DNA of 64,000 bases, taken from the IMG/VR virus record IMGVR_UViG_3300025011_000026, one strand, 5' to 3'. Both the position numbers and the translations under genes were made by a program. Positions 1 to 64,000 of the stretch are shown here, one piece after another. A model generated the notes under the pieces. It had not been told where the DNA came from. It did no database searches and was given only the letters and a program-made list of their open reading frames with translations. This stretch comes from a virus (Duplodnaviria; Heunggongvirae; Uroviricota; Caudoviricetes). How positions within the stretch are numbered: the stretch's first letter is position 1; every line of letters starts with the position of its first letter.

Positions 1-273
1 GATTTCATTTATTATCTCAATAAAGAAGTAGATTTAGAGGAAAATGCTTATGATTTTGATATGCCATTACCTGACAGTACAAAAGAATATTTTTTAATCT
101 TTAATGATAAGATTTGGCTTTACATAATTATATCTGATGAATATATGGGAAGTGGAGAATCTTCAACTTATGCTCATATTAATAGTATTTTAGTTCCAGA
201 AGGTACAGACATTGAAGAGGTCAGAGAAATTAAGGATTGGTTAATTAAGGGTGGATTTAAGTTATTGAAGTAG
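1..273 (+). CDS. hypothetical protein, 5' end outside window
   Basis: Frame is open from base 1 with no stop. The track Met at 61 has no SD. Confidence 0.45.
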   Translation, partial: DFIYYLNKEVDLEENAYDFDMPLPDSTKEYFLIFNDKIWLYIIISDEYMGSGESSTYAHINSILVPEGTDIEEVREIKDWLIKGGFKLLK

Positions 274-383
274 GAATTTCTTGAAAAATACAAAGTAAAA
301 TATAATATTGTGTTTTCTGAAAGTGTTGCTACAGTAGGCTTTTAGAAAACACAATATGGCATAAAACTAATCATTTAAAGGAT

Positions 384-743
384 GTGAGTATAAATTTGAA
401 TTTGCTAGAATTAAAAACAAATGTTGACTACATAATTAATAATTTACGAGATTATCAAGACCCAAAAGATATTGTTGTTGCAATTACTTTGTCGGAAAGT
501 TCAATTGGTTCAAGAGCTTTTGCTAGAATTTATTCTGCAGGTATGGGGTTTGATTGGGAAAGTGGACAATTTAGAATTGAGCCACAAACTCCTATAGTTA
601 GAAAAGGAAACACTTTTAATGATATTAAAAATGTTGAATGTAAACCATTCGAAGGTAGGAAGTATTACTTTTGCCCAAGATGTGAGAGTAAAATAAGCAA
701 AGATGATAAATTTTGTAGATATTGTAGTCAGAAATTAAAGTAA
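384..743 (+). CDS. hypothetical protein with C-terminal double zinc ribbon
   Basis: CPRC-x12-CRYC at the C-terminus, with AAAGGA upstream. Start is ambiguous (GTG 384 or in-frame TTG 396). Confidence 0.55.
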   Translation: MSINLNLLELKTNVDYIINNLRDYQDPKDIVVAITLSESSIGSRAFARIYSAGMGFDWESGQFRIEPQTPIVRKGNTFNDIKNVECKPFEGRKYYFCPRCESKISKDDKFCRYCSQKLK

Positions 744-796
744 CGTACAATAGAATTAACCTTTGATTCGATTATTAGAAAGAAGGAGTAATACAT

Positions 797-1072
797 ATGA
801 AGAAAGAAACTTTTTATTGTGATATTTGTAATAAAGAGATAAGTGAATTAGATTTAACTAAAAAATTTATTCCGGTTATTAATAAAATATATGCGACTGG
901 TGGAAAAAGTAATATAAAACTTGCATATATGGGTGAGGCATTGGAATTTGAAGAAAAAGAATTATGTTCTAAATGTTTACAAATACATGATCAAGAATTT
1001 ACAAAATATGCGACAATGTTTGCTCAAGGATGGAAAATACAAGTGGATTTTATTAAATCTCAAACCGTGTAA
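797..1072 (+). CDS. hypothetical Cys-pair protein
   Basis: SD AGAAGGAG then ATG. CDIC and CSKC pairs. Confidence 0.6.
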   Translation: MKKETFYCDICNKEISELDLTKKFIPVINKIYATGGKSNIKLAYMGEALEFEEKELCSKCLQIHDQEFTKYATMFAQGWKIQVDFIKSQTV

Positions 1073-1101
1073 ATATTAAATAAAAAATAGGAGGAATACA
1101 T

Positions 1102-1491
1102 ATGAGTGCAGACAATGGTATTTATATTTTAGAGTGCAAAGATCAATACAGAGTAATCCATGCTCAAGCAATTGATAATCTTTACTGGACTTTTCTTGAT
1201 GGTATGATGTCTGTTGATAAACCTGTATCCACTAGAATAGTAGAAATGTATGGTGATTCTAGGTATACTAGAGATATTAATATGGCAAGAAATATTGCCT
1301 TCTCAATGGAGAAAAGGCATCCAATATTAGAATATGGAGTAAGTTCAATTCGAGTTAATAAAACGTGGTATGAAATTGTGCAAGAAGCAAAGAAGCTTGC
1401 TCCTTTGGAAATTGAAGCAATTAATAACACTAAAAAAGATGATAGATGGGATTGGAATATTAAACGATTAGAGAAAATTATTGCACGATAA
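1102..1491 (+). CDS. hypothetical protein
   Basis: SD TAGGAGG then ATG. The antisense ORF 1182-1505 is treated as a shadow. Confidence 0.6.
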   Translation: MSADNGIYILECKDQYRVIHAQAIDNLYWTFLDGMMSVDKPVSTRIVEMYGDSRYTRDINMARNIAFSMEKRHPILEYGVSSIRVNKTWYEIVQEAKKLAPLEIEAINNTKKDDRWDWNIKRLEKIIAR

Positions 1492-1568
1492 AAAACTGAT
1501 TTCAAGTGATTAGGAAGGAGTTTATTTAAGTGTTAAGAAAACTAAGCCATAGATTGACATAAATTGAA

Positions 1569-1724
1569 GTGCCAAGATCAATTAAATTATTATCTTACAT
1601 AGTAATATTTTTATCAGCAATATTTGTTCCAACTTATCTTCTTTTCTTAGACCATTATATATTTGCACTTATAGCACTTGTGTTAGGTATTTATGGAATA
1701 ATTGAAAGTTTAGAGTGGCAATGA
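1569..1724 (+). CDS. possible 51-aa two-TM membrane peptide
   Basis: Translation VPRSIKLLSYIVIFLSAIFVPTYLLFLDHYIFALIALVLGIYGIIESLEWQ has two hydrophobic helices. No SD lies at GTG 1569. A good SD+GTG at 1530 is in frame but separated by TAA 1560-1562. Confidence 0.3.
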   Translation: MPRSIKLLSYIVIFLSAIFVPTYLLFLDHYIFALIALVLGIYGIIESLEWQ

Positions 1725-1752
1725 AAAAAGAAATTCAAAGGATGGTGAATAT

Positions 1753-1989
1753 ATGAGAAGAGAATTAAAGAAACCATACATAATAGATAGAATAGTACCA
1801 TTATTTTTATGGCATAAATGCGATTTGTGTGGAAGTGAATTTAAGTATGAATACGGATGGAAAATTCGCTATTCAACTACATCTAGAATTATATGTAATA
1901 CCTGTGCTGAGTTTAGTTGGGTAGCAGAAAAACTAGCACTTACATGGGGAGAATCTGGATGTGACAAGCCAAGTGTAAGACTTAAATAA
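1753..1989 (+). CDS. hypothetical zinc-ribbon protein
   Basis: SD AAAGGATGG then ATG. CDLC ... CNTC pairs. Confidence 0.6.
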   Translation: MRRELKKPYIIDRIVPLFLWHKCDLCGSEFKYEYGWKIRYSTTSRIICNTCAEFSWVAEKLALTWGESGCDKPSVRLK

Positions 1990-2032
1990 TTATACTTCGA
2001 ATCTCATATTTCGTAGGAGAGGAGGACTTCTA

Positions 2033-2158
2033 ATGATTCCGTGGGAAGAACCAATTCCAGAATGTACTGAGTGTGAGAATCATAAACCACCATATACCTT
2101 TTGTCTGTGTTGCCATTTTGCATTTAGTGAAAACAAACTGCTTCAAAAAGGAAGTTGA
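2033..2158 (+). CDS. 41-aa Cys-rich peptide (below ORF-track size cutoff)
   Basis: SD GGAGAGGAGG, 8 nt, then ATG. Translation MIPWEEPIPECTECENHKPPYTFCLCCHFAFSENKLLQKGS. Confidence 0.45.
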   Translation: MIPWEEPIPECTECENHKPPYTFCLCCHFAFSENKLLQKGS

Positions 2159-2164
2159 TTAATA

Positions 2165-2488
2165 ATGATTAGAAAATTTCCATATTTATGTGAAATGTGC
2201 AAGAAACATTTCGATGAGCCGAACATTGTTAAAGAAAATCATTGTAAATATAATGTATGTCACATTGTAATAGTAAGTGGATTACACGACCATGTTTTAT
2301 TAATTATCGATAATATCACTATTCTTAGAATAGAAAGGAGTAATATATGTCTCTATTTACTAAACAACCAATGTTTTGCTGTATTTGTGGAACTGAAATT
2401 ATGTTTGATTTTAATTATCGTGGTATTCCAATTTGTGATGTACAATGTTGGGACGAATATCAAAGAAGAAAATCTTTATATATTTTAG
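2165..2488 (+). CDS. hypothetical Cys-motif protein, 3' end doubtful
   Basis: Good SD AAGGAAG and ATG. The last ~45 codons read through the SD and body of the next gene and look like out-of-frame junk. Confidence 0.3.
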   Translation: MIRKFPYLCEMCKKHFDEPNIVKENHCKYNVCHIVIVSGLHDHVLLIIDNITILRIERSNICLYLLNNQCFAVFVELKLCLILIIVVFQFVMYNVGTNIKEENLYIF

Positions 2489-2553
2489 GGAAAAAGTATT
2501 ATGTAAAATCACAGCAAACAACTTTTGGTTTGATGAAAGGAGAATTATTATAA
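2347..2553 (+). CDS. hypothetical zinc-binding protein
   Basis: SD AAAGGAG then ATG. CCICG ... CDVQC motif. Confidence 0.55.
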   Translation: MSLFTKQPMFCCICGTEIMFDFNYRGIPICDVQCWDEYQRRKSLYILGKKYYVKSQQTTFGLMKGELL

Positions 2554-2756
2554 TAAGATGTAAAAGAAGATTAATAAATTGTTATGAAGATTCGTGTAAA
2601 GAAGATATAATATCAAGTATTAAAGCATCTATATCATTTGAAGGTTTAGAACCTAGTGATTATGCTGTTAATTTAATTGACCAATATGCAGATGGTAAAA
2701 TCACTGTTGAAAAATATATTGCTAAAATAAAAGAAAAATATAATATTGGAAGTTAA
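2544..2756 (+). CDS. VbhA-like antitoxin-domain protein (start uncertain)
   Basis: SISFEGLEPSDYAVNLIDQYADGKITVEKY matches the S-x3-E-G inhibitory helix motif of VbhA/FicA-type antitoxins. No ATG/GTG/TTG follows the SD AAAGGAGA; only ATT/ATA codons do. The track Met at 2445 has no SD. Confidence 0.5.
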   Translation: MIIIRCKRRLINCYEDSCKEDIISSIKASISFEGLEPSDYAVNLIDQYADGKITVEKYIAKIKEKYNIGS

Positions 2757-2782
2757 AAATGTTAGTTGAAGGAGGAATAAAT

Positions 2783-2974
2783 ATGTCTAATAAAACATTA
2801 AGCAAATATCTTGAAGACAATATTAAAAATAATGTAATTGATCATGCTATTAGAGCGCATAAAGATGATTATGGCAATATAGTTTTCTATATTCATCCTG
2901 CAAATGTAAGTGGAGACACCTTAGATTTTCTAGTGGATGAAAACGTATTATATCAGATGAATTATGAAGATTAA
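2783..2974 (+). CDS. hypothetical protein
   Basis: SD GAAGGAGG then ATG at 2783, in frame with track ORF 2759. Confidence 0.55.
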   Translation: MSNKTLSKYLEDNIKNNVIDHAIRAHKDDYGNIVFYIHPANVSGDTLDFLVDENVLYQMNYED

Positions 2975-3018
2975 TATCCTTCGAATCACAAATTTTATTT
3001 GAAATGAGATGATTATTA

Positions 3019-3135
3019 ATGTGCAAATATAGAAACTCTGAATATTTTTGTGCAATCACAAAAGAAAAATGTAATCAAAAGTCTGACTATGAATGTATCA
3101 TATATATTTCATACGAAGAAATGATTAGAGAATAA
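3019..3135 (+). CDS. possible 38-aa Cys-rich peptide
   Basis: Translation MCKYRNSEYFCAITKEKCNQKSDYECIIYISYEEMIRE. The SD is weak. Confidence 0.3.
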   Translation: MCKYRNSEYFCAITKEKCNQKSDYECIIYISYEEMIRE

Positions 3136-3183
3136 CAAATTATAAAATAAATACTTGACTTAATACCTTGCCCATGTTATTAT
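3134..3183 (+). promoter_or_regulatory. sigma-A type promoter with extended -10 and conserved upstream 20-mer
   Basis: TTGACT (3155-3160), 17 nt, TGtTATTAT (-10 at 3178-3183). It is preceded by AACAAATTATAAAATAAATA, which recurs identically at 23526. Confidence 0.6.
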
Positions 3184-3255
3184 ATAAATATACCAAATAC
3201 ATAAATAAATACTTCGAATTATTTCTTTTAATTGAAGACAGAAAGGAGGTTAATT

Positions 3256-3399
3256 GTGGATAAACTAAATTTACTTATACGAGAAATATTTAAAGAGATG
3301 AATACTAATTATGATGAACATCAAGCAGTTAAAATTGGCGAATTAATAACTGATTATTGCATTGATAAAGATTGGGATATTTATAAAGAATATAATTGA
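3256..3399 (+). CDS. 47-aa hypothetical protein
   Basis: SD AAAGGAGG, 7 nt, then GTG. Translation MDKLNLLIREIFKEMNTNYDEHQAVKIGELITDYCIDKDWDIYKEYN. Confidence 0.4.
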   Translation: MDKLNLLIREIFKEMNTNYDEHQAVKIGELITDYCIDKDWDIYKEYN

Positions 3400-3419
3400 A
3401 AAGGGGACTAAAATACATA

Positions 3420-3580
3420 ATGCAACAAAAAGTTAAAGCAAAATCAAAGGTACATTTTGGGGAACTGCTACAGTTATCATAGACCATGACGGAACAATTA
3501 TTGAAGTAGAAGAAGTGGAAAACCTTGATGATTTCGATGATTGTGAAGTTAGAGAAATAATTTATAGGATTAGAGGATAA
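3420..3580 (+). CDS. small acidic protein split by an apparent frame change
   Basis: ATG 3420 opens a 20-codon frame. The protein-like body (GTATVIIDHDGTIIEVEEVENLDDFDDCEVREIIYRIRG) is in the -1 frame and has no start codon. The junction lies in A/T/G runs at 3437-3462. Confidence 0.35.
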
Positions 3581-3582
3581 AA

Positions 3583-3831
3583 ATGGAAACAATTACCCTA
3601 CAAGATAATCATAAAAAAGCTATGAGCAGTAAAATTACCAAAGCAATTAATTCTATTCCAGATGAAACAATTCAAGAAATATTTTTAGATTATATTGCAA
3701 ATGAGATTGACAATTTGTATTCTGAAAGTAATTTCCAAGACATTATAGAATCTCAATTAAGAGAAATTGTTAGAAATATGTTTATCGAAAAGGGATTACT
3801 AAAAGCAACAAAAATTGAGGAGAGTGTTTAA
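3583..3831 (+). CDS. hypothetical protein
   Basis: SD GAGGA then ATG, directly after the previous stop. Confidence 0.6.
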   Translation: METITLQDNHKKAMSSKITKAINSIPDETIQEIFLDYIANEIDNLYSESNFQDIIESQLREIVRNMFIEKGLLKATKIEESV

Positions 3832-3834
3832 TAA

Positions 3835-4131
3835 ATGGAAAAGAAAATTACACTTAAATATCTAACGCCATTAGAATTTATTGCTACATACACAAGAGAA
3901 GAATTTTTTAGAGGAGAACATGATAGTGAAAGAAAATGGTTAGAAGAGGATGCAGGAATGCCTATATTGAATATTATTGCAAAAATTACAACTGGCAATT
4001 ATGATCAACTTATTATGAAAACTTTTGATAAATTCGCTCCAAAAGTAGGATTTTTGTATTGTGGAGAACACGATATATTTCATGAGTATGTAAATTGTCC
4101 ATTCTGTCAGTTAGACATACGAGTTGATTAA
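3835..4131 (+). CDS. hypothetical protein
   Basis: SD GAGGAG upstream. C-terminal CGEH ... CPFC pair. Confidence 0.6.
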   Translation: MEKKITLKYLTPLEFIATYTREEFFRGEHDSERKWLEEDAGMPILNIIAKITTGNYDQLIMKTFDKFAPKVGFLYCGEHDIFHEYVNCPFCQLDIRVD

Positions 4132-4185
4132 ATAGTTGAATGGTATATTTTCTAGCAATTTAAGAAAGAAAGGAATTGATACATA

Positions 4186-4515
4186 ATGGATAAAGAATTG
4201 TTTAAAGAGTTAGAAGAAGCATCAAAACCATTGCAGGACTTCTTAATGAAACATTTTGATCAAATGACTAAAATAGAGGTAGAAATTGGTCATATTAATG
4301 TGTTAAACGGAGTAATGGGAATGCCTACTGAAATTGATGATTCTGTAAAACAAATTGATAGATATATGAATGATAAAGAGAATTGTGATAATTGTAAATA
4401 TAATTTTATTGATTTTAATTTGGGTTGTTATGATAGGTGGTATGAGATGAATAGGATTTATACTAGAAAAATTGGAGATAATAGTGAAATGATTAATTGT
4501 TGGGAGCAAGGATAA
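4186..4515 (+). CDS. hypothetical protein
   Basis: SD AAAGGAA then ATG. The antisense ORF is treated as a shadow. Confidence 0.6.
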   Translation: MDKELFKELEEASKPLQDFLMKHFDQMTKIEVEIGHINVLNGVMGMPTEIDDSVKQIDRYMNDKENCDNCKYNFIDFNLGCYDRWYEMNRIYTRKIGDNSEMINCWEQG

Positions 4516-4570
4516 ATCAATTGAATAGTCGATTTCCAATGAAAATAAATTAAAAAGGAGAGATTAATAA

Positions 4571-5341
4571 ATGAATTATGATGATTATGACTATGAAACC
4601 CAATATGAACCAAGCGAAGTAGATCAATTAGTTGAAGAGTTTAGAGATAAAATTAGGGAACATTTATTACCTAATATTCAAGAAGAAATTGATCGCCTAA
4701 ACAAAGAAAATATTGAACTTAGACAAAAATATAATGAATATAAGACTAAGGAATCCGAATTAAGTAATAAGGAAAGAGACTTAAAATATAAAGAAGATAA
4801 TCTTAAAAGAGAAGTTGAAAGAGAATTTTATGCAAGTAACATAGGCGACACTTTGAAAGATTACATAGAAAATGCAGAAGTGTGGTTCGCGGATAGTAAG
4901 GGATTTCAACAAGATAAATGTCATTTATGTAATGATAAACGTAAATTAGTTGCTGAATTCCCTGGTGGTAAAACAACAGAAATAAATTGCGATTGTAGTA
5001 GAATAATATCTAAGTATGTTCCAGAAATATCTGAGTTATCTACTATTAGATTTAGCAAAAGAGATAGTCAATATCAATCAGAAAGAAAATTTTATTTATG
5101 GAAAACTTTTGTACCATCAGGAAAATCTAGTTATTATGATGATCACAGCTATAATGATTTTAAACTTTGTCAAATAGTAGACGAATTTAATGATAGTACT
5201 AAAGAACTTCATGAAGATAAGAAATGGGATACAAAAATTGGATTCAAAATTAAAGAAGAATGCCAAAAATATTGCGATTGGTTAAATAGAGACAAGACGG
5301 AAGAAATTGAAGAAGAAAACGATGAGGGAGATGAAGATTAA
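4571..5341 (+). CDS. hypothetical coiled-coil / Cys-cluster protein
   Basis: SD AAAGGAGAG. Heptad-like EEIDRLNKENIELRQKYNEYK, CHLC ... CDC cluster, acidic C-tail. Confidence 0.65.
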   Translation: MNYDDYDYETQYEPSEVDQLVEEFRDKIREHLLPNIQEEIDRLNKENIELRQKYNEYKTKESELSNKERDLKYKEDNLKREVEREFYASNIGDTLKDYIENAEVWFADSKGFQQDKCHLCNDKRKLVAEFPGGKTTEINCDCSRIISKYVPEISELSTIRFSKRDSQYQSERKFYLWKTFVPSGKSSYYDDHSYNDFKLCQIVDEFNDSTKELHEDKKWDTKIGFKIKEECQKYCDWLNRDKTEEIEEENDEGDED

Positions 5342-5403
5342 ATCCGAGGAAAAATTAGATTCGAGGGATTTTAGAAATAATTAAAATGAAAGAAGGAAAC
5401 AAT

Positions 5404-5970
5404 ATGGAAATATTTGATATTGAAAAACACTGGGATGATTTCAAAAACAATAAATTGGTGGTAAATTGTCCAACTCAAGAATTAGCAAATGAGTTTCATG
5501 ATTATTGTAGCAAACAAAATATTACATGGTTTGGTCACTCAATAAAAAATAATTATTGGAGTGACGAAAGTACTTGTTATAGACACCAAACATCACTTAC
5601 TTTTGCAGATATAGAACATTATGAAAATGAACATTATACAATAGTTGAATTCCAAGGACTTTCTAAAGACAAGATAAAAATTGAGATAAAAATTCCAACA
5701 GAAACATCCAAAGAAATCATTAAAGTAATCTATCACAATAAAGAAACAATTGTATTAATCAAGTCAGATGGCAGATATTATAAAGGCGTTGTCAGTTGTC
5801 ATTATCAAGATACATATGATAAAGAAATTGGATTTCAAAGAGCGTATGAAATTGCAAGAGAAAAATATAATGAATTTAAGGGATGTGAAAATAAAGTAAT
5901 CACCAAAACAAAAAATATTAATGATGATGACTTATATCCTATAAATTTGACTTATGGAGAATTGAATTGA
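5404..5970 (+). CDS. hypothetical protein
   Basis: SD AGAAGGAA then ATG 5404. The in-frame ATG at 5386 lacks an SD. Confidence 0.6.
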   Translation: MEIFDIEKHWDDFKNNKLVVNCPTQELANEFHDYCSKQNITWFGHSIKNNYWSDESTCYRHQTSLTFADIEHYENEHYTIVEFQGLSKDKIKIEIKIPTETSKEIIKVIYHNKETIVLIKSDGRYYKGVVSCHYQDTYDKEIGFQRAYEIAREKYNEFKGCENKVITKTKNINDDDLYPINLTYGELN

Positions 5971-6169
5971 ATTTAATTTTTAATATAATTGGTAGTGTTA
6001 ATGATAGAGGTAGTTATGAAAGATATTATGATGATCAAATTAAAAATGAAATTGATAGTATGTTGAATAAAATAGATATTGTTAGAGATGCAATTTGTAA
6101 TAAAGATTAAAGAGTATAATCCTTCGAAAGTTTCAGTTTATCTGAATTTAAGAAAGGAATGATAAAATA

Positions 6170-6355
6170 ATGCAAATCAGAATTATTAAAAATGATCCTC
6201 CTGTTAATGGAGCAAGTGATATTAGTAAATATGTTGGTCAAATTTTTAATGCACAAAAAGATGGAGACGGAGATGTTTCAATAGTCGAAGGGCTATTATA
6301 TGCAATGACAATATTTAATGGAGAATATGAAATTGTAGAGGAGGAAAATAATTAA
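6170..6355 (+). CDS. hypothetical protein
   Basis: SD AAAGGAA then ATG. Confidence 0.55.
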   Translation: MQIRIIKNDPPVNGASDISKYVGQIFNAQKDGDGDVSIVEGLLYAMTIFNGEYEIVEEENN

Positions 6356-6684
6356 TGAAATGCGAATTGTGTTTACTTCGTGGAGAAGATGAAAAAGAAG
6401 AATATTTAAATTTACATCTAATTGTAAAAGAAAATCACTATCAAAAATTCATTCTTAAAGATGATGGAACACTAGAATATGAGGATTCTGATGCAGATCA
6501 AACAATGTATTTAGAATGTCCTCTATGTGGAACTAAATTTGATTTAGATACAGATTATAAGAACTTTTCATTACAAATGGAAGAAAGACATGTCATTACG
6601 AGATTAGATTTTAACAATTATAAAAGTGAAAATCCTATTGTTAATTTGAATGATTATAAAATTATAGAGAGGATGGGCGATTAA
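6355..6684 (+). CDS. hypothetical zinc-ribbon protein
   Basis: TAATG overlap with the upstream stop. SD GGAGGAGGA. CELC and CPLC pairs. Confidence 0.6.
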   Translation: MKCELCLLRGEDEKEEYLNLHLIVKENHYQKFILKDDGTLEYEDSDADQTMYLECPLCGTKFDLDTDYKNFSLQMEERHVITRLDFNNYKSENPIVNLNDYKIIERMGD

Positions 6685-7019
6685 TGAAAATTGAATTCAA
6701 CTTATTCAAATTAAAGAAAGACAGTAAAACTTATCAACAATGGTCAACAAAAGATTATATGAAGAAAGAATTAGACCTTGACATTATCATTGTTGGAAAA
6801 GAGAAATTAGGTGATAAATTATACCTTAGAGGTTCTACCATTGGTGATAAAGGATTAACTTTGATTGGTGGTTTAATGCTTGATGAAAGTGGTTATTTAA
6901 TTCCAGAAGAAGATTTGCAATATACATCTTGTTCAATGGAATTCAATATCCATAAAAAGTATTTGAATGTTAGAATTATTGAGGATATTCAGAGAATCAA
7001 TGATAGGTTAATTGGATAA
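6684..7019 (+). CDS. hypothetical protein
   Basis: TAATG overlap with the upstream gene, suggesting translational coupling. Confidence 0.6.
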   Translation: MKIEFNLFKLKKDSKTYQQWSTKDYMKKELDLDIIIVGKEKLGDKLYLRGSTIGDKGLTLIGGLMLDESGYLIPEEDLQYTSCSMEFNIHKKYLNVRIIEDIQRINDRLIG

Positions 7020-7034
7020 ATAAAATTAAAGGAA

Positions 7035-7208
7035 GTGAAAATAATTATCTTAGCAGAAAAGATTATTGCATACATAAAAAATGAAGCAGATAAAGAAGTT
7101 GCAAGAAAAGCTAAGGCAATGGATAAAGATATAAGAGGATGCATTAGTCAAAGCATCTATAGAAATCAGCGTATGCTTAAAAGATTTATTGGGTGTGGTC
7201 AGAGGTAA
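7035..7208 (+). CDS. 57-aa hypothetical protein
   Basis: SD AAAGGAAG then GTG. It fills an otherwise empty 220-nt gap. Confidence 0.35.
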   Translation: MKIIILAEKIIAYIKNEADKEVARKAKAMDKDIRGCISQSIYRNQRMLKRFIGCGQR

Positions 7209-7241
7209 TACATATATAAACTAAAGAAAAAGGAGTTTAGT

Positions 7242-7529
7242 ATGAAGAAATTTTTCCACATCGTATTACCAATCATATTATCAATTGGTTTAACTGGCTG
7301 TGGTAGTAAAGGTACAACAGTAACTAGAATAAGTCAATATGATGGAGTTAAAGTTGTTTTTACGGGTAGCGTAGATAATCAATATGCTACATATGAATGG
7401 AAACTTAGAGATTATGATTTTACTGAAAAAGGAATGGAAGAAATCGTAAAACTAAATCCTAAAAACGGAGATAGAGTTAAAATAAATACTATAGGGTCTT
7501 TAATACTAAAATTGACCATATTGAATTAG
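7242..7529 (+). CDS. lipoprotein
   Basis: N-terminal MKKFFHIVLPIILSIGLTGC carries signal peptide II with lipobox LTGC. SD AAAGGAG. Confidence 0.75.
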   Translation: MKKFFHIVLPIILSIGLTGCGSKGTTVTRISQYDGVKVVFTGSVDNQYATYEWKLRDYDFTEKGMEEIVKLNPKNGDRVKINTIGSLILKLTILN

Positions 7530-7559
7530 TTCCTTAAAAACTAAAGAAGGAAACAATAA

Positions 7560-7967
7560 ATGCTTACAAAACCAGAACATGGTTGGACTAACCTACAAAT
7601 TAATGACTTCTCAGAAAGAGCGAGTTACATGACAAACATACCAAATGAATTTCTAGATGCTTTTATCAGTGCTTTACAAAATAGCACTCCTGCTGTAGTT
7701 TTCTTTGATGCTGAAGGTTGGGGCTTTCATTTGGTTGCATCATACTATTGTAGTTATATTATTGTAGATAAGGATGATGCAAAATTATTTACAGTTAGCA
7801 AGAATATTCATGCATTAGCAAAAGAATTATATGATGATATAAATAATAACCTTGATGATTGGACTAATTGGTATTTAGATGAAAGCGATACAGAGGAAGA
7901 AAGAAAAGAGTATAGGATGGTGTTGGAAGATAAATTAAATCAATTAAATATAGAGATTAACAAATAA
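7560..7967 (+). CDS. hypothetical protein
   Basis: SD AGAAGGAA then ATG. Confidence 0.6.
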   Translation: MLTKPEHGWTNLQINDFSERASYMTNIPNEFLDAFISALQNSTPAVVFFDAEGWGFHLVASYYCSYIIVDKDDAKLFTVSKNIHALAKELYDDINNNLDDWTNWYLDESDTEEERKEYRMVLEDKLNQLNIEINK

Positions 7968-7983
7968 AATGGAGAGTGATTAA

Positions 7984-8454
7984 ATGTCAATGACCATAGG
8001 TGTAATTTCAGGTATGGTAGCATTAGGTGCTTTTGGTATAGGATATTATTTATACAACTCTAAAAACAAATCTATTCCTAATTCTAATTCTAAACCAGAA
8101 ATCAAAGTAAAAGAAATCAAACAAAAGCAAAAAGTTGAATTATCACAGAAAACATATGCTCCATTAAATTATGTTCCTAAAAATACAAAACCAACTCCTA
8201 AGACAACTTATAATTCTAATTCTAATCAAAATCGTAAGAATAATAATCATGTTGAAGATGATTATTTGTTAAATACTTCAATAGGTTTTGGAATTATTAG
8301 TTCTGCATCAGATGATCATGATAGTCATAAACATTCATATCATAGTTCGCATAGTTATCATGACTCACATGATAGTGGTAGTAGTTCGCATAGCTCGTAT
8401 GATTCTGGTGGCAGTTCTGACTCAAGTAGTTGTGATTGTGGAGGATGTGATTAA
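7984..8454 (+). CDS. membrane-anchored protein with His/Ser/Asp-rich tail
   Basis: One N-terminal TM helix (IGVISGMVALGAFGIGYYLY). C-terminus is DDHDSHKHSYHSSHSYHDSHDSGSSSHSSYDSGGSSDSSSCDCGGCD. Confidence 0.6.
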   Translation: MSMTIGVISGMVALGAFGIGYYLYNSKNKSIPNSNSKPEIKVKEIKQKQKVELSQKTYAPLNYVPKNTKPTPKTTYNSNSNQNRKNNNHVEDDYLLNTSIGFGIISSASDDHDSHKHSYHSSHSYHDSHDSGSSSHSSYDSGGSSDSSSCDCGGCD

Positions 8455-8703
8455 ATGGAAATAAAGATTAATACAAAATTTGAGGATTCTGACAAAGCAT
8501 TTATGATTCTTGAGAATAATACTTTTATGCCAGTCGAAGTGACAACAGTTATTGCAATCGATCATGAAGTAAATGCATATAATGTTGATATTTATAGAGT
8601 AAAATATGAGGTTAAATCTCTAAAGCCATTCAAGCATTATTCAGTATACGAAGATGAACTTTATACTGCTGAGGAAATGGTAGGCGTTTTAGGTAATTGG
8701 TAG
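8455..8703 (+). CDS. hypothetical protein
   Basis: ATG immediately follows the previous stop. An SD-like GGAGGATG lies upstream. Confidence 0.55.
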   Translation: MEIKINTKFEDSDKAFMILENNTFMPVEVTTVIAIDHEVNAYNVDIYRVKYEVKSLKPFKHYSVYEDELYTAEEMVGVLGNW

Positions 8704-8738
8704 TAAAAACTGTTTATAATGAAAGGATGTGATGTAAA

Positions 8739-8864
8739 TTGTTTGTATTATTTATTCTATCTATAGTTGCAATACTACTATTCTTAGCAATACCACTATA
8801 CGGTAAAATAGGCCAGAAGATTGAAAATGTAGAAAATAAAATTAAAGAGGAGATTAAAAAATAA
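8739..8864 (+). CDS. 41-aa single-TM peptide coupled to the SPFH gene
   Basis: TTG start after AAAGGATG. Translation MFVLFILSIVAILLFLAIPLYGKIGQKIENVENKIKEEIKK. Its stop overlaps the SPFH ATG (TAATG). Confidence 0.45.
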   Translation: MFVLFILSIVAILLFLAIPLYGKIGQKIENVENKIKEEIKK

Positions 8865-9775
8865 TGAGAAATAATATTAATATTGATATGAGTAATTTTA
8901 AAATAAATAAATTCACCAAAGGTTTGATTGCTACCGGAGTATCAGCAGTTGTTTTACTTGCAGGATTTGGAATGTCAACTACAAAGATTAATCCAGGACA
9001 TGCAGGAATCATTTATAACATGCGTGGAGGTTTAGAGGAAAATACGCTATCACAAGGATGGCATATAGTCGCTCCTTGGAAATCAGTTAGAGAATATCCT
9101 GTATCAACTGAAACAGTATGGTTAACACAATCAAAAACAGAAGGTTCTCCAAATGATGATTCGTTCAATACCTCAACAATGGAAGGAAAACCAGTTTCAG
9201 TTGATGCATATTTTACATACCATGTTGATGTTGATAAATTACCTGCCATATTTACTCGCTTCAAAGGTGCTTCAATTGAAAGTATTTCTGGAGGATATTT
9301 AAAACAACAAATAAAAACAGCATCTCAATCAATTACTTCTGGATATAGTGTTATGGATTTATATGGAAATAAGCGTACAGAAATTCAATTAAAAGTACAC
9401 GAATTATTAATCAAAGAACTTACTCCATTTGGTTTGGTAATTGAAACATTTAGTTTTGGTGAAATTCGTCCTGATGAAGAAACCAAAAAAGCAATTCAAT
9501 TAAAGGTTGATGCACAGCAAAAATTACAACAGATGGAAACAGAATTGATGCAATCTAAAGTATTAGCTGATAAAGCAAGAGTTGATGCTCAAGGTGTTGC
9601 AGACGCAAGTCTTATCAAAGCAGAAGGTGAAGCAAAAGCAAATCAAGTATTACAAGCATCTTTGACGGATGCACTTGTAAGATATCAAACTGTTTTGAAA
9701 TGGAATGGTGCATACCCTCAAGTTGTAGGTGGTAATCAAATTATTAGTTTGCCAATGGCAGATGCAGGGAAATAA
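8864..9775 (+). CDS. SPFH / band-7 (prohibitin-HflC-like) membrane protein
   Basis: N-terminal TM helix, then PGHAGIIYNMRGGLEENTLSQGWHIVAPWKSVREYPVSTE, typical of the SPFH domain start. The C-terminus is an Ala/Gln/Lys-rich coiled coil. Confidence 0.75.
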   Translation: MRNNINIDMSNFKINKFTKGLIATGVSAVVLLAGFGMSTTKINPGHAGIIYNMRGGLEENTLSQGWHIVAPWKSVREYPVSTETVWLTQSKTEGSPNDDSFNTSTMEGKPVSVDAYFTYHVDVDKLPAIFTRFKGASIESISGGYLKQQIKTASQSITSGYSVMDLYGNKRTEIQLKVHELLIKELTPFGLVIETFSFGEIRPDEETKKAIQLKVDAQQKLQQMETELMQSKVLADKARVDAQGVADASLIKAEGEAKANQVLQASLTDALVRYQTVLKWNGAYPQVVGGNQIISLPMADAGK

Positions 9776-9790
9776 TAAGAATCTTAGTTA

Positions 9791-9827
9791 GTGAAACCCT
9801 TGCCAGAGTAAGGGTATAGGGTTTCAC
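9791..9827 (+). terminator. stem-loop after the SPFH gene
   Basis: GTGAAACCCT ... AGGGTTTCAC forms a 10-bp stem. The T-tract is weak. Confidence 0.4.
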
Positions 9828-9914
9828 ATTTGGTTAAAATTACGTTATTGTTGTTTAATATAAATAATTACATTTAAATTATAATTAAATTTTAATAAAG
9901 GAGAATGATAAATT

Positions 9915-10238
9915 ATGAACACAATAATTATCAATGGAACTAAAATCCAAACAAGTGGTAATAATATTTCAGTTGTAAATGGAATTATATATTGTGATGG
10001 AAAGGTTGCTTTATCTGGTTTATCAGGTGACGTAAATATTAAATTTGAAGGCGATTTGGCATCTTTAAAATGTGATGGAAGTGCTGAGATAAGTGGTAGT
10101 ATAAAAGGCAATGTAGATGTCGGAGGATCTTTAGAGTGTGGTGATGTCGGAGGAAATGTTGATGCAGGTGGAAGTATACGATGTGGCAAGGTGTCTGGAG
10201 ATATTGATGCTGGAGGTAGCGTTAAGTGTAGTCGGTGA
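9915..10238 (+). CDS. beta-helix repeat protein (bactofilin-like / polymer-forming type)
   Basis: Iterated G(D/N)V(D)xGGSxxCG units (GNVDVGGSLECG, GNVDAGGSIRCG, GDIDAGGSVKCS). SD AAAGGAGA. Confidence 0.35.
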   Translation: MNTIIINGTKIQTSGNNISVVNGIIYCDGKVALSGLSGDVNIKFEGDLASLKCDGSAEISGSIKGNVDVGGSLECGDVGGNVDAGGSIRCGKVSGDIDAGGSVKCSR

Positions 10239-10273
10239 TTCAATAAATTATTCATAAATACTAAAATAATTAT

Positions 10274-10302
10274 TTGACATGTAGGAAGTAAAATGTTATA
10301 AT
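10274..10302 (+). promoter_or_regulatory. near-consensus sigma-A promoter
   Basis: TTGACA, 17 nt, TGtTATAAT. Confidence 0.65.
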
Positions 10303-10350
10303 GAATAAGTAGAGAAGTTACATAAGAATCGAGGAGGTGATAAATCTTAA

Positions 10351-10914
10351 TTGAATTTTAACAGACCAAAGAATGAATCAGAAACACATTTTCTACTAAA
10401 AGAAATATCTAAATACATATTATTTGGTTGGGGATATAAAATGATTGGAACAGAAGTCCATGGCATGTGGGACTTAGACATTGGTAAAAAGAGAAAAGAA
10501 ATTATAGATTGCGTAGGACTTAAAAAGATATCAGAAGGCAGAGGTAAATTTCATTATGATATCAAAGGAATTGAAGCAAAAGCAAGTTTGTCAGATTATA
10601 ATAATGGATTTTGTTGCGCTCCTGCAATGAGTTATGTTATAAGTACAGTAAATACTATTCCAGTTAATATTTTGCCTCAATCTGTAGGATTAATTGAAGT
10701 AGATTTTGATATCTTTGAATTAAAGAAATATTCACAGAAAATCCCTGATATGCAAGGAGTTAAGTTAGTAAAAAGAGCAAAAAGAAAAATTGATAGTAGA
10801 TTTAAAAGTGAAGAAAAGTATAGGAAGTTTTGTAGTGATTGTTTAGAGAAAGTGGCGTATAGAAGCAGTTCAGAGTTGTTGTTTTGGAGAAATTATATAG
10901 AGTTTGTCAATTAG
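10351..10914 (+). CDS. putative PD-(D/E)XK nuclease (MmcB-like)
   Basis: E..H in the first helix, D in IIDCVGL and GIEAKASLSDY fit a D...E-x-K core like MmcB/DUF1052 proteins. SD GAGGAGGTG then TTG. Confidence 0.4.
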   Translation: MNFNRPKNESETHFLLKEISKYILFGWGYKMIGTEVHGMWDLDIGKKRKEIIDCVGLKKISEGRGKFHYDIKGIEAKASLSDYNNGFCCAPAMSYVISTVNTIPVNILPQSVGLIEVDFDIFELKKYSQKIPDMQGVKLVKRAKRKIDSRFKSEEKYRKFCSDCLEKVAYRSSSELLFWRNYIEFVN

Positions 10915-10943
10915 ATAAATAAATATATTGGAGGAATAATGTA

Positions 10944-11318
10944 ATGGAAATCGGAGATAAAGTTTTAATCACAGATAATCTTAAAGAACTTAGAGAAAAA
11001 TTTAATCAAGATATTACTTTTGAAATGCTAGAATATGCAGATAAAAAAGCAAAAATTACAGAAGTATTAAGTGATAGTTGGTATGAATTAAATATTGATG
11101 ATGGAGTTTATTGGTGGTCAGAAAAATGGTTAAAACCAGTTAAGAATAATATTACCGATGAGTTTATAACATTTAATGAAGTAATTGGTAATATTCAAAT
11201 GTTGTGGTCTAATATGAGTGAAGACGATAAAACAGAATGTATTCAATTATTCTTTGGATTAAAAAATAAATATGAGATGATTAATTTTATTGATAAGTAT
11301 ACACCTGTAAAACATTAG
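10944..11318 (+). CDS. hypothetical protein
   Basis: SD TGGAGGAA then ATG. Confidence 0.6.
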   Translation: MEIGDKVLITDNLKELREKFNQDITFEMLEYADKKAKITEVLSDSWYELNIDDGVYWWSEKWLKPVKNNITDEFITFNEVIGNIQMLWSNMSEDDKTECIQLFFGLKNKYEMINFIDKYTPVKH

Positions 11319-11357
11319 AATTTATACTTGGTTATTAATTTTAAGGAGGTGAACAAT

Positions 11358-11519
11358 ATGGAAACAACATCACGCAAAATGATTAATGAATATAAGAACA
11401 ATCCTAAGAAAGCAATTGAACAATTAGAGTTTTGTGGATATGAAACTGAAGGTGGAATATTGATTAATAATGTTGCATTTATTGCATTGAAGGAATTGAT
11501 TATGGAGGATGATAGATAA
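11358..11519 (+). CDS. hypothetical protein
   Basis: SD AAGGAGGTG then ATG 11358, in frame with track ORF 11328. Confidence 0.5.
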   Translation: METTSRKMINEYKNNPKKAIEQLEFCGYETEGGILINNVAFIALKELIMEDDR

Positions 11520-11705
11520 TTGCATAAAATAATATTCTTGCAAGACTTCAACTCATTTAAAAAAGATACTTGTCGAGTAATTATGGAAGAAACTGAACTT
11601 CATTATAGGATTCAAATTAAATTGGATAGTAATGAGTTGTATTGGATGCATAAAAGTGATAATGGGATTGTTTATAGGGTTGTAGAGAGGGGTTAGATAA
11701 TTAAT

Positions 11706-12399
11706 ATGAAATATAAAAATTGCAAAATAGGACAAAAAGTAGTTCCTCATTCCAAAAGTGTATTTGATTATGGTGATTTAGAAAATAGTCATCATTGGGG
11801 ACAAGCGAAATCAATTAATCAACCTTATTTGTTTATTACTAAAATTAAAGAAGAGATAATTGTTTTAAGTGTTGACAAAAGTGATGGAGATTATTTCTTA
11901 CCAGAAGATTTTGAACCATACATAGAAATTAATAATGAAAGTAGGAATATTAAAATGAAGAAATCTGATTTACATAGTTCAATGTTATTTAAAATGAGAG
12001 ATAATAAATTATATGTATTGCTTCCTGATCATGAGGAAGACTTGGTTTTTTTATGATGTAGATGATATTAATGCAGGATATACTGAAGGAACTGTATTTC
12101 TTTATGATTTATATGAAAATTTAGGACATTGTGACAATGACGATTATGATATTGTTGCTATTAAACAATATGAAAGTTGTGTAGAAGTTTTATCAAAGGT
12201 ATTGTGTAATAGAGAACCTAAAGAATGGGATTGGGTTGAAGAGGTTGAGAAGGAAGAACCAAAAGTAGAAGAACCACAAATTCCTGTTATTAATAATATT
12301 ACAATTAATTTAACTTTAGATTCTGATAGTTTTAATCCTGAAAATTTCTTAAAACAACTTAATGATGCTTTTAATATACTTAAGAAAGAAGGAAGGTAA
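11706..12399 (+). CDS. hypothetical protein, two ORFs separated by a +1 frame change at a T7 run
   Basis: ORF 11706-12056 ends just after GGTTTTTTTA (12045-12053). The downstream frame (YDVDDINAGYTEG...) has no SD-preceded start. With one T fewer, the sequence would read ...HEEDLVFYDVDDINAGY... continuously. Confidence 0.4.
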
Positions 12400-12401
12400 T
12401 A

Positions 12402-12611
12402 ATGGCAAAAGAAACAAAAACCCAAGAAAGTATAAGTAAAACTTGGATTATGACAGTTGGAGTTGTTTTCAATAGTGAAGAGACTAAGGAATCGGCTATG
12501 AGAGATTTTCAAGAATCATTGAACGATTATGTAGACAGTTGTAGGATGATTGAAGTTGTTAATGCAAAAGTAGGCAGTCTTAGTTTTAAGATTGTTGAAG
12601 ATGAGTTATAG
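12402..12611 (+). CDS. hypothetical protein
   Basis: SD AGAAGGAAGG then ATG. Confidence 0.55.
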   Translation: MAKETKTQESISKTWIMTVGVVFNSEETKESAMRDFQESLNDYVDSCRMIEVVNAKVGSLSFKIVEDEL

Positions 12612-12628
12612 AATAAACGTGAGATTTC

Positions 12629-12699
12629 GAAGGGTTTTGGTTGAATTAGGTTGAGGTTGTGAAATGTTTTTATGAATTGTAAAATAAATATATATTTGA
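12629..12699. repeat. C-free tract, inverted copy of the G-free element family
   Basis: The reverse complement CACAACCTCAACCTAATTCAACCAAAACCC resembles CAACCTAATCCAATCCCAAACCA at about 60475. Confidence 0.4.
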
Positions 12700-12725
12700 C
12701 ATGGGTTTGAGTAATATGGTATAAT
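12696..12725 (+). promoter_or_regulatory. strong promoter of the replication operon
   Basis: TTGACA, 18 nt, TGgTATAAT, with an A/T-rich UP-like AAAATAAATATATA upstream. Confidence 0.6.
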
Positions 12726-12898
12726 GATTAAGAGGTTAGAAAAATAATTGATTAAGAAGAAAGGATTGATTGGTTGAAGAATAAAGGTAAATGCAGAAGA
12801 CCTATCAAATTTAATAAAAGTCCACCTCTTTCAATATATTTTTAAAACTACTTGTATAAATAATAAAATAAAATTATTGAAAGAAGGAATTAATACAT

Positions 12899-14005
12899 AT
12901 GGCATTTTATAACAAGTTTATTTTCATTGGTGATATTGGTATAGCGAAAGATAAAGAAAAATTTTATAATTCATTTTTAAATGATAAAGGAACATGGAGA
13001 TCATCTAAGATCAATTTCATGATTAAAGAATCTGACCATAATGCAGTATTTGTAGAACTATTTGGTGGGTATATGGCTGATGGAAAAGGGAAAGTATTCT
13101 CAAAGGATTTAGAAAATAATAATATTGAAATTCCTTGGGCAGATCGTAATAATACAGAAACTTTAAAAATGGTAGCAGATATGAAAAAATTTAAAGTTAA
13201 TTTTGGAGAACAAAAAGAATTTATTACAGAGTTCGATATGATTGAGTGTTTAAAAGATGAACTTCCCAAGATTACAAAACCAGTTGTAATTACAGGACAA
13301 ATTAAACATAAAGAATATAAGGGAAAATATACGGATGTATTCATCATTAAAACTATAAGACTTGCTAAAGAAGATGAAAAGAATAAACTCTCTGCTAATA
13401 TAGAAATTTATTACTCTAAAGATTCTTTAGACACAGATGATTTTAAAGAAGAAAAAATTATTAAACTTGCAGGATTTGTTCCTCAATACATAGATAAAGA
13501 GACTGGTATAAAATATATGCCACATCCATTTATATTGAGTGCTAAGAAATTAGATTTCACAAATGAAAAGCATGTAGAAAAATTTGAGTTCTTAAAGAAA
13601 TATCTTACAGTAAAAACTAAAACTTATGTGCATATTCCTTGGCAAATGACAGTCTTTAGAGGTGCTGATGAAGTTGATTGGAATGAATCAATGCTTACTA
13701 AGGCACAAAAAGAACAGGTTGCGTTTGGTCTTTCTTCTGTAGATGATTTTAAACCTAAATCAAATATGCTTGGAGGCAACATATATGAGTATCGTTTAAC
13801 TAAACCATTATTGGTAGGAGATTTTTCCGAAGGAGTAGTAGATTCTGAGATTAAAATTGAAGAATTCGAAAATAATAATGTATTCACTCCAGTAGAAAAA
13901 ACTGAAAAATTTAAAAAACCTAAAGAAGAAAAACTCATTGAGCAGAAAGTGGAATCAAAGGTTGATGAAGTCATTAGTAAAGATGATGAAGATTTATTTT
14001 CTTAA
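12899..14005 (+). CDS. putative single-stranded DNA-binding protein (divergent)
   Basis: First gene of the replisome operon. The acidic C-terminal tip DDEDLFS resembles the SSB DDDIPF partner-binding tail. No canonical OB motif could be verified by eye. Confidence 0.4.
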   Translation: MAFYNKFIFIGDIGIAKDKEKFYNSFLNDKGTWRSSKINFMIKESDHNAVFVELFGGYMADGKGKVFSKDLENNNIEIPWADRNNTETLKMVADMKKFKVNFGEQKEFITEFDMIECLKDELPKITKPVVITGQIKHKEYKGKYTDVFIIKTIRLAKEDEKNKLSANIEIYYSKDSLDTDDFKEEKIIKLAGFVPQYIDKETGIKYMPHPFILSAKKLDFTNEKHVEKFEFLKKYLTVKTKTYVHIPWQMTVFRGADEVDWNESMLTKAQKEQVAFGLSSVDDFKPKSNMLGGNIYEYRLTKPLLVGDFSEGVVDSEIKIEEFENNNVFTPVEKTEKFKKPKEEKLIEQKVESKVDEVISKDDEDLFS

Positions 14006-14014
14006 TATAACTAT

Positions 14015-14040
14015 AGAGGGAAGAGTAATAGCTTCCCTCT
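14015..14040 (+). terminator. GC-rich stem-loop
   Basis: AGAGGGAAG ... CTTCCCTCT forms a 9-bp stem with no clear T-tract. Confidence 0.35.
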
Positions 14041-14097
14041 CAATTGGTAAATAGAAAAATAAAAATAATAAAATAAATATAATGGAGGAATTTTATA

Positions 14098-15198
14098 ATG
14101 GCATTTAAAAAGAATACGGTTAAGGTTGAACTGGCATCATATCCACCATACATCATCATGGGCCAAAGAAAAATTGGAAAGACATCTTTATTTTATAAAT
14201 TGCTATTAACTCACTATAAAACATTTGATGCAGGACTTTTAATTTCTTTTGGAGATGAAGAAGGATATCATAGTTTAGATGGATTACAATATGAGCGTGT
14301 CGTAGAATGGGATGCTGATACAGACGAAGAAACTAATCTTCGTGGTTTTATTCAAGTAGTAGATGATTTGGTTGAAAATAGAAAAGAATATGGAATTAAA
14401 GCTATTTGTTTAGATACTCTTGATGAAATGATTTCTATTGGTACTACAGAAATGCTTAAACAACATAAAAGAGAAAAAGGTACTGTATGTAAATCTCTTA
14501 ATGATGCGTTTGGTGGCTTTCAGAAAGGAAGAGATAGACTTCTAGAATCTGTAAATCTTCAAATTACTCGTCTAAGAAATGCAGGATATGCCGTATTTAT
14601 CCTTTGTCATACCAAATTAAAGAATGTTAAAGATGTAATGACAGGAGAAGATTATGAGCAATTAACAAATAATCTTCGTGCTGATTTCTTTGGTAGTGTT
14701 GCAGATAAAGCACAAATGATAGTAAATATTACAATGGAACGTGAAATAGTTGAAGGAAAACAAGTTGGAGAAAAGAGAATGATGTATTTTAGAAACACTT
14801 CTATTGTTGATGCAGGAGGAAGATTTGTTGGATTGCCAGAAAAATTAGAACTATCTGCTGAAAACTTTATGTTAGCATTTGAAACAGGTGTTAAAAACTC
14901 AATGATTAACCCTGTATCTGATAAAGATATTGAAGATCAGAAAAAGGTAGAGGTAAAAGAAATTGATTCTGCTGCTGAAATTGCATGGAAAAAAGAGCAT
15001 AAATTGATTCAGGCAGAAATGAGCAAAGATGATAATTTAGCATTTGTAACTACAATTCAATTAAAATATCCTAAAGCAACAGAAGATATTAAAGAAATTG
15101 TAAAAGGAATTATGTCTGAATACAAAATTGAAAACTTTAAATCTCCAGAAGAACTTTCAACTGAAGGATTAAAGAAAATAGTAACAACTTTAGGTTAG
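14098..15198 (+). CDS. AAA_24 / Sak4-like RecA-fold ATPase
   Basis: Walker A MGQRKIGKTS, Walker B-like ICLDTLDE, and a later ILCHTK strand. This matches the typical layout of phage Sak4-type recombination ATPases. Confidence 0.6.
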   Translation: MAFKKNTVKVELASYPPYIIMGQRKIGKTSLFYKLLLTHYKTFDAGLLISFGDEEGYHSLDGLQYERVVEWDADTDEETNLRGFIQVVDDLVENRKEYGIKAICLDTLDEMISIGTTEMLKQHKREKGTVCKSLNDAFGGFQKGRDRLLESVNLQITRLRNAGYAVFILCHTKLKNVKDVMTGEDYEQLTNNLRADFFGSVADKAQMIVNITMEREIVEGKQVGEKRMMYFRNTSIVDAGGRFVGLPEKLELSAENFMLAFETGVKNSMINPVSDKDIEDQKKVEVKEIDSAAEIAWKKEHKLIQAEMSKDDNLAFVTTIQLKYPKATEDIKEIVKGIMSEYKIENFKSPEELSTEGLKKIVTTLG

Positions 15199-15211
15199 AA
15201 TAATAATTAAG

Positions 15212-15236
15212 GGGATAGGTGAAAATACCCTATCCC
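15212..15236 (+). terminator. stem-loop
   Basis: GGGATAGG ... CCTATCCC forms an 8-bp stem. Confidence 0.3.
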
Positions 15237-15263
15237 TAATTAATATATAAGGAATTGATATGT

Positions 15264-15758
15264 ATGGCAAGAAAATGTATATGTTCAGCAACTAAGGAAA
15301 GTGGAACAACTGATATATTTTATTGTATTAATGATAAGGGCAAAAATAAATACTATAAATCAGAAGAAGTGTATAATGAATACATGAAGGATCAGGAATA
15401 CAAACGAAAAACTATTGAGTATTTTCTATCATTGTTAGGATATGAATATTCAAATTATCTCAAAAAGAGATTAGGAGAATTAAATGAACATTTTACATAT
15501 GAAATAATATATCTCGCATTTATCAAGCAAACAGACAGAATTAAATACGTACTAAATGATAAATTAAGATATTCTACTGAGCAACAAAAAATAAGTTATA
15601 TTATTAAAATAATTGAAAGTGTTATCAATGACATAAAACCATTTAAACAAGTAGAAGAAAATAGTGTTGAAGTAAATATAGAAGAATTAAATAATATTAA
15701 AATTAAATTGATTAAACGTGTTGATATTAGGCAATATCTAGATGAGGAGGATTTATGA
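15264..15758 (+). CDS. hypothetical protein (position suggests a helicase partner)
   Basis: SD AAGGAA then ATG 15264. Its stop overlaps the helicase ATG (ATGA). No motif was recognised. Confidence 0.5.
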   Translation: MARKCICSATKESGTTDIFYCINDKGKNKYYKSEEVYNEYMKDQEYKRKTIEYFLSLLGYEYSNYLKKRLGELNEHFTYEIIYLAFIKQTDRIKYVLNDKLRYSTEQQKISYIIKIIESVINDIKPFKQVEENSVEVNIEELNNIKIKLIKRVDIRQYLDEEDL

Positions 15759-17218
15759 AACTAGAAGAATACCCAGAATCACTTACAAAAAATCGTCAAA
15801 TGGTTGAAGCATCATTTATTTTTTCTCTCTATAAAAATCCTTCACTATATGATGATTACCACAAAAATCTTAAAATTGATTTGGAAGATAGCGATATACG
15901 AACTGATGACGGAATTTTCTATTATAGCTTAGGATTGCAGATGTTTAAATTAGGATATCAAACTTTCGATAGTTTAAGTGCATATGCTTTCTTAGAAAGT
16001 AATCAAGTATTAAAGGATGGATTTGAATCAAGAGGTGGATATAAATCCGTTGAAGAAATGAAGAGTTTAATCAACTTAGAAAATCTAGATAAATACTATG
16101 ATGAATTAGTTAAATACAATATGTTATTAAGATTATATGACAAAGGATTTAATGTTGAAAATAATATTGATAAATTTATAAAAATGACTAGCGATGAAGT
16201 ATATGCTTTTTATGATTACCAATTAAATAATATTGCTTTAAATAAATCTGTGCAAGCTAATATTGCAGATTTAAACGAGAATTATGATGAATGGATTGAT
16301 AAATGGGATCAAGGAAATTCAATGGGATATAAGATGGGATTTCCACTTATTAATTATCATATGGCTGGAGTACATAAAGGAAATTTAATTCTTCATGTTG
16401 GAGGAATTGGTCAAGGTAAAAGTACATCTGCAATTTTGTTTTATGTGCTTCCAACTATTGAATCAGGAGAAAGCATTGTAATTATTGGAAATGAACAAGA
16501 TGAAGATGCTTGGAGACAAATGATTTTATCTTCTGTATTGTTTAATAAAATTAATTATAGAAAAATGAATAGACAAAAATTTATGTTTGGAGGATTTAGT
16601 GACGAAGATAAGGAGGGATTACAAAAAGCAACAGAATGGTTAAAAAAATCTAAAGGTAAAATATTTTTTGCTCATTTGCAAGATTATAATATTAATACAG
16701 TAAAGAAAATCATTAAGAAATATAGTAAGAGAGGCGTAGGAGTATACTTATTTGATACTATGAAACCAGAAGATGACTCCTCAGACAAGGCTTGGGCGCA
16801 GTTCAGTGAAGTAGCCAAGGAATTATTTTTGATAGCTCACAAAGAAGATATAGCTCTTATTGCTACTGCACAATTATCAGGAGAATCTAATAAACGTAAA
16901 TATTTAGATTTATCATGTATTGGAAAATCAAAAGCAATTGCAGAGACAGCAGGGCAAGTATTAATGTTTAGGCCAGTAAGAAATGAAGAAAAAGAAAAAA
17001 TGAAGGGTTATTCATATAAAAAAAATAACGAAGGTAAATATACTAATATAAAAACAGTAATTGACTTATCGCCAGATAAAGATTACATCATTATGTTTGT
17101 CTCTAAAAATAGATATGGTAAAGCAAATATTTGTATACTCTATGAAAGGAATATGGACTTTAATTCGATCCATGAATTGGGTTATGTCGATATCGAATTT
17201 GATGGATGGGGAAGGTAG
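15755..17218 (+). CDS. dnaB: DnaB-like replicative DNA helicase
   Basis: RecA-type C-domain with Walker A HVGGIGQGKSTS. The N-terminal helical domain, length and position next to the primase fit DnaB. Confidence 0.75.
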   Translation: MKLEEYPESLTKNRQMVEASFIFSLYKNPSLYDDYHKNLKIDLEDSDIRTDDGIFYYSLGLQMFKLGYQTFDSLSAYAFLESNQVLKDGFESRGGYKSVEEMKSLINLENLDKYYDELVKYNMLLRLYDKGFNVENNIDKFIKMTSDEVYAFYDYQLNNIALNKSVQANIADLNENYDEWIDKWDQGNSMGYKMGFPLINYHMAGVHKGNLILHVGGIGQGKSTSAILFYVLPTIESGESIVIIGNEQDEDAWRQMILSSVLFNKINYRKMNRQKFMFGGFSDEDKEGLQKATEWLKKSKGKIFFAHLQDYNINTVKKIIKKYSKRGVGVYLFDTMKPEDDSSDKAWAQFSEVAKELFLIAHKEDIALIATAQLSGESNKRKYLDLSCIGKSKAIAETAGQVLMFRPVRNEEKEKMKGYSYKKNNEGKYTNIKTVIDLSPDKDYIIMFVSKNRYGKANICILYERNMDFNSIHELGYVDIEFDGWGR

Positions 17219-17227
17219 TAATGATGT

Positions 17228-18241
17228 ATGGATTTAATCTCAACAAAAGAATTCTTAAAGGATGATGCAGAAAAAATTATAGAATTACTTAATGATGTTG
17301 GATTTTGCCACATAAAACACAATTATAAACATAAAGAAATACGGTGTGCTGAACACGAACATGGAAATCCTACAGCAATTAAAATTAACACAGAAACTCT
17401 AGGATGTGTAAATTATAAAAGCAGTAAAAACGGAGATATAATTTCACTTATTCAGGAATTCAAACAAATAGGATATAGATCATCATTAGAATACATAATT
17501 GATTATTTTAATCTTGATTTAATACCACATAAAAAGATTCAATTACCATTTGGAGGATTTTATAAAAAAATAATTCCTCCAACGTCTTTGGATCAAATAG
17601 AGTTAAAAACTTATCCAGAAAGTATTTTAGATGAATACTGTAATAATCCTAATATTAGATTTTTTAATGATAGAATTGACTTAGATATTCAAAAACAATT
17701 CAATATTGGTTATGATATATCATCTTTAAGAATTACTATTCCTTGGAGGAGTGCAGAAGGAAAATTGATAGGAATCGTAGGAAGATTAAACGATGATGTA
17801 GTTAATGAAGATAATCCTAAATATTTAGCACTCCTTCCATTCTCAAAATCATATAGTTTATATGGATTTAGTGAAAACTATCAGAATCTAGTAGGCCAAA
17901 CTATCTGGATCTGCGAAGCAGAAAAAAGTGTGATGATTGCTAAAGGTATGAACTTGAATAATGTAATATCCGTAGGAAGTCATAGTATTTCTGCAATCCA
18001 AGTACAACTAATTAAATCACTTATGCCAAAAAGAATAATAATTTCTTTTGATGAAGGAATTGAAAAAGAGAAGCTGATTATAGAGTGTAATAAATTTAAA
18101 AATAGTTTCCTGAAGTATAATATAGGGGTTTTTGATACCACTTGTTTACCTAAAGATTCAAAAATGTCTTTGTTTGACTTAGATGATAATAAAAAAATAA
18201 TGCAATTAGCAAAGGAGAATATAATTTGGCTAGAGAATTAG
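17228..18241 (+). CDS. Toprim-domain DNA primase
   Basis: Toprim glutamate context WICEAEKSVM and acidic IISFDEG. N-terminal Cys/His cluster CHIKH ... CAEHEH. Confidence 0.6.
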   Translation: MDLISTKEFLKDDAEKIIELLNDVGFCHIKHNYKHKEIRCAEHEHGNPTAIKINTETLGCVNYKSSKNGDIISLIQEFKQIGYRSSLEYIIDYFNLDLIPHKKIQLPFGGFYKKIIPPTSLDQIELKTYPESILDEYCNNPNIRFFNDRIDLDIQKQFNIGYDISSLRITIPWRSAEGKLIGIVGRLNDDVVNEDNPKYLALLPFSKSYSLYGFSENYQNLVGQTIWICEAEKSVMIAKGMNLNNVISVGSHSISAIQVQLIKSLMPKRIIISFDEGIEKEKLIIECNKFKNSFLKYNIGVFDTTCLPKDSKMSLFDLDDNKKIMQLAKENIIWLEN

Positions 18242-19332
18242 AACCAATAGTAAAAAAATTAATAGAAGAAGGTAATATAGTTTATAGTTTTAGTAAATTA
18301 GGTTCATTTAATCAATGTGAATATGGATATTATAATACATATATACTTAAAAATAGAGGCATTGATAATATTTATAGTGTTTGCGGAAGCAATATTCATA
18401 ATGATTTGGAGCAAATATATAATGGTAAAGAAGTAGATTTAACTAAATCATTAAATAATACACTTTCAGAATTAGACATGTTGGGAGTTAATTTTGCAAA
18501 CGATAAAATTAGAAACGCTTGGGTGGCTGACATGGAACATTTCACTAAAAACTTTAAAGCAAAAGAAGGATCATATATTACTGAGGAAGGGTTTATATTT
18601 GAAATAATGCCTAGAGTTTATATACAAGGGTATATTGATATGGTGGAGCATCATGATGAAAATAATATTTCAATTATTGATTTCAAAACAAGCAGTAAAT
18701 TTGATAAAAAGAAATTAATTGGAGCAGGAAGACAGTTGGTGTTATATGGAATAGCAAAACAAGATAAATATACGATTAATAAAATAGCATGGTATATGCT
18801 TAAATATCTTTATGTTTGTTCTAAATTGAAAAACGGCAATATTAATAAGAAAATGTGTAATAGAGGGAAATGGGTTAAGGAAATAGGGACTGATAAAAAT
18901 ATAAAAGATAAAAAAACTAATACATATAAATTAACCAAAAGTGCTTTAAAAAGAGAATTAGAATCTTTAAAATATAAAGATTTTGAGATCGAAATATTAA
19001 TTAACGAAGCAATAAATAATAATAGTTTATTAAATATGCCAAAAGAAATTCAAGATAAGTATTGGTTAGAGGATTGTATTCTTGAATATGAGTTTAATGA
19101 AGAAACAAAGAGCGAATTTATGGAATTTGTGAAATCTACACATGAGAAAATTATTAAGAAAGATGTTGAGAATGAAAACGATTGGAAACCTTTAGATATT
19201 GAGAATGATAACTTTTTCTGTAGTAATCTTTGTGGGTTACGTCAATCATGTCGATATTTATTAGATTTTTATGAGAGATTAAAGTTAGGTGTTACTAAGA
19301 AAGACTCTGAGTGGGAAGATTTATTTGGATAA
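18226..19332 (+). CDS. PD-(D/E)XK exonuclease, Cas4/RecB-like with Fe-S cysteines
   Basis: GYIDMVEHHDENNISIIDFKTS gives the D ... D-x-K core. One N-terminal Cys (FNQCEY) plus C-terminal FCSNLCGLRQSC fits the 1+3 cysteine cluster pattern. Confidence 0.65.
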   Translation: MARELEPIVKKLIEEGNIVYSFSKLGSFNQCEYGYYNTYILKNRGIDNIYSVCGSNIHNDLEQIYNGKEVDLTKSLNNTLSELDMLGVNFANDKIRNAWVADMEHFTKNFKAKEGSYITEEGFIFEIMPRVYIQGYIDMVEHHDENNISIIDFKTSSKFDKKKLIGAGRQLVLYGIAKQDKYTINKIAWYMLKYLYVCSKLKNGNINKKMCNRGKWVKEIGTDKNIKDKKTNTYKLTKSALKRELESLKYKDFEIEILINEAINNNSLLNMPKEIQDKYWLEDCILEYEFNEETKSEFMEFVKSTHEKIIKKDVENENDWKPLDIENDNFFCSNLCGLRQSCRYLLDFYERLKLGVTKKDSEWEDLFG

Positions 19333-19346
19333 GAAGGAGGACTATA

Positions 19347-20318
19347 ATGAACTGTAGTATTTGTAATATTGATGAAAAAGATTCACCAAAATTTTATTAT
19401 AGTGGAATTTATGGGAATAATCTATGCAATAAGCATTATCTTCAAATGAGAAGGCATGGCAAAATTACTGATGATACTCCAAATATAAAATTAAATTTAT
19501 GTGAAGTTTGTGGTCATACTGAAGGGTTAAAAAGATGTGGGTTAGACGGAGACTTCAAAGGTAAAACATTGTGTGGAAAACATTATTCTCAAATATTTGA
19601 AAAAGGAATAATATTTGATGAATTACCAACTCATAAAGATATATTAAGGGTTTGCGAAATTTGTGGGGAAGATAAATCTACTGACGTTATTTTTTGTGCT
19701 GAAACAAATCAAATGCTCTGTAGAAAACATTATAATCATATCCGTACATATGGCAATATATTGGAGAGAAGTATTCATGATAAAAATACATATGTTTTGA
19801 AAGAGGATGAATTTGGAGAATATGCAGAGATAATATTAAGGAATATAGAACACAATGAAATAGCAAGAACGACAATTGACATTGAAGAATTGGAAAGGGT
19901 ATTACAAAGAGTGTGGGGTCATAGCACATGGGGATATGCGACCAGTAAAACTCAAGAAAGTTTTACGATGTTACAAAATTTTATTTTAAATCACGTAGGA
20001 TTAATTGATCATATTGATAGAAATACATTAAATAATAGGAAATATAATTTAATGCCCTCGAATAAATCATTAAATGCATTAAATTGTGGATTAAGAAATA
20101 ACAACATAAGTGGTGTTACTGGAGTTTCTTTTAGCAAAACTGCCAACTCATGGAGATCGTATATAAATTGGGAGGGCAAAAGATTAGAATTAGGAAACAG
20201 AAAAAGCAAAGATGATGCGATTATATTAAGACTATCTAAAGAAAATGAGTTATTAGGAATATTATCACCTCAAAAACAATTATTTGAAGAATATGGGATA
20301 GAGGTGAGAATTATATGA
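19347..20318 (+). mobile_element. free-standing HNH-AP2 homing endonuclease gene
   Basis: Three tandem Zn-knuckle repeats (CxxC ... C-x-KHY-x3-R-x-G). HNH_3-like HIDRNTLNNRKYNL. AP2-like ISGVTGVSFSKTANSWRSYINWEGKRLELG. SD AAGGAGG. Its stop overlaps the Pol III alpha ATG. Confidence 0.7.
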
Positions 20319-23300
20319 TTAAATTTCAAAATTTTCACCGCCATTCCAGCGATAGTAACATCTTCACAGCCGATAGTGCAATGGTTGTAGAGGACTATGC
20401 TAAAAGAGCAGTTGAATTAGGTCATACTATTCTATCTTCTTGTGAGCATGGTTTTCAGGGCCGATATTATGAAGTTTATGAAATGGCAAAAAAATATAAT
20501 CTCAAATTCATTTTTGGAACAGAAGCATATTGGGTTAAAGATAGATTTGAGAAAGACAGAACTAATGGGCATATTTGCATATTTGCTAAATCAGAGATTG
20601 GCAGAAAATCCATTAATAGAGTTCTATCAGAAGCAAACATTGATGGGTATTACTATAAACCAAGAGTGGACATTGAATTATTATTATCTCTTCCTCAATC
20701 GGAAGTATTTATTAGTACAGCATGTATGGCTTTTTGGAAATATGATGATATAGAAGATATTATATGGAAATTGCATAAACATTTTGGAGATAATTTTTTT
20801 CTTGAAGTACAATATCATCATACAGATATTCAACGTGAAATTAACAAAAGAATCCTTAATCTAGGTTTAAATATTGTAATGGGTTGTGATTCTCATTATA
20901 TATATCCAGACCAAGCAAAAGGCAGAGATGATGTTTTAGAAGCAAGAGGGATAAGATATGAAGGAGAGGAGGGGTGGTTCTTAGACTACCCCGATGGGGA
21001 TACTGCATATCAGAGATTTGTAGATCAAGGGATATTAAATCATGAACAAATAATGAGAGCAATCAATAATACTAATATTTTTCTTGAATTTGAAGATATA
21101 GAATTTGATAAAAATATTAAATTGCCATCACTTTACCCCAATTTATCTTTAGAAGAAAAGAATAAGATATATACAACATTATTAACTGAAAAGTGGAAAG
21201 AGTTCAGTAAAGATATTGATCCAAGTAAACATGAATTATATCTTCAAGAAATTCAAAAAGAAGTTAATATTGTTAGGAATACTGGCATGGTAGATTATTT
21301 CTTAATGGATTATGAGATTGTAAAACAAGCAATTGCAGATGGAGGAATTATTACTAACAGTGGCCGAGGTTCAGGCGTGTCCTTTATTACTAATACATTA
21401 TTAGGATTTAGTAAAGTAGACAGAATTTCATCACCTGTTAAATTATATCCTGAGAGATTTATGAGTGAAACAAGAATATTACAAACTAAAAGTTTACCTG
21501 ATTTGGATTTGAATTGTGGTACTCCTGAAATATTTGTTCAAGCACAAGATAAAATTCTTGGTGAAGGTCATGCATATCCTATGATTGCATATGGAAAATT
21601 TAAAATTAAATCAGCATTTAAGTTATATGCAAAATCGCAAAGTATGCCATTTGATACTGCAAATGAAATCACTAATCAAATTGAAAAATATGAGAGAGAT
21701 TTAAAATATGCAGATGAAGATGATAAAGATTTAATTAATGTTTATGATTATGTAGAAGAAAAACATCATGAAATACTTAAAGGTTCAGAAAAATACATGG
21801 GCATTATTGCTTCTAAATCTGCTCATCCATGTGGATATCTTTTATATCAAGGCAATATTAAAGAAGATATAGGATTAATCAAATGTAAGAGTGAATCAAC
21901 AAAAAAAGAAGTAGTTACCACTGTAATTGATGGTTATGTGGCAGAGAAATATAAGTTCTTAAAAAATGACTTACTTAAAGTTGATGTTGTATTATTGATT
22001 GATAAGGTTTATAAAAGAATTGGAATTAAACCTCATACAGTGAATGAATTATTAACTATTATTAAAAATGATTCAGAGACATGGGGTATATATGCTAAAG
22101 GATTGACTATTGGTGTTAATCAAGTAGAAAAACCATCTACGACACAAAAAGCAATGAGGTACAAAGCTAGTAATATTTCAGAATTGACCGCACTAATTGC
22201 TGCCATTCGTCCTGGGTTTAAATCAATGTATCATACATTTGAAACTAGAAAACCATTTAACTATAATACTCCAAGTTTTGATAAATTAATTCAAACTGAA
22301 GAAATGCCATTTTCTTTTGTATTATATCAGGAGCAAACAATGGCAACATTGCAATATGCAGGATTCCCTATGGATGAGAGTTACGGCATATTAAAAGCTA
22401 TCAGTAAGAAAAAAGCAGAAATTATTATTCCTTTAAAGGAGAGATTTTTAGATGGATTTAGTAAAAAACTAGTATTAGATGAGAATATTACGTTAGAGTT
22501 AGCATTAGAGAAAAGTGAGGATATATGGCGAATTATAGCGGATTCTGTCAATTATTCGTTTAATGCGTCACATGCTTTAAGTTATGCCATTGATTCAGCT
22601 TATTGTGCATATTTAAAAGCACATTACCCTTATGAATTTTACGAAGTTATGTTACAGTCTTATTCAGATAAAGGCAATAAGGATAAAGTTGCATTATTTA
22701 AAAAAGAAATGATAGAGGGGTTTGGTATATCCGAAGGAGAATATACGTTTGGATTAGATAATACTAAATTCTTAGCAGATAAAGAAAATAAAACTATTTA
22801 TCCAGAGATGCTATCAATTAAATTCTTAAATAAAGAAATGGCTCATACTTTATTGAAATTATCAAAGAAAAAATATGATAGTTTTTATGAATTATTACGA
22901 AACATTAAATCAACTAAGGTTAATTCAAGACAATTAAATATTTTAATTAAATTAGGTTATTTTAGAGATTATGCTGATATCAAAAAAATACAAATATTTA
23001 ATGATTACTATGATTTATTAGGAGATTCTAAACAAATATCTAAAGAAAAAGCAATATTGTCTGAATTACCAATAGAATTAATTGAAAAATATTCAAGATC
23101 AACAGATAAAACTTATGTAGAATTAGATGTTGACAATATTTTATTGGGGTTATGGGATAATATACCTAATGAGTCATTAAATATTAGAGAACAAATACAA
23201 AATGAAATTGAATTATTAGGATATGCAAAATCAATAAATCCAAATATCTCTCCTGACTATGGAATTGTAGTTGAACTCAACACTAAATATTCTCCAATTC

Positions 23301-23527
23301 CTACAATTTATCGAATCAATGATGGAAGTATTGAAACTATTAAAACTGATACAAGAAAGTATAAAGCAAATCCATTTCAGCAATTTGATATGATTAAAAC
23401 AATCACTAAGGAACCGAGAAACAAAAAGAAATATATGGGTAAGAATGAGAAAGGTAAAGGGATATATGAAACATTAGAAGAGAAAGAAGACATATTAACC
23501 CAGTGGACGATAGTGACATTTGATTAA
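20315..23527 (+). CDS. dnaE: DNA polymerase III alpha subunit (DnaE-type)
   Basis: N-terminal PHP motif FHRHSSDS. Catalytic-core strings GRGSGVSFITNTLLGFSKVD and LPDLDLNC. 1070 aa. Confidence 0.85.
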   Translation: MIKFQNFHRHSSDSNIFTADSAMVVEDYAKRAVELGHTILSSCEHGFQGRYYEVYEMAKKYNLKFIFGTEAYWVKDRFEKDRTNGHICIFAKSEIGRKSINRVLSEANIDGYYYKPRVDIELLLSLPQSEVFISTACMAFWKYDDIEDIIWKLHKHFGDNFFLEVQYHHTDIQREINKRILNLGLNIVMGCDSHYIYPDQAKGRDDVLEARGIRYEGEEGWFLDYPDGDTAYQRFVDQGILNHEQIMRAINNTNIFLEFEDIEFDKNIKLPSLYPNLSLEEKNKIYTTLLTEKWKEFSKDIDPSKHELYLQEIQKEVNIVRNTGMVDYFLMDYEIVKQAIADGGIITNSGRGSGVSFITNTLLGFSKVDRISSPVKLYPERFMSETRILQTKSLPDLDLNCGTPEIFVQAQDKILGEGHAYPMIAYGKFKIKSAFKLYAKSQSMPFDTANEITNQIEKYERDLKYADEDDKDLINVYDYVEEKHHEILKGSEKYMGIIASKSAHPCGYLLYQGNIKEDIGLIKCKSESTKKEVVTTVIDGYVAEKYKFLKNDLLKVDVVLLIDKVYKRIGIKPHTVNELLTIIKNDSETWGIYAKGLTIGVNQVEKPSTTQKAMRYKASNISELTALIAAIRPGFKSMYHTFETRKPFNYNTPSFDKLIQTEEMPFSFVLYQEQTMATLQYAGFPMDESYGILKAISKKKAEIIIPLKERFLDGFSKKLVLDENITLELALEKSEDIWRIIADSVNYSFNASHALSYAIDSAYCAYLKAHYPYEFYEVMLQSYSDKGNKDKVALFKKEMIEGFGISEGEYTFGLDNTKFLADKENKTIYPEMLSIKFLNKEMAHTLLKLSKKKYDSFYELLRNIKSTKVNSRQLNILIKLGYFRDYADIKKIQIFNDYYDLLGDSKQISKEKAILSELPIELIEKYSRSTDKTYVELDVDNILLGLWDNIPNESLNIREQIQNEIELLGYAKSINPNISPDYGIVVELNTKYSPIPTIYRINDGSIETIKTDTRKYKANPFQQFDMIKTITKEPRNKKKYMGKNEKGKGIYETLEEKEDILTQWTIVTFD

Positions 23528-23577
23528 CAAATTATAAAATAAATATATTTGACTTATTATTCCCAATATGTTATTAT
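23526..23577 (+). promoter_or_regulatory. promoter, paralogous to the one at 3134
   Basis: Identical 20-mer AACAAATTATAAAATAAATA, then TTGACT (23549-23554), 17 nt, TGtTATTAT. Confidence 0.6.
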
Positions 23578-23603
23578 TAATACATAGAGAGGAGGTAATA
23601 CTC

Positions 23604-23855
23604 ATGGAAGAGCAATATAGCAAAGTTAAAGAAATTAATGATATATGGTTAGAATTAACCAAGTTTTGCGACAGCATGAATTGTCATGATGGTATGGTTG
23701 ACGCTAATGATTTACTTGACAATGCTGAATATGTTAAAAATTTATTAGAAAAATACTTGAAGTATAATAAATTACTTATATCCCATAAATATCCAACCCT
23801 ACAACCCTACTCTCACAACACTTTCAAAATCATAAAATCTCATAATTTCCAATAA
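23604..23855 (+). CDS. hypothetical protein (3' third runs into the G-free element)
   Basis: SD GAGAGGAGG then ATG 23604. The C-terminal part is encoded by the repeated G-free tract, so the true stop and function are uncertain. Confidence 0.45.
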   Translation: MEEQYSKVKEINDIWLELTKFCDSMNCHDGMVDANDLLDNAEYVKNLLEKYLKYNKLLISHKYPTLQPYSHNTFKIIKSHNFQ

Positions 23856-23858
23856 AAT
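23763..23858 (+). repeat. 96-nt G-free tract (element copy A)
   Basis: No G from 23763 to 23858. CCATAAATATCCAACCCTACAACCCTAC is shared with copy B. Confidence 0.6.
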
Positions 23859-23899
23859 GTTCCATTTCTGGGATATTAATTTAAGGAGGTGAAAAATAA

Positions 23900-24049
23900 A
23901 TGCAAACTCAAAAAATCATCAATCGAATCGATGGAATTTGGACAGAATGCTCTTCTCAAGAGTACAATTCCAATGACAAATCAAACTTCATGTTCATTTC
24001 CAGCACATTGACCAATACCACTACATACCTGAAAAAGATTTCCCAATAA
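23900..24049 (+). CDS. 49-aa protein, paralog of 24139-24345
   Basis: SD AAGGAGGTG then ATG. IDGIWTECSSQEYNSNDKSNFMFIS aligns with DGDWIQCTQEEYENNYTDKVNYAFIV in the next gene. Confidence 0.5.
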   Translation: MQTQKIINRIDGIWTECSSQEYNSNDKSNFMFISSTLTNTTTYLKKISQ

Positions 24050-24138
24050 ATCATAAAATAAATGGCAAGGATTTAATCTCACAGATTATTCATTCAACTA
24101 ATTAAATTCTTGCTACACAAAAAGGAGTAATAATACAT

Positions 24139-24345
24139 ATGAAAGATAATCCTAAAATTCTACATGGCAGAGATGGCGACTGGATTCAATGCACACAGGA
24201 AGAATATGAAAATAATTACACTGATAAAGTTAATTATGCATTTATTGTGGATCAAGATTCTAACAAAGGCTCTTACTATAAAAAATTAATACTTGAGTCC
24301 TTAGAAAATCAATTTGAAATTAAAAATGAAAGGATGGAAGATTAG
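24139..24345 (+). CDS. hypothetical protein (paralog pair)
   Basis: SD AAAGGAG then ATG. Confidence 0.6.
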   Translation: MKDNPKILHGRDGDWIQCTQEEYENNYTDKVNYAFIVDQDSNKGSYYKKLILESLENQFEIKNERMED

Positions 24346-24348
24346 TCA

Positions 24349-24561
24349 GTGTTCGATTTCTGTTTATGTGAATATTCAGATTGCCCACAATCAATGATAT
24401 GTAGTAGATTTTTGTATAAAAATAGTTCTAATCCAGTTTATATTAAATTTAAGAATATTTGCAGTCTAGATGATGACTTTCAATGGTTTTATGGCGATAG
24501 GAGTAAGATGGTTAAGGTGGAATTGATTACTGAAATTGAAAACAAAGAAGGTGATACATAA
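24349..24561 (+). CDS. hypothetical Cys-containing protein
   Basis: GTG start 3 nt after the previous stop. Confidence 0.5.
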   Translation: MFDFCLCEYSDCPQSMICSRFLYKNSSNPVYIKFKNICSLDDDFQWFYGDRSKMVKVELITEIENKEGDT

Positions 24562-24732
24562 TAAGAGAAATTTATATAGTAGGACAAATTATTCTATTGC
24601 TTAATAATTATTATAAACTTAATTTGAAAGAATTAGATCAGTTGAGAATATTGTCTAATTTGCTAAGTTCGAGTCTTGGAGAATATCTTTATGATAAAAG
24701 AATTAATGGTTATTTGGAAGGAAGTAAAAATA

Positions 24733-24933
24733 ATGAAAACAGTTGATGAATATAACCAAGAAAGACAAAGACAATTTCAAATAGAAAATCCACAATGGAG
24801 AAATTGTAATATTGCTTGCAGCAAATGTGGTAATGAGTTGTTAATGGATATGTGGATTATACTTTGTTCAGATCCGCCACAAAGAAACGTTAAATGTAAT
24901 AAATGCAGTTATTATGGTAGTGTGTTGGCATAA
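24733..24933 (+). CDS. hypothetical zinc-ribbon protein
   Basis: SD GGAAGGAAG then ATG 24733, in frame with track ORF 24676. CSKC ... CNKC pairs. Confidence 0.55.
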   Translation: MKTVDEYNQERQRQFQIENPQWRNCNIACSKCGNELLMDMWIILCSDPPQRNVKCNKCSYYGSVLA

Positions 24934-24993
24934 ATGAAGATTTTCATTGTATTTACAAATAGATAAAAATAAAATATATTGGAGGATACATAA

Positions 24994-27237
24994 TTGACAG
25001 AGATAGATAATAATGTTCAGAAATTGTTGGAAAAGAGATATTTTTTAAGAGATAGTGAAAAAAATTTAATTGAAAATTCATGGTCTGATATAGCTATGAG
25101 GGTTGCAACAAATATTGCTCAAGCTGAAAATGAAAAGGATATTCCTTATTACATAGAAAAATTCTATACAATGATCAACAATATGGACTTTATTCCTTCA
25201 AGTCCTTGCATCTTTAATGCAGGAACTTCTTCACAGTCTTTAAGTTCTTGTTTTATTGTTGACATTGAAGACAATATTGAAGGAATATTTCAAACAGTAG
25301 CAGAATGTGCTAAGATTTTTCAAATGTCTGGTGGAGCAGGATTTTCAATGAGAAAGATTCGTCCTAATGGGGCAAGTTGTAAGTCTTCTGGATCTAATGC
25401 TTCGGGTGTAGTGTCATTTATGTTTATCTTCAATGAAGTAGTTAATAGAGTTAAGCAAGGAAATAAGAGAAATGGTGCAATTAAAATTGATCTACCATGT
25501 GATCATCCAGAAATTTTTTCATTTGTACACTCAAAAGATGATACTAAAGAACTAACCAATATGAATATTTCAGTCAGTATTACAAGAGAATTTATTGAGG
25601 CAGTAGAAAAAAATAGTGATTGGGAATTAAAATTTAATGGATTGATATATGAAACCGTCAAAGCAATCGACCTATGGAACGAAATTATGCAATGTGCTCA
25701 TAAAACAGGAGAGCCAGGTCTAAGTTATCAGACAAATATGGACGAAGGAAATATGAATCCGCATGTTAATTTGGAAGTATATGGTAATCCTTGCCATGAG
25801 TTTGTTAATGTTCCATATTCTAGTTGTAATCTAGCTTCTGTACACCTTAGAAAAATAGTTAAAAATAGCATCATTGATTGGAACAAGTTAAAAGAAAACA
25901 TTAAATTTACATTTAGGTTCTTAGATAATATGATCACAATGAATAAACTTCCTTTGAAAAAGATTGAAGAAATGACTAAAGCACTTAGACCTATTGGACT
26001 TGGAACAATGGGATTTGCCCAGTTGCTTTATGAGTTGAAAATTCCTTATGATTCTCAACAATGTTTGGATTTTGTAGACGAATTATATGGATTTATAGAA
26101 CGTACATGTTTAGAATATAATATTGAACTAGCCAAAGAAAGAGGAGTTTATCCTGCTTGGAAAGGTAGCAAATGGGAAGAAAAAGATATTGAGGTACGTT
26201 GTTCGAGTATGACAAGCATTGCTCCAAATGGTTCTATTGCTTTTATTGCTAAAACAACTGGTGGAGTTGAACCACAATGGTCTTTAGGAACAATTCGCAC
26301 AGATAACGATAATGATAAATATTATACTTTTGATTCTGTTTTTGAAAAATATTTAAAGGATAATAATTTATATACCGAAGAAATTTTAGACAGAATAACC
26401 AATAATAATGGTTCAATTCAAGGATTAGACGATATTTTTACAAAAGAAATCCAACGTATATTTGTTACTGCAAATGATATTTCTCCTGAATGGCATGTAA
26501 AAGTATTGGCACAAATTCAAAAGTATGTGAGTTTAAGTATTTCTAAGACTGTTAATATGCCTAGTAATGCTACACTAGAAGATGTTGGTAATGTATACAT
26601 AATGGCAGCAAAAAGTGGAATTAAAGGAATTACCGTCTATCGAGATGGTTGTAGAGAAAATCAAATATTAAGTACAGGAAACAATAATACAACAGAAGAA
26701 ATTATTGAAATCATAGATCGAGGACATGTAATAAAAGCCCCATCAGTAGCAGATAGCAGAACTTATAAATTTGTTAGTGGTTGTGGCAATGCTTATGTTA
26801 CAGTTACATGGGATGAAAAAGGCAATATCAATCAAACATTTACCAACAAAGGAAGTAGCGGAACATGTAAAAGCAATCAAGAAGCAGTTTCAAGATTAAT
26901 ATCGCTATCATTGCGTGGCGGTATTCCAATCGAGAAAATTATTGATCAATTAGAAAGCGTAGATATTTGTTCTTCATATACAAACGCTAGAGTTAAAGGA
27001 AAACCAGTTAGCAAAGGTGCTAGTTGTCCTCATGCCATTGCTAATATTCTTAAGCAAGCAATAAAAGACGTTAAGAGTAAATTTGATAATATTGACATAA
27101 AACAAGAGCGCAAAACTGAGTTGGAAGGCACAGAAATTATTAATGATGCTAATTCTTGTCCTGAATGTAAAGAACCACTAATTAACGAGGGTTCATGTAT
27201 ATGCTGTAAATCATGCGGTTATAGCAAGTGCTCATAA
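24994..27237 (+). CDS. nrdJ: class II (adenosylcobalamin-dependent) ribonucleotide reductase
   Basis: Active-site region GNPCHEF ... SSCNLASV. VYRDGCRENQ. C-terminal TSCPD-like segment GCGNAYVTVTWDEKGNINQTFTNKGSSGTCKSNQEAVSRLISLSLRGG and terminal Cys4 finger CPEC ... CKSC. No glycyl-radical RVCGY tail. Confidence 0.8.
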   Translation: MTEIDNNVQKLLEKRYFLRDSEKNLIENSWSDIAMRVATNIAQAENEKDIPYYIEKFYTMINNMDFIPSSPCIFNAGTSSQSLSSCFIVDIEDNIEGIFQTVAECAKIFQMSGGAGFSMRKIRPNGASCKSSGSNASGVVSFMFIFNEVVNRVKQGNKRNGAIKIDLPCDHPEIFSFVHSKDDTKELTNMNISVSITREFIEAVEKNSDWELKFNGLIYETVKAIDLWNEIMQCAHKTGEPGLSYQTNMDEGNMNPHVNLEVYGNPCHEFVNVPYSSCNLASVHLRKIVKNSIIDWNKLKENIKFTFRFLDNMITMNKLPLKKIEEMTKALRPIGLGTMGFAQLLYELKIPYDSQQCLDFVDELYGFIERTCLEYNIELAKERGVYPAWKGSKWEEKDIEVRCSSMTSIAPNGSIAFIAKTTGGVEPQWSLGTIRTDNDNDKYYTFDSVFEKYLKDNNLYTEEILDRITNNNGSIQGLDDIFTKEIQRIFVTANDISPEWHVKVLAQIQKYVSLSISKTVNMPSNATLEDVGNVYIMAAKSGIKGITVYRDGCRENQILSTGNNNTTEEIIEIIDRGHVIKAPSVADSRTYKFVSGCGNAYVTVTWDEKGNINQTFTNKGSSGTCKSNQEAVSRLISLSLRGGIPIEKIIDQLESVDICSSYTNARVKGKPVSKGASCPHAIANILKQAIKDVKSKFDNIDIKQERKTELEGTEIINDANSCPECKEPLINEGSCICCKSCGYSKCS

Positions 27238-27262
27238 AAATAAATGAAAAGAGGAAATTAAA

Positions 27263-27862
27263 ATGAATAAAGAGCAACTTAAGGCTAAATATGGTGATGT
27301 AGAAGTATTTGTAGTAAGTAACGAATTAACAAAGGACTTTGATACATTTATGCAATTAGACAAAAATAATAAGTATAGTGAAATTTTTAATGAACTTGGT
27401 AAATTTATTCCTAGATATGACGCAGAATTAAATTTCGAACATAGACAAATAATTCCGTATTGTTTAGTTAGATGCGGAGGAAATTATTTTATCACTCGCA
27501 GACTTGAAGGTGACTCAAGACTAACAGGTAAATATTCTTTAGGAATAGGTGGTCATTTAGAAAGATTAGATAATTCTAATAATTACATTACATCAGGAAT
27601 GTTGAGAGAATTAGATGAAGAAATTGATATACAATCAAGTATTAAATCTATTGACTTGATTGGTATGATTTGCTCCAACAATACAGAAGTGGACTCAGTT
27701 CATCTCGGTTTGGTATACGTAGTAGAAGTTGCAGGATTTTCAGTTAAAGTTAAAGAGACAGAAACACTGACTGGTGATTGGATCTCTACGGAAGCATTAT
27801 TAGAATTTGATGGAGAACTGGAATCATGGTCAAAAATTGCTGTAGATGAATTTATTAAGTAA
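27263..27862 (+). CDS. Nudix-family hydrolase (degenerate Nudix box)
   Basis: GIGGHLE ... GMLRELDEEIDI resembles G-x5-E-x7-REUxEExGU, but with altered spacing and Asp in place of the final Gly. Confidence 0.5.
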   Translation: MNKEQLKAKYGDVEVFVVSNELTKDFDTFMQLDKNNKYSEIFNELGKFIPRYDAELNFEHRQIIPYCLVRCGGNYFITRRLEGDSRLTGKYSLGIGGHLERLDNSNNYITSGMLRELDEEIDIQSSIKSIDLIGMICSNNTEVDSVHLGLVYVVEVAGFSVKVKETETLTGDWISTEALLEFDGELESWSKIAVDEFIK

Positions 27863-27873
27863 ATATTATAAAT

Positions 27874-27924
27874 AGACACTATATGTAGTATAAAATTAAT
27901 ATAAAACCACTACATATAGTGTCT
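27874..27924. repeat. perfect 16-bp inverted repeat
   Basis: AGACACTATATGTAGT, 19 nt, ACTACATATAGTGTCT. No flanking T-tract. Confidence 0.7.
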
Positions 27925-27975
27925 AAAACCACACCAAATAAACATTTCCAAGGATTATTGAAAGGAGATACAAAT

Positions 27976-28110
27976 ATGCAATTTTTATTAGAAGTCTACA
28001 TAGACGTTGACACTATAGAAGATGCAGAAGAAATAGCACATGATTTACATGAGATATTGGGCGATAATGGGATAACCAATAGTGTTAGTGTAATTGAAGA
28101 GGAGGAATAA
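27976..28110 (+). CDS. 44-aa acidic protein
   Basis: SD AAAGGAGA then ATG 27976, in frame with track ORF 27919. Confidence 0.5.
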   Translation: MQFLLEVYIDVDTIEDAEEIAHDLHEILGDNGITNSVSVIEEEE

Positions 28111-28118
28111 GTTTTAAA

Positions 28119-28316
28119 ATGAAAAGCGAATATAGAAAAAGATTAGAATACAATTCTGAAGATAATAAAGTAGAACTATCTGAAGCAAGAGATATAATGG
28201 ATGATATTGAAATGCAAGTAAATGACATTAAAGATAGACTTGAAGAATTTGCAAATCTAACTGAGATAAGTAAAATACATGAAATTTTAGAAGATTTAAG
28301 TAATAAATTATATTGA
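28119..28316 (+). CDS. hypothetical acidic helical protein
   Basis: SD GAGGAGGAA upstream. Confidence 0.55.
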   Translation: MKSEYRKRLEYNSEDNKVELSEARDIMDDIEMQVNDIKDRLEEFANLTEISKIHEILEDLSNKLY

Positions 28317-28331
28317 AAGGAGAGAATAGCA

Positions 28332-28562
28332 ATGAAAACATTAAATACACAAAAATCAGAAGAACTATGGAATGAAATTAAATCAATAGAATATCTTGTT
28401 TCTAAACTAGGTGGTTGTGTCCAAAATCCAGACTTTGTAAACGAAGAAAATGCAAGAGAAAATTATAATTATTTTATAAATGATTATTATAAAATTATGG
28501 ATAAATTAGTTGAGTTAAAAAATAATATACTTATATTACATGATGAATTAATTAATTTTTAA
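28332..28562 (+). CDS. hypothetical protein
   Basis: SD AAAGGAGAG then ATG. Confidence 0.55.
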   Translation: MKTLNTQKSEELWNEIKSIEYLVSKLGGCVQNPDFVNEENARENYNYFINDYYKIMDKLVELKNNILILHDELINF

Positions 28563-28646
28563 TAAAAATATCCAATATCCATAAATATCCACCTCTACAA
28601 TCCTTATACCATAAGGATCTTAAAATCCTAAAACCCTATAAAAATT
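28546..28646 (+). repeat. G-poor tract (element copy B)
   Basis: G-free at 28546-28614 and 28617-28646. CCATAAATATCCACCTCTACAATCCTTAT is shared with copy A. Confidence 0.55.
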
Positions 28647-28689
28647 GAATTTGGTTGGATTTATTAAAAAGAAAGAAGGAACACAATTT

Positions 28690-28956
28690 ATGATGGATAT
28701 AAAATTAATCAAAGCATTAGAACCAATTGAGGAAGAATTCGAGGTAGATTTATTTACATTTGATGAAGCACTTGACTTTTATAAATCAGATATTGAAGAA
28801 TATAAAACTTTTGTAAATCAAATAATTAAAACTACTCGACAAGGAAGAAAAGATGAGGAATTAAATACTGACGAATCATGTTATATTAGAGGGTTAAAGG
28901 ATAGTTTAGAAGCAGTTGATTTAATTTTTGGAGGAAGAGTAGAAGAAGGTTTTTAA
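28690..28956 (+). CDS. hypothetical protein
   Basis: SD AGAAGGAA then ATG 28690, in frame with track ORF 28645. Confidence 0.5.
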   Translation: MMDIKLIKALEPIEEEFEVDLFTFDEALDFYKSDIEEYKTFVNQIIKTTRQGRKDEELNTDESCYIRGLKDSLEAVDLIFGGRVEEGF

Positions 28957-28976
28957 TTGAAAGGATGTTGTGAAAA

Positions 28977-29288
28977 ATGAAACAACAATGTGTTCACTTT
29001 GATGGCGGAGTTTGTTATTCAGATGGATGGGTAGACCCATATGGAGAAGGTTGCGAATTAAACCATAAGGATTCTTGTCCTCACTATAAGTCAAACAAAT
29101 TAGTTAAAGTAAAATATAAAAATTGGCAAGGCGAAATATCAATCAGAACAATCATTCCTCAAAATATATATTATGGCAACACCGAATACCACAAAGAAGA
29201 CCAATGGTTGTTAGAGGTATGGGATGTAGAAAAAGATGCTCCAAGAACTTATGCCATGCTTGATATTATTGAATTTATCAAAGAATAA
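28977..29288 (+). CDS. hypothetical Cys-rich protein
   Basis: SD AAAGGATG upstream. The N-terminal region carries several Cys and His residues. Confidence 0.55.
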   Translation: MKQQCVHFDGGVCYSDGWVDPYGEGCELNHKDSCPHYKSNKLVKVKYKNWQGEISIRTIIPQNIYYGNTEYHKEDQWLLEVWDVEKDAPRTYAMLDIIEFIKE

Positions 29289-29455
29289 ACTAAAAATTAA
29301 AGTTTACAACAAACACAAAACTAAGTGATATTACATACAATATATAAATAAAATACGCAAAAATGTAATGTCGCTTCCTAGAATCACCATGAACTAACAT
29401 AATAAAATAGACAGAAAGGAGGTGATAAGTTAAGAAAGGAGGATAAACACATAAA

Positions 29456-29611
29456 ATGGAAGAATTAAAAAATTGGCTTATTTATCAAATAAATCAACCA
29501 ACAGAAAAATATAATGAAAATACTTTATTATGGAGTAAAGGTTTTAGAAAAGCATGTATAATAATTTTAGAATTTATAAAAAATATTGAAAAACAAAATG
29601 AGGGGAAATAA
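29456..29611 (+). CDS. 51-aa hypothetical protein
   Basis: Tandem SD AGAAAGGAGG repeats, then ATG. Translation MEELKNWLIYQINQPTEKYNENTLLWSKGFRKACIIILEFIKNIEKQNEGK. Confidence 0.45.
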   Translation: MEELKNWLIYQINQPTEKYNENTLLWSKGFRKACIIILEFIKNIEKQNEGK

Positions 29612-29783
29612 TGGAAAATAAACTGTTAGAGTTGAAAGAAGAATTTGTAAATATTATTGTCTTAACAAAGTAACTGGAATTGAAGATTATGATGGATATT
29701 TATTAGACAGACAATTTGTTTGTAAAATTTGTCAAATTAATGATTATATTAAATTTATCAGAGACGAAATGGGAGGGGAATAA
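29611..29783 (+). CDS. zinc-ribbon protein split by an apparent frame change
   Basis: ATG overlaps the previous stop (TAATG) but that frame stops after 20 codons. The -1 frame encodes RICKYYCLNKVTGIEDYDGYLLDRQFVCKICQ... and has no start. One extra A in the AAA run near 29620 would join them. Confidence 0.35.
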
Positions 29784-29786
29784 TAA

Positions 29787-30011
29787 TTGAATAAACGTCA
29801 AAACAAAAAGAAGATAAAATATATTTTAAATAATATTCAAACAATAAATCTTAAAGAAAATGAGTTCTTATTATTTAGATTTGATACAAACAAATGGAAG
29901 CCGAAAGATTTGGCAGACTTTTCTCAACAGATTTCTGAAAATATAACTAGCAAGATAATTTTTATACCATCAGATCTTGAAATGAAAAAAGTAATTGAAC
30001 AAACAAAATGA
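29787..30011 (+). CDS. hypothetical basic protein
   Basis: SD GGGAGGGGAA then TTG. Confidence 0.5.
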   Translation: MNKRQNKKKIKYILNNIQTINLKENEFLLFRFDTNKWKPKDLADFSQQISENITSKIIFIPSDLEMKKVIEQTK

Positions 30012-30495
30012 TAGTTTCGTATGTTCAAAGAAAGAAGGTAATATTATAGAAAATCTATTGCAATTCCAAGAAGAATTATCTCTCAAATATAAATACAGAA
30101 AACTTAATAAAACTCTATCGGCAGAAGTTAGACAAAAATATCTGGATAATTTACCTCAACAATTAAATGTAGATGGTGATATTAATTTCAAAATACATAG
30201 TTTAGAAGGTACATTAATATCCAAAGGTTACAATCGAATCGTTATTGGTGACTATGGAGCGTTTATTGAATTTGATAAAAATCAAATTAAAGGAAAACTT
30301 AAAGTAAAAGTTGGTCAAGAATATAGAATTGATAATCCTAAGTATAGTGAGAATGTTAAATACTATTGGTTAACTCCTAAAGATAATAGCGATATGAAGA
30401 TATATTATCAAAAAAGAACTGTAAGTTATGCAGATTATAAACCAGAGATGTATTATGTTTCACCTTATGAAGTTTTATTAGAAGGTGAATTATGA
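29995..30495 (+). CDS. hypothetical protein (start uncertain)
   Basis: Long open frame. TTG 29995 has a weak SD. A better SD AAGAAGG is followed only by ATT/ATA codons. Confidence 0.5.
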   Translation: MNKQNDSFVCSKKEGNIIENLLQFQEELSLKYKYRKLNKTLSAEVRQKYLDNLPQQLNVDGDINFKIHSLEGTLISKGYNRIVIGDYGAFIEFDKNQIKGKLKVKVGQEYRIDNPKYSENVKYYWLTPKDNSDMKIYYQKRTVSYADYKPEMYYVSPYEVLLEGEL

Positions 30496-30830
30496 AAAAT
30501 ATAATCGTTTATGGTTCTACTAAAGAAAAAGCATTTAATAAATTACAAGAATTACTTGATAATATAAACCAAGAAGATATCCATAAAGTTATCAAAACAT
30601 CTCCTAATACTGGTATATTTACTATTGAATTAAAAAATGGAGATTATTACAAGGCAATTAGTGCAAATGATAATGCAAGAGGTTATAGGTGGCAATATGC
30701 CTATATCGACAGAAATATAAGTAAAGTGTCACTTGACCATGTTGTTTTTTGTAAGTTTATACCTGAGTATGGTACTGAAGATTATTATAATCATGATAGA
30801 AATTTTAAAGATTACTATGAGTGGTATTAA
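30492..30830 (+). CDS. hypothetical protein
   Basis: ATGA overlap with the upstream gene. Confidence 0.6.
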   Translation: MKNIIVYGSTKEKAFNKLQELLDNINQEDIHKVIKTSPNTGIFTIELKNGDYYKAISANDNARGYRWQYAYIDRNISKVSLDHVVFCKFIPEYGTEDYYNHDRNFKDYYEWY

Positions 30831-30855
30831 TTAATTATGAAAGGAAGTAAACAAA

Positions 30856-31221
30856 ATGATAAAATCAAAAAATAGAGGAAACGATATTGAATTTATTAAC
30901 GATGTATGGGTCTATTCTGATACACAAGAATCAGTTGCTAATAATCATACGCATAAACCTTGTGGAAATTGTGGAAGAACTTATACAACAGAAGGACACG
31001 ATGGTTGTCTAGGAACATTGCAAGGGGTGATGAATGCATGTTGCGGTCATGGAGTGTCGAAAGAAGCATATGTCCAATTTTGGGATGGTTCATGTGTTAG
31101 AGGGCAAGATGCGAAAATAATACAAGATATATTAAAAAAATATCAATTAGATATTAATGGCGAAGATTATCAAAATCATATGAAGTTGATAAAAATATTT
31201 ATGCAATCTAATAAAAGTTAA
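30856..31221 (+). CDS. hypothetical Cys/His-rich protein
   Basis: SD AAAGGAAG. CGNCG ... GHDGCLG ... ACCGHG cluster. Confidence 0.6.
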   Translation: MIKSKNRGNDIEFINDVWVYSDTQESVANNHTHKPCGNCGRTYTTEGHDGCLGTLQGVMNACCGHGVSKEAYVQFWDGSCVRGQDAKIIQDILKKYQLDINGEDYQNHMKLIKIFMQSNKS

Positions 31222-31253
31222 TAAGTAGTTTTAAATAAGGAGTGAAAAATAAA

Positions 31254-31937
31254 ATGCCAATAAGAACTGAACAAATTGACGTATCTTTTAACCTCAAACT
31301 TCAAAAAGACCTCCAAGAACATGAAGTAATTTGCTCCCACTGTGGAGGCACAGGACTCCAAATAGATAATAATCCATTTGGAATTAAAGAAGAAAATAGT
31401 AAAGTTCATTTTCCATATAAGCAACAAACAATTATAGGTTGTAGACATTGTTACAATGGAGTTCAAAGTAAATGTTTACATTGTAATAAAATATTAGATA
31501 GAGGAACATCTCAATGCAATTGTGAAAAATATATACAAGAACGTACTCAAGAGCGACATAGTAAAGATTTGGGAACATGGAATAAAGCAAAGAAAATATC
31601 ATTTGAACAAGCAAGTGAAAAATATACAATGTTTTATATTTCTGAACATGATAAGTATATCAATGTTGAAGATTTTGAAGATTGGATACATGATAAAGGT
31701 TATGAGGAAGACGAGGTTGCATCATTAAGAGTTTATGGCACAAGTGTAATTGATTTATCGATTGATGCTTCTGATGTTATTGAAAACGCTTGTAGCGACT
31801 TACACGAAGATGCTAGAGATAATATTTTGGTGCAAGATGAAGAAAAACTTCAAGTGTTATTGGACAAATGGTGTGAAGAAAATAATGCAGGAACAACGAC
31901 TTATTATGCTGATTTTAATGTCGGGATAAATATGTAA
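31254..31937 (+). CDS. hypothetical protein with DnaJ-like CxxCxGxG zinc motifs
   Basis: SD AAGGAG, 11 nt, then ATG 31254. CSHCGGTG and CRHC ... CLHC motifs. Confidence 0.6.
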   Translation: MPIRTEQIDVSFNLKLQKDLQEHEVICSHCGGTGLQIDNNPFGIKEENSKVHFPYKQQTIIGCRHCYNGVQSKCLHCNKILDRGTSQCNCEKYIQERTQERHSKDLGTWNKAKKISFEQASEKYTMFYISEHDKYINVEDFEDWIHDKGYEEDEVASLRVYGTSVIDLSIDASDVIENACSDLHEDARDNILVQDEEKLQVLLDKWCEENNAGTTTYYADFNVGINM

Positions 31938-31956
31938 AAGAAAGGATGTAAATTAA

Positions 31957-32253
31957 ATGACCACATATAAAATCACTACACAAGAAGAGCTAGATAAATT
32001 AAACACAGATTATCTCAAACATTGCCCTCAAGAATCAAATTTAAAATGGTCTGGATGTAATTATTATATAAATCAAGGTAGCAATAAGCATGAACCTCTA
32101 GGTACAGCACAATCTATGCATGACTGTGATAATTGTGAAAGACTAGACTATTGCGAAGCTAATTTTGATACTCCTACTTGGTTTTGGGATAATGAAATTG
32201 AGCAGAGATTAAAAAATATTATTAATTCTTATATAAGAAAAGATGTGAATTAA
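31957..32253 (+). CDS. hypothetical protein
   Basis: SD AAAGGATG then ATG. Confidence 0.55.
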   Translation: MTTYKITTQEELDKLNTDYLKHCPQESNLKWSGCNYYINQGSNKHEPLGTAQSMHDCDNCERLDYCEANFDTPTWFWDNEIEQRLKNIINSYIRKDVN

Positions 32254-32254
32254 A

Positions 32255-32626
32255 ATGAAATTATGGGAATATGTTCTTGCGAATGACAAAGAAGCAGATT
32301 TTATAAAATGGAAAAGTGGAAAAAATAAATCAGAAGATAAAATATTAATCTATGATTATTGTCCTATGTCTTTTGAATGTTTGACTGACACTGAGTATAA
32401 TACAGCATATAAATTAAAAAATAAAAAGGGAGATTGTAAATATCAAGAAGTTAATCATGAAGATATTCGATTAGAATATTACGACAATAAAGATCAATTT
32501 GAAAAAGCTTTTCTTAAAGAGTATAAGATTTGTAGTGAATGTTGGAATAGGGAGATAAAGGATAAAACAGATGAAGAATATGAAATGTATTTAAAACTTA
32601 AAGAAAAATTTGATCCTAGCAAATAA
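32255..32626 (+). CDS. hypothetical protein
   Basis: ATG 1 nt after the previous stop. Confidence 0.55.
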   Translation: MKLWEYVLANDKEADFIKWKSGKNKSEDKILIYDYCPMSFECLTDTEYNTAYKLKNKKGDCKYQEVNHEDIRLEYYDNKDQFEKAFLKEYKICSECWNREIKDKTDEEYEMYLKLKEKFDPSK

Positions 32627-32708
32627 TGATTTTATGTTATATTCATTAGGTATTAATGCTTTCCTATCAAGCATTTAATATAATAAATTAATAAAGGATT
32701 GGTTAAAT

Positions 32709-32963
32709 ATGAAAGCTCTAGAAGACATACTTAATATGGTAAATCGAGAAAATAGACTATCAAATTCAATTACTAACAATATTATTAAAGATATTTATCA
32801 AAATTATCATGTAATGAAAGATTTTGAAGATAAAATTACAGAACCTGCACGAGGGATTAGACAAATGCTTGAATCTACTCAACAAATATTTGAAAAACAA
32901 AACCCTCATATAGATAGAGGACTCTCTTTATTCTTATCATCAATCAATAAACGATACCTATAA
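32709..32963 (+). CDS. hypothetical protein
   Basis: SD AAAGGATTGG then ATG. Confidence 0.55.
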   Translation: MKALEDILNMVNRENRLSNSITNNIIKDIYQNYHVMKDFEDKITEPARGIRQMLESTQQIFEKQNPHIDRGLSLFLSSINKRYL

Positions 32964-33045
32964 TATAAGATTGTAACCTATTGAGATAGGCATTAGGTAC
33001 AATTAAGTATAAACTATTAGAACCTTATTGAAAGGAGATATTAAT

Positions 33046-33225
33046 ATGCAAGATAAACAAGTAACATTTACAGAGGCGTTAACCGCAAAGAAACTAGGAT
33101 TTGAAATTTATGGTGTTACAGATAAGGGGACACCTACGAATTGGAATCCAGACGGTCAGAATATGGTTTCTTGGTATGCAATAGAAAATGGCAAATGGTA
33201 TATTAAAAATAAGAATGAACAATAA
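33046..33225 (+). CDS. hypothetical protein
   Basis: SD AAAGGAGA then ATG 33046. Confidence 0.5.
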   Translation: MQDKQVTFTEALTAKKLGFEIYGVTDKGTPTNWNPDGQNMVSWYAIENGKWYIKNKNEQ

Positions 33226-33253
33226 AGAACCTATTTGAAAGGATGGTAAAATA

Positions 33254-33484
33254 ATGAATATTGAAACTGCTAAAATAGTTGAGAAATTATTATATGAATT
33301 AAAAATTGCAGAGCAACGATTAAAAGATTTACACGAAAACATAGAACATGATGATTTACATATATGTGGTAGAAATTCTATTTATTTTAATGGTAATATG
33401 GAAATAAAAAAGATTGGTAGTTTACTTGAAGATTATTATAAAGAAAAAATTGAACAAATAAATAATGAAATTTCGGCACTTTAA
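33254..33484 (+). CDS. hypothetical coiled-coil protein
   Basis: SD AAAGGATGG then ATG. Confidence 0.55.
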   Translation: MNIETAKIVEKLLYELKIAEQRLKDLHENIEHDDLHICGRNSIYFNGNMEIKKIGSLLEDYYKEKIEQINNEISAL

Positions 33485-33525
33485 ATACAATAGATGATAA
33501 ATTCTATTGGAAAGGAAGTAAAAAT

Positions 33526-33663
33526 ATGTTTAGATGGTTGGTTATTTATGGAGATGGAAGTTCTGATGAAAAATTGGCAAGTAATTTAGAAGATGCTCTA
33601 TTTCAATCTGTTAATAATTGGTTAATCCATTCTATTATTAAACTAGGAGAAGTGAAAAAATAA
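33526..33663 (+). CDS. 45-aa hypothetical protein
   Basis: SD GGAAAGGAAG then ATG. Translation MFRWLVIYGDGSSDEKLASNLEDALFQSVNNWLIHSIIKLGEVKK. Confidence 0.45.
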   Translation: MFRWLVIYGDGSSDEKLASNLEDALFQSVNNWLIHSIIKLGEVKK

Positions 33664-33709
33664 TACTGTTAAAAATAAAGTTTTTAAATTATAAAGGAGC
33701 GATAATAAT

Positions 33710-33916
33710 TTGAGCACAAACAACATTGACATTCTACTATACAATTCCAAAGACGAGGTAGTAACAGCATACACATCTAACAATCCTAATTATCAAAATG
33801 GCGAAGCAATTACCATCAAAGAAAGCAATAAAAATTATAAAGTAGTAGATATTAACAAATACAGAATCATGGGATTGAGTGAGCGTATTGCTTTAGAGTT
33901 AAAAGTAGTAAAATAA
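33710..33916 (+). CDS. hypothetical protein
   Basis: SD AAAGGAGC then TTG. Confidence 0.5.
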   Translation: MSTNNIDILLYNSKDEVVTAYTSNNPNYQNGEAITIKESNKNYKVVDINKYRIMGLSERIALELKVVK

Positions 33917-33936
33917 TTATAAAGGAGTGAATAACC

Positions 33937-34140
33937 ATGGATGAAAATACTCGCGTTACATGTACAGATTGTATCCATTGGGAACATCTTAAAAAGAATC
34001 AAGAAAAATACTTCGGTTGTCAAGTGCTTTGTAACAAATGTCCGTGTGGCGAGTGTAGTTGCTACGATCCAACCAGTACAAGGAAATTTTCTCACAGACC
34101 TAAGTTTGTAATAAAAGAAAAAGAAATGATTAATTTATGA
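33937..34140 (+). CDS. hypothetical Cys-rich protein
   Basis: SD AAAGGAGTG then ATG. Nine Cys residues, including CTDC and CPCGECSC. Confidence 0.55.
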   Translation: MDENTRVTCTDCIHWEHLKKNQEKYFGCQVLCNKCPCGECSCYDPTSTRKFSHRPKFVIKEKEMINL

Positions 34141-34301
34141 ATCAAAATTGTAATCTAATTAAATGTATTCATAATTTACATAATTCCATTTCGCTATGTC
34201 TAAATATTTCTGAGCTAGAATATGATTATTTAAATGTTTGTTGGTTGAATCAAGGAATAACACCTAATAATTTTAATTGTACAAAGTACAAAATAAAATA
34301 A
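34137..34301 (+). CDS. 54-aa Cys-containing protein
   Basis: ATGA overlap with the upstream stop. Translation MNQNCNLIKCIHNLHNSISLCLNISELEYDYLNVCWLNQGITPNNFNCTKYKIK. Confidence 0.4.
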   Translation: MNQNCNLIKCIHNLHNSISLCLNISELEYDYLNVCWLNQGITPNNFNCTKYKIK

Positions 34302-34317
34302 AAGGAGCTTGGTAAAT

Positions 34318-34506
34318 ATGATTGAAAACAATACAAAATTATCCACAACTGAGGAATTAGAAACAAAACACTACAATCGCATGAAAAGATTTCTGACTGC
34401 TGATTTTGAAGGTAGGAACTTCGAGGAATGCGATATCATTCTTAGACAAATCATAAAAGTAGCATACGATTTACTCAATGAACCAGACCTAATGAATCAG
34501 AAATGA
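34318..34506 (+). CDS. hypothetical protein
   Basis: SD AAAGGAGC then ATG 34318. Confidence 0.5.
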   Translation: MIENNTKLSTTEELETKHYNRMKRFLTADFEGRNFEECDIILRQIIKVAYDLLNEPDLMNQK

Positions 34507-34631
34507 TATGTAAGCGACAGAATGACACGTAGAATGGGTTAGAAATTTGTTGAGGTATGATTGTTCAAAAACAAATTTCTAAGGTCTTAGAATCAAAATT
34601 AAGAGTTGATTAAGAAAGGATTGATATTTAT

Positions 34632-34838
34632 ATGTTGGTAAAAATTGGAGATATTATATACGATTCTACCAAAACTCCTATTATGTTAATTCTTAATGAT
34701 AAGGAAATTGAACATATGCAAGGGATTGAAAGCAATAATTATAAATATTGTTCGTATCCTGAAGATTCTAAAGAAGAGGATATTGTTGAGTTCATGAAAG
34801 TGGATGAAGTTGATAAGATAGGTTTTTTGCAATATTAA
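34632..34838 (+). CDS. hypothetical protein
   Basis: SD AGAAAGGA then ATG. Confidence 0.55.
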   Translation: MLVKIGDIIYDSTKTPIMLILNDKEIEHMQGIESNNYKYCSYPEDSKEEDIVEFMKVDEVDKIGFLQY

Positions 34839-34839
34839 T

Positions 34840-34868
34840 TTGCATGTAAGCAAAAAATAATGTATAAT
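34840..34868 (+). promoter_or_regulatory. promoter upstream of the homing-endonuclease gene
   Basis: TTGCAT, 17 nt, TATAAT. Confidence 0.55.
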
Positions 34869-35019
34869 CAATTCAGTGGGGATAAATACATAAAGCAAAG
34901 AGGTGTTCATTCTGGAACAAAACAATCAAAATACATATAACCCAGATTCTCTTGATTCTCTAGATTCTTTAGGCATATTAGGGGGAGTCAGGGCAAAACC
35001 TGCAAGAAAGGATAAAATT

Positions 35020-35970
35020 ATGACCAAAGGTAAAATAGTGAATATTGGAGATAAATTTATAAGTAATAAAGGATATGAATACGAGGTTATAAATAAATTA
35101 AAAGGAGGAAAATATGAAGTTAGATTTAAAGATACAGGATATATAGCTAAGTCTGACAAAAAAGAAGTTTTAAATGGATGCATACGAGATTGGGAGGCTC
35201 CTTATGTCGTTGGTATAGGGATAGTTGGAAAAGAAATAGATCATCCCCAAAAGCATTATTTATATGATAGATGGAGAGATATGTTAAGACGGTGTTATGA
35301 TAATAGGTGTAATAGTTATTGTACATATGGAGCAGTAGGAGTAACAGTTGATGAAAAATGGTTTAGATTTATTAATTACGTAAATGATATCGAAACTAAG
35401 GAAAATTTTGAAAAATTAAAGATAAAAAATTGTGGTTGGGAAATAGATAAAGATTTAAAAGGGAATGGTACAAAAATATATTCTAATGCAACAACTTCAA
35501 TAATAAGAGAAGAAGAAAATATTAAAGAAAGAAATATCAGGCAAGATAATCCAGCAATAAAGCTTAAAATAAAAGTCATGCAATTTACAACAGAAGGCAA
35601 TTTTATTAAAACGCATGAGAGTATTACTGAAGCTATGAAGTTCATCGGTGTTATAAATGGTAGTGGCTCATGTATAATTGATTGTTGTAAAAGTAGAGCA
35701 AAGACAGCTTATGGGTTTGCATGGATGTATGAAAAAGATTTTATAGATTTTGAATCAGCTCGTATAAAAATAATACATAGATTAGAATATATTCCAGATA
35801 AGTATCGTAAAATAGTTTTGAAAATGGACAATGACTATAACATTATAGATGAATTTAAAGGGTTAAAAAGAGCATCTGAAAGTTTAGGTGCTACTGTTGG
35901 TGCAATAGCAAATGCCATAACAAGAGGGAACAAATGTAAAGGATTTATAGTGAGATACAAGGAGGAATAA
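35020..35970 (+). mobile_element. free-standing homing endonuclease-like gene with two NUMOD-type HTH modules
   Basis: YLYDRWRDMLRRCYD ... YGAVGVTVDEKW core, common in phage HNH/AP2-type endonucleases. Two C-terminal modules (ITEAMKFIG ... KTAYGFAWMY and LKRASESLG ... KCKGFIVRY). It has its own promoter and lies immediately 5' of the topoisomerase gene. Confidence 0.55.
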
Positions 35971-35973
35971 AAT

Positions 35974-37965
35974 ATGAGCGACAAAATAACCGTACTATCA
36001 TACAAACAAAAGGCCAGAGAAAGAATTAATGTCTTTCATGGTTCAGCAAATCATTTTTTGAACATGGTGAAAGAATTGATCGCAAATAGTTTCGACATAT
36101 TTAGCAAAGACAAACTAAATACTATTAAAATTATATTACATAATGAAAATAAAATTGAATATATTGATTCTGGAATAGGCATTCCAATTGAGGGTATTGC
36201 TAGTGATGGTAGTCCTAGTTATCAAGCTATATTTGAAAGAGATTTTGCAGGAAGTAGATACGGCAATACAGAGCAAACAGCAGGTCAAAATGGCATATTT
36301 TTGTATACCCTAACAATGACATCAGAAGATATTGAATACTTTATAGCTAGACCAGATGGAAATTTATACAATATAAAATATCATAAAGGAGATATGGTAT
36401 CAGATTTAAAAATTATAGGTAAGGAGGAAACTACTTATTCAAGAATGATATTTTCACTTGATGGAGAAGTATGGAATAATCCTAAATTTATATTTCAAGA
36501 AATATGTGATATAGCACAAACACAGTCTTCATTATGTAATGTAAAAATTACAATAGAAGACAAAGAGAATAACTTAACAAATGAATTTTACTATGAAAAT
36601 GGGATATTAGATTACTTTAATGACACAACTCAAAACAAAGATATTGTTACAGATCAAATTAGGATTTCCCAAATTAAAAAACCAACAATAGAGAAGGTGA
36701 TCAAAGGAATCCCTAAAAAAATTGAAGATATTGTTTCGATTGATTTTATATTTTCTTATTCAAATGATTCTAATGAAGACTTTAAAAAAGAGTTTTTAAA
36801 TACTGCTGATTTATTGTTGCATGGAACAATTCAAGATGGTATATATGCTGGATTAAAAAATTGTATCAACAAATGGTTAAAAGATAATGGAAAATATGCT
36901 AAAAATGAAAAACAAATATCTATTGATGATATTTCCACAGGACTAAACTATATTTGTAACGTATTTAGTTATTATGTAGAATATGATAATCAAATTAAGC
37001 AGAAAACATCAGCAAAGCACTATAAAACTGTTTTACAAGAAACAATTGAAGAATTTATGGAAATATATTTTATTGAAAATAAAGAGGAAAGTGAGAAATT
37101 AGCCAATGCAATCCTCTTAAACAAAAGAATCCGTGAAAAATCTGAAATCAATAGGAAAAATATCAAGAAAGAATTAGAAGAGAAAATAACTAATCAAGTT
37201 AATAGACCTGCTAAATTTGTACCATGTAGAAGCAAAAATCCTTTAGAAATAAAATTCACATTGATTGAAGGTGATTCTTCCTTAAATAGTGTCAAATTAG
37301 CTCGTAATGCTTATGATACTTGTATTTTACCATTGAAAGGGAAACCGATAAATCCTTTTAAATGTAAAATAGATGCTTTATTAAATAATGAAGAAATAAA
37401 ATCTATTTTTAAAATATTGGGTTGTGGTATGGAATATAAAGGTAAATCTATAAAAGGAGTTCCTAAATTTAATATTGACAACTTACAAGTTGATAGAGTA
37501 CAGATTGCGACAGATTTTGACAATGATGGTTATCACATACAAGCATTATTGATTGGTATATTTTATACTTTATCACCTGAACTATTAAAACAGGGTAAAA
37601 TTTATATTCTTTATACTCCTTTATACGTAATCAAAACAAAAAAGCAGACAGAATACAAAAATGAAATCACAGATACTTTATTAGCTTATAGTGAAATGGA
37701 AAGGAATGAAATTGTAAATAAACTTCATGATGAAGATATTTCATTCAAAGAAACAAGGTTTAAAGGATTAGGAGGGTTACCTGTTTCTATCATGTCAAAA
37801 GCATTAAGTGAAAACAGTATGATTATGAAACAAATAACTATGGATGACGTTGAAGAAAGTAAAAAATGGTTAGAATTATTCCTATCAGAAGAAAAATTAA
37901 AAGATAGAAAAGAATATATTGAAACTCATGGTAATAAATATTTCGACTATTCTTTGTTTGAATAA
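35974..37965 (+). CDS. type II DNA topoisomerase, ATPase/Toprim subunit (GyrB/ParE/T4 gp39-like)
   Basis: GHKL motifs ELIANSFD and DSGIGIP. Toprim EGDSS, PLKGKPINP and IATDFDNDGYHI. Confidence 0.8.
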   Translation: MSDKITVLSYKQKARERINVFHGSANHFLNMVKELIANSFDIFSKDKLNTIKIILHNENKIEYIDSGIGIPIEGIASDGSPSYQAIFERDFAGSRYGNTEQTAGQNGIFLYTLTMTSEDIEYFIARPDGNLYNIKYHKGDMVSDLKIIGKEETTYSRMIFSLDGEVWNNPKFIFQEICDIAQTQSSLCNVKITIEDKENNLTNEFYYENGILDYFNDTTQNKDIVTDQIRISQIKKPTIEKVIKGIPKKIEDIVSIDFIFSYSNDSNEDFKKEFLNTADLLLHGTIQDGIYAGLKNCINKWLKDNGKYAKNEKQISIDDISTGLNYICNVFSYYVEYDNQIKQKTSAKHYKTVLQETIEEFMEIYFIENKEESEKLANAILLNKRIREKSEINRKNIKKELEEKITNQVNRPAKFVPCRSKNPLEIKFTLIEGDSSLNSVKLARNAYDTCILPLKGKPINPFKCKIDALLNNEEIKSIFKILGCGMEYKGKSIKGVPKFNIDNLQVDRVQIATDFDNDGYHIQALLIGIFYTLSPELLKQGKIYILYTPLYVIKTKKQTEYKNEITDTLLAYSEMERNEIVNKLHDEDISFKETRFKGLGGLPVSIMSKALSENSMIMKQITMDDVEESKKWLELFLSEEKLKDRKEYIETHGNKYFDYSLFE

Positions 37966-37982
37966 AGGAGGATTATATCAAT

Positions 37983-40175
37983 TTGGCAAACATTACAAAA
38001 ATAGAAGCAGGATTGCATACAAAAGAATCTTATATGCCTTATGCTATGAGTACAATATTAGATAGAGCATTACCTGATGTTAGGGATGGCATGAAACCAA
38101 TCCATAGAAGAGTTCTTTATTCTATGTATAAAGCTGGAATTACATATGATAAAGATAGGGCAAAGACAACTGAACCTATTGCAGAAACAATGAAAATACA
38201 TCATCATGGAGACGCTTCTATTTTGGAAGCTCTTGCTTTAATGACTGAGCAAAATGAATCATTGTTACATCCGTATATTGATGGAGAAGGTGCTTTTGGA
38301 AAAGTTTATTCAAAAGATAGTCCATCAGCCCCAAGATACACATATTGCAGATTAAATAAATTCTCTGAAGAATATTTTAAAGATGTTGATAATGGAGTTA
38401 TTCAATTAATTGGTGAAGACAAAAAACACTTACAACCAATTGTTTTAAGTTCTAGTTTTCCTAATATTCTTATTAAAAATAATTCTGGAATCGCTTGTGC
38501 TGAGGCATGTAATTTCCCTAGTTTTAATTTGTCAGAAGTGTGTGATACAACAATTGAATATATCAAAGATGAGAATGTCTATTTGCTAAACACATTAAAA
38601 GCTGTAGATTTTTCTACTAGAGGAGAATTAATTTACAATGAAAATGACTTGAATAAAATATATGATACAGGTCAAGGATCAATTCTACTAAGATCAAAAT
38701 ACACTTATGACAAAACCAATAATTGTATAGATGTATATGAAATTCCATATAGTACAACTGTTGATACTATAATATCTAAAATTACTGATTTAATTAAAAA
38801 AGACAGTGGTTTTAAAGATATTTTAGATATTAGAGATGAGACTGGATTTAATACAAAAACAAGCAAAGAAGAAATGAAGATTACAATTGATGTAAAAAAG
38901 AATACAGATGTGGATTTGTTAATGAAAAAACTTTTTAAGAAGACTCCATTGCAATCATATTTTTCAGCAAATATGAATTGTTTGGTTGATTATAAACCAA
39001 AAGTATTAGGCATTAAACAAATACTTGATGAGTGGCTTAAATTCAGATATGAGTGTGTTAATAAAGGATTAGAATATAATATTAATACATTATCAGGTAA
39101 ATTACATTTACTCAAAGGATTAGAGAAAGCATTATTGGATATTGATAGTGTTATTGCAATTGTTAGAAATTCTGAAAATGATAATAATGCCATACAAAAA
39201 TTAATGAACAAATTTAATATTGATAATGAACAATCTGAACATATAGTTGATATAAAATTAAGAAACATAAACAAAAATTATATTGTCAATAAAATTAAAG
39301 ATATTCAATTATTTGAACAAAATATCAACGACTTAAAATACAAGCATGATAATAAAGAAGAAATTGATAAAATTATTATTGATGATTTGGAAAGAATTAA
39401 GAAAGCATATGGCGTACCTCGTAAAACAGAAATAATTTACTCAGATTCAATGGAAGATGTATCAGAAGTGCAATTGATCGAAGATTATAATATCAGATAT
39501 TATTTAACCAATGATGGTTATTTAAAGAAAATTCCTTTGACATCATTAAGAGGAAGTTCTGAGCATAAATTAAAGGAAAAAGATTATATTATGTCTGAAA
39601 TTGATTCAACTAATAAATCTGATTTACTTTTATTCTCTAACAAAGGAATAGCATATAAATTAAAATCATATGAATTGCCTGATACAAAAATATCAAATCA
39701 AGGAGAATATTTGTCCAATATCATTGACTTAGACAAAGATGAAAAAATAATATATATGATTTCTACTACAGACTACTCAGGTTATTTATTACTTGCTTTT
39801 AAAAATGGTAAAATTGCTAAGATTAATTTATCCTCATATGCTACAAAAACAAACAGGAGTAAATTAATTAATGCTTATAGTACAGATAGTGAAATTGTAA
39901 ATATGTTACATTTAGAAAAAGATGTTGATTTATTGTGCAAGAGTAGTATTAATAAGGTATTAATTATTAATACAAATCAAATTGCAGTTAAATCAAGTAA
40001 GATGAGCGTAGGGGTAAGTGTATTGAAGAGTAAGAATGAAAGTTGTATGGATTTATGTGTTTTGTTGGAGGTGGTTAGTGGATTAGATGATGAGGGAATT
40101 AAGTATTATAGTGGGAATGTTAATTCTGTTGGGAATTATTTGAAAAAGGGAGATGTTATTAATGTTGTAAGGTGA
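37983..40175 (+). CDS. type II DNA topoisomerase, DNA-cleavage subunit (GyrA/ParC-like)
   Basis: RALPDVRDGMKPIHRRVLYSM, HHHGDAS, and active-site Tyr context SAPRYTYCRL. SD AAGGAGG then TTG. Confidence 0.85.
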   Translation: MANITKIEAGLHTKESYMPYAMSTILDRALPDVRDGMKPIHRRVLYSMYKAGITYDKDRAKTTEPIAETMKIHHHGDASILEALALMTEQNESLLHPYIDGEGAFGKVYSKDSPSAPRYTYCRLNKFSEEYFKDVDNGVIQLIGEDKKHLQPIVLSSSFPNILIKNNSGIACAEACNFPSFNLSEVCDTTIEYIKDENVYLLNTLKAVDFSTRGELIYNENDLNKIYDTGQGSILLRSKYTYDKTNNCIDVYEIPYSTTVDTIISKITDLIKKDSGFKDILDIRDETGFNTKTSKEEMKITIDVKKNTDVDLLMKKLFKKTPLQSYFSANMNCLVDYKPKVLGIKQILDEWLKFRYECVNKGLEYNINTLSGKLHLLKGLEKALLDIDSVIAIVRNSENDNNAIQKLMNKFNIDNEQSEHIVDIKLRNINKNYIVNKIKDIQLFEQNINDLKYKHDNKEEIDKIIIDDLERIKKAYGVPRKTEIIYSDSMEDVSEVQLIEDYNIRYYLTNDGYLKKIPLTSLRGSSEHKLKEKDYIMSEIDSTNKSDLLLFSNKGIAYKLKSYELPDTKISNQGEYLSNIIDLDKDEKIIYMISTTDYSGYLLLAFKNGKIAKINLSSYATKTNRSKLINAYSTDSEIVNMLHLEKDVDLLCKSSINKVLIINTNQIAVKSSKMSVGVSVLKSKNESCMDLCVLLEVVSGLDDEGIKYYSGNVNSVGNYLKKGDVINVVR

Positions 40176-40275
40176 TTATGTAAGTGATAAATAATTTTTA
40201 TGTTGTGTTTAATTATTAGTTAAAAGTATATAGCATTGATTGATAAATATAATAAATGAAAGAAGGAATTAATAA

Positions 40276-40902
40276 ATGAAAATTATTAAAGCAAGCGTAG
40301 AAGTATTAGACCAAATTAATGGAGATGAAATCCTTAAACATATTGAAATAGTCGGACGAACTTGTTACAAAAGTGAAGATAAAATAACTCCCGACTCGTC
40401 ACGTAAATTCGTTGCAGACCTAATTAAAAGGAGTCATGAGGCTATGATTGAGCACTTCAATATCTCTGTTAAGTTTATTTGCGATAGAGGTGTTACACAT
40501 GAAATTGTAAGACATAGAATAGCTTCTTATGCTCAAGAAAGTACAAGATATTGTAATTATAATCAAGAGAAATTTGGTAAAGAAATTACAGTAATTAAAC
40601 CTTTATTTTGGGATGATGGTTCTAAATTATATCAATCTTGGAGAATAGGATGCCTACAAGCTGAGATTACATATTTTGAATTATTAGCGTTAGGAGCAAG
40701 TCCTCAAGAAGCACGATCAGTATTACCTAATTCCCTTAAAACCGAAATTGTTGTTACTATGAATCTTAGAGAATTGAGGCATTTCTTTAGATTAAGAACT
40801 GCTAAAACAGCTCATCCTCAAATGCGCGAAGTTGCTATTATGTTATTAGAAGAATTAAAAAATAAAATTCCTGTAATTTTTGATGACATTGAGGTGAAAT
40901 AA
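40276..40902 (+). CDS. thyX: flavin-dependent thymidylate synthase
   Basis: ThyX signature RHRIASYAQESTRY. 208 aa. Confidence 0.85.
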   Translation: MKIIKASVEVLDQINGDEILKHIEIVGRTCYKSEDKITPDSSRKFVADLIKRSHEAMIEHFNISVKFICDRGVTHEIVRHRIASYAQESTRYCNYNQEKFGKEITVIKPLFWDDGSKLYQSWRIGCLQAEITYFELLALGASPQEARSVLPNSLKTEIVVTMNLRELRHFFRLRTAKTAHPQMREVAIMLLEELKNKIPVIFDDIEVK

Positions 40903-40903
40903 T

Positions 40904-42463
40904 TTGAATAAATTAAAAAATAAAATTGTTGTAGTTAGTGGTTTTAGTGCTTGTGTTGATGGGGATACAGAATATTTCAATGGTACGAGATGGATAAAAA
41001 TAAAAGATTATTCTGAAGGGGATGAGGTTTTACAATATCATTCAGATGGGACTACAAATTTAACATATCCACAAAAATATATCAAAGAACCTTGTAAAGA
41101 AATGTGGTATTTTAGAACGAAACATGGATTAAATCAATGTTTAACAGATGAACATGAAGTTTATTACATTACATCAAAAAATAATTTATATCATAAGACG
41201 TTTAAGGAGATAAGAGAGCAACATAATTCTAATAAAAATGGTTTTAGTGGTAAATTCATAACTACTTTCAATTATGGAGGGAAAGGAATTGAATTAACTG
41301 ACAATGAGATAAAATTAATGTGTGCTGTAATTTGTGATTCTTCTTTTCCAAACGGTACAAATAAATGTTTTTTTAATCTTAAAAAAGATAGAAAAAAAAA
41401 TGCTTTAAGAAAATTACTTAAAGAAATGAATTACGAATGGGAGGAAAAAGAATATGACTCAATGAAGGGGTATACAAGATTTTTCTTAAATGCTCCAAGA
41501 AAAGAAAAGGAATTTTCCCCATACTGGTATAATTGTAATCAGCACCAACTCAAAATAATTTGTGACAACATTATTCAATGGGATGGTAGTACATCCAGTG
41601 ATAGTATAAGATTTTTCTCTACTTCAAAAGATACTGCTGATTTTATTCAATTTGCTTTTTCGGCTTGTGGAATAAGAGCGAATTTATTAGAAAATGATAG
41701 GAGGGGAAGAATAAAGTATAATGAGACGACAAATAAAGAATATATTACTAAATCTATTGATTATGTGATAAATATTTGCAATAGTAAATTATTATCATTA
41801 ATAAGAGATAAAAATAAAAAAATCGAATTTAGCAAATACATAACTAAAGATGGATTTAAATATTGCTTTACAGTACCTAGTGGAATTTTAGTTTTAAGAA
41901 GAGATGGTTGTATATTTATAACTGGCAATTGTGGTAAAGACTCAATTCAAAAATACATATCTGATAATTACAATTACCAAATGGTGATATCACATTCATC
42001 TCGTCCTATGCGTCCAAATGAAGATGAAGGTAATCCATATTATTTCATTACAAGAAAACAATTTGAAGATATGATTAAACAAAATGAATTTATTGAGTGT
42101 AGGAAATATAATACACTTGTAAATAATGTGAATGATGTTTGGTATTATGGAGTTAGTAAAAATTCTATTGACTTAACAAAAAATAATTACATAGTAGTTC
42201 TGGATATTTTGGGATTAATAGAGATTAAAAAATATTTCAAAGATAATGTAATTTCATTCTTTATTGATGTTGATGAACCAATTAGAAAACAACGTGCTAT
42301 TAATCGACAAGGATTTGACCCCACAGAATGGGATAGGCGTTATCAAGATGATATTAAAAGCTTTTCTCAAGAAGTAATAAATAAAGAAGTTGATTATATT
42401 ATTGAGAATTATGATTTTGATAAATGTGTAAGTGAAATTCTTAGTAAGATTGGAGAGATTTAA
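40904..42463 (+). CDS. guanylate-kinase-like (d)NMP kinase interrupted by an intein
   Basis: Exteins join to VVVSGFSA|CGKDS (P-loop GxxxxGK). Downstream HSSRPMRPNEDEGNPYYFITRKQFEDMIKQNEFIE matches the guanylate kinase TTRxPRxGExDGxDYxF core. Confidence 0.7.
   Translation: MNKLKNKIVVVSGFSACVDGDTEYFNGTRWIKIKDYSEGDEVLQYHSDGTTNLTYPQKYIKEPCKEMWYFRTKHGLNQCLTDEHEVYYITSKNNLYHKTFKEIREQHNSNKNGFSGKFITTFNYGGKGIELTDNEIKLMCAVICDSSFPNGTNKCFFNLKKDRKKNALRKLLKEMNYEWEEKEYDSMKGYTRFFLNAPRKEKEFSPYWYNCNQHQLKIICDNIIQWDGSTSSDSIRFFSTSKDTADFIQFAFSACGIRANLLENDRRGRIKYNETTNKEYITKSIDYVINICNSKLLSLIRDKNKKIEFSKYITKDGFKYCFTVPSGILVLRRDGCIFITGNCGKDSIQKYISDNYNYQMVISHSSRPMRPNEDEGNPYYFITRKQFEDMIKQNEFIECRKYNTLVNNVNDVWYYGVSKNSIDLTKNNYIVVLDILGLIEIKKYFKDNVISFFIDVDEPIRKQRAINRQGFDPTEWDRRYQDDIKSFSQEVINKEVDYIIENYDFDKCVSEILSKIGEI
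40952..41929 (+). mobile_element. intein (326 aa) with LAGLIDADG-like endonuclease domain
   Basis: Starts with Cys1 (CVDGDT, block A). Block B is CLTDEH. Central KLMCAVICDSSF and FIQFAFSACGIRANL look like LAGLIDADG motifs. It ends ...FITGN, followed by +1 Cys. Residues 17-342 of the host ORF. Confidence 0.65.
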
Positions 42464-43042
42464 TTGATAGATAAAACTAAGTTATTTTTGGACTGTGATA
42501 ATTGTCTCACAGCAAGCACTAGAAGTTTTTGCGAATCTTACAACATTCTATACAAATATCATAAAGATTTTAAACCTGCAAATTGGGAACTAGTTAATGA
42601 GTGGAATATGCAAGATCAGTGTCCTATTCTTAAAACAGATTCAGATGTATTAGAAATATTTGAAACTCCAATATTCTTCAAATTACTCAAACTCATAAAC
42701 GACAATACATACGAAATAGCCAGAGAATTAAATGAAAAATATCATATAATTATAGCGTCAATTGGAACTCCGATTAATTTATCTAGGAAAGCAATGTATT
42801 TGCAAGAAACTTTGCCATTTATTAAAGACTATATTCTAATGTATAATAATGGGATAAAAATGAATAAAGAGATTATCCAAATGAATTATCCTGAATCAAT
42901 TTTTATAGATGACCATATATCAAATTTAATTTCAAGTAATGCAATAAATAAATATGTGTTTGGTAAGGATTATCCTTGGAGTAAAACAAATGATTATGAT
43001 AGATTATGGAATTGGACAGATGTTGCCAATAAATTGTTGTAA
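42464..43042 (+). CDS. HAD-family 5'(3')-deoxyribonucleotidase-like protein (NT5C type)
   Basis: N-terminal HAD motif I LFLDCDNCLT (DxDx). Late acidic FIDDH motif. Confidence 0.45.
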   Translation: MIDKTKLFLDCDNCLTASTRSFCESYNILYKYHKDFKPANWELVNEWNMQDQCPILKTDSDVLEIFETPIFFKLLKLINDNTYEIARELNEKYHIIIASIGTPINLSRKAMYLQETLPFIKDYILMYNNGIKMNKEIIQMNYPESIFIDDHISNLISSNAINKYVFGKDYPWSKTNDYDRLWNWTDVANKLL

Positions 43043-43077
43043 AAGTTAAAAATAAAATATATGGAGGTAATAATAAT

Positions 43078-43356
43078 ATGTGTAAAGACGAAAATGATGA
43101 CGAAAATAAAATTGAAGATTTTCTAGAATATGATGTTAGTAATATTGAGTGGTTAAGAGTTTGTAATTCTCAAATTCCCTATAGTGAATTATTGGATAAA
43201 AATGCATTAGGTGAGTATTTTAAAAATGAGAATAAGAAATATTGCGAACAAAATGGTTTATGTGAGATTTGCAGGAATCCTTTACAAGAACGTGTAGAAT
43301 ATGAAGATGGAATGATTAGTGAAAAATATTGGATTTGTAAATATGGATGCAATTAA
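43078..43356 (+). CDS. hypothetical Cys-rich protein
   Basis: SD TGGAGGTAA then ATG. CEIC ... CKYGC. Confidence 0.55.
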   Translation: MCKDENDDENKIEDFLEYDVSNIEWLRVCNSQIPYSELLDKNALGEYFKNENKKYCEQNGLCEICRNPLQERVEYEDGMISEKYWICKYGCN

Positions 43357-43519
43357 TAATTATCTAAAAGATGTAATAAAGAAATACGAAGATATACAAA
43401 AATGGAAGATAGAGAATAACTATTCTAATCTTTTGTTTGAAGATTATGGTACTCCTACTGATTATGAAGATTGGATTAATGAATTTACTAAATTTTGTAT
43501 AGAAATTAATCATAGATAA
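43343..43519 (+). CDS. hypothetical protein (start uncertain, GTG 43319 or ATG 43343)
   Basis: It overlaps the previous gene's end, and neither start has a clear SD. Confidence 0.4.
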   Translation: MDAINNYLKDVIKKYEDIQKWKIENNYSNLLFEDYGTPTDYEDWINEFTKFCIEINHR

Positions 43520-43594
43520 GGTACACTTAATCCTAATTATAAAAAATAAATTAAGTAATAAATAAAATTAAAAAACGAAAGAAGGATTTATATA

Positions 43595-44080
43595 ATGGCA
43601 AAATTTAAACAAATTGGTGGAAACCCTAAAGAAATCGCGTATGATGCAAAAGATATATTGATTTGGATGAAATGCTTAGAAAATAAATCTCATCCATCAT
43701 ATCTAATTACTCCTTATGCTGTAACGCATGTAAAATTAGGATGTCCATTGTGTGAAGGTAGAGAAGTTATTATTCCTTATCAAGTGAGATTTGGAATTAA
43801 ACTATACAATGATGATAGCAGTAATGGATCAGTTTTTGGTAGTAATTGTTATTTTACTACAATTAATGAAGCAAAAAATGAAGTAATGAATACATTTAAT
43901 ACAGCAATTAAGGAAATGTTTTCTGATGCAGAATGTGGTGAATTAATTATGGTTAGTGATTTAAAGTGTGATTGTGGATGTGGTTTTGAATCTGCTAAGT
44001 ATAAGGATGAGACAGAACTGGTTGGCAGAATGGAGGTAGAATTTGAGGGAGGGGAAGGGTATGTTGAGATTGTAAAGTGA
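43595..44080 (+). CDS. hypothetical Cys-motif protein
   Basis: SD AGAAGGA then ATG. CPLC and CDCGC motifs. Confidence 0.6.
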   Translation: MAKFKQIGGNPKEIAYDAKDILIWMKCLENKSHPSYLITPYAVTHVKLGCPLCEGREVIIPYQVRFGIKLYNDDSSNGSVFGSNCYFTTINEAKNEVMNTFNTAIKEMFSDAECGELIMVSDLKCDCGCGFESAKYKDETELVGRMEVEFEGGEGYVEIVK

Positions 44081-44087
44081 TAAGAAT

Positions 44088-44867
44088 CTACTTCTTTTTA
44101 ACAATTTCAGTAACTTTTAATTCAATAAAATACTCCTGATGATCTTCACTCAAAAACATAGACAATCTCTGTAGAAAGTTTTCTAATTCCAAGGTATTAA
44201 ATTTCCTCTTAATATTAATCAAAGCATTATTCACTTCAATTTCTTCTACTTTTTTTATAGAAGGAGTTGAAGTAAAATTTTTATCATTAATTTCTTTAAC
44301 ATCTTTATCATTTACCTGAGAAACATTAATATGTCTATTATATGCACGTTTCTTATGATCATCTTGTTCATTAATTTTAGGAAATCCTTTAGCAATTCTT
44401 TCATTGTTCAAATAATCTATGGCAGATTGACCAATAAAAACATTATTACCTTTCTTACTTTTTGCAACTTGCATTGTTAGAAAGTAAGAATTAAGAGAAA
44501 CTGATGAACATTTCCATTGTTTTACAATATCATGATTAGTATGAAGTCTTCTCAATTCTGCTAATGCTTTCTGACTATTTTCAAAATCCAGTGCTTCAAA
44601 TTCTGATTTAGGTGGAATTTCACCTGATTTAATCTTTTCTAGAAGTTCATTCATTTTCATTTCTCCAATCGTTGTTGAGTGAATTACTCCAGCGTTCATG
44701 ACAATTTTTCTTTCAATACCTGTTAAACTCTCAGAAGGGGTTCTTACTGATTCATGTTTTCTCAATCTTAATGCACGACCATGAATTCCATTTCCTGTTC
44801 TCTTTTGCTGTCGAATATCATCTTTTAACATTCTTTCAATTTCTGATTCTTGTTCATAGTCGAACAT
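44088..44867 (-). CDS. hypothetical protein downstream of the origin
   Basis: 259-aa ORF, the last gene of the minus-strand maintenance block. Basic N-terminus, no recognised motif. Confidence 0.55.
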   Translation of the reverse strand: MFDYEQESEIERMLKDDIRQQKRTGNGIHGRALRLRKHESVRTPSESLTGIERKIVMNAGVIHSTTIGEMKMNELLEKIKSGEIPPKSEFEALDFENSQKALAELRRLHTNHDIVKQWKCSSVSLNSYFLTMQVAKSKKGNNVFIGQSAIDYLNNERIAKGFPKINEQDDHKKRAYNRHINVSQVNDKDVKEINDKNFTSTPSIKKVEEIEVNNALINIKRKFNTLELENFLQRLSMFLSEDHQEYFIELKVTEIVKKK

Positions 44868-44946
44868 TCTGCACTAACTTTCTTTTTGCTACATAATTAT
44901 TGATGATACCATATCATGATGCTTATCTACTATCGGATAATTTTAC

Positions 44947-44956
44947 CTGTGGATAA
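44947..44956 (-). promoter_or_regulatory. DnaA box (perfect TTATCCACAG)
   Basis: The plus strand reads CTGTGGATAA. Confidence 0.6.
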
Positions 44957-45020
44957 CTTTCTAATAAAATGGTAATAATAGTAAGATATATACACCTTGT
45001 ATTAGTTTCTTTTGTGGGTC

Positions 45021-45124
45021 TAAAGTTTAGACTGGTCGGGTATAAAACTTAGACGGGTCTAGAATTTAGACAGGTGTTTTCTGTGGATAAGCATCATATA
45101 ACCAGTATAGAATTTAGACAGGTT
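45021..45124. repeat. iterons (4 direct repeats, core TTAGACnGGT)
   Basis: AGTTTAGACTGGTC, AACTTAGACGGGTC, TAGAATTTAGACAGGTG and TAGAATTTAGACAGGTT, with cores starting at 45027, 45049, 45066 and 45114. A variant TTCGACAGGTTGA lies at 45944-45956. Confidence 0.65.
45081..45090 (-). promoter_or_regulatory. DnaA box (perfect TTATCCACAG)
   Basis: The plus strand reads CTGTGGATAA, between iterons 3 and 4. Confidence 0.6.
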
Positions 45125-45130
45125 GACATT

Positions 45131-45523
45131 TTAACTATCTCTTTCTTCCATCATTTTTTCATATAATTTGTCTGCACTAATAACTCCTTCTTTAAAAGAT
45201 TGTTCAATAATTTCTGTTTCTTCTGAGCATAGAAAAATCATCTTTTTGATGTTGCCATTTACACCAGCACTTGCAGTCCACACATAACCATTCTCTTCTA
45301 GCCAATTCAATCCATTTATACAAGATTGGCGAGATAAACCAGTAAGTTTAATTAATTGAGAAATGCTGATCCAATCACCTGTTTTAGCAAATCCCCATGT
45401 TTTTCTAATCATTAAGAGATAAACCTTTAAAGCTGAGAAATTACTAATTCTAGGTATCAATTCATCAAATACAATATTAGGAACCTCCATATAATTTTTC
45501 TGTGGTTTAGGTAATCTGAACAT
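45131..45523 (-). CDS. replication initiator, phage_rep_O-like winged-helix protein
   Basis: YMEVPNIVFDELIPRISNFSALKVYLLMIRKTWGFAKTGDWISISQLIKLTGLSRQSCINGLNWLEENGY matches the N-terminal domain pattern of lambda-O-type and plasmid replication proteins. ATG 45523 has SD AAGGA. The TTG at 45559 in the track has none. Confidence 0.65.
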   Translation of the reverse strand: MFRLPKPQKNYMEVPNIVFDELIPRISNFSALKVYLLMIRKTWGFAKTGDWISISQLIKLTGLSRQSCINGLNWLEENGYVWTASAGVNGNIKKMIFLCSEETEIIEQSFKEGVISADKLYEKMMEERDS

Positions 45524-45570
45524 GTTTTCATCCTTCTTTCTAGCAATAAAAACAGGCAATGCTAGAAGAG

Positions 45571-45598
45571 TTGACGAATTTCTAAAAAATGATATAAT
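45571..45598 (+). promoter_or_regulatory. near-consensus promoter facing away from rep
   Basis: TTGACG, 16 nt, TATAAT. Confidence 0.55.
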
Positions 45599-45604
45599 GG
45601 GTAT

Positions 45605-45680
45605 ATAGAAATTTCATCTAGTCTTCTGGGTCTCCTAAAGCGATGTGTCGGCAAAACTCTACGCTTTAGGAGATTTTTCA
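45605..45680 (+). ncRNA. candidate small RNA 1 (promoter + terminator unit, no ORF)
   Basis: Perfect 12-bp stem TCTCCTAAAGCG/CGCTTTAGGAGA (45631-45673), then TTTTT. About 75 nt from the predicted start. Confidence 0.35.
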
Positions 45681-45793
45681 TTTGCTTATTTAATTTAAGT
45701 TAGTTACAACACAATAAAAAAGTTGATAGCATGTTCCATTACACACTACCAACTTTTGACATTCTTTTACTAAATTATTACCAAAATATAGAC

Positions 45794-45821
45794 TTGATTT
45801 TTTTCTATATCTGACTATAAT
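45794..45821 (+). promoter_or_regulatory. promoter
   Basis: TTGATT, 16 nt, TATAAT. Confidence 0.45.
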
Positions 45822-45827
45822 TAATAT

Positions 45828-45920
45828 CAAGAGCGTCAAGTAAATGTTGTGTTGGAACATTACTTGATCAAAAGCCTGTCAAGTCCTTGCAAGACCTGAT
45901 GGGCTTCGCTTATTTTATTG
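45828..45920 (+). ncRNA. candidate small RNA 2 (two hairpins, T-rich end)
   Basis: Hairpin TCAAGTAAATGTT/AACATTACTTGA at 45836-45867. Long imperfect hairpin at 45872-45906, followed by CGCTTATTTTATT. Confidence 0.3.
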
Positions 45921-45982
45921 AGTTAATTTGTTAGAGTTATATATTCGACAGGTTGATACATTTCTCCTTTAAAGAATTTAAA

Positions 45983-45992
45983 TTATCCACAG
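45983..45992 (+). promoter_or_regulatory. DnaA box (perfect TTATCCACAG)
   Basis: Read directly. A one-mismatch box TTATCCCCA follows at 46012-46020. Confidence 0.6.
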
Positions 45993-45997
45993 GTATT

Positions 45998-46026
45998 ATT
46001 ATACATGAAAGTTATCCCCATGTGTA
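45998..46026 (-). promoter_or_regulatory. possible minus-strand promoter for the rep leader
   Basis: The minus strand reads TACACA, 17 nt, TATAAT. The -35 is weak. Confidence 0.3.
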
Positions 46027-46071
46027 TAGAAATTTTGACAAAATATTTAATCGTTAGGCCGTACAACAAAA

Positions 46072-46110
46072 TCGAAAAAATAAACACTATCCAAAATTAA
46101 CTGGATAGTG
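46072..46110 (-). terminator. rho-independent terminator after parR
   Basis: 9-bp stem CACTATCCA/TGGATAGTG, followed on the minus strand by TTTATTTTTT. Confidence 0.6.
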
Positions 46111-46143
46111 CTTTTGTATTTCAATAAAATTCAATGAAATTAA

Positions 46144-46515
46144 TTATTCAGACATGAGATTGTTCATAGTTTTAAGAAAAATACTATCTTTCTTTTTATC
46201 AGAGACTTCAGGAACCATCTCAACCAGCTCATCTCTATCCACAATAACTTCATTTTTCTTTCTCGTTTTCTTCGGAACTTTTACACTATTTACAGAAACC
46301 TTAATATTGCCTGACACAATGTTATCTGTAATTTTTTCATTAAATTTATCCAATTTAAGTTTTTTTGGATAATAATCCATGTAAAATTTTAAACAAGTTT
46401 TAACCAACTGTGAATTAGAAATTCCTTGTTCTTCAATTTGATTAACATAATCAATTAGAATTTTGTCATTTTTTGAACTAAGGTTTGTGCCAACATATTT
46501 TCTCAGGCTACCCAT
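46144..46515 (-). CDS. parR: ParR-like ribbon-helix-helix centromere-binding protein
   Basis: Starts 2 nt after the parM stop. The N-terminus KYVGTNLSSKNDKILIDYVNQIEEQG fits a beta-strand plus two helices. The tail is basic. Confidence 0.5.
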   Translation of the reverse strand: MGSLRKYVGTNLSSKNDKILIDYVNQIEEQGISNSQLVKTCLKFYMDYYPKKLKLDKFNEKITDNIVSGNIKVSVNSVKVPKKTRKKNEVIVDRDELVEMVPEVSDKKKDSIFLKTMNNLMSE

Positions 46516-46517
46516 AA

Positions 46518-47495
46518 TTACTCATCCATATCCCAATATTGTTTTCCTCCATCAAGATATGCTAAAGCATTAGTCAATTGAGGATGTTCACTTGATAACT
46601 TTGCTGTATTATCAAGTTTAATATTAAGATAAGGTAACAATACTTCGGCAGGGCCTCCCATGACACAAGTTTCTAATGCCTGTTGTAAATCAAATGTTTT
46701 TTCCAAAGAAGAAATTACATTATCGATATAATCTATAAGAATTTCATCTTTTGTCCTATCTAGATCATAACTTTGCTTTCGCAATGTAATCTCTGACCGT
46801 TTAAGATATTGCAATAATTCATGAGGTTTAAATCTAGTTCCATTCTTAGAATTAAAAGTTGTTGTAATTTGCTCTAGTATTTGATCAAAACCAAATTGTG
46901 TATAACTTACTTTAGAATCTAAAATTACTTCAGTATTTTCAGGATTAATATCGTCACCTTTACGCCATAATGAAGCATCTAAAGTTCCACCACCAAAATC
47001 TAAAACCAATAGGGGATATTCATATCTTCCTTTTTGAGAATCAGTTATTCCAGATTGAATGTAGCAAATAGAATCAGTTATTTCAATATTGATATTACCT
47101 CTATCATCACCGATATTAATAGTTTGTGCTTTCATAGTTTTTAATTTTTCAAGATATGCATTTGCATGTTGTTTGTAATAACCAGCCGGAGTACCAACTA
47201 CTAATTTAACTTTAATATCTTTACATTCTGGAAAACTTAAAGCAATAGAAGTTAATGTACATAAATCAAAATGTGTTGTGGTGTATTTATCTGGATTGAT
47301 ATAAATTTTTCCTTCTGGATCTCCTACAAGATGACTTAAGCCATCTTTTTTAACTAAGTAAGTATTACTTTTTAGTAGACCATCGCCCTCAGTATTAAAC
47401 TTAATTCTTGCTCTCAATACTATCCCTTTACTGGTTTTGTAGTACGAATTTCCTGCATCAAGACCTAAAATTTCTTCATCGTTCATCTCATTCAT
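46518..47495 (-). CDS. parM: ParM/StbA-type actin-like segregation ATPase
   Basis: Phosphate-1 LGLDAGNSYYKT and phosphate-2 LVLDFGGGTLDASL motifs. 325 aa. Confidence 0.8.
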   Translation of the reverse strand: MNEMNDEEILGLDAGNSYYKTSKGIVLRARIKFNTEGDGLLKSNTYLVKKDGLSHLVGDPEGKIYINPDKYTTTHFDLCTLTSIALSFPECKDIKVKLVVGTPAGYYKQHANAYLEKLKTMKAQTINIGDDRGNINIEITDSICYIQSGITDSQKGRYEYPLLVLDFGGGTLDASLWRKGDDINPENTEVILDSKVSYTQFGFDQILEQITTTFNSKNGTRFKPHELLQYLKRSEITLRKQSYDLDRTKDEILIDYIDNVISSLEKTFDLQQALETCVMGGPAEVLLPYLNIKLDNTAKLSSEHPQLTNALAYLDGGKQYWDMDE

Positions 47496-47566
47496 TTTAA
47501 ATTCCTCCTAAATAATATTTCAATGTATGCGAATAGTGTATCATTAATTGTGTACTTTTACAAGTT

Positions 47567-47659
47567 TTCAATTGTAGGTAAATATATCTACAGTTGTAAG
47601 TATATATACTTGTCTACAAATGTAAGTATGTTAATATAGACAAACTTATCTATATTAAC
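47567..47659. repeat. parC-like centromere repeats upstream of parM
   Basis: TTGTAGGTA (47573), TCTACAGTTGTAAGTAT (47587-47603) and TCTACAAATGTAAGTAT (47613-47629). Also an 11-bp inverted repeat GTTAATATAGA-N8-TCTATATTAAC (47630-47659). Confidence 0.55.
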
Positions 47660-48156
47660 ATATCTATTAATTAGAAAAGTCAGAAACTTCAGAGATGATT
47701 CTATCTTATATGATTATTTTTTAAAGATCAGGGCAAAGTAATGCTAGAGGACGAGGAAAGTTAACATATAGAAGGAGTAGTTTGATGATTAAGTCCTGAG
47801 AAATCAGAGCTTTTCTTTTTTTGTAAAGTATACTTGGGTATATTGGTAAACATTTAGTATACTCATATTTTATAATAATATTATTTATATATTAAACCAT
47901 CATACGTACTCCTATAAACACCTAATTATCCATTTTTAAACCATTAATATAAGCTATTTTCAGGATGTAAAATTTAAGAAAAGATGAATTATCATCAATC
48001 TAAGCCTTTGAAAATAATGTTTGGTGTGATTGTGTTAGTATGATTAGTTAAGGTTGTTTTAGGTTAAAGATTTCCCATTTATTACTATACATAACGTACA
48101 AACAATACTCAATAAGATTAAACATATCAACACCACACAAAGGAGGTCACAAAGCA

Positions 48157-48408
48157 TTGATAACTGACAAACTCAACAAATCAGAGATTAAAGTTCTTCA
48201 AGTTCTTCAGGAATCAAATATCACTAATGATATGAATGCTATGAAAATATCAACATTGTCAGAAAAAACTGGATTAAGTTATTTCATTGTTAGAAATATT
48301 ATCAAAGCATTTTATATTGCTAATATTTGTAAGAAAGGGAGGAGAGAGGGGAATGGAGAGACATATTATTTGAGCAAAGGAATTGATGATATTGAAACAA
48401 AAACCTGA
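48157..48408 (+). CDS. small winged-helix/HTH regulator, first gene of the T4SS-like operon
   Basis: SD AAAGGAGG then TTG. ISTLSEKTGLSYFIVRNIIKAF looks like a helix-turn-helix. Confidence 0.5.
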   Translation: MITDKLNKSEIKVLQVLQESNITNDMNAMKISTLSEKTGLSYFIVRNIIKAFYIANICKKGRREGNGETYYLSKGIDDIETKT

Positions 48409-48616
48409 ATGTAGACTTATTTGTAATCAAAATGACGATGACAATTTTAATTCTGTTTTTACTATTACTGATGAAGTTGCAAAATGTTTAATCAGAGCAA
48501 AAAGAGATTATTCTGCTAAAAGTTATATTGATCAAATTTGTGATATTGAATCTGTTGAAGAAGTTTTGAGATTGAGTTTAGGTTATGTTAATTTTATTTT
48601 TGTATATGAATTTTAA
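48386..48616 (+). CDS. hypothetical protein
   Basis: It overlaps the previous gene's end, with AAAGGA upstream. Confidence 0.45.
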   Translation: MILKQKPECRLICNQNDDDNFNSVFTITDEVAKCLIRAKRDYSAKSYIDQICDIESVEEVLRLSLGYVNFIFVYEF

Positions 48617-48630
48617 GGAGGAGGATGATT

Positions 48631-48894
48631 ATGAAGAAACCTGAAATTGGATTAGTTAAGAAGAAATTTTTTGATTATTTTAAATATCCAGAAGCAAAAA
48701 AGGTTGTTATTCCCACTCGATGTCCTAATTTAAAGTGTAGGAGCAAGAATATTATCGGCAGAGGATTAGTTATTGGAATGGCTTATGTAAGTCTTAAAAC
48801 TATGGATGTTGATGAATTAGGTGATGATTTTGAGATTTTGGATAAGGATGGGATAAAGTTTAGATGTTTTGATTGTGGTGAAGATTTTGAGTAA
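48631..48894 (+). CDS. hypothetical zinc-ribbon protein
   Basis: SD AAGGAGGAGG then ATG. CPNLKC ... CFDC. Confidence 0.55.
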   Translation: MKKPEIGLVKKKFFDYFKYPEAKKVVIPTRCPNLKCRSKNIIGRGLVIGMAYVSLKTMDVDELGDDFEILDKDGIKFRCFDCGEDFE

Positions 48895-48923
48895 ATTTTA
48901 ATGAATTTAAAGGAGTGGTAAAT

Positions 48924-49130
48924 ATGGCAAAAGTAAAAGTAATTAAATCAAAAAATCTAATCAAAATCGAAGAGAAAACTGATGCAGAATTGTATGAAGA
49001 CTTTACTAGAAGAATTAATGACTTATATACTGTAAGCAAATATTATGAGGAAAATAATCTTAAAATGCCTAAATGGATTGAGAATAAGATTATTAAGATG
49101 GGCGAGGTTATTGGGCAATTGGGATTGTGA
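48924..49130 (+). CDS. hypothetical protein
   Basis: SD AAAGGAGTGG then ATG 48924. Confidence 0.55.
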   Translation: MAKVKVIKSKNLIKIEEKTDAELYEDFTRRINDLYTVSKYYEENNLKMPKWIENKIIKMGEVIGQLGL

Positions 49131-49142
49131 GGAGTGGTCAAT

Positions 49143-49448
49143 ATGAATTACAGACTTCCAAACGAAAAGAAAATGAGAAATTATTTAGATCAATTTAGTT
49201 ACAGGAAAGTTACTGAAAAAGAATGGGAAGATTGTATTGAGAATTTTGTTGGTTTCGCAGAGTATATTGAAGAAGAAATGGAAGGCAAACAATTAATTCA
49301 AGAAGGAGCATCTACTGAAGTAGATATTGGAAAAGATAGTTATGAAGTATGGATTATTTTCAATTGGGTTTATGAACATGGAGTTAAAATTGTGCTGATT
49401 GATTTTGATTATAGTTATTCATTAGGAATTGTGAATGGAGAGTATTAA
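49143..49448 (+). CDS. hypothetical acidic protein
   Basis: SD GAGGAGTGG then ATG 49143. Confidence 0.55.
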   Translation: MNYRLPNEKKMRNYLDQFSYRKVTEKEWEDCIENFVGFAEYIEEEMEGKQLIQEGASTEVDIGKDSYEVWIIFNWVYEHGVKIVLIDFDYSYSLGIVNGEY

Positions 49449-49465
49449 TTAAAAGGAGGATTATT

Positions 49466-49657
49466 GTGAAAACATACAACATTCTAAAACCTAAAAATGA
49501 CTTTTATGAAAAGGTAAAAAATCGTCTTCATGGTAGAACTTGTACTTGTGATTTGTGTAAAACTAAAAGTCCTCTTTTAACCAATAAATCAATTGTCACA
49601 AAAGATACTGAATCCCAGTTCATTCATGTTTTAAATTATTGCCCTAATTGTCAGTAA
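49466..49657 (+). CDS. hypothetical zinc-ribbon protein
   Basis: SD AAAGGAGGA then GTG. CTCDLC ... CPNC. Confidence 0.5.
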   Translation: MKTYNILKPKNDFYEKVKNRLHGRTCTCDLCKTKSPLLTNKSIVTKDTESQFIHVLNYCPNCQ

Positions 49658-49784
49658 CGAATGCCAATTAGAATTGATTTTATTGAAAATACTCTTTCTT
49701 TTGCTTTTCCTTCTTGGGATGATAAAGATGGTATTTATCCTAAAAGAAGAGCAGATTAAATTAGTTTAAAAGGAGGAATTAATT

Positions 49785-50024
49785 ATGCTAATCAGTGGGT
49801 TTTCTATTAACAAAGGCAAAGAAAAATGTTTTTCATATATGGTTAAACCATCTACAATTGTTTCATTATTATTAATAGGAAGTTTTAGTGTAAATTTATG
49901 GCATATTCTTACATCTTCTGGATTAGAGTTATCAGGTGGCAAAGACATTTATTCATTTTTAGATAGTGTGAAACTTGACGGACAGAATATTAATTATGAA
50001 TATGTTTTTATGAAATTTAGGTAA
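49785..50024 (+). CDS. hypothetical membrane-associated protein
   Basis: SD AAAGGAGGAA then ATG. Central hydrophobic stretch TIVSLLLIGSFSVNLW. Confidence 0.5.
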   Translation: MLISGFSINKGKEKCFSYMVKPSTIVSLLLIGSFSVNLWHILTSSGLELSGGKDIYSFLDSVKLDGQNINYEYVFMKFR

Positions 50025-50060
50025 ATTGTGAAGGATGAGATTAAGGAGGGTTGATTAATT

Positions 50061-50273
50061 ATGAAAATTCGCGTATCAATACTGATTAATCAAGGTCGTA
50101 AAATTCATGACATTATCAATCATTTGGAATTTGAGAATACTGATGATTTTGTTGATTATAAACATGATTTTTATGACAATCTTTTTGACAGAGGATGGAG
50201 AAGAAATGGTATGAGTGCTAATCAATGTTATAAGGGGAATTTGACTTTGACTCCTTATTTTATTAGGGAATGA
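50061..50273 (+). CDS. hypothetical protein
   Basis: SD AAGGAGGG then ATG. Confidence 0.55.
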   Translation: MKIRVSILINQGRKIHDIINHLEFENTDDFVDYKHDFYDNLFDRGWRRNGMSANQCYKGNLTLTPYFIRE

Positions 50274-50279
50274 TTGATT

Positions 50280-50837
50280 ATGAAAAAACCAAACAAAAAA
50301 TTATTATTCTCTCTTGTATTATTAACATTATTATCAATACCACATCCTGTATCTGCCAAAGGAGAATTAACTACTAAACAAGCAAAAAGCATTTTAAACA
50401 TCATTATTGATAAAACTTATACAATTCTCACATATTCGTCTTCTCCTTGGATTTATCCTGTAGATGGAATTGTCACAAGTCCTTATGGGCCAAGAGAATC
50501 TTCGATAGATGGATTTCATCATGGGTTAGACATCTCTGCAGTAGAAAACACTCAAGTTCATTGTTCTAAATCAGGGATCGTAGTTAAAGCAGAATTTAAT
50601 GAAATGGTTGGAAATGTTGTGTGCATTAATCATTCAGATGGATTTCAAACTATGTATGCACACAACAATAAATTATTAGTCAAAGTTGGAGATAATGTAA
50701 ATCAAAATGATGTTATTGCATTGTCCGGTAATACTGGATTATTGTCAAGAGGAGCGCATGTACATTTTGAGATTCGTACCAATAATGGAACAAATTCATT
50801 AAATCCAATGAATTATTTACCTGCTAAACAAAAATAA
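50280..50837 (+). CDS. secreted M23 (LytM-type) peptidoglycan metallopeptidase
   Basis: Signal peptide MKKPNKKLLFSLVLLTLLSIPHPVSA. HxxxD motif GFHHGLDI and HxH motif AHVHFEI. Confidence 0.85.
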   Translation: MKKPNKKLLFSLVLLTLLSIPHPVSAKGELTTKQAKSILNIIIDKTYTILTYSSSPWIYPVDGIVTSPYGPRESSIDGFHHGLDISAVENTQVHCSKSGIVVKAEFNEMVGNVVCINHSDGFQTMYAHNNKLLVKVGDNVNQNDVIALSGNTGLLSRGAHVHFEIRTNNGTNSLNPMNYLPAKQK

Positions 50838-50855
50838 ACCCCTCAAAATGAGGGG
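50825..50855 (-). terminator. terminator for the minus-strand peptide gene
   Basis: 7-bp stem CCCCTCA/TGAGGGG, followed on the minus strand by TTTATTTTTGTTT. Confidence 0.5.
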
Positions 50856-50881
50856 ATGAAGTAGGATCATATTGATATTCA

Positions 50882-50983
50882 TTATTGAATTAATCTTCCT
50901 AATTGTTGTGCAATATCAACTAATTGATATGATCCATACCCTATTAATCCTACTCCAATTGCTGTTCCAAATATTAAAAACAT
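50882..50983 (-). CDS. 33-aa hydrophobic glycine-zipper peptide, antisense-oriented inside the T4SS operon
   Basis: Minus-strand SD AAAGGAG, 9 nt, then ATG. Translation MFLIFGTAIGVGLIGYGSYQLVDIAQQLGRLIQ. It has its own terminator. Confidence 0.4.
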   Translation of the reverse strand: MFLIFGTAIGVGLIGYGSYQLVDIAQQLGRLIQ

Positions 50984-51227
50984 AAATTTTCACTCCTTTA
51001 AATCATATTTCATTAACTGTATTATTACCAAACTATATGTCGAATATACATGAATTGATGTAAATTTTAAGACAAGAACCCTATATTAGCCACCTATACC
51101 AAGGATAATACACCCTAAATCCTACAGTCCTTTAATATCAATGGTCTTAGACTTGAAAATGTGGGGTCTTCTTATATAAGGAGGCAGATTTGCCGACTGT
51201 TTTAATTTTCAAAGGAGGTTGTTTACA

Positions 51228-51479
51228 TTGAATGAATTTTTAAGTTGGTCAACAAAGATTTGTTTGGCTATGACTGCTCTTGGTGGAGGATTGGCTATGC
51301 TCATGATCGTCTGGTCTGGGGTCATGGACATCATCGGAAATGGGCAATGGAAAGCTCAAGCAAAAGAACTGAAAGAAAGTGTAATTCGTGGATGTATCAC
51401 TATAGTCGTTGGGCCTTGGATCATAAAAATCTTGTGGAGTATATTAAAAGGAATCTTTCCAACACTTCCTACATTTTAA
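51228..51479 (+). CDS. VirB2/TrbC-like two-TM protein
   Basis: SD AAAGGAGG, then in-frame TTG 51228 (TTG 51219 abuts the SD). Two hydrophobic helices flank a polar loop, and it lies just before the VirB6-like gene. Confidence 0.35.
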   Translation: MNEFLSWSTKICLAMTALGGGLAMLMIVWSGVMDIIGNGQWKAQAKELKESVIRGCITIVVGPWIIKILWSILKGIFPTLPTF

Positions 51480-51509
51480 TTATTACAATTATAAAGGGGA
51501 TGATCATAA

Positions 51510-52544
51510 ATGCTTACAGTTGGAGAAGTAGGAGATGCAATTATTAACTTTTTTATTAAACCACCATCTCCTGAAAATGTTGATATAATACATGGGGCAT
51601 TATTCAATGCTCCTTCTCCAGAAACAGTAGAGAGTGTCAATAATGCTCTATTTAATGCACCTACACAACAAGATATTACAACAGTCAATGGAAGATTAGA
51701 GCATTTTATTACTGACTCATTAGTACAAAACTTTGCACAATTATTTCTTCATACACCAAATGTATTGGCAGAAAACCCAACCATATTATCTTTATATACT
51801 TTCTTTTTAAAAATAATTATTTCATTTTCATTTGCAGGAATAGTATATTTTGGAATTATGCAAATCATGAATAAGGGTAGTAAACACAATACAACGGAAT
51901 ACATTGTTAAGATAGCTCAATCAATGGTAATTATAAATATAGCAATTATAGCATTGCCATTGCTAATTGAAGCAACAAACAAATTTACTATAGCAATTCT
52001 TTCTCTTGGTGGATCTGAAGCACAAATGGTAAAAGCATTAAGTCCTCAATATGGATTAGGATTAATCATATTCACATTAATTTTTGCATTAATTCTAATT
52101 AATCTAATATGGTTCTATTTCATGAGAATGATTTCTATTATGTTTCTAATTGCAACTGCTCCTATATTCTTCTTTTTATGGTTATTCCCTAAATATCAAA
52201 ATATGAGACAGGTTTGGATTGATGAATTATTAGATAATCTAATTGCACCAATTATACATGCAATAATTATGGTTATTTGGTTAGGGTTTGAATCATCAGT
52301 ATCAAAATCAAATCATGGAGCACTTTATCATGTAATGCTTTCCATAGCTGCTGGTTCATTTATGTTAAAAGCACCTTCTTATGTCCAACAATGGATTTCT
52401 CATGGTCATCAATCACCAAATCCTATACAAATGTTTAAAGAGATAAAGTATGGGTTAAGTCCTAGAAAACTTATCGGTTATGGAGGATTTGGAAGAATGG
52501 GAGGAAGTATGTTTAGAGGAAGAGGGACTACAAAAAGGAGGTAA
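51510..52544 (+). CDS. VirB6/TrbL-like polytopic membrane protein
   Basis: At least 5 long hydrophobic segments. N-terminal three 16-aa repeats (PSPENVDIIHGALFNA / PSPETVESVNNALFNA / PTQQDITTVNGRLEHF). Gly/Arg-rich tail. Confidence 0.5.
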   Translation: MLTVGEVGDAIINFFIKPPSPENVDIIHGALFNAPSPETVESVNNALFNAPTQQDITTVNGRLEHFITDSLVQNFAQLFLHTPNVLAENPTILSLYTFFLKIIISFSFAGIVYFGIMQIMNKGSKHNTTEYIVKIAQSMVIINIAIIALPLLIEATNKFTIAILSLGGSEAQMVKALSPQYGLGLIIFTLIFALILINLIWFYFMRMISIMFLIATAPIFFFLWLFPKYQNMRQVWIDELLDNLIAPIIHAIIMVIWLGFESSVSKSNHGALYHVMLSIAAGSFMLKAPSYVQQWISHGHQSPNPIQMFKEIKYGLSPRKLIGYGGFGRMGGSMFRGRGTTKRR

Positions 52545-52548
52545 TTCA

Positions 52549-52896
52549 ATGTTTAATAATGAGATGTTTGAAACTAATCAAATCATTGAAATGAAAGACG
52601 AAATATTTTATGGACTTACAGGAAAACAAACTATTTATTTATTAGGTGGAATAGTGCTTAGTTTATCTGTATTTAATACTGCATTACCTATTATTGCAAA
52701 ACTATTCATTCTACCAAATATAGGTATTCCTACTGCAATTTTAACTAAAACTGATGTAGATCAAGGGATAGTTTCTTTCTTTAAATTCAAATGGAGAGGA
52801 GTGACAAAACAAAATGTTACAATACAATCTTTACCCAAAAGCAAATTATCTTTTAGTAACAAAAGAAGAGCAGACGCTACTTCGATCAAAGTTTAA
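52549..52896 (+). CDS. PrgI/VirB3-like small membrane protein
   Basis: SD AAGGAGG then ATG 52549. KDEIFYGLTGKQTIYLLGGIVLSLSVF matches the conserved (F)GLTxRQ-TM start of PrgI-family proteins. It lies directly upstream of the VirB4-like ATPase. Confidence 0.45.
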   Translation: MFNNEMFETNQIIEMKDEIFYGLTGKQTIYLLGGIVLSLSVFNTALPIIAKLFILPNIGIPTAILTKTDVDQGIVSFFKFKWRGVTKQNVTIQSLPKSKLSFSNKRRADATSIKV

Positions 52897-54322
52897 GTAT
52901 TTATTAAATTCTCTAAATGAACCATTTAAGATTATTTGTAAAACTGACTTAAATCAATTAAACAAAGAAATACAAGTTAATGAGTCAAGTTATTCTCTTA
53001 CTACTAATGCAAATATTTACGAAAATTTGCGTAATTCTGGAATAGACTATACTCAAAATCAATTACTAATTGCAAGTAATATTCAAATAAAGGAGTATAG
53101 AAAGTACATTGGTGTTACTGAAAACAATGTAAAATATTTTGCTAAATCAATCAAGGTTATCCAATTTCCACAAATGCTTTCTACTGGATTCATAAACAAC
53201 TTAATGATTTCTGACACTGAAATTGCTCTTACAATCTTTCCATTGCCACAAGAAGAGGCTGTAAAGGCAGTAAAAAAGAGAATTGATACTACTGAAGCAA
53301 ATGCTAATTGGAAGGCCGTAAAGAACCCTAATCAAGAGTTTTATGTAGAAGATGAAATTGTATCAAAACTTCAAAAGACTATGGTTGATCTTATGGGTAA
53401 TGAGGAAAAACTTTGTATGGTTGGATTATATATTTTAATTAAAGGACAAACACTTGAACAATTAGAAACAAAATCAAAACAAATATCAATGCTTTTAGAT
53501 GGAATGCAAATCAGATTCAAATTCGCTAATTGTGAACATTTTAATTGTTTCAAGAATTTTAGATCATATAAAGAAATTGACTATGTAAAGGAGTTAAAAG
53601 TGTTTTTAACAAGTGTGATTAGTAATTTTTATCCATTTGTTAGATATGTATCAGGTGATGGAATTATAATTGGATATGATTATCAAAATTATCAATTAAT
53701 TAAGATTAATTTTGCAGAGCAATTCAATCTGTCATGGTTCATTTTTGGAATTTCAGGAAGTGGAAAATCATTTGCTGTGAAATCAATTGTCAAGAAAATA
53801 TCTAGTCATAAGAAGATTTATATTCTTGATATTACTGGTGAATACGCCAAATTAAAATCAAAGAATATTATCATTATATCTAAGGATTTTGAGAAATTCC
53901 TACTGTACACCGATTTTAAAGATTGCATGATTGTAATTGATGAAGCATGGGATATTTTAAAAACTGATGCAGTTATTAAAAGAGTGGTAGCAATTGCCAA
54001 AGGATACAGAAAACGAGGAGTAGGTGTTTTAGTCTGCACACAAAACATTGCTGATACAAGTAAAGAGGATATTGAATTAATTATTAAAAACTGTGCTAAT
54101 ACTTTAATTCTTCACTTAACCTCCTTAGAACTTCAACATATTAGTGAATACATGAATATACCATCTCATATTGTCGATTATCTTTCTAGGATTGAAAAAG
54201 GACAAGGATGGATGACCATAGGAACAAAGAAATATGCTTTTAGCCCCATATTTAGTAATGAAGAATATTTATTATTTAATACCAATTATGAGGAAATGAA
54301 AGGGGTTGGTTATAATGGGTGA
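52814..54322 (+). CDS. VirB4-like T4SS ATPase (short form)
   Basis: Walker A FGISGSGKSF, Walker B MIVIDEAW. SD GGAGAGGAG 11 nt upstream. It overlaps the PrgI-like gene by 83 nt. Confidence 0.65.
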   Translation: MLQYNLYPKANYLLVTKEEQTLLRSKFKYLLNSLNEPFKIICKTDLNQLNKEIQVNESSYSLTTNANIYENLRNSGIDYTQNQLLIASNIQIKEYRKYIGVTENNVKYFAKSIKVIQFPQMLSTGFINNLMISDTEIALTIFPLPQEEAVKAVKKRIDTTEANANWKAVKNPNQEFYVEDEIVSKLQKTMVDLMGNEEKLCMVGLYILIKGQTLEQLETKSKQISMLLDGMQIRFKFANCEHFNCFKNFRSYKEIDYVKELKVFLTSVISNFYPFVRYVSGDGIIIGYDYQNYQLIKINFAEQFNLSWFIFGISGSGKSFAVKSIVKKISSHKKIYILDITGEYAKLKSKNIIIISKDFEKFLLYTDFKDCMIVIDEAWDILKTDAVIKRVVAIAKGYRKRGVGVLVCTQNIADTSKEDIELIIKNCANTLILHLTSLELQHISEYMNIPSHIVDYLSRIEKGQGWMTIGTKKYAFSPIFSNEEYLLFNTNYEEMKGVGYNG

Positions 54323-56021
54323 AAAGATAAGCAAGATTAAAGATATGGCAATTAAATCAGGTAAATATTCTGCTTTGTATACTGGACAATTTATTTTAGG
54401 TGGATTAGGCTATGCTGTTCAAATTGCTTCAAATGGAATATTAGGAATGAGCATTCCAGATTATAAACTGCCTAATTTGAAGTTTGGAGATGATAAAACT
54501 TCATTAGGAGATAGGGTAGTGTTAACTCCTAGTAAATTTCTTCTTAAAGGAAATGGCATAGTAATTGGCAAAGACTATAATACAAAAAATGTACTTACTT
54601 ATCCTGTAGATCATTTTGACGATCTTATGAAAAATTTTATTTATGTTGGGTCTCCTGGAAGTGGAAAATCAAATTTAGCAGAAAATATAGCAGTTCAAAT
54701 ATCTAAAATTAATAATTTACCTAATTTTAATACAGCAGGATTTTGTGTGATAGATGTAGCTGATGGAGCATTGATTGATAATATTTTAATGTCTATTCCT
54801 GAAAACAGATTGGAAGATGTAGTTTTATTAGATTTCTCTAATAAAGATTTTCTGCCAGGAATTAACCTTCTAGAATTCGATGAAAAAGTAGAGAAACAAT
54901 TCCCACACTTTATTCATGCTGAAATAATCTCATTCTTTAAAAAACGATTTGGTGAACAAATTGGTTATGCTAGTGAGGATCTTTTATCAAACTCGTTGAA
55001 CGCAATTCTGAAACAAACTGACTATCCTAAAACACTATTAGGAATTATCAAAATGCTAACTGAAGTAGAATATCGTGAACAAATAGTTGCATCTTTGAGA
55101 AAAAATAAAAGGAATGCTTCAGTAGTCAGATATTGGGATAGATTTGAAGCTCAATCTCCTTCTGTTAAAAGAGATATGGTTAAGCCTTTATTAAATAAAG
55201 TTGGAAATTTAACCAATAATGATTATTTAAAATCTATTATATGTCAAAACAAATCTACCATAGATTTTAGAAAAATTATGGATAGTGGCAAAATTCTTCT
55301 TATAAAAGCACCAAAGGTTGCTGTCGGAAAAGTTAATATAGAAATATTGATACCATTGATTCTTTCAAAGTTTTGGATCGCTGCTTTATCAAGATTTGAT
55401 ATTACTAATACTAATTTACGCCGTCCATTCTTTGCCTTTCTTGATGAACCTCAAATGTATCTATCAAATGAAGCAGGAATAGAAGAAATGTTGACGGAAA
55501 TGAGAAAGTATAGATTTGGACTTCATTTTTTCTTTCAATCCCCTGAACAAACGCAACTTCAATCAGTTATCAAAATGATGTTAGAAGTCAATCCTCAAAT
55601 TATATCATTTGCTATGGGTAGAGGTGGAGCACAAACATTATTTAGAGAATTTGAAACTGGTGATGAAGAAAAAGACATGTCAAATAGATATGCAATTCTT
55701 AATCTCCCAAAACATCACGCACTTTGTAGATTTTTATATAAAAGCGAAAAGAGTGTATCTATTATTAAATGCGATCCTCCAATTAAACCTTTGCGTAAAA
55801 AAGTACCTGATATTATTACTGAAAACAGTCAAATGTATTTACGTTCTGTTGATGAAATTATGGAAGAAATTCTTGAATCGGATTATATCCCTGAACCAGA
55901 TTTTAGTTTAGGGGAGGTGAGCAATAATGAACAGCAAAGATTTAATGTTGAAAAAATTGATTGTGGGCCAAAAATACGCCCATTTAACGGCGAGAGATTT
56001 AGAGATAATAAGAAGTATTAG
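54315..56021 (+). CDS. VirD4/TraG-like type IV coupling protein
   Basis: N-terminal hydrophobic segment. Walker A VGSPGSGKSN, Walker B FAFLDEPQ. ATG 54315 has better SD spacing than TTG 54306. Confidence 0.6.
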   Translation: MGEKISKIKDMAIKSGKYSALYTGQFILGGLGYAVQIASNGILGMSIPDYKLPNLKFGDDKTSLGDRVVLTPSKFLLKGNGIVIGKDYNTKNVLTYPVDHFDDLMKNFIYVGSPGSGKSNLAENIAVQISKINNLPNFNTAGFCVIDVADGALIDNILMSIPENRLEDVVLLDFSNKDFLPGINLLEFDEKVEKQFPHFIHAEIISFFKKRFGEQIGYASEDLLSNSLNAILKQTDYPKTLLGIIKMLTEVEYREQIVASLRKNKRNASVVRYWDRFEAQSPSVKRDMVKPLLNKVGNLTNNDYLKSIICQNKSTIDFRKIMDSGKILLIKAPKVAVGKVNIEILIPLILSKFWIAALSRFDITNTNLRRPFFAFLDEPQMYLSNEAGIEEMLTEMRKYRFGLHFFFQSPEQTQLQSVIKMMLEVNPQIISFAMGRGGAQTLFREFETGDEEKDMSNRYAILNLPKHHALCRFLYKSEKSVSIIKCDPPIKPLRKKVPDIITENSQMYLRSVDEIMEEILESDYIPEPDFSLGEVSNNEQQRFNVEKIDCGPKIRPFNGERFRDNKKY

Positions 56022-56691
56022 GGATTTTAAAATATTCTCCAGAACTCAAATTCAAATAATGTTCTTTCAATCCAAACAAAGTTTAACTATTTGCAATCGA
56101 AGGCTGGCTGAAATTGAAAGATTAGAATTTATAAAAAGGACACCAATAGCATTAAATGGGGAATCATTAGTCACTGCGGGAAAATTGCTTTGTCAAATTG
56201 GTGGGGTATATATATCAAAATTACCATCCGACTATACGCATCAACTATTAATAAATGAAATTTATGCTTTATTGTTCAGAGAGCAGAATTTAAATAGAAT
56301 TACTATCAAGCAATATAAACCAGAATTTGTTTACAGATACAAAGATAGAGAAAATGGCAAACAATATATTTTTAGGTCTGATATATTAGTTGTATTAACT
56401 AAGAATAATCAAGATACCACTTTGCTATTCGAAATTGATGCCGGAACAGAAAGCAAGAAACAATTAAGAGAAAAGATTGCTGTTTATGAAAAAGTGTCTC
56501 AAAAAGTGAAAGGGTTTCCTCGATTATTCTGGTTGACTAATACATTGGGATATCGAAAATTAACAAATTTAGATAAACAAATTAATATTGCTCAAGTAGA
56601 AGAATTGAGAAACGACTTTTATATTTTTACTCGTTACCCAGATATGAAGAAGATTAAATTAATTCCTGATATTGTGGTCTGGAAAATATAA
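55927..56691 (+). CDS. replication-relaxation (Replic_Relax) family protein, candidate relaxase
   Basis: LTARDLEIIRSIRDFKIFSRTQIQIMFFQSKQSLTICNRRLAEIERLEFIKR is the typical N-terminal wHTH pattern of the family. Strong SD GGGGAGGTG. It overlaps the coupling-protein gene by 95 nt. Confidence 0.6.
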   Translation: MNSKDLMLKKLIVGQKYAHLTARDLEIIRSIRDFKIFSRTQIQIMFFQSKQSLTICNRRLAEIERLEFIKRTPIALNGESLVTAGKLLCQIGGVYISKLPSDYTHQLLINEIYALLFREQNLNRITIKQYKPEFVYRYKDRENGKQYIFRSDILVVLTKNNQDTTLLFEIDAGTESKKQLREKIAVYEKVSQKVKGFPRLFWLTNTLGYRKLTNLDKQINIAQVEELRNDFYIFTRYPDMKKIKLIPDIVVWKI

Positions 56692-56712
56692 CTGGAACGG
56701 AGATGTTTAATT

Positions 56713-56880
56713 ATGGGATTTATAAGTAATTTAATTAGTGGTTTTGATAAGCCAGAAATTGATATTGATGAATTAGTAAATTTTATAATTGAAGAAACAC
56801 ATGTTAGTAGAGATATTATAGAATTGATTTTAGATACCGAGGAAATTTATTTAAGGATGAGAGGAATTATTATTGATTAA
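56713..56880 (+). CDS. 55-aa acidic protein, last gene of the operon
   Basis: SD GGAACGGAG then ATG. Translation MGFISNLISGFDKPEIDIDELVNFIIEETHVSRDIIELILDTEEIYLRMRGIIID. Confidence 0.45.
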   Translation: MGFISNLISGFDKPEIDIDELVNFIIEETHVSRDIIELILDTEEIYLRMRGIIID

Positions 56881-56886
56881 GATTTT

Positions 56887-56914
56887 AAGGATGATTTAAT
56901 TATCATCCTTTTTT
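56887..56914 (+). terminator. rho-independent terminator of the T4SS-like operon
   Basis: 9-bp stem AAGGATGAT/ATCATCCTT, then TTTTT. Confidence 0.7.
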
Positions 56915-56956
56915 AATATATTTTATAAAAAAATGATTGACAAGGTATTATTTGCC

Positions 56957-56984
56957 TTGTTTTTGTGTATATTTAATGTATAAT
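56957..56984 (+). promoter_or_regulatory. promoter of the DGQHR gene
   Basis: TTGTTT, 16 nt, TATAAT. A perfect TTGACA at 56937 is too far upstream to pair with this -10. Confidence 0.4.
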
Positions 56985-57006
56985 GAACGGAAAGGACTGA
57001 TTTGAG

Positions 57007-58557
57007 ATGAAAATTCTATTTTCTGATAAAGTTAAGGATATTAAATTGGAAGGAGATATACATGATATGAGTAGGAAAAGTAAGGAGAGATTTACACAGA
57101 TGGATATTGGTTTGGTTAATGCAGTAAAGGAAGAGGTGATGAACGGAATGAGTGATAATCACTCAGAAGAAGATCAAGAAATGATTCAGGAGATGGAAAG
57201 CATCACTCGTGAAGAAACTGCCGTTGGTTATGAGAGTGCAAATAGTTTTGAAGAGAATAGTAAAAGTGGAGATGTTATTAATTTGGGTGAGAAATCTATG
57301 CCAGCATTTGGTAGTTTAAGTGAAAAGACTAAAATAGAAGAGTCAAATGGGGATGATAAAGAGCAAATGTCAACTGAAGAATTTAATGAAACTAGAAATG
57401 AAGTTTTAGATAGTAAGAGTGAGTTCGAAAAGAAAAAGGAATTAAGAGAAGCAAATAAATTGAAACGAGATATGAGAAGTAAATTAAAGCAATTAGACAG
57501 TGAAAATGATGATAAATCATGGGAACTAAACAATGTCCAAATCGTCTTGCGTGATGGTAAGCCTTATAAATATTTGGTATCACTATCTTGTATGCAGTTG
57601 GCTGAGTGGTATATCTCTAAAAAGCTGATTTACGATTTTGGCGTACAAAGAGGCAGTAAAACCAATAAAAAAGGCGAGGAAGTACCTATACTTTTTCTAA
57701 AACATTGCAATGATATCAAAACTGCAATTTTAGATGGGTCAATTCACGGGGGAACATTGAGTCTAAATTTGCCTACTGACAATAATACACAACTTTTTTA
57801 TGACGAAGACAATATGACTTTAAGTTCTGACGTTCCCTTAACCATAAATGATGGTTTTCACCGCATATATGCAAGTTATTTGTGGTATAAGGAATTTGTT
57901 AAACCAAATAGTACATGTAAAAGTCCTGAAACGTTCTATTTTCCAGCCAATATTGAGCATATTAGTAGACAAGCGAGTTGTGATTTATTCAAAGAATATG
58001 CGGTTATGGGGAAATCTATTAGTAAGAACAGGATTAGTGTCCATAATGTATTTGATAAAAATTATGAAATCACACAGAGGGTTGCAAAATCATCTCAACT
58101 TCGTGGACGTATAGAAATGATTTCTAATTCAATTAAAAGAAGTAGTCCTTGCATTTTTACTTATGGTACAATATTAAATGGAGTATCTGAATTTAAGGTT
58201 ATTACTCAGGGGAAAGAAGAAGAAGTTGGTAATTTCATCATTGAGTTCTTAAATGAATTAATCGAATTATTTCCTAATCTAATGGGTCATGTTGATTCAG
58301 AAACAAGAGCGATAGAAAAACAAAAGAGTTTTGTACTCGAAAAAATGTTTCAAAATTCTTATTTTGTGTTAGCTAGTCAATTACAAGGTAAAGATGATTG
58401 GAAGAGTAGATTGGCTAAATTGACACAAAACAATTTCCTATCAAGAAGTAATCCAATGTGGGGCTTTTGCCTTAGAGAAGGCGAAAAAATAGTGAATTCT
58501 TCAAAGGTGCAAAAAACAATTACTGAGAAAATTATTGACTATGTGATGGCAAACTAA
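57007..58557 (+). CDS. ParB/Srx-fold DGQHR-type (DndB-like) protein with acidic disordered N-terminus
   Basis: FGVQRG ... LTINDGFHRIYASYLW resembles the QR ... DGQHR signature of DndB/DGQHR-domain proteins. The first ~170 aa are Glu/Asp/Ser/Lys-rich. Confidence 0.4.
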   Translation: MKILFSDKVKDIKLEGDIHDMSRKSKERFTQMDIGLVNAVKEEVMNGMSDNHSEEDQEMIQEMESITREETAVGYESANSFEENSKSGDVINLGEKSMPAFGSLSEKTKIEESNGDDKEQMSTEEFNETRNEVLDSKSEFEKKKELREANKLKRDMRSKLKQLDSENDDKSWELNNVQIVLRDGKPYKYLVSLSCMQLAEWYISKKLIYDFGVQRGSKTNKKGEEVPILFLKHCNDIKTAILDGSIHGGTLSLNLPTDNNTQLFYDEDNMTLSSDVPLTINDGFHRIYASYLWYKEFVKPNSTCKSPETFYFPANIEHISRQASCDLFKEYAVMGKSISKNRISVHNVFDKNYEITQRVAKSSQLRGRIEMISNSIKRSSPCIFTYGTILNGVSEFKVITQGKEEEVGNFIIEFLNELIELFPNLMGHVDSETRAIEKQKSFVLEKMFQNSYFVLASQLQGKDDWKSRLAKLTQNNFLSRSNPMWGFCLREGEKIVNSSKVQKTITEKIIDYVMAN

Positions 58558-58571
58558 AAATGGTAAAAATA

Positions 58572-58607
58572 AGAGTAATAATCACAAATTAAAGTGATTA
58601 TTACTCT
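58572..58607. terminator. bidirectional terminator between convergent genes
   Basis: Perfect 14-bp stem AGAGTAATAATCAC/GTGATTATTACTCT with A/T-rich flanks. Confidence 0.6.
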
Positions 58608-58620
58608 ATTATATTATTTA

Positions 58621-60339
58621 CTACTTATAAATTCCCCAAACCAATTTTTCACCAGTTTCAGGATGTTTACCAGCCGATTTTTGATTGCCACTGCAACATC
58701 TAGATATGCCATTCGCAGACATATTATATTTTATTGAAGCATCCAACATACTCTCAAAAATTTCATTTGTTGTTATACAAATTACCTTTTTCTTACAAGA
58801 ATCATAATTTTCTGCTTTAGCATTTTTTAAACTATATTCTATTTCATCTTCTGTTTTCAAAAGATATTTTTCATAATACATCCAAACCAATGGCTCACCA
58901 GTTATCGACTTACCTGCTGATTTATGCTTACCTTTACAACATGCAGATATATTTGGTCTTATTGATTCTCTGCCATTGAATGAAGCTTCATATATAGAAT
59001 CAAATATTTCTCCAGTTGTAATGCAAATCACTTTCTCGCATATTTCTTCTTTTGGGTTATAAGAACACCATCCTAATTCTGTTCCTTTTTTAAGATAACT
59101 CCTTATCGCACTACTACTCAAATTTAAATTTTCCCCTATTTTAACTGTGCTTTTAATTCCTTCATTCCATAAACTACATGCTGTTTTAACTAAATTTCTA
59201 CACCCTGCTTCTTGCACTCTTAACCAATCTATATCTTCTTCAGTAAAATTTAATAACTCTGGCAATTTACTATTCATAATACTGTCCCTTATCCACCCTA
59301 TTTCAGACGTTCTGCAATCAATTATTAAATAATTTTTAATTTTATTACTCCTAGCCAACCATTCCTTATCAAAATCATTGATTTGTATATCATCTAATGA
59401 ATCCCACTTACTTTTCGTTTCTTCGTAGTGTTGAATTCCTTGACACTCTATCACACCATTTATTTTATTTATGTATATGTCATATCTATAATTTTCACAC
59501 CATTTAAAAGTAGTTTTTGATAATTGAATGATAAATGTTTCGTGTAATTGTTCTAAAACATTTATCATAACCTTTTCGGGGATGCTCACACCATCTCCAC
59601 ATCTGTTGCAACCGAAACCGTGATTTACTAAGTTAGAAATTTTAATCATTTTTTCATAACCACAATCAGGACATTTAGTTAATACATATTCACCTGACCC
59701 AAAAGAATATTTATGTGCATCATTTATATTCACAAAGAAATGTGTTAAATGAGGATGTGTGACAAAAATAGTATTGCACATATCACAATCTAGACTACCC
59801 TTTTGTCCTCCTGTAAAAGAACTTATATGTTTTTGTTCAGGTTTGTGTTCTGGATTATCTAAACAATTAAACCAATATCCTTTTTTATCTATGCCTTGTG
59901 AAGCAAAACTTACATCTTTGGGAGATAATTTATTACCATCTTTATCAACATTCAGTTCGCAATTCCAACGATTAATTATTATATCTGCTTCATTTTTATT
60001 TTTATTATCATAGCACCATTTGTAAAAAGATGTCCATTGTTTATCTCCTGCGTTTGCACATCTTAAACAATAATATTTTCCATCTTCTCTAACTTGTGAA
60101 GTATAGTCAGACCACCTTATATTTTCTAATAATTTTCCACATCCATCACATTCAATATTTACAAATACTCTGGCCTTATCTTGTAGATCCTCTACTTTAA
60201 CTTTTATTATTGCACCTCGTATATATTTTTCTTCGCCATTCTTATTTATGTATTTTGGTATCTCATATCCTTTTGCTTCATACCATTTAATATTTTTACT
60301 ACCTAACCCAACCTCAGCCTCTTTTGTTATCAATCCCAT
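58621..60339 (-). mobile_element. Zn-ribbon / PD-(D/E)XK-like / NUMOD-like endonuclease gene (free-standing homing-endonuclease-like)
   Basis: Several treble-clef-like Cys pairs (CDGC ... CLRC, CDMC, CPDC ... CNRC). Putative nuclease core YRYDIYINKINGVIECQGIQHY. Two C-terminal repeats VICITTxEIF(D/E)S ... CC(K/S)G ... KSAGK ... LVW. Confidence 0.45.
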
Positions 60340-60487
60340 AAATCTATCCCCTTCCTTAATAGGTTTAAAAATGGGAATAAGACACTCAAACTCTAAGGAA
60401 AGTTCAAGTGTCTCGTTTTACGCCTAAAACTCTGGCCTGAATTTTAGACAACCATATTTATTCCAACCTAATCCAATCCCAAACCAT

Positions 60488-60528
60488 CACAAAACAAAAA
60501 GAGGAATTTATCTTCATAAATTCCTCTT
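60488..60528 (-). terminator. terminator downstream of the lysis cassette
   Basis: 12-bp stem AAGAGGAATTTA/TAAATTCCTCTT, followed on the minus strand by TTTTTGTTTT. Confidence 0.55.
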
Positions 60529-60572
60529 CAAACAAATTCCTTATTCCCAACCAAAACCCTATTTCTCCCTAG

Positions 60573-60705
60573 TCCCTAAATACAAAATAAAACATAAATA
60601 TCCTACAATACATAAAACAAATAAATACTTCATATCTTTAATATATTCCCACCTTAATTAAATCAATCTCTAAATAATTTAAATCCTCTCTAAAAACACC
60701 ACTCT
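60573..60705 (+). repeat. 133-nt G-free tract (element region D)
   Basis: No G from 60573 to 60705. It contains ATAAATATCCTACAAT and AAATCCTCTCTAAAAACACC, which relate to copies A and B. Further G-poor sequence extends from 60448 to 60790. Confidence 0.6.
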
Positions 60706-60856
60706 GTAACCCAATCATACCAACACTTTCAGACCCACAATAATTCCATTCGCACAAAAACAACCCTAGAATCAATCAGAATTATCTTCTAGTATAATTG
60801 TTCCACTCGATAAATCAAGACGCTTAAATGGTGGTTTAATTTGTGATATTTTAAAC

Positions 60857-61240
60857 TTATTTTGTTTCCTCTTTTACTTCTTTGGTATCTTCTACTACAA
60901 CTCCATCAATTTTAAATTTACCACTAATAAAACTGGATAATTTAACCAAAACTTCCTTACCATAATAAAGGTAGCCAGACATCATAAGTAAATAAGTTGC
61001 ATTTGATAAATTTATTTCTTTTCCATCTACACTTACAAGAAGTATATTGGGATTTAACTGTCCTATGAAGCAAACACAAATAAAAGAGATCGAAACTACA
61101 ATCCCTTTGAAAACTCCTTGCCATAACTTCGTCTTGTCAAATTGCTTTAAAAAAAATGAATTTACTGAACCCAAGACGATATTCAAAACTATTAAACCTA
61201 AAAGACTGCCACCAAGTAATAGGGTATTTTGATCAATCAT
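60857..61240 (-). CDS. holin
   Basis: 127 aa with three hydrophobic helices and a charged C-tail. It is the last gene after xhlA and the amidase. Confidence 0.55.
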   Translation of the reverse strand: MIDQNTLLLGGSLLGLIVLNIVLGSVNSFFLKQFDKTKLWQGVFKGIVVSISFICVCFIGQLNPNILLVSVDGKEINLSNATYLLMMSGYLYYGKEVLVKLSSFISGKFKIDGVVVEDTKEVKEETK

Positions 61241-61254
61241 TTAAATACATCTCC

Positions 61255-61728
61255 TTAAATTTTAATTCCATATTTCCCTGCGACAAACGCCGATATTAAT
61301 AGACTTATTACAGCCAACGCCTTCAAAACCATCTTCGTATTATTATTTAGTCTAATTTTAGTAATTTCATTTCCTCCTTTTGCTTCAACTTTTGCAAGTT
61401 CATTGTTGCTTTTAGAATTAGATTGTGCAATACTAGAAATTGTGGAAACAAGCAAATTTGTGGATTGATAATTATTGTTTTCTATTCTTGTCAAACAACT
61501 TTTAACTTCTGAAAATTGCAAATCTATTGAATTGAATCTCTCATCATTTGTGGCTCCTCTAATTTGAAGCGCAGTAATTTCATCATCATGGTGATTTATT
61601 TTTTGATCGTGTTTTTCTATCTTTTCAGAATTATAAGATATCCTTTTTTCATGATCCTCAAGTTTAACAATAATTTCATTTTCATCCACTTCCAACACCT
61701 CTTCCATAATTATATTTTTATTTTGCAT
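61255..61728 (-). CDS. xhlA: XhlA-like lysis-associated membrane protein
   Basis: Coiled-coil N-terminus (KLEDHEKRISYNSEKIEKHDQKINHHDDEITAL) and a single C-terminal TM helix (VLKALAVISLLISAFVAGKYG). It is adjacent to the holin. Confidence 0.5.
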   Translation of the reverse strand: MQNKNIIMEEVLEVDENEIIVKLEDHEKRISYNSEKIEKHDQKINHHDDEITALQIRGATNDERFNSIDLQFSEVKSCLTRIENNNYQSTNLLVSTISSIAQSNSKSNNELAKVEAKGGNEITKIRLNNNTKMVLKALAVISLLISAFVAGKYGIKI

Positions 61729-61964
61729 TTGACTTTTACCCCTTTCTGTGTTAAACTAACGTCAATGGATGCAATATTTAGAGTATTGCAAACAGGAGAC
61801 AGTCCAGATCGGGCAATAATCTGGCTGTCATACATACTACAACTGAATAAATAAATAAAATTAATTAGATTTACTAAATGTAAAAATAATATTAAATAAT
61901 TTAGTAGATTAAAAGAGATGTAAAACAAATTACACCTCTAATTTGGCATTAAATAAAAAAAATA

Positions 61965-62705
61965 TTAAGCAAGTTCTAATTTTTTGCAAGCATATCCCAT
62001 TTTAATGATTTGCTTAATTACTTCTTCAGATTTAGATTCAAGAACACGAACAGATAGATAAATATCTTTATCTGTTTTTATTGTTGTGTCTGTTTTTACA
62101 TCTGCCACTTTAAATACAACTCCTTCCTTATAAACTATTCCAAAATAAATACAAACACTTTTAGCAATATTCACAGCAATTTGTTGTCTAATATTTGCAT
62201 CTGCTAATTTAGCATTATCATTTTTATTATCTAAAAACGCAGTTTCTAATAATACTGCTGGCATATTTGTGTCCCTAATTACTGCAAAATTTGATACTTT
62301 AATTCCTCTATTATAGAATAATTGTCCCATCATAGGATTTAAAATTTTAGCAAATCTTTCTGCATTTCCATTCAATCCAAATACATGACAAGTTGTGCCA
62401 AATGCCTGAGAATTAAAGGCATCACAATGGACAGAAAGAAATAAATCTGTTTTATTTGAATTTGCTATTTGACATCTTGTATTTAATGAAGCATTAACTG
62501 AAGATCCATTTCCATTTACAGTCCCTCCATCACGAGTCATAATAACTTTAACTCCATTTAACTCAATTAATATTTTTGCACGTTTGCAAATATCTAAAAC
62601 TATATCTTCTTCATGAAGACCAAAGCCTGAACATCCTGTATCAGCATTTGTAATTGACTGATGTCCTGCGTCTAATGTTATTGAATAACTCATTTTTACC
62701 TTCAT
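61965..62705 (-). CDS. N-acetylmuramoyl-L-alanine amidase endolysin (Amidase_3)
   Basis: LDAGH, LSVHCDAF and VLLETAFLDN, in the order of the Amidase_3 Zn-binding/catalytic motifs. An extra ~70-aa C-terminal domain follows. Confidence 0.8.
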   Translation of the reverse strand: MKVKMSYSITLDAGHQSITNADTGCSGFGLHEEDIVLDICKRAKILIELNGVKVIMTRDGGTVNGNGSSVNASLNTRCQIANSNKTDLFLSVHCDAFNSQAFGTTCHVFGLNGNAERFAKILNPMMGQLFYNRGIKVSNFAVIRDTNMPAVLLETAFLDNKNDNAKLADANIRQQIAVNIAKSVCIYFGIVYKEGVVFKVADVKTDTTIKTDKDIYLSVRVLESKSEEVIKQIIKMGYACKKLELA

Positions 62706-62748
62706 CTCCTAAATTTTATTTATTAATTTACCATTTTCCTATTCATAC

Positions 62749-64000
62749 CTAAACATCTTCCCTAACAAATACAATCTTACTACCTTTATATCCCAATTCA
62801 TTCTTTATAATTTTATACAAATCATAAATCTCTCCTTTATTAGCAAAATCACCTATCATTACCTTATAATAATTTCCCCTTTCAAAAACATAAATATTAT
62901 AATCTAATCCTCTACTAATTAATTCATCCACTAAATTATCAGCATCACTTTCTATCTTTGTAGATAAAACTTGAACAGAATAATATTTATCGGTATCTAC
63001 AATTGTTATGTATTTAGTATCTGTTTTATTTAGGTATTTTGCTGTGATTTTAACTTTTCCTGTTTTATTTGAATTTGCAATTAAAAGACCATTGTTGTCT
63101 ATTGTTGCAATAGATGGATTTGAAGTTGACCATTCTGCTTTGTCGGTAAAATTATATTTGCCATCAACTATTGCTGATAATTGTAAATTAGAATCAACAA
63201 ACACTTTAGGATAATCTACTTCTATGTCTAATCTTTTGATTTTTGGCATTGGATTAGGAGGTGTTATTTCTTTTTCATTAGAATCAACTATTGCCCAATA
63301 TTCATTTATAGGATAACCTTCTGCTGGCATGTAACAATAACCAGAAAACTCTCCCCAGTCTTTACCCCATGAGTTTAAAATTTTAAAATATAATTTATTA
63401 TGTATCATCTTCCATCCAATAATTGAGGTCGCATGATTTCCGTTATAATTTTCTAGTGTTTTGTCAGGAACAGGAAGTATCCCTCCACGATAAAATGAAC
63501 TATACACCCTAAAACTAATATATACTGGCCCAATATTAACAAGAGATTTTTTAATTTCAGATATATTGTGTAATCTGATATAATCTTTTATCCTATGATT
63601 CTTTGCTTCATCAATCATAGACTGTGTTATTTTTGCCTTTAGCTCAGGGTAATTACCTTGATCTGAAAAGGATGAGTTTAAACATGTTCCATTTAATTTT
63701 AACGCAGAAATTGCGTCAATGCTATACATCCCTTCGCCTTCATATCCACCAATACGATGGGCATAAATAAATCCTGCTGAATGATCTTCATTAGGATTTT
63801 CATTATTCAGACCTAATATATCCTTTATTCCGCGAAGAGCATAACTTACGCAACTTGAATATGGCCCTTGATCTAGGACTTCAGGCAATAAATTTGGAAT
63901 TGTATACTCTCCTACATCTAAATTTATAGATTTTATTACATTATTGTTTTCTATAAAATCATTTAGTTCTATTGTGCCAGTTTCATTTTCAGATGCAGGA
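62749..64000 (-). CDS. papain-family (C1) cysteine peptidase - Big_2 - SPOR protein, 5' end outside window
   Basis: Q-x5-C (DQGPYSSCVSYA), His (NHATSIIGW) and N-S-W (ILNSWGKDWG). Big_2-like SNPSIATIDNNGLLIANSNKTGKVKITAKY. SPOR-like YYSVQVLS ... YYKVMIGDF. The frame stays open to base 64000, so the track start at 63888 is not the true start. Confidence 0.7.
   Translation of the reverse strand, partial: PASENETGTIELNDFIENNNVIKSINLDVGEYTIPNLLPEVLDQGPYSSCVSYALRGIKDILGLNNENPNEDHSAGFIYAHRIGGYEGEGMYSIDAISALKLNGTCLNSSFSDQGNYPELKAKITQSMIDEAKNHRIKDYIRLHNISEIKKSLVNIGPVYISFRVYSSFYRGGILPVPDKTLENYNGNHATSIIGWKMIHNKLYFKILNSWGKDWGEFSGYCYMPAEGYPINEYWAIVDSNEKEITPPNPMPKIKRLDIEVDYPKVFVDSNLQLSAIVDGKYNFTDKAEWSTSNPSIATIDNNGLLIANSNKTGKVKITAKYLNKTDTKYITIVDTDKYYSVQVLSTKIESDADNLVDELISRGLDYNIYVFERGNYYKVMIGDFANKGEIYDLYKIIKNELGYKGSKIVFVREDV

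Follow-up and report, generated by a model that had tools for sequence, protein, structure and literature searches.

Positions 44948-46020 of the analysed DNA, a stretch of 64,000 nucleotides referred to here as the window, probably constitute the replicon, comprising the rep gene and the origin, by which a large Clostridium phage-plasmid is maintained; we put the probability of this reading at roughly 70%. The origin appears to be a hybrid of the lambda ori and the DnaA-assisted iteron origins of the P1/F type, and its linkage to partition ATPases in close relatives supports maintenance in a plasmid state, i.e., a phage-plasmid. The first-pass annotation had proposed an origin with host DnaA boxes and a plasmid lifestyle, and this proposal gains support from the invariance of the boxes, the covariation of the iterons with the recognition helix of the initiator, and the partition linkage. 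Its central reading of an origin with iterons for a lambda-O-like Rep holds, with the qualification that the initiator and the iterons are of the lambda type rather than the RepA/RepE type.

Architecture of the probable origin

Exact matches to TTAGACNGGT start at 45027, 45049, 45066 and 45114 (all within 45027-45123), and there are none elsewhere in the 64-kb window. Shuffled sequences give a chance expectation of 0.22 matches per window, and four matches were reached in 0 of 100 shuffles. These are the TTAGACnGGT iterons of the first-pass annotation, whose coordinates are all correct; the true repeat unit is about 21 bp long, with the consensus GGGTcTAaAnTTTAGACnGGT and start-to-start spacings of 22, 17 and 48 bp. 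Every iteron contains an internal dyad (e.g., GTCTAAA-g-TTTAGAC), which suggests dimer sites rather than asymmetric monomer sites. The array begins 8 bp past the rep stop codon and, as rep is encoded on the minus strand, it lies immediately 3' of the gene, in agreement with the earlier description. No second iteron array was found elsewhere in the 64-kb window.

The perfect DnaA box TTATCCACA(G) is found at 44947/8 (-), 45081/2 (-) and 45983 (+). In the whole window there are five perfect boxes against 1.11 expected, a number reached in 0 of 100 shuffles, and three of the five fall within 44948-45991; the boxes, like the iterons, stand far above chance. The other two are both solitary, and as the window has no other iteron array either, a second origin in it was rejected; the earlier count of only one further box, at 3255, missed the second, at 34339. 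One-mismatch boxes show no enrichment window-wide (36 vs 28 expected), and the one reported at 46012 is present. Together with the perfect box at 45983 it forms a pair that overlaps a promoter-like site on the minus strand (46026-45998). The coordinates of these and other features are collected in Table 1.

Table 1. Features of the putative replicon and its surroundings, with positions in the 64-kb window.
Feature	Position	Strand	Description
ORF259, gene downstream of origin	44088-44867	-	not a constant part of the module
Distal DnaA box (TTATCCACAgg)	44948-44956	-	perfect consensus; outer boundary of the conserved origin module
Conserved 44-bp A/T-rich block	44972-45015		putative DNA-unwinding or helicase-loading element
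Iterons 1-3	45016-45075 (45016-45036, 45038-45058, 45055-45075)		about 21 bp each; dyad GTCTAaA-n-TTTAGAC
Proximal DnaA box cTTATCCACAGAAAA	45082-45090	-	perfect consensus; between iterons 3 and 4
Iteron 4	45103-45123		followed by conserved TTGACATTT flank abutting the rep stop codon
rep, mini initiator (130 aa)	45131-45523	-	lambda-O N-terminal-domain protein; PF04492, phrog_678
Hairpin/dyad CTAGCA...TGCTAG	45540-45565	-	directly upstream of the rep ribosome-binding site
Countertranscript 1 (predicted)	45571-45680	+	promoter TTGACG-16-TGaTATAAT, 45571-45598; RNA ~75 nt, ~45605-45680
Intrinsic terminator-like hairpin	45718-45757	-	rep-sense, inside the rep leader; 17 pairs, then T-run
Countertranscript 2 (predicted)	45794-45919	+	promoter TTGATT-16-TATAAT, 45794-45821; RNA ~92 nt
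Iteron-like site TTCGACAGGTTGA	45944-45956	+	matches iteron 4 plus flank at 12/13 positions
Upstream DnaA-box pair	45983-46020	+	perfect box 45983-45991; one-mismatch box TTATCCCCA 46012-46020
Type II partition genes	46144-47495	-	actin-like ParM/Alp ATPase 46518-47495; candidate 123-aa ParR-like adaptor 46144-46515
parC-like centromere and promoter region	47560-47665		upstream of parM

For comparison, about 20 related loci were drawn from Clostridium MAGs, viral contigs and metagenomes; W denotes the locus of the window itself. The comparison reveals one conserved layout: the gene of the 130-aa O-like protein, iteron 4, a DnaA box, iterons 3-1, the 44-bp A/T-rich block and a second box, as counted in 17 loci (12 distinct sequences). 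All nine columns of the distal box are invariant in the 12 distinct relatives, compared with 39% identity over the next 20 bp, and the proximal box is invariant together with its GAAAA flank, beside a spacer of 59% identity; the spacers adjoining the two boxes are 55-59% identical. The distance between the boxes is 133-136 bp in 17/17 loci that reach the distal box (12 distinct sequences), and a spacing of ~134-136 bp persists with the layout in L026 and L028, where protein identity has fallen to 64-70%. L024 (56% protein identity) has kept the iterons and the A/T-rich block and has lost the perfect distal box. W, L001, L003, L006, L017, L020 and L023 all have the upstream pair, its two boxes lying ~30 bp from each other near -500 and -468 relative to the rep ATG.

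The putative unwinding or helicase-loading element is better conserved than the iterons, with a pairwise identity of 89%, and persists where protein identity has dropped to 56-70%. With a GC content of 20-23%, the 40-mers at 44950-44999 rank in the 94-95th percentile of the window for low duplex stability. A DnaA-trio or basal unwinding system was considered at TAA TAA TAG TAA (44973-84). Such systems require three or more NAN trios in the correct polarity, no farther than 16 bp from a DnaA box (PMC8287927, PMC7561715). The candidate was rejected because its polarity and spacing do not fit: it lies on the wrong side of the box at 44948 and ~95 bp from the box of right polarity at 45082. NAN runs are also common at 72% A+T.

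Five iteron types occur across the relatives (GTCTAAA/TTTAGAC, GTCTAGA/TTTAGAC, GTAAAGA/TTTTGAC, GTGCAGA/TTTGCAC and CCCTAAAGA/TTTTAAGGG), and positions 65, 66 and 70 in the recognition helix of the O-like protein change together with them, reading RQ..N, KQ..S, KP..T, RH..D, KN..S and EP..S. The same comparison bears on the iteron-like sequence that the first-pass annotation placed at 45944. The sequence is there, yet L006 keeps its core GTCGAATAT despite having other iterons, and its assignment as an autoregulatory half-iteron or O operator is therefore doubtful; recent recombination could also account for the unchanged core in L006.

The putative initiator

The description of Rep as lambda-O-like is borne out by matches to PF04492 (37.4 bits, against a gathering threshold of 28.7) and to phrog_678, 'replication initiation O-like' (1.4e-16). 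The protein is ~40% identical to the N-terminal part (residues 10-95) of annotated phage O proteins. The ORF listing gives the gene as 45131-45559, extending to a TTG at 45559, but the true start is likely the ATG at 45523, which is preceded by AAGGA. An AF2 model (pLDDT 82.8) has a winged helix-turn-helix fold consisting of a single winged helix and two C-terminal helices, the latter conserved. The best PDB matches in a fold search with this model were MarR- and TubR-like proteins (E ~2e-3), with MarR/ArsR-type regulators among the matches. As this is a generic winged helix, the functional assignment rests on the Pfam and PHROG family together with the genomic context. Rep_3-type Pfam matches were absent for the protein, and no RepE or pi structure appeared among the fold matches.

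The O-like proteins of the relatives have 116-134 aa, with one exception of 185 aa, and most homologs of the O domain have 220-400 aa. This mini-O protein is without the C-terminal P-binding domain, and no P-like helicase loader was identified adjoining rep. ORF259, beyond the distal box, was rejected as a loader: it resembles no known loader and is not constantly linked to the origin. It gave no match by Pfam, PHROG, PDB sequence search or Foldseek of its AF2 model (pLDDT 68). Homologs of ORF259 are found behind the origin in W, L002 and L006 and behind a different initiator in L009-L013; L001, L003 and L004 have other genes in its stead.

In jumbo relatives of 227-230 kb a different initiator occupies the same genomic position as the mini-O protein, and it combines internal repeats flanked by DnaA boxes (in L010 the repeats lie inside the initiator gene) with a C-terminal DnaA_N domain (PF11638, 7.9e-12). 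This alternative is consistent with a requirement for the function of DnaA domain I at origins of this kind.

Partition genes and phage context

Upstream of rep and past a bidirectional terminator (46082-46113) lies a type II partition cassette with an actin-like ATPase gene, a small adaptor gene downstream of it and repeats upstream, which is the arrangement of ParMRC systems. The ATPase matches PF17989 (1.7e-10) and the phrog_691 'partition protein' (7.6e-25), and its best plasmid matches are ParM/StbA proteins of Clostridium; the adaptor is a candidate assigned by position only. The motif TGTARGTA occurs three times in the 64-kb window, each time upstream of parM (47573, 47595 and 47621), and there is a 17-bp palindrome at 47627-47662.

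Among close relatives, defined by an O-like protein at least 70% identical, a partition ATPase adjoins the module in 9/9 loci with enough upstream flank. It is of three unrelated kinds: ParM type A in W, L003 and L006, a second actin-like ATPase in L001, L004 and L007, and a ParA Walker ATPase in L002, L005 and L028.

Besides rep and parM, the window carries phage genes, including those for TerL and an endolysin, which gives it the gene combination of a phage-plasmid. A helicase (DnaB-like), a primase and Pol III alpha are encoded as well, as the first-pass annotation had stated. The rep/origin module lies on the strand opposite to the phage replication and structural genes. The ORFs scanned in the window, which is part of a genome, include no integrase, and no tRNA was found in the window. 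TerL is only 26% identical to that of Bacillus phage G, and a blastn search in distant mode returned no DNA similarity to deposited phages or plasmids. Relatives were found in Clostridiaceae and Clostridium MAGs, and the GC content of the window is 28%.

A rival reading takes the module as an ordinary lytic or early origin of the lambda type, where the O-like protein and its iterons would start theta replication after infection or induction with the phage's helicase, primase and Pol III alpha, and where DnaA boxes would only modulate transcription or timing. In lambda, DnaA modulates transcription at pR/pO. The initiator family and the dyad iterons are lambda-like, the phage has replisome genes of its own, and the array, being the only one in the window, may mark its only origin; lambda itself has DnaA-protected sites near pO (PMC3985674). 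Distant relatives point the same way: L026/L027 have the module in an early region with a cI/cro-like pair, and neither they nor L024 have a par gene in the flank examined. This type of origin is therefore not confined to plasmids. We nevertheless consider a purely lytic role unlikely, as the presence of partition ATPases of three non-homologous kinds beside the module in all nine close relatives with enough flank is hard to explain without inheritance in a plasmid state. Moreover, the strand opposition is that of known Firmicute phage-plasmids (PMC6669507), and the boxes bracket the iterons and the A/T-rich block and not a promoter. Plasmid maintenance and lytic replication are not exclusive readings, and one origin could serve both states.

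It is very improbable that the O-like protein is a transcriptional repressor, with the repeats as operators for ORF259 or its substitutes and the DnaA boxes as incidental or regulatory elements. The MarR/ArsR-type regulators in the fold search would suit such a role, and so would the downstream genes, which begin 10-40 bp from the distal box with no obvious promoter of their own. However, the PF04492 and PHROG assignments are above their thresholds, and the downstream gene varies while the architecture of repeats, boxes and A/T-rich block stays conserved. Two invariant perfect boxes at fixed spacing with a conserved A/T-rich block would be unexpected of an operator, and the alternative allele at the same locus has a DnaA_N domain. 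Least probable of all is a centromere bound by the O-like protein as a TubR/AspA-like adaptor for the neighbouring ATPase: TubR is among the structural neighbours, AspA appears by sequence at E ~0.5 and a partition ATPase does adjoin the module in every close relative with enough flank, but the par cassettes come with adaptor ORFs of their own (in W also with upstream repeats of their own), the module pairs with both actin-like and ParA-type motors, unlike a motor-specific adaptor, and the DnaA boxes and A/T-rich block would be left unexplained.

The rep leader

The region upstream of rep contains conserved hairpins and two predicted countertranscripts. The hairpin beside the ribosome-binding site (45540-45565) is present in all relatives with partly compensatory changes. 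The promoter of countertranscript 1 is the best promoter match in the region (11/12 plus TG), and its extended -10 element TGnTAnAAT is conserved in 14/14 loci. In the predicted RNA a single-stranded 5' tail precedes a 12-bp hairpin (45631-45673) and a U-run, and all nine distinct versions fold in this way in single-sequence folds, although their stem sequences differ. RNAalifold on a MAFFT alignment of countertranscript 1 found no structure because the stems are too divergent to be aligned by sequence. Countertranscript 2 is predicted to form two stem-loops with a U-rich tail (fold z = -3.2); its loop sequence CUUGCAAG and its promoter are conserved, and the three sequence versions of the SL2 stem all retain the pairing. 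Rfam gave no family in the region (E <= 1) or in the whole window.

The terminator-like hairpin at 45718-45757 is likewise conserved in relatives with compensatory changes, and is a possible attenuator. The alternative, mutually exclusive anti-terminator pairing of a transcription-attenuation model was not seen in the leader fold. There are several weak candidates for the rep promoter, none convincingly conserved, and L024 is the only relative whose sequence proves that sense and antisense transcripts overlap. A small leader peptide (MYQPVEYI...) after a conserved AAGGAG at ~45965 was also rejected, being absent as a conserved feature in L001 and L005.

Comparison with known replicons

In lambda, O dimers bind four 19-bp iterons, and pO/oop and DnaA-binding sites lie in the region (PMC3985674), as predicted DnaA boxes do here. 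The resemblance extends to the O N-terminal DNA-binding domain (PF04492) of the initiator and to four dyad iterons of ~20 bp beside an A/T-rich stretch. Similarly, a predicted countertranscript starts just upstream of the initiator gene and runs away from it like oop from pO; we take the two to be comparable in size and position, and the likeness is positional only, as neither the sequence nor an Rfam family connects them. Lambda replicons, too, can persist as plasmids. On the other hand, the lambda origin lies inside the initiator gene and the present one downstream of it, and the mini-O protein of 130 aa differs from lambda O in its missing P-binding domain, with no P-like loader found. Perfect DnaA boxes bracketing the iterons and the A/T-rich block, and a Firmicute host, are further differences from lambda.

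DnaA boxes are found in the origins of P1, F, RK2 and pSC101, and P1 has box arrays at both ends (PMC4980987). P1 oriR, F oriS, pSC101 and RK2 oriV share with the present origin the grouping of iterons, an A/T-rich element and DnaA boxes next to rep, and a further parallel is that P1 is a phage-plasmid whose partition cassette adjoins its replicon. Unlike these systems, Rep is here a single O-family winged helix and not a RepA/RepE/pi-type WH1-WH2 protein, and the iterons are dyad-symmetric, those of P1-type origins being asymmetric monomer sites. There is also no separate control array like incA of P1, and copy control seems to involve the countertranscripts.

Among Firmicute phage-plasmids, Bacillus phages vB_BtS_B83, TP-21 and IEBH have a comparable small block of rep and par genes opposite to the phage-gene strand, and Clostridium botulinum c-st presumably belongs with the ParM-bearing members of this group. 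The opposite-strand module of ParM and Rep is described for B83, and an actin-like ParM with upstream repeats is shared with phage-plasmids of the B83 type (PMC6669507). The initiator families differ, B83 having a RepA-like protein in contrast to the O-like protein here.

The rep leader recalls pT181, pIP501/pAMbeta1 and R1 (CopA), whose rep leaders encode short antisense RNAs built, as predicted here, of a 5' tail and a terminator hairpin. A rep-sense terminator upstream of rep is shared with leaders of the pT181/pIP501 type, but the alternative anti-terminator pairing of pT181/pIP501 attenuation was not found here. The pT181, pIP501/pAMbeta1 and R1 plasmids are not known to carry iterons or DnaA boxes.

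Proposed mechanism

On the reading as a maintenance replicon, dimers of the 130-aa winged-helix protein would bind the four dyad iterons (45016-45123) in a complex resembling the lambda 'O-some'. Host DnaA would bind the two invariant boxes on either side of the segment formed by iterons 1-3 and the neighbouring A/T-rich block, and the two proteins would jointly open this block (44950-45015). Lambda O recruits P and the helicase with its C-terminal domain, which the mini-O protein lacks, and host DnaA is therefore proposed as the recruiter, bringing in the helicase-loading machinery via its domain I. Given that a DnaB-like helicase and a primase are among the phage's own genes, the recruiter might be something other than DnaA. 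The long structured leader (45560-46000), which ends far from rep in a pair of DnaA boxes and includes a terminator and two predicted short countertranscripts, could set the supply of Rep in the manner of oop and plasmid copy-control RNAs, and the adjacent parMRC cassette would segregate the copies.

A broader proposal, which we offer tentatively and with some doubt, is that the locus represents an undescribed replicon family of large Clostridial phage-plasmids. In this family the initiator would be reduced to an origin-recognition module, with helicase recruitment outsourced to host DnaA through the invariant flanking boxes, and sister phages would have taken another route at this locus, fusing DnaA domain I to a different initiator. 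Cassettes for iteron specificity, for partition and for the type of initiator would be freely exchangeable, and copy number would be set by two oop-like countertranscripts and not by a control iteron array.

Significance

The module provides a concrete and testable candidate for a minimal replicon, ~1.1 kb long, in a lineage of very large Clostridium phages that is uncultivated. Relatives reside on contigs of up to 230 kb, with no deposited phage or plasmid matching at the DNA level. The five naturally co-evolved pairs of iteron and recognition helix could serve in studying or engineering initiator specificity and incompatibility. The use of helicase-loading pathways by phage and plasmid origins is less well understood in Firmicutes than in E. 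coli. A natural experiment on access to helicase loading is found in a single genomic slot that holds either a mini-O protein with DnaA boxes or an initiator fused to DnaA domain I. Furthermore, the locus may offer a new low-copy replicon and partition module for Clostridium genetics.

Genomic setting of the module

The window has 28% GC and the gene content of a large phage, with a DnaB-like helicase, primase, Pol III alpha, ribonucleotide reductase and type II topoisomerase as well as a large terminase, endolysin and ThyX. No DNA matches were found among deposited phages and plasmids, and the terminase is just 26% identical to its Bacillus phage G counterpart. Embedded among the plus-strand genes is a minus-strand block running from an actin-like partition ATPase to ORF259, for which searches of Pfam, PHROG, PDB and folds returned no match. 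Judging by an alignment of relatives, the O-like gene (rep) in this block probably starts at ATG 45523 behind AAGGA, giving a 130-aa product.

Elsewhere in the window, a Replication-relaxation gene lies just downstream of the terminase gene and a 571-aa function-unknown gene (phrog_5156), an odd site for a plasmid-type function. A PhoH-like ATPase/guanylate kinase fusion carries a weak mid-protein LAGLIDADG-like signal (E = 0.007), which may be left over from a homing endonuclease or an intein. Three HNH/homing-endonuclease genes directly adjoin essential genes: one precedes Pol III alpha, one precedes a topoisomerase subunit and one is near structural genes.

Features of the probable replication module and of other loci in the window
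Feature	Position	Strand	Details
ParM/Alp ATPase	46518-47495	-	PF17989, phrog_691
ParR-like ORF		-	123 aa
Leader between parR and rep		-	580 bp, non-coding
O-like gene (rep)	45131-45523	-	PF04492, 37.4 bits (cutoff 28.7); phrog_678, 1.4e-16
Iteron/DnaA-box region	between rep and ORF259	-	intergenic
ORF259	44088-44867	-	no function assigned
TTAGACNGGT	45027, 45049, 45066, 45114
Iteron units	45016-36, 45038-58, 45055-75, 45103-23		~21 bp
Perfect DnaA boxes of module	44948(-), 45082(-), 45983(+)		TTATCCACA
Solitary perfect DnaA boxes	3255, 34339
Iteron-like site	45944
DnaA-trio-like run	44973-44987	+	TAA TAA TAG TAA GAT
Dyad	45540-45565	-	CTAGCA...TGCTAG
First antisense promoter	45571-98	+	TTGACG-16-TGaTATAAT
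Countertranscript 1 hairpin (loop)	45631-45673 (45643-45661)
rep-sense terminator	45757-45718
Second antisense promoter	45794-45821	+
Micro-ORF MYQPVEYI...	~45930-45968	-
TGTARGTA octamers	47573, 47595, 47621
Palindrome	47627-47662		17 bp
Candidate parC	47560-47665
HTH regulator gene	48157-48408	+	phrog_17403, 7e-7
Replication-relaxation gene	55927-56691	+	PF13814, 1.6e-11
PhoH/guanylate kinase fusion	40904-42463	+	519 aa
HNH/homing-endonuclease genes	19311-20318, 34903-35970, 58621-60339

Iterons, DnaA boxes and their conservation

The first-pass annotation had read 44940-46030 as a plasmid-type origin of iterons and DnaA boxes around a lambda-O-like Rep, and every one of its motif coordinates is correct. 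In the 64-kb window TTAGACNGGT is confined to four sites beside rep (0.22 matches in shuffles, with four reached in 0/100). Repeat analysis extends these to longer units, spaced by 22, 17 and 48 bp, and because each unit contains an internal dyad (e.g., GTCTAAA-g-TTTAGAC), the iterons look like dimer sites, as in ori-lambda. There are five perfect DnaA boxes compared with 1.1 expected; outside the module there are two solitary copies, not the single one first noticed, and one-mismatch boxes are not enriched across the window (36 vs 28 expected). A further iteron-like site had also been proposed; its sequence is present, but since L006, a related locus with different iterons, has it unaltered, it is doubtful that O binds there.

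The relatives comprise L001-L007 (IMG/VR contigs, 38-154 kb), loci from metagenomes, two Clostridiaceae/Clostridium MAG contigs and contigs with more distant family members. All 17 loci reaching far enough (12 distinct sequences) have an identical order of rep stop, AAATGTCAA, iteron 4, DnaA box, iterons 3-2-1, a 44-bp A/T-rich block and DnaA box, directly after which homology stops and the downstream gene varies. Both boxes are invariant (9/9 columns); identity is 89% in the A/T-rich block, 73-81% in the iterons, 55-59% (pairwise) in the spacers beside the boxes and 39% in the 20 bp past the distal box. The boxes lie 133-136 bp apart throughout, and also 134 and 136 bp apart in L026 and L028, whose proteins are only 64-70% identical. 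The 40-mers from the distal box to iteron 1 have 20-23% GC, and even in a genome this A/T-rich they rank at the 94-95th percentile for low duplex stability.

The conserved A/T block also holds a run of DnaA-trio-like triplets whose geometry relative to the boxes is at odds with the chromosomal basal unwinding system; read as DnaA-trios, TAA TAA TAG TAA (44973-84) has neither the right polarity nor the right spacing (PMC8287927, PMC7561715).

Across relatives, the iterons vary in step with the recognition helix of the O-like protein. With predicted host-factor sites invariant and own-protein sites co-evolving, the conservation pattern is what an origin dependent on Rep and DnaA should show.

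Iteron half-sites and the matching recognition helices
Half-sites	Recognition helix
GTCTAAA/TTTAGAC	LSRQSCING
GTCTAGA/TTTAGAC	LSKQSVISG
GTAAAGA/TTTTGAC	LSKPSVITG
GTGCAGA/TTTGCAC	LSRHSVIDG or LSKNSVLSG
CCCTAAAGA/TTTTAAGGG	LSEPSVISG

The initiator and an alternative in the same slot

AF2 models the 130-aa 'mini-O' (pLDDT 82.8) as one winged helix-turn-helix, in which the wing is a beta-hairpin, plus a conserved pair of C-terminal helices; the fold search matched MarR- and TubR-like proteins of a generic kind (E ~2e-3), with no RepE/pi-type structures among them. When 1.84 billion representatives were searched with a profile, 5,785 homologs of the O domain were returned; the domain is N-terminal and mostly within 220-400-aa proteins, which puts the 130-aa form in the minority. 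In the close family nearly all proteins have 116-134 aa (one has 185). Being this short, mini-O lacks the region with which lambda O contacts P and the helicase, and no helicase loader was detected near rep.

In jumbo relatives on contigs of 227-230 kb (L009-L013), the corresponding slot upstream of the ORF259 homolog holds a different, 309-aa initiator. Its gene in L010 (2979-3908) contains GGAAATGC-type repeats internally, between two perfect DnaA boxes (3439+, 3698-). The N-terminal part of the protein is winged-helix-like and the C-terminus is a DnaA_N domain (PF11638, 7.9e-12), an unusual fusion of a phage initiator to DnaA domain I. We infer that both origin types need DnaA domain-I function, which would be supplied in the window type by whole host DnaA recruited to the boxes and in the other by the initiator itself.

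The rep leader

The leader is highly organised. No other promoter match in the region is as good as the first plus-strand one, whose extended -10 is almost perfect, and TGnTAnAAT is found in 14/14 loci. Predicted countertranscript 1 (~75 nt) begins with an unpaired 5' tail, followed by a hairpin of 12-18 bp and a U-run, a fold kept in 9/9 variants with differing stem sequences. From the second plus-strand promoter a ~92-nt RNA with two stem-loops is predicted, in which the loop CUUGCAAG is conserved, while three versions of the SL2 stem occur that co-vary. A rep-sense terminator lies between the two countertranscripts, and a DnaA-box pair ~30 bp apart at the far end recurs in seven loci. A rep promoter was not located in the leader; in the distant relative L024, the hairpin has a rep-sense extended -10 promoter on its upstream side and an antisense one on its downstream side, so that the transcripts would overlap there. 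In arrangement the leader resembles plasmid countertranscript control and lambda pO/oop, which adjoins O and where DnaA also binds (PMC3985674). As no mutually exclusive leader structures were found, regulation of rep by the predicted countertranscripts is put forward as a hypothesis.

Countertranscript 1 has the loop motif GUCGGCAAAAC, which is reversed as GUUUUGCCGAC in L005 and L014, where the flanks are collinear and the stems differ; such a loop-keeping inversion would leave a sense/antisense kissing pair intact. A conserved dyad abutting the rep ribosome-binding site, with a sequence-conserved 5' arm and some compensatory variants, could be a translational-control hairpin or operator. 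At the leader start, a micro-ORF follows a conserved AAGGAG and start codon in the window, L002, L003 and L006, and is absent from L001 and L005.

Partition genes and lifestyle

A partition ATPase accompanies the module in every close-relative locus (O-like protein at least 70% identical) with at least ~2.5 kb of upstream flank. Its kind differs: ParM with ParR in the window, L003 and L006, a second, divergently oriented actin-like ATPase in L001, L004 and L007, and a ParA Walker ATPase in L002, L005 and L028. The best plasmid homologs of the window ParM are exclusively Clostridium ParM/StbA proteins. Upstream of parM, the only three TGTARGTA octamers in the 64 kb form direct repeats adjoining a palindrome, together a plausible candidate parC. 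An opposite-strand rep-par block is likewise found in Firmicute phage-plasmids such as B83, small and within the phage genome (PMC6669507). The partition linkage and this layout speak for a plasmid lifestyle. In distant relatives the module follows a cI/cro-like gene pair (L026/L027) or small ORFs (L024), with no par gene in the available flanks, which speaks against the module being exclusive to plasmids.

Divergent from parM lies a small HTH regulator gene with homologs near the module in L005 and L007, which may be a lysogeny or maintenance regulator.

Comparison with known origins

Conserved architecture, co-variation and par linkage support the original reading of an origin built from O-like Rep iterons and DnaA boxes, on an element that would live as a plasmid; the first-pass annotation had also suggested that the element may have two replication modes. 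An O-family initiator, four dyad iterons, an A/T-rich flank and a neighbouring (here predicted) countertranscript are shared with ori-lambda; unlike in lambda, the origin lies outside the initiator gene, and the O C-terminal domain and a P protein are missing. The module shares an origin bracketed by DnaA boxes and an adjacent par cassette with the iteron origins that DnaA assists in P1, F, pSC101 and RK2 (PMC4980987), from which it differs in that its Rep is not of the WH1-WH2 type. By analogy, the module would work like a hybrid of ori-lambda and the DnaA-assisted iteron origins.

What the first reader, a model, noticed from the sequence alone, without database searches (positions are those of the whole stretch)
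45571..45920. Two ORF-less promoter-terminator units opposite rep: candidate antisense copy-number control RNAs
**Seen in sequence**
- Unit 1 has TTGACG-16-TATAAT (45571-45598).
  - A perfect 12-bp hairpin plus T5 (45631-45678) follows.
- Unit 2 has TTGATT-16-TATAAT (45794-45821).
  - Two hairpins and a T-rich end follow, running to about 45920.
- Both units are on the plus strand, in the region upstream of minus-strand rep.
- The rep SD and ATG are at 45523-45535.

**Inference**
- If rep is transcribed from about 45990 or by read-through from parMR, both RNAs would be fully complementary to its long leader.
- That arrangement is known from antisense-RNA control of Gram-positive theta and rolling-circle plasmids, such as the RNAIII/CopR type.
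Basis: inference. Interest (0 to 1): 0.55.

Follow-up and report, generated by a model that had tools for sequence, protein, structure and literature searches.

The report
Two antisense RNA genes upstream of rep
The gap in front of a phage-plasmid's replication-initiator gene holds two conserved small RNA genes on the opposite strand, with a conserved terminator on the gene's own strand between them. This is the layout of the RNA-based copy-number brakes known from Gram-positive plasmids, here found in an unstudied λ-O-type replicon.

Summary
Both promoter-hairpin-T-run units sit at the stated coordinates.

Comparison with about 40 related metagenomic loci shows they are real, structured small-RNA genes on the plus strand.

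- **Unit 1 (about 45605-45678)**
  - It occurs once per locus in 32-34 loci, down to 56% Rep identity, always with a strong promoter.
  - Its hairpin arms differ between loci but keep pairing: 94% of cells paired, 11 of 12 pairs with compensatory changes.
- **Unit 2 (about 45828-45921)**
  - It occurs only in the closer half of the family.
- **Strand assignment:** G·U counts place U1 and U2 on the plus strand and T- on the rep strand.
- **rep promoter:** No locus has a good rep-strand promoter between rep and Unit 1. The best candidate sits among DnaA boxes at 46026-45998.

My best reading is that rep has a leader of about 470 nt. U2 triggers attenuation at T-, as in pT181/pIP501. U1 is a second countertranscript placed like λ oop/pO.

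No transcript data exist, so the mechanism is inferred. The elements match no Rfam family. I rate this a new variant of a known kind, of moderate interest.

The parts
45571..45598 (+). Promoter of Unit 1 (P_U1): TTGACG-16-TATAAT with a TGn extension
   Evidence: It scores 11/12, the best in 5 kb. An equivalent plus-strand promoter is present in 34/34 related loci. It scores at least 10 in 32 of them, and 24 carry TGn.
45605..45678 (+). Unit 1 RNA (U1), about 74 nt. It has a conserved single-stranded CU-rich 5' tail and a terminator hairpin at 45630-45674 with a 19-nt loop holding GTCGGCAAAAC, then U5. The start site is inferred from the -10.
   Evidence: - Fold.
- Covariance model R1 finds exactly one copy per locus in 32 loci and only this one in the window (57.8 bits).
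- 94.4% of cells are paired and 11/12 pairs show compensatory change.
- The plus strand folds better in 24/30 loci, with 66 G·U pairs against 19.
45712..45757 (-). T-: an intrinsic terminator on the rep strand (17-bp stem at 45757-45718, U-run continuing to about 45712). Proposed attenuator in the rep leader.
   Evidence: - Detection and fold: (z = -4.3).
- The minus strand folds better in 17/17 loci, with 38 G·U pairs against 3.
- 99.5% of cells are paired and 5/12 pairs are compensatory on an unfitted MAFFT alignment.
- It occurs only where Unit 2 occurs.
45794..45821 (+). Promoter of Unit 2 (P_U2): TTGATT-16-TATAAT, inside a strongly conserved block
45828..45921 (+). Unit 2 RNA (U2), about 90 nt. 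Hairpin 1 is at 45835-45868. Hairpin 2 (the terminator) is at 45872-45906 with loop CUUGCAA, followed by a U-rich tail.
   Evidence: - Fold.
- Hairpin 1 folds better on the plus strand in 15/15 loci (G·U 20 against 3). Hairpin 2 does so in 11/14 (G·U 36 against 11).
- 12/14 pairs of hairpin 2 show compensatory change.
45944..45953 (+). A single iteron-like site (TTCGACAGGT) inside the conserved ATATTCGACAGGTTGATACA. Probably a Rep operator on the leader DNA.
   Evidence: In distant loci the same element directly follows the U1 terminator.
45983..46020 (+). Two DnaA boxes: TTATCCACA at 45983-45991 and TTATCCCCA at 46012-46020
   Evidence: They are conserved in relatives.
45998..46026 (-). Candidate promoter of the rep leader (TACACA-17-TATAAT), with the start site near 45991
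   Evidence: A TATAAT or TATACT next to a DnaA box is present on this strand in all 15 close loci that could be displayed. Its function is inferred.
46082..46113 (.). Bidirectional terminator after parR. It separates parMR from the leader promoter.
45540..45565 (.). Inverted repeat CTAGCA...TGCTAG between the rep SD and P_U1. Possibly an operator or a leader hairpin.
   Evidence: Read from the sequence. Conserved in the alignment.
45131..45523 (-). rep: a 130-aa initiator with a λ-O-like winged helix. SD at 45530-45536.
   Evidence: Pfam PF04492, E = 3.7e-9. PHROG 'replication initiation O-like'. 30 homologues of 56-95% identity.
44948..45123 (.). Probable origin downstream of rep. It has four direct iterons (45027, 45049, 45066, 45114) and two DnaA boxes (44948, 45082).

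Best explanation
The parR-rep gap of this phage-plasmid replicon encodes two countertranscripts, that is, small RNAs made from the strand opposite rep. They limit production of the λ-O-like initiator Rep.

**Shown**
- U1, U2 and T- are conserved, strand-specific RNA hairpin elements.
- U1 and U2 have conserved promoters.

**Inferred**
- rep is transcribed from the DnaA-box promoter at about 46026-45998. This gives a leader of about 470 nt that carries the complements of U2 and U1, with T- between them.
- U2 pairs with the nascent leader. That occupies the segment which would otherwise pair with the 5' arm of T-. T- then forms and transcription stops before rep. This is countertranscript-driven attenuation, as in pT181, pIP501 and pAMβ1.
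- Transcripts that escape T- meet U1. U1 is made from a strong promoter that fires against them just upstream of rep.
- U1 could act in three ways: by forming a duplex with the leader, by pairing its CU-rich 5' tail with the rep SD, and by collision between polymerases, as at λ pO/pR.
- Because both RNAs are made in proportion to template number, they would set prophage-plasmid copy number and incompatibility.
For: **The units are real RNA genes**
- P_U1 is present in 34/34 loci.
- The U1 hairpin has 94.4% of cells paired, 11/12 pairs with compensatory change, and a covariation score of 0.766. Shuffles give 0.29 (0/500 reach the observed value) and slid controls give at most 0.22.
- Strand asymmetry is consistent:

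| Element | Strand that folds better | G·U pairs, plus : minus |
|---|---|---|
| U1 hairpin | plus in 24/30 | 66 : 19 |
| U2 hairpin 1 | plus in 15/15 | 20 : 3 |
| U2 hairpin 2 | plus in 11/14 | 36 : 11 |
| T- | minus in 17/17 | 3 : 38 |

**A long leader or read-through transcript is likely**
- No minus-strand promoter scoring at least 10/12 lies between the rep ATG and U1 in any of 34 loci.
- A -10 element next to DnaA boxes is conserved upstream of U2.
- In distant loci a small ORF in the same direction as rep ends just before the U1 complement, with no terminator between them.

**Attenuation at T-**
- T- is a canonical terminator (17-bp stem plus U6) on the rep strand. It lies downstream of the U2 target and upstream of rep.
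- T- and U2 always occur together. About 17-18 loci have both and none has only one.
- The best pairing partner of the T- 5' arm, searched over 228 nt of upstream leader, falls inside the U2-complementary stretch in 17/17 loci.
- That pairing averages -15.2 kcal/mol, against -9.8 ± 2.8 for shuffled partners.

**Behaviour expected of a specificity determinant**
- Loci with 98-99% identical Rep carry unrelated U1 stems.
- Loci with 75-77% identical Rep carry the window's U1 almost unchanged.

**The loop motif tolerates inversion**
- The 11-mer GTCGGCAAAAC and its exact reverse complement both occur on the U1 strand in different loci.
- This fits a sense/antisense loop-loop contact, where either partner can carry either sequence.

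**Pairing with the RBS**
- The U1 5' tail is complementary to the rep SD of its own locus (mean z = -1.8; cognate -14.3 against non-cognate -11.8 kcal/mol).

**Precedent**
- Attenuation control in pT181, pIP501 and pAMβ1 is described in PMC2879508. The λ pO/oop arrangement is described in PMC3985674.
Against: - There are no transcript data. The leader promoter is only a consensus match, and such matches are as common as in shuffled sequence here.
- In minimum-energy folds T- forms whether or not the U2 target is blocked. The proposed antiterminator (-7.5 to -16.8 kcal/mol) is weaker than T- itself (-12.6 to -24.3). A switch would therefore have to be kinetic.
- Cognate pairing is only modestly better than non-cognate pairing (-15.2 against -12.9). 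The 17 loci are also not independent.
- Blocking the U1 target gave no clear switch at the rep RBS in the folds.
- The complementarity between the U1 tail and the SD could be a by-product of inverted Rep-binding (iteron-like) DNA sites.
- Iteron replicons can control copy number without any RNA.
- A weak or activator-dependent rep promoter overlapping P_U1 cannot be excluded. One candidate is 45617-45589 at 9/12.
Confidence: 0.55

Rival explanations
1. rep has its own short-leader promoter overlapping P_U1, so neither RNA is antisense to rep mRNA. U1 would then act by competing for the promoter region, or as a diffusible small RNA that pairs with the rep SD or other targets. U2 would be unrelated to rep.
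For: - A 9/12 minus-strand match at 45617-45589 overlaps the -10 of P_U1.
- In some distant loci a TTGACA-17-TAATAG can be read by eye on the rep strand, overlapping P_U1 (sequences).
- Inverted iteron-like repeats around P_U1 look like a classical Rep autoregulation operator.
- The U1 tail is complementary to the SD even without any overlap of transcripts.
Against: - No minus-strand promoter scoring at least 10/12 lies between rep and U1 in 0/34 loci. The few 9/12 hits are not conserved in position.
- This reading leaves the conserved rep-strand terminator T-, and its strict pairing with U2, unexplained.
- Tolerance of loop inversion argues against a fixed trans target or a protein partner for the U1 loop.
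Confidence: 0.17
2. U2 and the minus-strand RNA that ends at T- form a self-contained sense/antisense cassette, such as a type I toxin-antitoxin or another stability module. It would sit next to the replicon but would not be the rep leader.
For: - The transcription is convergent and overlapping, with a strong terminator on the sense RNA.
- A 56-aa ORF at 45860-45690 starts with a hydrophobic stretch followed by RYRKK, and its start is covered by U2.
- The module is optional within the family.
Against: - The ORF has no SD and runs through T- and past its U-run.
- Its start codon is missing or displaced in L001, L013, L022, L003 and L007, and it is truncated in L002.
- Its apparent conservation coincides with the P_U2 DNA block.
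- No other conserved small ORF exists on either strand.
- If T- were a full stop, rep would be left without a detectable promoter.
Confidence: 0.1
3. The hairpins act at the DNA level, as protein-binding palindromes (Rep or DnaA operators), cruciforms or single-strand initiation signals. Or the short RNAs prime or activate replication, as first proposed for λ oop and as shown for RNA-based prophage origins in mycobacteriophages.
For: - The gap is full of iteron-like sites and DnaA boxes.
- The loop motif works in both orientations, as a double-stranded DNA site would.
- Noncoding RNAs serve as replication initiators in some extrachromosomal prophages (PMC7157519).
Against: - The strong and consistent G·U versus A·C asymmetry shows selection on one RNA strand for each element. 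The favoured strand is opposite for T-.
- Every unit has a conserved promoter upstream and a U-run downstream on the favoured strand.
- A Rep protein, four iterons and DnaA boxes downstream of rep already make a complete protein-primed-type origin.
- U1 and U2 are terminated short RNAs that point away from that origin.
Confidence: 0.06

Closest known systems
Countertranscript-driven transcriptional attenuation of rep in pT181, pIP501 (RNAIII) and pAMβ1
   Same: - A small antisense RNA gene lies inside a long rep leader.
- An intrinsic terminator on the rep strand lies downstream of the antisense target and upstream of the rep start.
- A leader segment within the target can pair with the 5' arm of the terminator.
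- The host range is Gram-positive (low GC).
- The mechanism is summarised in PMC2879508.
   Different: - The initiator is a 130-aa λ-O-like winged-helix protein with iterons and DnaA boxes, not RepC or RepR.
- No Rfam ctRNA family matches.
- No CopR-like repressor gene is present.
- The terminator lies about 190 nt before the rep start, not immediately before it.
- A second, independent countertranscript (U1) lies between the attenuator and rep.
- The replicon belongs to a large phage, not a small plasmid.
Bacteriophage λ oop RNA and its promoter pO
   Same: - A short terminated RNA (77 nt in λ, about 74 nt here) starts just upstream of an O-type initiator gene and runs against the transcription that enters that gene.
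- DnaA and transcription into the origin are part of the picture in λ (PMC3985674).
- In distant relatives of this window the RNA lies between an upstream co-directional ORF and rep, as oop lies between cII and O.
   Different: - No sequence or structure homology was detected.
- oop overlaps the 3' end of cII, which is its known target. U1 does not overlap the upstream ORF.
- In λ the origin lies inside O. Here the iterons lie downstream of rep.
- The effect of λ oop on O expression is reported as negligible (PMC3985674).
Antisense RNAs that block rep translation (pMV158 RNAII, ColE2 RNAI, R1 CopA) and their YUNR recognition loops (from my own knowledge, not tested here)
   Same: - These are short hairpin RNAs whose large recognition loops carry a U-turn-type motif. 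Here the motifs are UUUG in GUUUUGCCGAC and CUUG in the U2 loop.
- Stems diverge quickly and act as incompatibility determinants.
- U1 is complementary to the rep SD.
   Different: - U1 is not encoded opposite the RBS itself.
- No leader peptide or pseudoknot activator is evident.
- The recognition loop is found flipped between the two partners in different loci.

Membership tests
pT181/pIP501/pAMβ1-type countertranscript attenuation | A small RNA gene on the strand opposite rep, lying within the region upstream of rep, with its own promoter and terminator | tested here: met
   U1 and U2 have conserved promoters, compensatory stem changes and plus-strand G·U bias.
pT181/pIP501/pAMβ1-type countertranscript attenuation | The rep mRNA starts upstream of the antisense gene, so the leader is complementary to it | tested here: inconclusive
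   A candidate promoter lies at 46026-45998. No alternative rep-strand promoter lies near rep in 34 loci. No transcript data exist.
pT181/pIP501/pAMβ1-type countertranscript attenuation | A rho-independent terminator in the leader, downstream of the antisense target and before the rep start | tested here: met
   T- at 45757-45718 plus U6 is conserved and specific to the minus strand.
pT181/pIP501/pAMβ1-type countertranscript attenuation | Mutually exclusive pairing: a segment of the antisense target (the preemptor) pairs with the 5' arm of the terminator | tested here: inconclusive
   The best partner lies in the U2 target in 17/17 loci and pairs better than shuffles. But the minimum-energy folds keep T- in both states.
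pT181/pIP501/pAMβ1-type countertranscript attenuation | Homology of the RNA or of Rep to the known families (Rfam ctRNA models; RepC or RepR) | tested here: not met
   No Rfam hit at E ≤ 10 apart from noise. Rep belongs to PF04492, Phage_rep_O.
pT181/pIP501/pAMβ1-type countertranscript attenuation | Antisense RNA increases premature termination and lowers copy number | not testable with these tools
   This needs in vitro transcription and copy-number assays.
λ oop/pO | A short terminated RNA starting next to the start of an O-type initiator gene and running the opposite way | tested here: met
   P_U1 lies 48-75 nt upstream of the rep ATG and the RNA is about 74 nt. Rep is O-like.
λ oop/pO | The RNA overlaps, and targets, the 3' end of the upstream cII-like gene | tested here: not met
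   In the window no ORF lies under U1. In distant loci the upstream ORF ends 10-40 nt beyond the CCTGTCGAA site that follows the U1 terminator.
λ oop/pO | Sequence or structure homology to oop | not tested
   No Rfam family matched the region. I did not check whether Rfam holds an oop model, and I made no direct comparison with the λ sequence.
Type I toxin-antitoxin | A conserved small hydrophobic ORF with an RBS on the sense RNA, overlapped by the antisense RNA | tested here: not met
   The 56-aa ORF lacks an SD, its start is not conserved, and it runs through T-.

The most novel reading that the evidence does not exclude
The two RNAs and T- may form a modular, freely recombining copy-control and incompatibility cassette specific to λ-O-type iteron replicons of phage-plasmids. 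This reading has three unusual features:
- The recognition loop can be flipped between the countertranscript and its target without loss of function.
- Cassettes are swapped between nearly identical Rep genes.
- The U1 5' tail doubles as an anti-SD, because the rep RBS is embedded in a Rep-binding (iteron-like) sequence. One short motif would then be read both as DNA by Rep and as RNA by U1.

If so, RNA control and iteron control would be coupled in a single replicon.
Probability: 0.2. Interest if true: 0.65.

Novelty: new variant of a known kind. Interest (0 to 1): 0.45.

Why it matters
- Phage-plasmids are common but almost unstudied in Firmicutes. How they set prophage copy number and avoid incompatibility is largely unknown.
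- If this reading is right, a whole metagenomic family of large phages uses RNA countertranscripts layered on an iteron/DnaA, λ-O-type origin. That combination is unusual, because iteron replicons are normally thought to be protein-controlled.
- The work gives two new RNA families, one with a covariance model. It also gives a natural series of swapped and inverted variants that make specificity and incompatibility directly testable.
- The cassette could also serve as a compact, orthogonal copy-control part for vectors in Clostridia and Bacilli.

Tried and rejected
- **Rfam scan** of 44800-46300 at E ≤ 10 gave only noise (RatA at 22 bits against a gathering score of 49, plus miRNA and snoRNA hits).
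- **blastn** of the region against cultured phages and plasmids found nothing. A Rep protein search there found only O-like N-terminal domains of about 40% identity in proteobacterial phages. No annotated relative exists.
- **Type I toxin reading** of the 56-aa ORF at 45860-45690 was rejected. A 12-aa ORF (MYQPVEYITLTN) behind a GGAGA at about 45955 was also rejected: it is destroyed in L002, and its conservation is that of the iteron-like DNA site.
- **Thermodynamic switch tests.** Folding the leader with and without the U1 or U2 target blocked gave no clean switch, because T- and the RBS hairpins form either way. The attenuation model therefore rests on positional and comparative evidence, not on minimum-energy folds.
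- **Cognate versus non-cognate antiterminator pairing** gave only a weak signal.
- **A rep promoter between U1 and T-** (45679-45717), or overlapping P_U1, was sought and nothing conserved was found (and reading by eye).
I redid it at E ≤ 1e-5 to get A5.
- **MAFFT register errors.** The MAFFT alignment of the lower stem of U2 hairpin 1 is out of register in some rows. This lowers its paired percentage to 63%, although single-sequence folds show the hairpin in all 15 loci.
Full report
**Setting**

The finding lies in a 584-bp gap on the minus-strand side of a plasmid-type maintenance module, inside what is otherwise a large phage genome.
- The phage genes include a PolIII-α-like polymerase, a DnaB helicase and a large terminase.
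- The module reads, on the minus strand: ParM/Alp-like actin (46518-47495), a ParR-like ORF (46144-46515), the gap, then rep.
- rep (ATG at 45523, stop at 45131) is a 130-aa winged-helix protein of the λ O family (Pfam PF04492, E = 3.7e-9; PHROG 'replication initiation O-like').
- Downstream of rep lie four direct iterons (TTAGACAGGT-like at 45027, 45049, 45066, 45114) and two perfect DnaA boxes (44948, 45082). An ORF of 259 aa with no family match follows.
- Three of the five exact TTATCCACA boxes of the whole 64-kb window lie within this 1-kb stretch.
- The replicon has no relative among cultured phages or plasmids beyond a roughly 40% match to O-like N-terminal domains.
- It does have 30 protein relatives (56-95% identity) and more than 50 loci in metagenomes, IMG/VR and MAGs labelled Bacilli or Clostridium. 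Contigs reach 272 kb.

**Checking the observation**

- Unit 1 has TTGACG-16-TATAAT at 45571-45598 with a TGn extension. At 11/12 it is the best match in 5 kb.
- Its hairpin has 12 Watson-Crick pairs plus a G·U pair (45630-45674), a 19-nt loop and T5.
- Unit 2 has TTGATT-16-TATAAT at 45794-45821, hairpins at 45835-45868 and 45872-45906, and a U-rich tail.
- Both RNAs fold better than all 200 shuffles (z about -3.4).
- Promoter-like hexamers alone mean nothing in this AT-rich DNA: 34 were found and 34.1 expected. The case therefore has to rest on comparison with relatives.
I call it T-.

**Comparative evidence that these are RNA genes**

I extracted the 750 nt upstream of rep from every related locus, giving 41 distinct sequences.

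*Unit 1*
- It is present in essentially all loci, down to 56% Rep identity.
- A plus-strand promoter occurs in 34/34 loci. It scores at least 10 in 32 of them, and 24 have TGn.
- The -10 ends a nearly constant 31-37 nt before the hairpin in most loci, and the hairpin is followed by a T-run.
- A covariance model built on the hairpin finds exactly one copy per locus in 32 loci, and only the known copy in the 64-kb window.
- On the resulting alignment 94.4% of cells pair and 11 of 12 pairs show changes on both sides.
- The covariation score is 0.766, against 0.29 for shuffles (0/500 reach it) and at most 0.22 for slid controls.

*Unit 2 and T-*
- They occur only in the closer half of the family (about 17-18 loci) and always together.
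- On plain MAFFT alignments T- pairs in 99.5% of cells, with 5/12 compensatory pairs.
- The terminator hairpin of U2 has 12/14 pairs with compensatory change.

*Strand test*

I folded each distinct hairpin on both strands, which needs no alignment. A G·U pair on one strand becomes an A·C mismatch on the other, so this shows which strand is under selection.

| Element | Strand that folds better | G·U pairs, plus : minus |
|---|---|---|
| U1 hairpin | plus in 24/30 | 66 : 19 |
| U2 hairpin 1 | plus in 15/15 | 20 : 3 |
| U2 hairpin 2 | plus in 11/14 | 36 : 11 |
| T- | minus in 17/17 | 3 : 38 |

The elements are therefore selected as RNA. U1 and U2 are read from the plus strand, and T- from the rep strand.

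**Where rep transcription starts**

- No locus has a minus-strand promoter scoring at least 10/12 between the rep ATG and the U1 hairpin. The few 9/12 hits are not conserved in position.
- In the window the only good minus-strand promoter of the gap is TACACA-17-TATAAT at 46026-45998, set between two DnaA boxes (45983, 46012).
- All 15 close relatives that could be displayed keep a TATAAT or TATACT next to a DnaA box at the equivalent place.
- A bidirectional terminator (46082-46113) closes parMR, so read-through from parMR is unlikely.
- In distant relatives that have only U1, a small ORF in the same direction as rep ends just upstream of the U1 complement, with no rep-strand terminator in between.
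- Both arrangements imply a rep transcript that crosses the U1 region. In the window's group it also crosses the U2 region and T-.
- This is inference. A weak or activated promoter overlapping P_U1 cannot be ruled out, for example 45617-45589 at 9/12.

**Proposed mechanism**

*U2 and T-*
- With a leader starting near 45991, the order along the rep strand is:
  1. iteron-like site (45944)
  2. U2 target
  3. P_U2 block
  4. T-
  5. U1 target
  6. inverted repeat
  7. SD and rep
- A conserved intrinsic terminator inside a leader, just past the target of a countertranscript, is the hallmark of the attenuation control of pT181, pIP501 and pAMβ1 (PMC2879508).
- Such a system needs a leader segment that competes for the 5' arm of the terminator. 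The U2 5' region (GUCAAGUAAAUGUUGUGUUGG) resembles the T- 5' arm (GUCAAAAGUUGGUAGUGUGU), so the leader's complement of U2 can pair with that arm.
- The best partner of the T- 5' arm, searched across 228 nt of upstream leader, falls within the U2-complementary stretch in 17/17 loci.
- That pairing is about two standard deviations better than shuffles (-15.2 against -9.8 ± 2.8 kcal/mol).
- The partial transcript that stops before the T- 3' arm adopts this pairing in its minimum-energy fold.
- Weaknesses: the full-length minimum-energy fold keeps T- in either state, cognate pairs beat non-cognate pairs only modestly, and the loci are related to one another. I put U2-driven attenuation at roughly even odds.

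*U1*
- Its geometry is that of λ oop/pO. It is a short terminated RNA fired from just upstream of an O-type initiator gene, against the incoming transcription (PMC3985674).
- It could act by forming a duplex with the leader, by polymerase collision, or by its conserved CU-rich 5' tail.
- That tail is complementary to the SD of its own locus (mean z = -1.8; cognate -14.3 against non-cognate -11.8 kcal/mol).
- In distant loci the SD sits in an iteron-like GACAGG sequence and the tail carries the inverted CCTGTC. This complementarity may therefore reflect Rep operator sites in the DNA rather than RNA pairing, or both.

**Two observations that point to a specificity determinant**

- Loci with 98-99% identical Rep (L001, L007, L010) carry unrelated U1 stems. 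Loci with 75-77% identical Rep (L004, L021) carry the window's U1 almost unchanged. The RNA cassette is therefore exchanged independently of the protein, as incompatibility determinants are.
- The conserved loop 11-mer GTCGGCAAAAC (window, L002, L004, L019, L021) appears as its exact reverse complement GTTTTGCCGAC on the same strand in L023, L035 and L061. L015 and L019 share a stem but have inverted loops.
- A loop that can be flipped yet stays conserved is what one expects if the functional unit is the contact between two complementary RNAs, where either partner can carry either sequence. It is hard to reconcile with a fixed trans target or a protein partner for U1.
- A double-stranded DNA site would also tolerate inversion. 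However, the G·U asymmetry and the constant position of promoter and T-run argue for RNA.

**Rivals**

- *Short-leader rep promoter, with U1 acting by promoter competition or in trans (about 0.17).* It does not explain T- or the coupling of U2 with T-.
- *Self-contained sense/antisense cassette such as a type I toxin-antitoxin (about 0.10).* The only candidate ORF (56 aa, 45860-45690) has no SD, has a non-conserved start, and runs through the terminator.
- *DNA-level elements or primer RNAs (about 0.06).* The strand asymmetry and the complete Rep/iteron/DnaA origin downstream of rep count against this. RNA-initiated prophage origins do exist in mycobacteriophages (PMC7157519).
- *Chance.* This is excluded by conservation.

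**Comparison with known systems and novelty**

- Functionally the closest systems are the Gram-positive attenuation systems (pT181, pIP501, pAMβ1) for U2 and T-, and λ oop/pO for U1.
- Membership in those families is not supported. No Rfam ctRNA model matches, Rep belongs to a different family, there is no CopR-like gene, and U1 does not overlap an upstream gene as oop does.
- What differs from all of them:
  - the combination with an iteron/DnaA, λ-O-type origin in a large phage
  - two independent countertranscripts in series with an attenuator between them
  - the modular presence or absence of the U2/T- unit
  - the loop inversion
- I rate it a new variant of a known kind.
- The existence of the RNA genes is close to certain (about 0.9). 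Their role as negative regulators of rep is likely (about 0.6). The specific attenuation step is plausible (about 0.45-0.5).
- Interest is moderate (0.45). It is not surprising in principle, but these are well-defined new RNA families that are directly testable, in an unstudied class of phage-plasmids.

Noticed in passing
window 45643-45661; L015:2336-2401 and L019:2339-2406 (minus strand of each locus): The conserved 11-mer in the U1 loop occurs as GTCGGCAAAAC in some loci and as its exact reverse complement in others, on the same transcribed strand. L015 and L019 share the stem but have inverted loops. This is a small inversion between the hairpin arms that has been tolerated repeatedly.
   Followed up: partly
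L001, L007, L010 compared with L004 and L021 (U1 regions): Loci with 98-99% identical Rep carry unrelated U1 hairpins, while loci with 75-77% identical Rep carry the window's U1. The RNA cassette and the rep gene have been reshuffled by recombination.
   Followed up: partly
window 45564-45584 and 45606-45627: An imperfect inverted repeat of about 21 bp (AGAAGAGTTGACGAATTTCTA / TAGAAATTTCATCTAGTCTTCT) brackets the -10 of P_U1. Each arm contains a GAAATTTC-like palindrome. It may be an operator for an unidentified repressor, or the source of the conserved U1 5' tail.
   Followed up: no
window 45944-46026: A lone iteron-like site and two DnaA boxes overlap the candidate leader promoter. Transcription from here would run through rep into the iteron origin, with no terminator between 45131 and 44868. 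This recalls DnaA-modulated 'transcriptional activation' of oriλ.
   Followed up: no
L033, L037, L039, L043-L047, L050 (7-51 nt upstream of the rep start, rep strand): In distant relatives a 10-18-bp hairpin made of inverted iteron-like sequences (CCTGTCTA...TAGACAGG) is followed by a U-run. It sits immediately before the rep start codon and contains the SD. It could be a Rep operator, an SD-sequestering hairpin or a second type of attenuator.
   Followed up: partly
L039, L043, L045 (small ORF about 200-320 nt upstream of rep), with longer versions in L037, L044, L047: A conserved small ORF in the same direction as rep (for example MIVERDLAGFFKWIVVDDELTILDPQYLYEFVTYFFG) lies upstream of U1 in the distant branch, in the position that cII holds in λ. 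Its function is unknown.
   Followed up: no
window 40904-42463 (+): In this 519-aa ORF the guanylate-kinase domain (Pfam PF00625) starts only at residue 343, at profile position 13. The N-terminus reads ...VVVSGFSA|CVDGDT... and the junction reads ...FITGN|CGKDS. This looks like an intein of about 325 aa inserted in the P-loop of a phage nucleotide kinase.
   Followed up: partly
window 58621-60339 (-): A 572-aa ORF on the minus strand has HNH and homing-endonuclease PHROG matches. It lies among otherwise plus-strand late genes.
   Followed up: no
window 44088-44867 (-): A 259-aa ORF lies directly downstream of the iterons and in the same direction as rep. It has no Pfam or PHROG match. By position it may be a replication accessory protein such as a helicase loader.
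   Followed up: no
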